From assembly GCA_050010515.1 (NCBI GenBank), contig JBEKKX010000050.1:1-14678 (forward strand): a DNA stretch of 14,678 nt, read 5' to 3'. The stretch comes from Candidatus Bathyarchaeia archaeon (GTDB lineage Archaea > Thermoproteota > Bathyarchaeia > Bathyarchaeales > Bathycorpusculaceae). Below, in pieces: positions 1 to 14,678 of the stretch. A program made the position numbers and the translations under genes. Every line of letters starts with the position of its first letter. Positions within the stretch are counted from its first letter, which is position 1. A model generated the notes under the pieces. The model ran no database searches and was not told the DNA's origin. It saw only the letters and a list, made by a program, of their open reading frames with translations.

Positions 1-132
1 AAGGCCTACGAACTGGAGTCTCATCTGTTTAAGGAGCATTGGAGCTTCATACGCTACTACAATTACGTAAGGCCTCATGAAGGAATAGACTATTTAACTC
101 CAGCGGAAATATACCTCAAAGAAAAAGTGTAA
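1..132 (+). CDS. C-terminal end of a DDE transposase (integrase core, IS481/IS3-type), cut by the window edge
   Basis: Not in the ORF track. Frame 1 reads KAYELESHLFKEHWSFIRYYNYVRPHEGIDYLTPAEIYLKEKV*. YNxxRPHxxxxxxTPxExY is the characteristic rve/rve_3 C-terminal motif. Confidence 0.88.
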   Translation, partial: KAYELESHLFKEHWSFIRYYNYVRPHEGIDYLTPAEIYLKEKV

Positions 133-152
133 GGCTATTTCTAGATAGAACA
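1..152 (+). mobile_element. Right end of an IS481-family-like insertion sequence; probable right terminal inverted repeat at ~127-152
   Basis: The transposase stop overlaps a segment ending ...GATAGAACA at 152 (reverse complement TGTTCTATCTAGAAATAGCCTTACAC). TGT...ACA termini are typical of IS481. The left end is outside the window, so the IR cannot be confirmed. Confidence 0.65.
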
Positions 153-348
153 ATCCATAGCAATCCCCAATAAGGATTTAACTGTGGTGAAGTTGCACTC
201 ATGTTTGCTCTATTCATGCGCTTTTCAGATTTTAAGCTTTTCAACAAAAACAAAACAAAAATTACCAAGTTTTTAACCCTTGAATGTACTCGGTAATAGC
301 CTTAACCGTTTAATGTTCTTTGCAGAATAGAAAGAAACTTAGAAATAA

Positions 349-945
349 TTATGGAGTATTTGTCCACACTGGCGTAACAGTCCAATTGGTAACAATGCCT
401 TCGTGATAAATATCTATGTCAATTATTGCGTATTGTCCTCTTGTCAAATTTCCAAGTTGTAATGGACCAAGAGGACCAAGATCAGGATTGGCTAAAACTG
501 AAACAATTGCAGAGTTAGTTCCGTAATTGTAACCGTTAACGAAAGGAACAGTCATGTTAATTTCTAACAAACCAGTACCAGAGTAAGCTATAACCTTTAA
601 TCCTGCATTATACGCTGTGCTGTTTCCCATGTTAAATGCTGCACCTTGGATGAAAAGTCGCCAATAAGCTCCCCAAGCATAAGGCTGTCCAATTGCACTA
701 CTATTTCCTATCTCGGTTACTCCTAATTGTGTTACGATATGCGGGTTGGTTAAATTTGGTTCTTGGTCTATTTGGCTTGTCAAATTAGCTATTTCATTAT
801 TTTGATTTGCCATTTGAGTGCTCAACGATGCTATTTTAGAATTTTTATCGTTTACTACTCCGTTATAATAGAATATCGTTCCAGCAATTGCACTTATAAA
901 GAGAATAGCTATCAAAACTGATATAGCTATTATTTTTTTATTCAT
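349..945 (-). CDS. Hypothetical secreted or membrane-anchored protein (N-terminal signal/TM helix, short coiled coil, beta-rich C-terminal domain)
   Basis: 198-aa ORF. MNKK plus a hydrophobic stretch, then heptad-like KIASLSTQMANQNNEIANLTSQI, and several NxS/T sequons. Confidence 0.8.
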   Translation of the reverse strand: MNKKIIAISVLIAILFISAIAGTIFYYNGVVNDKNSKIASLSTQMANQNNEIANLTSQIDQEPNLTNPHIVTQLGVTEIGNSSAIGQPYAWGAYWRLFIQGAAFNMGNSTAYNAGLKVIAYSGTGLLEINMTVPFVNGYNYGTNSAIVSVLANPDLGPLGPLQLGNLTRGQYAIIDIDIYHEGIVTNWTVTPVWTNTP

Positions 946-1018
946 TCTATCTCTCTGATATTTCTATTCTATGCTACGCAGTTGAGTTACCATTCAAGCT
1001 CTTAAAAACGTACTTGTA

Positions 1019-1046
1019 AGGATTTCTTGACATAGGATTTCTTGAC
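1019..1046. repeat. Tandem 13-bp direct repeat AGGATTTCTTGAC (1019-1031 and 1034-1046)
   Basis: Exact match seen in the sequence with a 15-bp period, upstream of the 349-945 gene. Confidence 0.9.
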
Positions 1047-1224
1047 TTGAGGTTTAGGTCATTTCTACGCTTTTCAGATTTAAGATTTATCATCAATGAA
1101 AGAGAGAGGGTTTTAGTCATATAAGTGCTTAAGTAATGATTCTTGGCTAAACAACTCAGGATTTGTATTATAGATATGTGAAAGTGATAAAGTCATTCCC
1201 TTACATTTCATGTTGATTAAGGCT

Positions 1225-1355
1225 TTGAAAATTGCTCTGTTCTCAACATCAACATCTAAACAAGCCAAGAAGAAGACGCATTGATTACTGCTGGATTCGA
1301 ATATGTACGGTTCGATGATAAAGAAAGCGTTCCAATCTACAGGAAAAGAAAGTAG
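1225..1355 (+). pseudogene. Remnant of the C-terminal tail of a Bathyarchaeia-type tyrosine integrase
   Basis: 1260-1355 reads TSQEEDALITAGFEYVRFDDKESVPIYRKRK*. This matches, from memory, the LIxxGFEYV...RKRK* terminus of bathyarchaeal site-specific integrases. There is an in-frame stop at 1257-1259, an upstream ALF segment lies in another frame, and there is no start or catalytic core. Confidence 0.7.
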
Positions 1356-1488
1356 CCATGTTTTTGAAAAAAGGCATTTTCCATTAAATTTATGCATCTT
1401 CCAAGTGGAAACCAGCCTAAAGCTAATCCAACGCTTACATGGGAACTCGACAACATTCAGCAGGCTTGCGTTAACATTTGCCTTTGTT

Positions 1489-1505
1489 GGAAATGCTTAA
1501 TTAAG
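1489..1505 (+). promoter_or_regulatory. Probable BRE/TATA promoter of the pfdB operon
   Basis: Purine-rich GGAAATG followed by TTAATTAA (1497-1504), about 35 nt upstream of the TTG start at 1540. Confidence 0.55.
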
Positions 1506-1539
1506 AGCTTACCGTATTGCTGATACGGAAGGATAAAAT

Positions 1540-1911
1540 TTGAGTGATGAACTTTCAAGATTACCGCCTAACGTGCAAGAAAGGCTTCTTAGACTGCAAC
1601 AACTGCAGCAAACTTTACAGTCAATTTTAGCGCAGAAACAGCAGGTTGAAATGGAAAAAGCAGAAGTAGAACAGACAGTAGCTGAACTGCAAAAAACAGT
1701 TGAAGACGCGGTTATTTACAAGGCAATCGGTTCATTGTTGGTTAAAGCAGAGAAGACGAAAGTAACCGAAGAACTGGTTGAGCGAAAAGAGCTTTTGGAT
1801 ACAAGAAGCACTGTTCTGGCAAGACAAGAAGAAAGAATGCGCAGCCAAATAAAAGAAGCCCAGACAAAACTCCAAGAAGACCTAAGTCCAGTTTCTCAGC
1901 CATCATCGTAG
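1540..1911 (+). CDS. pfdB: Prefoldin beta subunit
   Basis: 123 aa. LPPNVQ...QQLQQTLQSI...YKAIGSLLVK gives the coiled coil/beta-hairpin/coiled coil pattern of archaeal PfdB. TTG start. Confidence 0.95.
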   Translation: MSDELSRLPPNVQERLLRLQQLQQTLQSILAQKQQVEMEKAEVEQTVAELQKTVEDAVIYKAIGSLLVKAEKTKVTEELVERKELLDTRSTVLARQEERMRSQIKEAQTKLQEDLSPVSQPSS

Positions 1912-1913
1912 AG

Positions 1914-2210
1914 GTGAAGTTTGTGGTAGAGCTGGGGATACCAGAGCTAACCACTGAGCAAATAGAAATTTTATGTTCAACAGCAGAGAACGCAGCTAGA
2001 AAATACGTTCTCTCTAAAGTTCACTCTAAGATGGTTGATAAGTTGGATATTTGTGTGGAAGCCGCTGGGTCAAAACCAGTAAATGTTACTGTAGAAATAG
2101 ACCTTGACTTGGCGCCAGCAGCCAAAGACATTAATGCAAAAATGCTGGTTAAAGAAGCCATAAACGAAGCCCATAAAGCCAGTGAAAACTACTTGAGAAA
2201 AATAAAATGA
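1914..2210 (+). CDS. DUF3194-family protein (real start possibly GTG at 1923, after a GAGGTG RBS)
   Basis: IPELTTEQIEILCSTAENAARKYV...VTVEIDL pattern. Its position between pfdB and a DHH gene is a familiar archaeal arrangement. Confidence 0.8.
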   Translation: MKFVVELGIPELTTEQIEILCSTAENAARKYVLSKVHSKMVDKLDICVEAAGSKPVNVTVEIDLDLAPAAKDINAKMLVKEAINEAHKASENYLRKIK

Positions 2211-3214
2211 ACGATTTCCAAAATCTAACAAAAATTTTAGAAGATAATAAAGCAGCTTTTGTCCTTTTATTATGCCACCGCAGTGCAGACGCTGATGCAA
2301 TATGCTCAGCTTTCGCGTTGCAGGGTTTGCTAAAACGGTTTATGCCAAATGTTATAATTGAAGTTGGATGCCCTCAAGGCATCAACAAGCTTTCCAAGCT
2401 GCTTCTTGAATATCTGCCTATAACTGTTAACTTGAACCCGAACATTGAATCAGCAGACGTCATCGTACTCTTAGACACGAACACTATTGAACAGCTTGAT
2501 CAAGTGGCTACGGTAATAAAAGAATCTGCAGCGCCAAAAGTAATTATTGACCATCACTCTCAGAACCCAGAAACAACTAAAATCTGCAACTTATGCATAG
2601 TAGATGAGAAAGCAGCTGCCAACTGCGAAATAGTCTATAAGCTTTTCATGCAAGCAAAAACTGATCCTGACCCGAACGAGGCTAAAGCTTTGTTTATTGG
2701 TATAGCTTTTGATACGCGACATTTTGCTTTGGCAAATTCATCGACGCTACAAATCGTCGCTAAACTGGTAACTCAAGGAATTGATGTGCAGGAAACATTG
2801 GCGCAGTTTGCTCTACCAATAGACTCTTCTGAACGCTTAGCGAAGTTGAAAGCTTGCAAAAGAGCTAAAATCGTAAGAATCAACGGGTGGATAATTGCCC
2901 TCTCCCATGTTAGCGCTTACCAAGCCTCAGCAGCTAAAGCCCTAGTTGATTTAGGGGCGCACATGTCGGCTGTTGCGGGGCAGAAAAACGGGAAAATAGC
3001 GATAAGCCTACGTTGCACACGCCAGTTCACTGAGCAGGCAGGTGTCAATTTAGGAAAGGACATTGCGGCGCCTTTAGGTGAATACTTGCAAGGAACCGGC
3101 GGAGGTCACGCCATGGCGGCTGGGGTAAGCGGCACTGGCGAGATAGAGCCAACGCTTAAGCAGTGTCTGCTGCTGTTGAAGCGGGTTCTGTGTACTTCTC
3201 GTCACCCAACTTAA
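2207..3214 (+). CDS. DHH/DHHA1-family phosphoesterase (NrnA/RecJ-like)
   Basis: Motifs HxxADADA, LLDT, IIDHH, DTRHF, SLR and GGGH. ATGA overlap with the upstream gene. Confidence 0.93.
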   Translation: MNDFQNLTKILEDNKAAFVLLLCHRSADADAICSAFALQGLLKRFMPNVIIEVGCPQGINKLSKLLLEYLPITVNLNPNIESADVIVLLDTNTIEQLDQVATVIKESAAPKVIIDHHSQNPETTKICNLCIVDEKAAANCEIVYKLFMQAKTDPDPNEAKALFIGIAFDTRHFALANSSTLQIVAKLVTQGIDVQETLAQFALPIDSSERLAKLKACKRAKIVRINGWIIALSHVSAYQASAAKALVDLGAHMSAVAGQKNGKIAISLRCTRQFTEQAGVNLGKDIAAPLGEYLQGTGGGHAMAAGVSGTGEIEPTLKQCLLLLKRVLCTSRHPT

Positions 3215-3238
3215 TTTTCTTTTCCATGTGAAAAATCG

Positions 3239-3802
3239 TCACCTAAACAAGTTATCTTCTGTGTAGAAATCCGATGCCTTTGGTGTCATCTCTTTAGGAA
3301 GGCTCATACCTAGAAAGTTTCCAAGCAATTTATAAGTCAGGTCAAGTGTCTCCTGTTCATCTTTAATGGAACGATAGTAACAGTGCAGAATTTCATGTAT
3401 GTATAAAGCGGCTAAATTAAAAACAAATGTTTGCAGATTTTTTAACATAAGTCTTGTAAGTGGTTCAAAATTAAGATAAATCACGTTTTCTAAGTTGCTA
3501 GTCATAGCGAATCCTAGAGTTTGCCCTTTAGGTTTTTCTCGTTGGTGCGAATAATAATTAGACTGCTTTTCTATCCTTTCGTACTCTGCCTGTTTTGCAA
3601 TAAAAACTAATTTGATGACAGGCTCTTCAGAATTTAAATGATTTTTTACATAAGCACAACAATCCAAGAACAAGTGATCAACAAAATTATTGAAATCATT
3701 TTGAAAATCGGTTTTTTTCATTATATCCATTAACTGAAGTGAATACAGAGTTAATTTTGAGTTCTTTGGAATGTCAAAGTCCGCTTGCTTTACATTAGCC
3801 AT
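3239..3802 (-). CDS. Hypothetical protein with an HExxH zincin-like metallopeptidase motif
   Basis: 187-aa ORF. LYIHEILHCYY is followed ~8-10 residues later by Glu residues (DEQE) as a possible third ligand. AT-rich. Confidence 0.65.
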   Translation of the reverse strand: MANVKQADFDIPKNSKLTLYSLQLMDIMKKTDFQNDFNNFVDHLFLDCCAYVKNHLNSEEPVIKLVFIAKQAEYERIEKQSNYYSHQREKPKGQTLGFAMTSNLENVIYLNFEPLTRLMLKNLQTFVFNLAALYIHEILHCYYRSIKDEQETLDLTYKLLGNFLGMSLPKEMTPKASDFYTEDNLFR

Positions 3803-3960
3803 TAATCAATTACCTAAGCTTTGTTTCTTAATTAGCCGTATTTGTGTAAGGGTTATTTAAAACAACCGAACAGTTAAACGATGCCCTTGATTTTCTACTG
3901 TCGAAGGCGAGAACAAGTGGAAAACTCTAATACAAAATGCAAGTAAACACTAAATCTTTG

Positions 3961-4297
3961 TAGGTGCCTAATTATAAATAAATTTCATGTTTAAGGATTT
4001 CAGTACCCTAAAAATATGGGTGCCTAAAAGTTAAATATCTGCAAACGTATTAGAATAGTTAGGTGCCTAAAACGAAACTACAAACACAAGTATCACGCAG
4101 GAAAAATAGTAAAGAATATACAAAGTATCTCATTGTAATACCTTCAAAAACTATTAACCAACTGCAATGGACAAAAGGAGACCAACTGATTCCTACAGTT
4201 GACGGAAAAGTGTTAAGAATAAAGAAAGCACGTTAGCCAAAAACCTTATTTAGTTGTTAGGTGCCTAATATTACTAAGTGACTTATGTAAGTGCCGA
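3961..4297. promoter_or_regulatory. Cluster of palindromic (T)TAGG-TG-CCTA(A) operator-like sites
   Basis: TAGGTGCCTAA at 3961-3971, TGGGTGCCTAA at 4017-4027, TTAGGTGCCTAA at 4059-4070 and 4257-4268. Degenerate copies are TAAGTGACTTA (4275-4285) and TAAGTGCCGA (4288-4297). Confidence 0.75.
4063..4236 (+). CDS. Small AbrB/MazE/SpoVT-type DNA-binding protein (57 aa)
   Basis: Not in the ORF track. GTG start, MPKTKLQTQVSRRKNSKEYTKYLIVIPSKTINQLQWTKGDQLIPTVDGKVLRIKKAR*. IxIPxxxxxxLxWxxGDxL is the swapped-hairpin signature. TATA-like TTAAATA at 4031-4037. Confidence 0.88.
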   Translation: MPKTKLQTQVSRRKNSKEYTKYLIVIPSKTINQLQWTKGDQLIPTVDGKVLRIKKAR

Positions 4298-4386
4298 GAG
4301 AGGGAGTCGAACCCTCGCTCAAGAGCATGTGCCCCCGCCAAAGGACAACGTCACGCTCAAGCTCGTCCATCCCGAATTGTCTCGGC
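4292..4386 (-). ncRNA. tRNA-like RNA (tRNA mimic or degenerate intron-containing tRNA), 95 nt
   Basis: Perfect 7-bp acceptor stem GCCGAGA/TCTCGGC plus discriminator A. Perfect T-arm GAGGG-TTCGACT-CCCTC. D-arm-like TTCG-GGATGGA-CGAG. The anticodon arm is replaced by an extended helix. Confidence 0.75.
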
Positions 4387-4423
4387 AATTACTTTTATTT
4401 TTTTATGAAAGCTTAACCATTGA

Positions 4424-4810
4424 TTATGTAAGTTGTTTCTTTTCTATCTTAGTTTCTCTGCCAGCTTGTTTACTTGAAAGAGCATTATGTCCTGTTTCCG
4501 TAAGTGCATAATAGATTGTTTTTCTTTTGCCTATATGAAATCCTACAACGTAATCAAATTTCATCAATTTATTAAGGACATCTACAGTATAGATTATAGA
4601 TAGGTTAGCTTTCTTAGCAAGTTGTTCTCTTGTGAGAGGTTCTTGAGCATTTAGCAGGACGTCTATAACTTTCGTTGTTCCAATTGTTGTAGTAAATTCA
4701 AGTTCGGCAAATGTTTTCTGCACATCTGCTATAGTTTGGCGTTTTCCGCCTATTATTACTACTTTTGAAGATATGTCAACTGTTCCTTTCAACGTCATTT
4801 TAATCATCAC
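4424..4810 (-). CDS. Winged helix-turn-helix transcriptional regulator (TrmB/MarR/ArsR-like)
   Basis: PLTREQLAKKANLSIIYTVDVLNKLMKFDYV...YYALTETG is an HTH plus wing with a YxLTxxG ending. An AGGTGA RBS overlaps the annotated GTG, so the true start may be a few codons downstream. Confidence 0.85.
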   Translation of the reverse strand: MMIKMTLKGTVDISSKVVIIGGKRQTIADVQKTFAELEFTTTIGTTKVIDVLLNAQEPLTREQLAKKANLSIIYTVDVLNKLMKFDYVVGFHIGKRKTIYYALTETGHNALSSKQAGRETKIEKKQLT

Positions 4811-4982
4811 CTAGAGATTACACATTAGTTATATTTAAAGTTACTTAATTGTTAGTCTAATCACCAATGGAATCTGGCAAATGCTGTTTAGTTGTAAGCT
4901 TAAAAATCATGATTAAGTGTTGGTGAATTGGTAATTTAGCTAACAAAACAACTGGTGTCTAAACCTACACTTATATCATCAG

Positions 4983-5040
4983 CCGAAATTTCACATGAAC
5001 CCCATTTCAACCGAAGACTTCACAGAACCAGAATCAGGAA
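4983..5040 (+). repeat. Direct repeat, copy 1 (~58 bp; 32-bp perfect core CCGAAATTTCACATGAACCCCATTTCAACCGA)
   Basis: 4983-5014 is identical to 5925-5956. The next 26 nt match at 19/26 by manual alignment. Confidence 0.95.
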
Positions 5041-5247
5041 CTTTTTTTAATTAACGCTTGTTGCTGTGAGCTAGCAACAACATATATCTATATATTGAGT
5101 TTTGTATAATTGAGAGCAGTAATTCATAGTCTGCTTTCATAAATTATTACTTACTTCTTTGAGGTATTATGGTTAATAATATATAGGTGTGTTTACAATA
5201 TAACAAAAGCAAGAGTGAAAAAGGATAGTGATTCTTTGGGATTAAGG

Positions 5248-5334
5248 ATGCCAGCAAGAGCAATAATAAAAAAATGCGCTCATCAAGTCATTAATAAAAA
5301 CAGAGAAGTTTTTGATGAGTTAGCAAACCATTAA
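5248..5334 (+). CDS. Putative minimal Phd-like antitoxin peptide (28 aa; 39 aa from GTG at 5215)
   Basis: Not in the ORF track. MPARAIIKKCAHQVINKNREVFDELANH* ends 27 bp before the Doc gene. The amphipathic ...NREVFDELA ending resembles the neutralising C-terminal helix of Doc antitoxins. Confidence 0.65.
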   Translation: MPARAIIKKCAHQVINKNREVFDELANH

Positions 5335-5361
5335 ATCTTTAGTCTTTCATTTATCGTTTTT

Positions 5362-5880
5362 ATGTCTATTCCTATCAGCGTTGAATTGCTAAAAGCATTA
5401 CATGAAAGTGTTTTAGAGGATGACCCTAAAGCAATAAAGGGGTACAGACAAGAAAGTATGGTGGATTGTTGTTGTGAAAGACCGATGAGAAAGGTATATG
5501 GTTATGTACCTTTTCCAGATGCGGTTGATAGAGCCGCCGCTTTAATGTTTTCAATTAATGCTTTTCACCCATTTATTGATGGATGTAAAAGAACATCTTT
5601 ACTCGCAACCTATTTCTTTCTTCTTTTTAACGGTATTCAGTTTGATATTACCTATGATATGATTGATTTAACAATTAAAATCGCTGACCGTAAAATTTTG
5701 GATGAAGCAATAGTTTCGGCAAGATTAAGACCGCACTGCAGGAAGAATTTAGTCTTGAGCATTTACAGCAAAACAATTTTTCCATTAATACACACCGATA
5801 TTCATAAAAATGAAAACTTACTTGCACTTTTTATAATTCCTCTAATGGATTCCACAAGAAAAATCTGGCCTAGAGCTTAG
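5362..5880 (+). CDS. Doc/Fic-family (death-on-curing type) toxin
   Basis: 172 aa. LKALHESVL, RAAALMFSI and the Fic motif HPFIDGCKRTS (Doc consensus HxFxDGNKR, here with Asn replaced by Cys). Confidence 0.92.
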   Translation: MSIPISVELLKALHESVLEDDPKAIKGYRQESMVDCCCERPMRKVYGYVPFPDAVDRAAALMFSINAFHPFIDGCKRTSLLATYFFLLFNGIQFDITYDMIDLTIKIADRKILDEAIVSARLRPHCRKNLVLSIYSKTIFPLIHTDIHKNENLLALFIIPLMDSTRKIWPRA

Positions 5881-5924
5881 CATCTTATGGCTTCGGTAAC
5901 CCTTTTAAAACCGCGAGCTAGCAA

Positions 5925-5982
5925 CCGAAATTTCACATGAACCCCATTTCAACCGACAACTTCACAGGACCTGAAGCGGAAA
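5925..5982 (+). repeat. Direct repeat, copy 2
   Basis: Partner of 4983-5040, offset by 942 bp. The two copies bracket the antitoxin-Doc pair. Confidence 0.95.
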
Positions 5983-6010
5983 ATAACCAAAAATGAGTAG
6001 CTACGCTTAA

Positions 6011-6901
6011 ATGAGCAAACTCTCACGCTTAAGGAAGCAGGCACAAAAAATGGCTATAATTGAAACAAAAAACCTCACTTATACTTATCCAGGCGCATCT
6101 AAGCCCTCAATTATTGATGTGTCGATTAAAGTGGAGAAAGGCGAGTTTGTTTTAATTACTGGACCAAGCGGCTGCGGGAAAACAACTTTGTGCCGATGCT
6201 TCAACGGATTAATCCCGCATTTCTATCAAGGGGAATTAACGGGCGAAATCTCTGTTGCAGGCGAAGACACGCTTAAGCATCACACATATGAAATGGCAAA
6301 ACACGTGGGCTTAGTGTTTCAGAACCCAGAAAACCAGCTGTTCGCTCTGTCTGTCGAGAAAGACGTGGCGTTCGGGCTAGAAAACATTGGGGTCCCACGA
6401 GAGGAAATGAGAAAAAAAGTTGATTGGGCACTAAACCAAACAGGCATTTATGATTTGCGTGAACGGTCACCTCACGAGATTTCGGGAGGGCAGCAGCAAC
6501 GCGTGGCAATAGCGTCTGTCCTCGCTATGGAACCGGAAATTATCGTCTTAGATGAGCCAACATCTTTCCTTGACCCGTTAAGCGCTGAGAAAATTTTCGA
6601 AGTAATTTATGAATTAAACAAAAAGCAGGGAATAACCATCATCCTTGTGGAGCATAGACTGGACTTAACGGCAAAATACACAGACCACCTCATAGTTATG
6701 GATGAAGGAAAAGTCCGGTTCGAAGGAAACCCAAGAGAAATTCTCAGCACGGAAGAAACGCGTTTAATCGGAGTAGGAATCCCCAAAGCAACATTGCTGT
6801 ACCAAATGCTAAAAAAAGACGGCTTAAACCTCAGCGGCAATACCCCATTGTCTTCTGAAGAACTAGCTGACCAGCTGTTGGAGATGTTGAAAACCAAATG
6901 A
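6011..6901 (+). CDS. ecfA1: ECF transporter ATPase A (real start probably ATG at 6050, MAIIETKNL)
   Basis: Walker A GPSGCGKTT, VFQNPENQ Q-loop, ISGGQQQR, LDEPT, VEH. Confidence 0.95.
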   Translation: MSKLSRLRKQAQKMAIIETKNLTYTYPGASKPSIIDVSIKVEKGEFVLITGPSGCGKTTLCRCFNGLIPHFYQGELTGEISVAGEDTLKHHTYEMAKHVGLVFQNPENQLFALSVEKDVAFGLENIGVPREEMRKKVDWALNQTGIYDLRERSPHEISGGQQQRVAIASVLAMEPEIIVLDEPTSFLDPLSAEKIFEVIYELNKKQGITIILVEHRLDLTAKYTDHLIVMDEGKVRFEGNPREILSTEETRLIGVGIPKATLLYQMLKKDGLNLSGNTPLSSEELADQLLEMLKTK

Positions 6902-7725
6902 TTGTAGCTGAAAATGTTTACTTTTCGTATCCTAACAAAGTTGAAGCTTTGAAGGGTGTTTCCCTAACCATAAAAGACGGCGAATTCGTTGCGATAATGG
7001 GGCAAAACGGCGCTGGAAAATCAACATTTGTCAAGCATTTTAACGGACTCTTGAAACCCACTTTGGGAAAAGTATGTGTGGATGGTGTTGAAACAACTAA
7101 AACAAGCGTTGCAGCTTTAGCTAGAAATGTGGGTTTTGTTTTCCAGAACCCAGACCACCAATTATTCAGCGAAACAGTAGAAGATGAAATCGCTTTTGCC
7201 CTCAAAAATTTCGGATTCGAGCCAGAGGTCGTGGAAAAGCGGGTAACGTGGGCTTTGAATCTTTTAGCGTTAACCCAGTATAGGAAAACTTCACCTTTCC
7301 TTCTTAGCGGAGGCGAGCGGAAACGTGTCGCATTGGCTTCTGTTTTGGCTTGGGATCCGAAAGCTTTGATTTTGGATGAACCCACTATTGGGCAGGACCA
7401 TGAGCAAAAGGAGATACTGCGTCAGTTTATAATACAGATGCAAACTCAAGGGAAAACTGTCGTTATTGTCACGCATGATGTGGAGTTTGTGGCTGAATGC
7501 AATCCTAGAGTTGTTTTGATGAAGGAAGGAAAAATTGTTGCAGAAGGCATTGGAACAGAAATACTTACAAACCCCGATGTTTTAGCTGAATCATCGATTG
7601 TTTTGCCACAAATAGCTCAAATCTTCATGAAATTATCGCAGTTGGGGCTTCCGAAAAATATCATTGACATTTACGAAGCAGAAAAAATAATCTTGAACGC
7701 CAAGGAGAGCAGCCGAAGTAAATGA
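6898..7725 (+). CDS. ecfA2: ECF transporter ATPase A'
   Basis: GQNGAGKST, VFQNPDHQ, SPFLLSGGERKR, LDEPTIGQD, VTHD. ATGA overlap with the upstream gene. Confidence 0.95.
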   Translation: MIVAENVYFSYPNKVEALKGVSLTIKDGEFVAIMGQNGAGKSTFVKHFNGLLKPTLGKVCVDGVETTKTSVAALARNVGFVFQNPDHQLFSETVEDEIAFALKNFGFEPEVVEKRVTWALNLLALTQYRKTSPFLLSGGERKRVALASVLAWDPKALILDEPTIGQDHEQKEILRQFIIQMQTQGKTVVIVTHDVEFVAECNPRVVLMKEGKIVAEGIGTEILTNPDVLAESSIVLPQIAQIFMKLSQLGLPKNIIDIYEAEKIILNAKESSRSK

Positions 7726-8537
7726 GCGTTTTTGACGGCTTAAGGTTTAGGAAAGTTTACTCTCCAATCCACAATTTAGACCCCCGAGTAAAATTCGTTT
7801 ATGTTATTTCCATTTTTGTAGTCGCCATTCTTTTCTACCAAATTATTCCGTTGCTTTTTCTGTTTGTTTTGCAGATTCCATTTGTTTTGTTAGCACGTGT
7901 TCAAAGGCAGTGGCTTCGTTCTCTTCGAGGCGCCGCTTTCTTGGCAGTTTTCATTTTTGCAGTTAACGTTGGAACGGACTATTTTACTTCAGGCTACGCG
8001 CTGACGGCTGCTAACGTCGAGAGTGCAGCGGCGTTAACTCTGCGTTTTGTGGTGCTTATTGAGTCTTTTTCAGTTTTCTTTTTAACTACTTCGCCTGACC
8101 ATTTAGGCTTAGCATTGGAGGAATCCCGTGTGCCTTACGAGTTTGCTTTCGCCTTTACCACCGCAGTGCGTTTTGTTCCTGTTCTGGCGGAGGAAGCCCA
8201 AACAATAATGGATGCGCAGAAGGCCAGGGGATTGGAGTTGGAGAAGGGAGGCTTGCTTAAGAAGATACGGAATTATATACCCGTGCTTATCCCGTTGATT
8301 GTTAGTGCTATCCGACGAAGCCTTGAATTGGCAGAGGCAATGGAGTCCCGAGCTTGGGGAGCCACCAAGAAACGCACTAACCTATATGTGCTAAAACTTC
8401 ACAGAGGAGATTATGCTCTGCTGGCAATCACCGTCGGAATCCTAGTCGGAGCGGTTTATGTCCACTTTTATGTGCCGATTCCAACAATAGTCCACCTACT
8501 GCAACACAAAAGTCTACTAATACTGTCGAAATTTTAA
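7722..8537 (+). CDS. ecfT: ECF transporter transmembrane T component
   Basis: SPIHNLDPRVK, RFVPVL, AQKARG and AMESRA (the two conserved Arg motifs), with multiple TM helices. Confidence 0.95.
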   Translation: MSVFDGLRFRKVYSPIHNLDPRVKFVYVISIFVVAILFYQIIPLLFLFVLQIPFVLLARVQRQWLRSLRGAAFLAVFIFAVNVGTDYFTSGYALTAANVESAAALTLRFVVLIESFSVFFLTTSPDHLGLALEESRVPYEFAFAFTTAVRFVPVLAEEAQTIMDAQKARGLELEKGGLLKKIRNYIPVLIPLIVSAIRRSLELAEAMESRAWGATKKRTNLYVLKLHRGDYALLAITVGILVGAVYVHFYVPIPTIVHLLQHKSLLILSKF

Positions 8538-8701
8538 ACAGTCAGCATTAACTTAAACGGCCTATTTTACGCAAAAGTGGATGTCATATGGTTTCTGAAG
8601 CCTATCGAAAAGCACTGCCATAATCGACGATTGAAAGTACATCTTTTTAAAATAGAAAACAATATGACAATTAACCTAAAAAAATTTAGATAGGGATTTG
8701 G

Positions 8702-9583
8702 ATGACTGAGCATACTCGTTTTGGTCCAGCAGGAGTTCCACCAATGTTCAGACTTATGGGAGCAAAGACGCCTGATGTTCCAAAACTGCTACGTGAGGAA
8801 GGTCTGGACGCTTTCGAGTACCAAGCCGTCCAATGGGGTCAAAAGCCGCAGATGAAACAGGTGGATGCTGAAAAGCTCGGTGAGGAAGCAAGAAAAAACG
8901 ATGTTAGGCTCAGTATGCACGGCTCGTATTATGTGAATTTGTCGGGTAAACGGGATGTTGTGGAAGCAAGTAAACGGCGCCTTATTGCATGCGCAACCGC
9001 AGCTGACTGGATGGGAGCGTACGTTATGGTTTTTCATACCGGGTTTTATGGGCGCTTTGAGAAAGACTTTGCCTTCAAAACATGCCTTGATGCCTTAAAG
9101 GAGCTTAGCGCCGAAATGAAGAGCCTTAGCCTGCGGGTGAAGCTTGGCCCTGAAACTATGGGGAGAAAGTTCCAGGTAGGCACCATAGACGAAATCCTAA
9201 CCATCTGCCAAGAAGTGGAAGGCACACAGCTTGTTATTGATTGGGGACACCTGCATGCACTACATCAAGGAACCCTAAAGAAAACTGAAGATTTCAGGGC
9301 AATCGCTGAAAAAGTCGAACAGAAACTTGGAACAGAAGCCCTAAAAAGCATGCACTGCCACTTCTCAAAAATCGAGTTCACAGCCCAAGGCGAAAAACGC
9401 CACCACACACTAGACGAAGAAAGGTATGGGCCAGACTTCCGCATGCTAGCCGAAGTAATCGCCGACTTTCAGATGCACCCGACAATGATATGCGAATCAC
9501 CAATCCTAGACATAGATGCAAGAAAAATGCAGGACATCTTGAAGCAAGTTCTGGAAAGCAAGCAATCAAAAGTTGCACCATAA
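8702..9583 (+). CDS. nfo: Endonuclease IV (AP endonuclease 2 family, TIM barrel)
   Basis: RFGPAG, HGSYYVNL, FHTGFY, PETMG, IDWGHLHA, HCHFS, RHH and ICESP metal-binding motifs of archaeal Nfo. Confidence 0.9.
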   Translation: MTEHTRFGPAGVPPMFRLMGAKTPDVPKLLREEGLDAFEYQAVQWGQKPQMKQVDAEKLGEEARKNDVRLSMHGSYYVNLSGKRDVVEASKRRLIACATAADWMGAYVMVFHTGFYGRFEKDFAFKTCLDALKELSAEMKSLSLRVKLGPETMGRKFQVGTIDEILTICQEVEGTQLVIDWGHLHALHQGTLKKTEDFRAIAEKVEQKLGTEALKSMHCHFSKIEFTAQGEKRHHTLDEERYGPDFRMLAEVIADFQMHPTMICESPILDIDARKMQDILKQVLESKQSKVAP

Positions 9584-9645
9584 AAGAAACTGTCGTCTTC
9601 AAAAATGAGCAAAAAGCCCAGATACTCCAAACATATTTTCTTATT

Positions 9646-10254
9646 TTATTTAGATAGCAAACACTCGGCTAGGTGCAGTTCCTGTATTGTGTTGATGTTC
9701 ACGGCTAATTCGTCTAGGTTGAGCAGGTAGATGTCTTGGTCGAGCCATTCGTCGCCGTACCGTTTACGTCCATCGATAACGTTGATTCCGACTGGAACTA
9801 CGTCTTTGTCGTCCATTTTGAAGGAATATTCTACGCTCATGCCAAGCTTGGTTTTGGTTTCAAGCAAAACAGCAACAGTCAACGCTGGCTTGCCGCAGTG
9901 CTCGTAACGTTCAACAATTGCATCCAACGCTTCGCCTGTGACTAGTGGAAGGTCTGCTGCGATGGCTAAGAAAACTCCTAATTTGAGGTTTTGTGCGGCG
10001 TAACCCATGTCAGAAACATAATCCTTCCCAGGGGTTTCAACCACTTTAACGGGAAACTGACTCATGAACTTCGCAGTTTTAGGCGTGCAACTGCTGACAG
10101 CGACAACGACGGAATCGATTTTTTTAGAGCTTTTCAACGCCTCCAGCACGTACTCAATGACTGGTTTGCCACAAACTTTAATCAACGGCTTTTCTTGTGC
10201 GATTCGCATGCGGGTTCCTTTTCCGCCAGCCATAACAAGCGCGGTTATGCCCAT
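9646..10254 (-). CDS. cobY: Adenosylcobinamide-phosphate guanylyltransferase (MobA-like NTP transferase)
   Basis: MAGGKGTRM...EKPL, GKDYVSD, ADLPL, GINVI, NINT. Overlaps the cobS stop. Confidence 0.9.
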   Translation of the reverse strand: MGITALVMAGGKGTRMRIAQEKPLIKVCGKPVIEYVLEALKSSKKIDSVVVAVSSCTPKTAKFMSQFPVKVVETPGKDYVSDMGYAAQNLKLGVFLAIAADLPLVTGEALDAIVERYEHCGKPALTVAVLLETKTKLGMSVEYSFKMDDKDVVPVGINVIDGRKRYGDEWLDQDIYLLNLDELAVNINTIQELHLAECLLSK

Positions 10255-11000
10255 GCAACCACCGCCAACAAAACAATCACGCAGACCATTCGGGTTATCT
10301 CGTTAGTTGCTCCGAACACGTCGCCTGTAACGCCGTTGAAATGTTTATGCGCAATGGCAACCATGACAAAGCTAGTAATTACGGCTGCTAGCACGATGAA
10401 AGCGCCTGCCCAATGCAGCAGAGGCAAAGCTACCGCAAAAGAAATTATCACTGCAACAATCAGTCGCAAGTTGCCTTTACTTCCATGCATGGCTTCTAGA
10501 AAGGGTGAGTTCATGCCTTGGTGGACTGATTTTCCAGCCCACGCCATAATAACCATGGCAAGTTTAGCTGAAGCTTCAACAACGATGATGCCGCTGATTA
10601 TTAAGCCAATTTTGAGCTGGCCGATGGCTAAGGCTGTAATCAGCATAGTCATGATGCCTATGGATAAGCCGCCTGCGCCTGTTAACTGGTCATGCATGAC
10701 CTCAATTTTATGTTCAGCTGTGCCGTGAGCCATGACTCCGTCGCCGAAGTCTAATAGGCCGTCTGTGTGATGAAGCCCAGTAATCAGCAGCAACAAAGCT
10801 AAAACTAAGCCGCCCACTACTATGCCAGGCAAAAAGTGGTAAGCTACCCAGCCGAACACTCCAGCTAATAAACCGATAAATGCTCCTATTAATGGGAAAA
10901 CCCACATGTTTTTGGCGCAGTCAGTGAGCATGTCTTTGTCCATTGTCACTGGAAAAATTGTGAGGAAAGAAAAAAGGTTCTTTAACTCTTTAATAACCAT
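10245..11000 (-). CDS. cobS: Cobalamin (5'-phosphate) synthase
   Basis: FLTIFP, FPLIG, TGLHHTDGLLDFGDG, MHDQLTGAGG, GVTGDVFGATNE. Polytopic membrane protein. Confidence 0.96.
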   Translation of the reverse strand: MVIKELKNLFSFLTIFPVTMDKDMLTDCAKNMWVFPLIGAFIGLLAGVFGWVAYHFLPGIVVGGLVLALLLLITGLHHTDGLLDFGDGVMAHGTAEHKIEVMHDQLTGAGGLSIGIMTMLITALAIGQLKIGLIISGIIVVEASAKLAMVIMAWAGKSVHQGMNSPFLEAMHGSKGNLRLIVAVIISFAVALPLLHWAGAFIVLAAVITSFVMVAIAHKHFNGVTGDVFGATNEITRMVCVIVLLAVVAWA

Positions 11001-11001
11001 C

Positions 11002-12102
11002 TCACTTCAAACCCATCAGCAGAGCATAATTACGCTCTATCTCTTTAAGCAATAAATCTTTTGTTACTGCACCACCAAGCTTAGCCATAGCCGCTATAGA
11101 AGCGCCGCCTGCACCGACGCCTTCCTTCACAATGCCAGTTTCATAAGCCTGTAAACCAGGGAAACGTGAGGAGCCAAAGTTTAAGTCGGCAGCTAAAATT
11201 GGCACGTTACAAAACTGCGTAACTATGCCTTTTAGGTCAGATGACTTGTCTTTTACAACCCATCTTGTTGTGCCCACAGCCACGTTACAGAGAACGTCAG
11301 AGTTCAATGCGTTCACTATGGCTAAGACAGCGCTCATTTGTGTTCCGCCAGCCATCAGCACGGGCACCTGCGATGCTGCGCCAATCACCAGTCCTGAGAA
11401 AGCAGCCATCATAGGGTCGCCAACGCAGGAAATAGCCCTAGCGGGATTGTTTGCTAAACTGCCAAAACTTTCGCCTGCAGCCGCTAAACCTGCCTTAACC
11501 GTTTGCGCTTTCAAGCTGTGTGGGTTTTCAGGCAAGGTGCTGCTTACTTTTCCTTCAGCTTTAACGCCTAAAGCTGATAATACGCCAAGAGCTGTTGTTG
11601 TTCCGCCAGGAATACTCTCGCCAATCACAAGATAATCAACAGCCTTAGCCAAGTGCTGTCCAGCAATTTTAGCTCTCTCAATAACCTCTGCAACGTTATC
11701 AACTGCGTTGCCACTTCGGATGTCTCTTCCTGGGCTTCCGCCAAGGTCTAAAAAGGGAATTTGCGGTTTTACTTTTAATCCGCCACTGGCAATCAACACT
11801 GGAATATCAGCTAAGCGTAGAGCCGACATAGTTATCAATGCTGGCGTCGGAATCCCATCAGGAGTTACAGGCACACCGGCAATAGATTTGCATTTGCCTA
11901 GCAATAGCAGTTCAGCGTCCGCTGGCGGGGTGTAATCGGTAAATTCGGGGTGTTTTCCTGCCGCGGAGATTCCGGGGATTTTGCCGGTTTCCGTTGTAGC
12001 TATTGTGCAGATGAAAAGGGGGTTTTTGCCTTCGATTTCGTCAAGGAATGCTTTGGCTTTTAACGGGTTGTGTGCTACTATTACATCGAGTGTCTTGTCC
12101 AT
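11002..12102 (-). CDS. cobT: Archaeal-type nicotinate-nucleotide:base phosphoribosyltransferase (TIGR00303-like)
   Basis: TETGKIPGISAAG, YTPPADAE, PTPALIT, GESIPGGTTTA, GDPM, AGGTQM, YETGIVKEGVGAGG. Confidence 0.92.
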   Translation of the reverse strand: MDKTLDVIVAHNPLKAKAFLDEIEGKNPLFICTIATTETGKIPGISAAGKHPEFTDYTPPADAELLLLGKCKSIAGVPVTPDGIPTPALITMSALRLADIPVLIASGGLKVKPQIPFLDLGGSPGRDIRSGNAVDNVAEVIERAKIAGQHLAKAVDYLVIGESIPGGTTTALGVLSALGVKAEGKVSSTLPENPHSLKAQTVKAGLAAAGESFGSLANNPARAISCVGDPMMAAFSGLVIGAASQVPVLMAGGTQMSAVLAIVNALNSDVLCNVAVGTTRWVVKDKSSDLKGIVTQFCNVPILAADLNFGSSRFPGLQAYETGIVKEGVGAGGASIAAMAKLGGAVTKDLLLKEIERNYALLMGLK

Positions 12103-12111
12103 TTTCGAGTT

Positions 12112-12789
12112 TTACCTTGCCTTCGGCTTGACTTCGAACCGTTTGATTTCTAAGTATCCGAAGCCGCCGTCAAGCTTATGTTTTTGTGTTTCTAGAATTT
12201 CAATTTTGTTCTTGAATGTTGGTCCATCCGTCACAACGGTGTGGTATTCGCCGCCTTCGCCGCAAGCGTCAACGTTGCCAAGCTTAAGGATGTCGTCGTA
12301 GAATTTTTTGTCTAGTTGTCTTCCGAGCCACTCCATGCCTAACAATTCCAGTTTGGTGCGCACTACGGTTGCTTTGAAACCTGTTTTTAAGTAGTCAAGA
12401 TAAATCTGCTTTGTGTCACCCAGCCAGAGGGGTTTGACTGGTTTTAAACCGACTTCTTTGAGCACTCGACCAAGCCAGCCTTGTTCATGCCCCGCTACTT
12501 CGTAGATGTCTCCTGTAACTAAGCCTTCAACGCCTTTAGCTTTGAGCCGTTGCAGTGCGCCTTTGAAATCATTCTCGTAGGTTTCAGGCGTAGCCTTCTG
12601 TTTTACCAATGGAATTCCAATGGCGTCCGATTGCGCATCAAGTATGCCTGATGGTATCATGTGGAAGTTTGATTTGGTTTCACTCATCATCATGGTTAAT
12701 ATGTTGACTACTTCGTAGCCTTGTTGGGTTGCCAAATAGTATGCGTAGCAGCTGTCTTTTCCGCCGCTCCATGAAGCAACAACTTTCAT
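12112..12789 (-). CDS. DUF71/COG2102 PP-loop ATP pyrophosphatase (diphthine-ammonia ligase family)
   Basis: SWSGGKDS PP-loop, FH, VTGDI, PLW, DACGEGGEYHTVVTDGP. First gene of the cob operon, with a GGAG RBS. Confidence 0.9.
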   Translation of the reverse strand: MKVVASWSGGKDSCYAYYLATQQGYEVVNILTMMMSETKSNFHMIPSGILDAQSDAIGIPLVKQKATPETYENDFKGALQRLKAKGVEGLVTGDIYEVAGHEQGWLGRVLKEVGLKPVKPLWLGDTKQIYLDYLKTGFKATVVRTKLELLGMEWLGRQLDKKFYDDILKLGNVDACGEGGEYHTVVTDGPTFKNKIEILETQKHKLDGGFGYLEIKRFEVKPKAR

Positions 12790-13031
12790 TTTGATTTTAC
12801 TCTCCCTAAGTTACTTCACCCTCAACCGTTATTTTCTGTGCAGGTTTTAGGTGAACATGAAATGCTTGACTTTCCAATAATTTGGGTTGGTTAAACCCAG
12901 AAACATGTGACCAAAAGAACACATTTTTACCCTTCAAACATTCAGATAATTTGCCGTTTGATAAAAGGTTGAGCGAAACAGCGGTTTTTTTCTTGAAGTT
13001 TAGCAAATTATCACGCTTATGTTTGGTTGGT

Positions 13032-13195
13032 TTATCCGACCTTTTCATATTAATGTGTCGTTATAGCGTAACATAAGACACATGATTGCAGAGTACCTGA
13101 TTGGACACACCATAGACAAGCTTGGCTACGATAAATCGCCTCAAGTTTACCCGGATCACTTCAAATTTGAATATGCGAAGGTTGAACTTCTATAG
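13032..13195 (+). pseudogene. Frameshifted C-terminal remnant of a tyrosine recombinase/integrase
   Basis: LSDLFILMCRYS (13032-13067) then, after a 1-nt shift, NIRHMIAEYLIGHTIDKLGYDKSPQVYPDHFKFEYAKVELL* (13070-13195). This is box II ExxxGH plus the catalytic Tyr region. The HxLR motif has decayed and there is no upstream core. Confidence 0.7.
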
Positions 13196-13258
13196 GCTTT
13201 ATGAGAATTAAAGCATATACTTTGAAATTATGTTTTAAGTATTGTCAAAATTTCATAC

Positions 13259-13489
13259 TTAGTCCTTGTTGGTTAGATTTGTATCCTCTACAGCTCCAAC
13301 TAAAGCCTCAAAGAGAACATTAACCACGTTAATTATTTTACTTTTGTCTTCAAACAAATATGCTTCTTGCGAAAGTGGCAATTCATAACCAAATTTTGCT
13401 TCAATTCTTTTCCTGATTATTTGCTTGTAAGCTTCTATGCGTATGTTCTTAGATTTTAATTGGTTTAAGATGTCGTTATTTTCACTCAT
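13259..13489 (-). CDS. Small hypothetical protein
   Basis: 76-aa ORF with a GAGGTG RBS just upstream of the ATG and TATA-like AT-rich sequence further upstream. Confidence 0.7.
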   Translation of the reverse strand: MSENNDILNQLKSKNIRIEAYKQIIRKRIEAKFGYELPLSQEAYLFEDKSKIINVVNVLFEALVGAVEDTNLTNKD

Positions 13490-13589
13490 TTTTTCACCTC
13501 AAGCCATAATCAGATCAGTAAGTATTATAATTTTATATTTATTATAAAGTATGTTTTTCAACTATTTTCAGGCTAGCACGCACAAATCG

Positions 13590-14243
13590 TTAAGCCTCCA
13601 AAGCGGGTGAACCCGTTGGAGTAATTTTTGATTCGAAGTCTTTGACGTTGGTGAGCAGTCCTTTTGTTCCAATGCTTAATTGCAATTCACCTCTGAAGAG
13701 AGATGCTTGCGCGTTCTCAATTCGAACTGTATCCCCCACTAAGACAGAACCTATTTGTTCATCCCACAAACAAAGTCTGATGGTTCCCGTTTCATCCCAT
13801 ATCAAAGCTTTAGCCACGCTTGCATATTTGCCATATCTAGTAACAACACGCGTTGGTTTTGCAACCTCCAAGATTTTAGCCTTCAAACTAACGTGGATTA
13901 TCCCAGACCGCACATCTCTGATTGAGCTACCCTGTACCTTACGCCTCTTCCTAGAAAGATATCTAAGAATCTTGTCGGTTTCCAAGAATTTTCCGAGCGG
14001 ATTATCTCTCTCCAATAGAAATTCTTCAGGGACCTTAAATTGTGCAAGAACCCCGGCGTCGTTGGTTATCAAAAAGATTTTTTTTGCTTTTATCTCACCG
14101 CGGCACTCGATTGAAATCGGGTCGCAATTGGATTTCTTGTTTTCTACAGCTTTGACCAGTGCGCTAAAAAACTTTTCAGGGTCAACTTCAAACTTCACTG
14201 AAAGAAAAGCAAGATATGGCCCGATTGACCGTTTATGTCTCAA
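13590..14243 (-). CDS. OB-fold ssDNA/RNA-binding protein (RPA/SSB-like C-terminal OB fold with an unassigned N-terminal domain)
   Basis: C-terminal IRDVRSG...VSLKAKILEV...VAKALIWDETGTIRLCLWDEQI...GDTVRIENA...FRGELQLSIG is the archaeal SSB/RPA OB signature. TTG start. Confidence 0.88.
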   Translation of the reverse strand: MRHKRSIGPYLAFLSVKFEVDPEKFFSALVKAVENKKSNCDPISIECRGEIKAKKIFLITNDAGVLAQFKVPEEFLLERDNPLGKFLETDKILRYLSRKRRKVQGSSIRDVRSGIIHVSLKAKILEVAKPTRVVTRYGKYASVAKALIWDETGTIRLCLWDEQIGSVLVGDTVRIENAQASLFRGELQLSIGTKGLLTNVKDFESKITPTGSPALEA

Positions 14244-14283
14244 GGTTCTTCATCCTTTTCACTTTTCATAATGCAAGATAATT

Positions 14284-14550
14284 ATGCTCTCTCAACCAGT
14301 CTGACTGGTTTCGTCTATACGGCCAAGCGATTTCGTCTTGCTCGTCTGTCGGAGAGCATTCAGGTTTTGGCTCCAGCCAAGCAAGAGGCTAGGATGGCAA
14401 AGAACGCTCGAACCGTATTTGAGGCAAATGAAGTGACGCGTCTAATCAGAGAAAGCGACGTTGTCTTGGTTCTGCAACGGGATTTTCAATCGGACGGCAG
14501 AAGACCAAAACGTGTCGCGCCTTCATGTTTGCTTAGCGCGCGTGTTTCGC
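14284..14550 (-). ncRNA. Candidate structured RNA in the albA to OB-fold intergenic region
   Basis: Several nested complementary segments (see findings). G-U wobble pairs favour the minus strand. The region is visibly GC-richer than the other intergenic regions. Confidence 0.55.
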
Positions 14551-14559
14551 AAGGTATTC

Positions 14560-14678
14560 CTACTCTTTTGTAAGCATTATTTCAATTGTTGAAACCATCC
14601 GTGCTCTGGTTTCGCCCTCTCTTGGCGGCATCTCCTCTGTTCCTATCACGATTTTGCTTACTTTCAGGTCTTTTAGGA
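14560..14678 (-). CDS. albA: DNA/RNA-binding protein Alba, C-terminal part (cut by the window edge)
   Basis: Not in the ORF track. Minus frame LKDLKVSKIVIGTEEMPPREGETRARMVSTIEIMLTKE*. IGTE...VSTIEIxL is the Alba C-terminal signature. Confidence 0.92.
   Translation of the reverse strand, partial: LKDLKVSKIVIGTEEMPPREGETRARMVSTIEIMLTKE

Follow-up and report, generated by a model that had tools for sequence, protein, structure and literature searches.

A candidate non-decoding, tRNA-shaped RNA gene in accessory DNA of a Bathyarchaeia archaeon

What should be made of a stretch of archaeal DNA that has the acceptor stem and T arm of a tRNA but carries, where the anticodon arm ought to be, a long arm of another kind? 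The question is raised by 95 nt on the minus strand of a contig of Candidatus Bathyarchaeia archaeon (GCA_050010515.1, JBEKKX010000050.1), which was analysed over its whole stretch of 14,678 nt, referred to here as the window. RNAs that mimic tRNA are known from bacteria (tmRNA, Y RNAs), viruses, organelles and eukaryotic nuclei; to our knowledge, the only ones described in archaea are the chromosomal processing elements of Haloferax. A preliminary description of the locus, made from its letters alone, had proposed a selected tRNA mimic in an accessory island as opposed to random decay. The reading towards which we lean, with modest confidence, is that 4292–4386(−) is the gene for a small non-coding RNA of tRNA architecture, which would not decode, would be processed by the tRNA enzymes of the host and would belong to a small, patchily distributed family of accessory DNA.

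The element, its parts and its immediate flanks are the following.

4292–4386, minus strand: candidate tRNA-shaped non-coding RNA gene (the 'type A' element), 95 nt; based on the sequence, the cloverleaf MFE fold, the scores of covariance models R1 and R2 (below) and four further distinct members
4380–4386, minus strand: acceptor stem 5′ strand GCCGAGA, pairing 7/7 with 4293–4299; 3/7 pairs changed on both sides among the five members
4362–4376, minus strand: D arm, a 4-bp stem (with one G.U pair) and a 7-nt loop with an invariant GG; stem invariant in 5/5 members
4320–4361, minus strand: long arm where the anticodon arm would be; basal helix conserved (element positions 26–35 with 58–67), tip variable (4330–4351)
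4300–4316, minus strand: T arm, a 5-bp stem and the loop TTCGACT; 2/5 stem pairs changed on both sides
4292–4299, minus strand: acceptor stem 3′ strand (4293–4299) and discriminator A (4292), which is A in 5/5 members; CCA not encoded
4239–4291, minus strand: 3′ trailer ending in a run of five T (4239–4243), a likely terminator
4387–4423, minus strand: 37-nt A-rich spacer between the stop codon of a winged-helix (wHTH) gene and the element, from the sequence and the ORF coordinates

The minus-strand letters are exactly those given in the preliminary description. Sequence and MFE fold together bear out the intact 7/7 acceptor stem, 5/5 T stem, T loop, D-loop GG and discriminator that it had listed, the fold likewise shows the long bulged helix said to replace the anticodon arm, and the gap of 37 nt after the wHTH stop was also correctly placed (ORF 4424–4810(−)). 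The fold is a cloverleaf of −42.2 kcal/mol (z = −2.55; 4 of 200 shuffled sequences fold equally well), in which the long arm is made of a basal helix, then a bulge and then a distal hairpin. Position 8 is C and not the usual U8, and three nucleotides, not two, lie between the acceptor and D stems, so that proper folding into an L-shape is not assured. When all 2.38 Mb of the genome were scanned for a T arm followed by a 7-nt strand that pairs 7/7 with one lying 38–259 nt upstream, 39 candidates emerged, which comparison with tRNA lists, partly by reading, identified as tRNA genes in every case except the element itself and one doubtful match (C9:18956–19107). The combination of acceptor stem and T arm is therefore not background noise.

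A 7-bp acceptor stem and a 5-bp T arm with its T loop are what a tRNA would have, and in the relatives of the element both are kept through compensatory changes. The element lacks the anticodon stem and its loop of 7 nt (U33, anticodon, purine 37); here up to 10 bp of helix lead on to a hairpin with bulges, which ends in tip loops of about 4–8 nt and has no conserved triplet. The Rfam search placed the element in no family at gathering level. At E ≤ 10 the only matches were at chance level, namely the tmRNA T arm (RF00023, 12.4 bits over 18 nt, the T arm being the sole part of the element that an Rfam model aligned), mascRNA (14 bits) and, on the opposite strand, a plastid UTR. No match to the tRNA model RF00005 was listed at E ≤ 10 for the 281-nt region, where the tmRNA match masked two others of the tmRNA/tRNA clan that had lower scores. 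Genome-wide, RF00005 gave 44 matches at E ≤ 1, 42 of them above the cut-off, and the element is absent from these; it does not reach the gathering threshold of this model, 29 bits. ARAGORN reported no tmRNA at the element, and its call of a 'tRNA-Gln(ttg)' at 4291–4376(−) was rejected, being in the wrong register with a mismatched acceptor placed 10 nt inside the real one. Neither Infernal with Rfam nor ARAGORN, both of which the preliminary description had recommended, gave a valid call of a canonical or intron-containing tRNA.

The island that had been suggested around the element is confirmed by comparison with close relatives. In six of seven of these, a DHH-family gene (2207–3214 in the window) directly adjoins EcfA1 (6011 onwards), an ECF-transporter ATPase gene; in the window the two genes are separated by about 2.8 kb, bordered by an 8-bp direct repeat, TGAAGCGG, at 3177–3184 and 5972–5979. 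The insertion contains the following.

3185–5979, no strand assigned: strain-specific insertion carrying the element, about 2.8 kb including one copy of the border repeat
3239–3802, minus strand: 187-aa ORF with an HExxH motif
3963–4268, plus strand: GGTGCCTAA, four same-orientation copies (3963, 4019, 4062, 4260) around the AbrB-like ORF; 0 of 200 shuffles reach four
4063–4236, plus strand: convergent 57-aa AbrB/MazE-like ORF (Pfam MazE_antitoxin, E = 0.0015, below cut-off), with DNA conserved in genome G070
4424–4810, minus strand: upstream gene for a 128-aa winged-helix (wHTH) protein (Pfam HTH_45 matched weakly, E = 0.0026, short of the family cut-off)
5362–5880: Fic/Doc-family ORF

The copies of GGTGCCTAA are probably protein-binding repeats of the cassette, and a longer form of this motif is found nowhere else in the genome. 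ARAGORN found no tRNA at the empty site in the six relatives that lack the insertion. We considered whether the element might be the att-site relic of a mobile element that targets tRNA genes, and rejected this because about 1.1 kb separate it from the border of the insertion, the relatives have no tRNA at the empty site and the acceptor stem has both its strands.

The family to which the element belongs was missed by sequence search alone, as BLAST with a 121-nt query found no full-length relative in 61 genomes. Among 301 genomes of the family, no other match to an acceptor pattern was this element. A strict core pattern matched only the source genome among 401 genomes of the order, a pattern that by design also misses two members described below (G108 and G092), and again only the source genome among 401 genomes of the class, so that no member was found in the other 400. 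As a separate observation, many of the other acceptor-pattern matches fall, on reading, on the reverse strand of class II tRNAs. Two core patterns had no match in viral contigs, where a 25-mer of the element matched once, in a phage tRNA-Leu, and blastn of the cassette against plasmid and phage collections gave no match.

Relatives of the wHTH protein, with 49–58% identity, occur in three genomes of the genus and on three metagenome contigs. A search of metagenome contigs with this protein led to six loci, three of which are near-identical copies of the window insertion with an identical element. On another contig (L151) the wHTH protein is 57% identical and a diverged copy of the element stands behind its gene, which is where the preliminary description had advised that homologues be sought. 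A covariance model built from these two sequences, window and L151 (R1), was run on 120 genomes of the genus and gave two matches, G108 with 59.2 bits and G092 with 56.1 bits, everything else scoring at most 34.2 bits, as genuine tRNAs do; the lower matches, among those listed, have the lengths of tRNAs, some being tRNAs of the source genome itself. A four-sequence model (R2), run on 150 genomes of the family, added a copy in another genus (G259, 81.1 bits). The window element itself scores 116.4 bits with R1 and 110.8 bits with R2. Two further matches were dropped: one with R2 (G187, 40.9 bits), which is an alignment of an ordinary 73-nt tRNA, and a locus with 34.2 bits (L161, in G016), which is an intron-bearing tRNA. 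The family thus comprises five distinct sequences (window, L151, G108, G092 and G259), which fall into two or three lineages. It is rare, being present in 3 of the 120 genus genomes, and an Rfam search of the loci of the relatives gave no match.

Comparison of the five members indicates that the tRNA shape has been maintained. RNAalifold, applied to a structure-blind MAFFT alignment of four members (G259 left out), independently predicts the same cloverleaf. In the five-sequence MAFFT alignment, 95.3% of 128 pair cells hold standard pairs, and 8 of 26 pairs are changed on both sides with pairing kept: three in the acceptor stem, three in the base of the long arm, where two more are changed on one side, and two in the T stem. 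Column shuffles reached the observed value in none of 500 cases on four of five measures and in 8 of 500 on the fifth, and controls with slid partners gave at most two pairs changed on both sides. The D stem, being invariant in all five members, is uninformative on covariation, and since there are five sequences from two or three lineages the signal as a whole reflects few independent events. A tertiary covariation from G15:C48 to A15:U48 was also considered and dropped, the numbering of the D loop being ambiguous.

Four G.U pairs (11–25, 33–60, 34–59 and 71–87) work only on the minus strand, so that the fold is strand-specific. All five members agree in the D-loop GG, in three T-loop positions (T55, C56, A58), in the discriminator A and in most of the helix at the base of the long arm; the tip of this arm varies in length and sequence in every member, and no anticodon is shared. 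Between the window and L151, identity is 82.7% in the element, 61.7% in the coding DNA of the wHTH gene and 58.8% in the 3′ flank. Single members depart from the common form. In the G108 copy one acceptor pair is an A.C mismatch and position 54 of the T loop is C, and the loss of A14, which the preliminary description had stated, is true of the window copy but not of those in G108 and G092, both of which have the canonical D loop AGAYGGA. To us the element looks like a working tRNA mimic and not like a dead tRNA, because its relatives in other genomes preserve the tRNA shape. The central proposal of the preliminary description, a selected mimic in preference to random decay, is to this extent supported, in that homologues exist and covary.

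Members of the family are found in accessory DNA, usually just behind a small gene in cassettes that resemble mobile elements. That gene is a wHTH gene in two of the five distinct members and an unrelated ORF of about 100 aa in two others, one copy standing alone. In G108 the element begins 11 nt past the stop codon of an unrelated 99-aa ORF, and in G092 it stands behind a 101-aa ORF homologous to that of G108, 20 nt after a second RNA module; here an AbrB-looking ORF of 58 aa, for which a Pfam match is absent, converges on the element. Co-transcription with the upstream gene is argued by the 11-nt spacer of G108 and by the spacer of G092 being filled by an RNA module, and given these same distances, the two copies could act on their own only once processing had freed them. 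The copy in G259 stands away from cassette genes, with a TATA-like TTTAATAA about 30 nt upstream. All five members have a run of four to six T about 40–55 nt downstream of the 3′ end, which is likely to be an archaeal oligo-T terminator. The suggestion that the element may be processed from the mRNA of a wHTH gene accordingly suits the window and L151 copies, which follow such a gene, but not the other three of the five members, which do not.

Related wHTH cassettes that lack the element carry other stable modules at the same position. One, type B, is a hairpin (G070, L152, L153) that is conserved without covariation; the other, type C (G106, L153, G092), is a rod of about 115 nt in which 12 of 41 predicted pairs are changed on both sides. 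Neither has an Rfam match. An att-site function for types B and C was rejected, a second copy being absent from their host genomes, and an encoded ACCA after both modules was dropped as a 3′ tag, as type C does not conserve it and, in type B, folding predicts it to be base-paired.

Several known RNAs resemble the element in part. With canonical and intron-containing archaeal tRNAs (RF00005) it shares the 7-bp acceptor stem, the D-loop GG, the 5-bp T stem, a loop of the TTCRAYT type, the discriminator and the downstream T run; it differs from them in lacking a 7-nt anticodon loop or splice motif, in C8, in the three-nucleotide linker between acceptor and D stems and in scoring below what RF00005 would report. 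The tRNA-like domain of tmRNA (RF00023) likewise has an acceptor stem and a T arm and no anticodon, but the element is without an mRNA-like part, a reading frame for a tag or a G3:U70 pair, and we know of no tmRNA in archaea. In mascRNA/MALAT1-type 3′ modules, which are recognised by tRNA-processing enzymes, and in the YrlA (Y RNA) modules of bacteria, a tRNA mimic is similarly attached to or placed beside another transcript. The 14 bits of the element against the mascRNA model are, however, far from its gathering score of 42.5, the Rfam search gave no match to a Y-RNA family, and a Pfam scan of 16 ORFs of the window showed no Ro/Rsr gene. In its letters the element also resembles bacterial class II tRNA-Leu: the 25 nt that span its T arm, 3′ acceptor strand and A73 recur unchanged in tRNA-Leu genes at 49 of 51 loci, and 28 of these genes also start with GCCGAGA. 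The element has neither a leucine anticodon loop nor a separate long variable arm as these tRNAs do, and as the other four members differ in exactly the stems concerned, the identity is probably due to convergence or distant ancestry.

Is the element then a tRNA that decodes after all, its variable arm tip being an unconventional anticodon-loop intron removed by a splicing endonuclease of relaxed specificity? Many tRNA genes of this genome have introns in unusual positions, and the tip varies as introns do. When every single segment of 6–49 nt within element positions 8–70 was deleted and ARAGORN rerun, products of canonical length (75 nt in the count of ARAGORN) came only from deletions of 21 nt, which yielded Val(GAC) or Val(CAC). 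Such a forced-spliced tRNA-Val would be poor, with a 2-bp D stem, C8 and G32, and the same genome already has an ordinary tRNA-Val(GAC) at C21:11461–11537. The archaeal splicing endonuclease recognises a 3-4-3 bulge-helix-bulge, and by our reading of the predicted folds neither this motif nor an accepted relaxed form of it is present: in the long arm of the window copy a bulge of 2 nt and one of 4 nt are separated by 7 bp, and G108 and G092 have no 3′-strand bulge at all. Both the absence of a canonical bulge-helix-bulge and the nominal GAC left by removal of 21 nt had been foreseen in the preliminary description. On reading of the alignment, the nominal anticodons of otherwise near-identical members are GAC, GTC and TGA, so that splicing would not lead to one canonical tRNA with a shared anticodon, and RF00005 gives no match at E ≤ 1 to the element, yet scores intron-bearing tRNAs of the same genome at 35–59 bits. 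We regard an intron-bearing tRNA as very improbable. An element acting as DNA, or as a structure of no particular kind (a terminator hairpin between convergent genes, a single-strand origin or a recombination site), with an incidental likeness to tRNA, appears quite improbable too. In its favour, the genes on either side of the element converge in the window and in G092, the element is flanked by repeated GGTGCCTAA motifs, and the type B and C modules at the same place in related cassettes would fit a generic role for any stable structure, be it a terminator or a DNA-level element; but the T-loop sequence, D-loop GG and discriminator A are invariant, what covaries is a cloverleaf and not a simple hairpin, a plain terminator has no need of a 7-bp stem that closes a three-way junction, and the G259 copy is solitary, without cassette genes nearby.

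Decay deserves somewhat more thought. Here the element would be a functionless tRNA pseudogene or fragment dragged along by a mobile element, its conservation owed to recent common descent. Its distribution is indeed rare and patchy, the acceptor mismatch and the change of T54 to C in G108 are what would be expected if some copies decay, and the genome holds other duplicates of tRNA 3′ halves, typical of integrated elements, at C41:17464–17520 and C45:6083–6137. The T arm, 3′ acceptor strand and discriminator also match tRNA-Met of the same genome at 26 of 28 positions, and the 25 nt shared with bacterial tRNA-Leu genes could be seen in the same light. This tRNA-Met, at C15, was examined as a parent and rejected, as only the 28-nt T arm and acceptor strand resembles it; a near-copy of a genomic tRNA with scattered damage, named in the preliminary description as the finding that would speak against a mimic, was not encountered for the element. 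Decay is further opposed by the eight pairs changed on both sides with pairing kept, by an identity of 83% in the element against 62% in the adjacent coding gene, and by its position away from the island border, at a site where relatives have no tRNA. It does not predict that the part least like a tRNA, the base of the long arm, should be among the best conserved. Taken together, we consider a decaying tRNA unlikely.

If the element is instead a non-decoding RNA matured by tRNA enzymes, as we favour, its production can be pictured as follows. The minus strand would be transcribed through the element, either with the upstream gene or from a promoter of its own, and transcription would stop about 45 nt beyond the element, at its T run. 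An elbow like that of a tRNA would form between the GG of the D loop and the T loop. The element would then probably be cut out by RNase P and tRNase Z of the host, the former cutting at 4386 (5′ end) and the latter after 4292 (3′ end), as in the tRNA-like elements of Haloferax, and the CCA enzyme would add CCA to the new 3′ end. Genes for all three are present in the host: archaeal RNase P RNA with 177 bits, RNase Z with 358 bits and the archaeal CCA enzyme with 430 bits. Such maturation would give the upstream mRNA a fixed 3′ end and set free a stable tRNA-like RNA. That the long arm is conserved at its base yet variable at its tip hints at a specific partner, and one may speculate that this arm is the working part, offering a surface that binds a protein or serves as a decoy.

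By analogy, the system whose working is most like that of the element is that of the t-elements of Haloferax volcanii and plant mitochondria, in which cleavage by RNase P and tRNase Z is reported to determine the termini of adjacent RNAs (PMC4946936; PMC1920247). Like them, the element has the tRNA-like fold, with an intact half of acceptor stem and T arm, and stands beside a protein-coding gene. It differs from t-elements in forming a sequence family with a conserved and extended anticodon-like arm, in being located in accessory, mobile-looking DNA and in standing alone, like a gene, in one genome; cleavage of the element is moreover proposed by analogy.

A wider reading, which we offer tentatively and hold to be rather unlikely as a whole, is that small archaeal mobile cassettes carry structured-RNA modules able to stand in for one another, types A, B and C, the element being one of them. 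On this view type A would be matured, tagged with CCA and possibly aminoacylated by a synthetase that ignores the anticodon, and would act as a decoy or sink for tRNA-binding enzymes, or as a 3′ tag or primer. The possibility of aminoacylation is drawn from the invariant A73, from acceptor and T stems like those of tRNA-Leu and from a total length near that of class II tRNAs, and candidate targets of the decoy are tRNA-cleaving toxins, defence nucleases and modification enzymes.

In a search of the openly accessible literature we found nothing on tRNA-like RNAs of archaeal mobile elements or of Bathyarchaeia. A conserved, horizontally moving, tRNA-shaped RNA without an anticodon would, if true, be a testable case of archaeal mobile DNA making use of the tRNA-processing or tRNA-binding machinery of its host. 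There is also a practical side, as gene finders mislabel such elements: the tRNA-Gln call made here by ARAGORN would inflate the tRNA count of a genome bin.

The type A element, the tRNA-shaped RNA gene, is carried by a strain-specific insertion whose borders are marked on either side by an 8-bp direct repeat, TGAAGCGG (window 3177-3184 and 5972-5979), and which has replaced the last codons of a DHH-family gene. Its termini resemble imperfect inverted repeats when judged by eye (about 11/15), and no transposase or integrase ORF was found within its 2.8 kb. The features discussed here, in the insertion and in related cassettes, are as follows.

Features of the insertion and of related cassettes
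Window, about 3185-5979: strain-specific insertion, 2.8 kb, with 8-bp direct repeats at both flanks
Window 3239-3802, minus strand: 187-aa ORF within the insertion, with a HEILH motif and of no known family
Window 3963-3971, 4019-4027, 4062-4070 and 4260-4268, plus strand: four copies of GGTGCCTAA, in one orientation, around the AbrB-like ORF
Window 5362-5880, plus strand: Fic/Doc-family ORF within the insertion (Pfam Fic, E = 2.3e-13)
L022:1382-1476 (minus), L152:1904-2005 (plus) and L153:631-731 (plus): type B module, a conserved hairpin of about 95-100 nt
L024:1344-1457 (minus), L153:499-612 (plus) and L160:1367-1480 (plus): type C module, about 115 nt, a structured RNA shaped like a rod

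The four copies of GGTGCCTAA were not equalled in any of 200 shuffles (0/200 reached four), and similar motifs occur in a related cassette of another genome (G070, L022). These motifs probably serve as sites at which either the winged-helix or the AbrB-like protein binds. No obvious antitoxin gene was seen upstream of the Fic/Doc-family ORF.

The 3' part of the type A element, a 25-nt stretch comprising the T arm, the 3' acceptor strand and A73 (4292-4316, minus strand), is letter-identical to tRNA-Leu at 49 of the 51 loci compared (L097-L147), and the record titles listed for these matches name bacteria (Patescibacteria, Gammaproteobacteria and others) and one viral contig.

Among the tRNA genes of the genome holding the window, manual reading identified a tRNA-Leu(TAA) gene with a D-loop intron (C41:14305-14421), which was missed by ARAGORN and matched RF00005 only partially, and, 3 kb from it, a duplicate of the gene's 3' two-thirds (C41:17464-17520). 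A partial tRNA-Asn copy, again of the 3' part, lies at C45:6083-6137, and both partial copies resemble traces left where small elements have integrated into tRNA genes. ARAGORN also mislabelled two intron-bearing tRNAs, C58:3604-3708 as Thr(agt) and C10:19302-19400 as Leu(aag), which by eye are tRNA-Phe(GAA) and a CAT-anticodon tRNA, respectively.

In related cassettes, the type B module occupies the same position as the window's tRNA-like element, and its three copies have so far displayed no covariation. Type C modules sit 3' of small cassette genes, in one case with a type A element immediately downstream, and both sides have changed in 12 of 41 predicted pairs across three sequences. Neither module matched any Rfam family. 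About 0.7 kb from the type A copy of genome G092 is a 186-aa ORF (L160:2324-2884, minus strand) whose match to family B DNA polymerase is confined to the C-terminal part of that protein; it may represent a fragment of a gene, or else a gene split at an insertion site.
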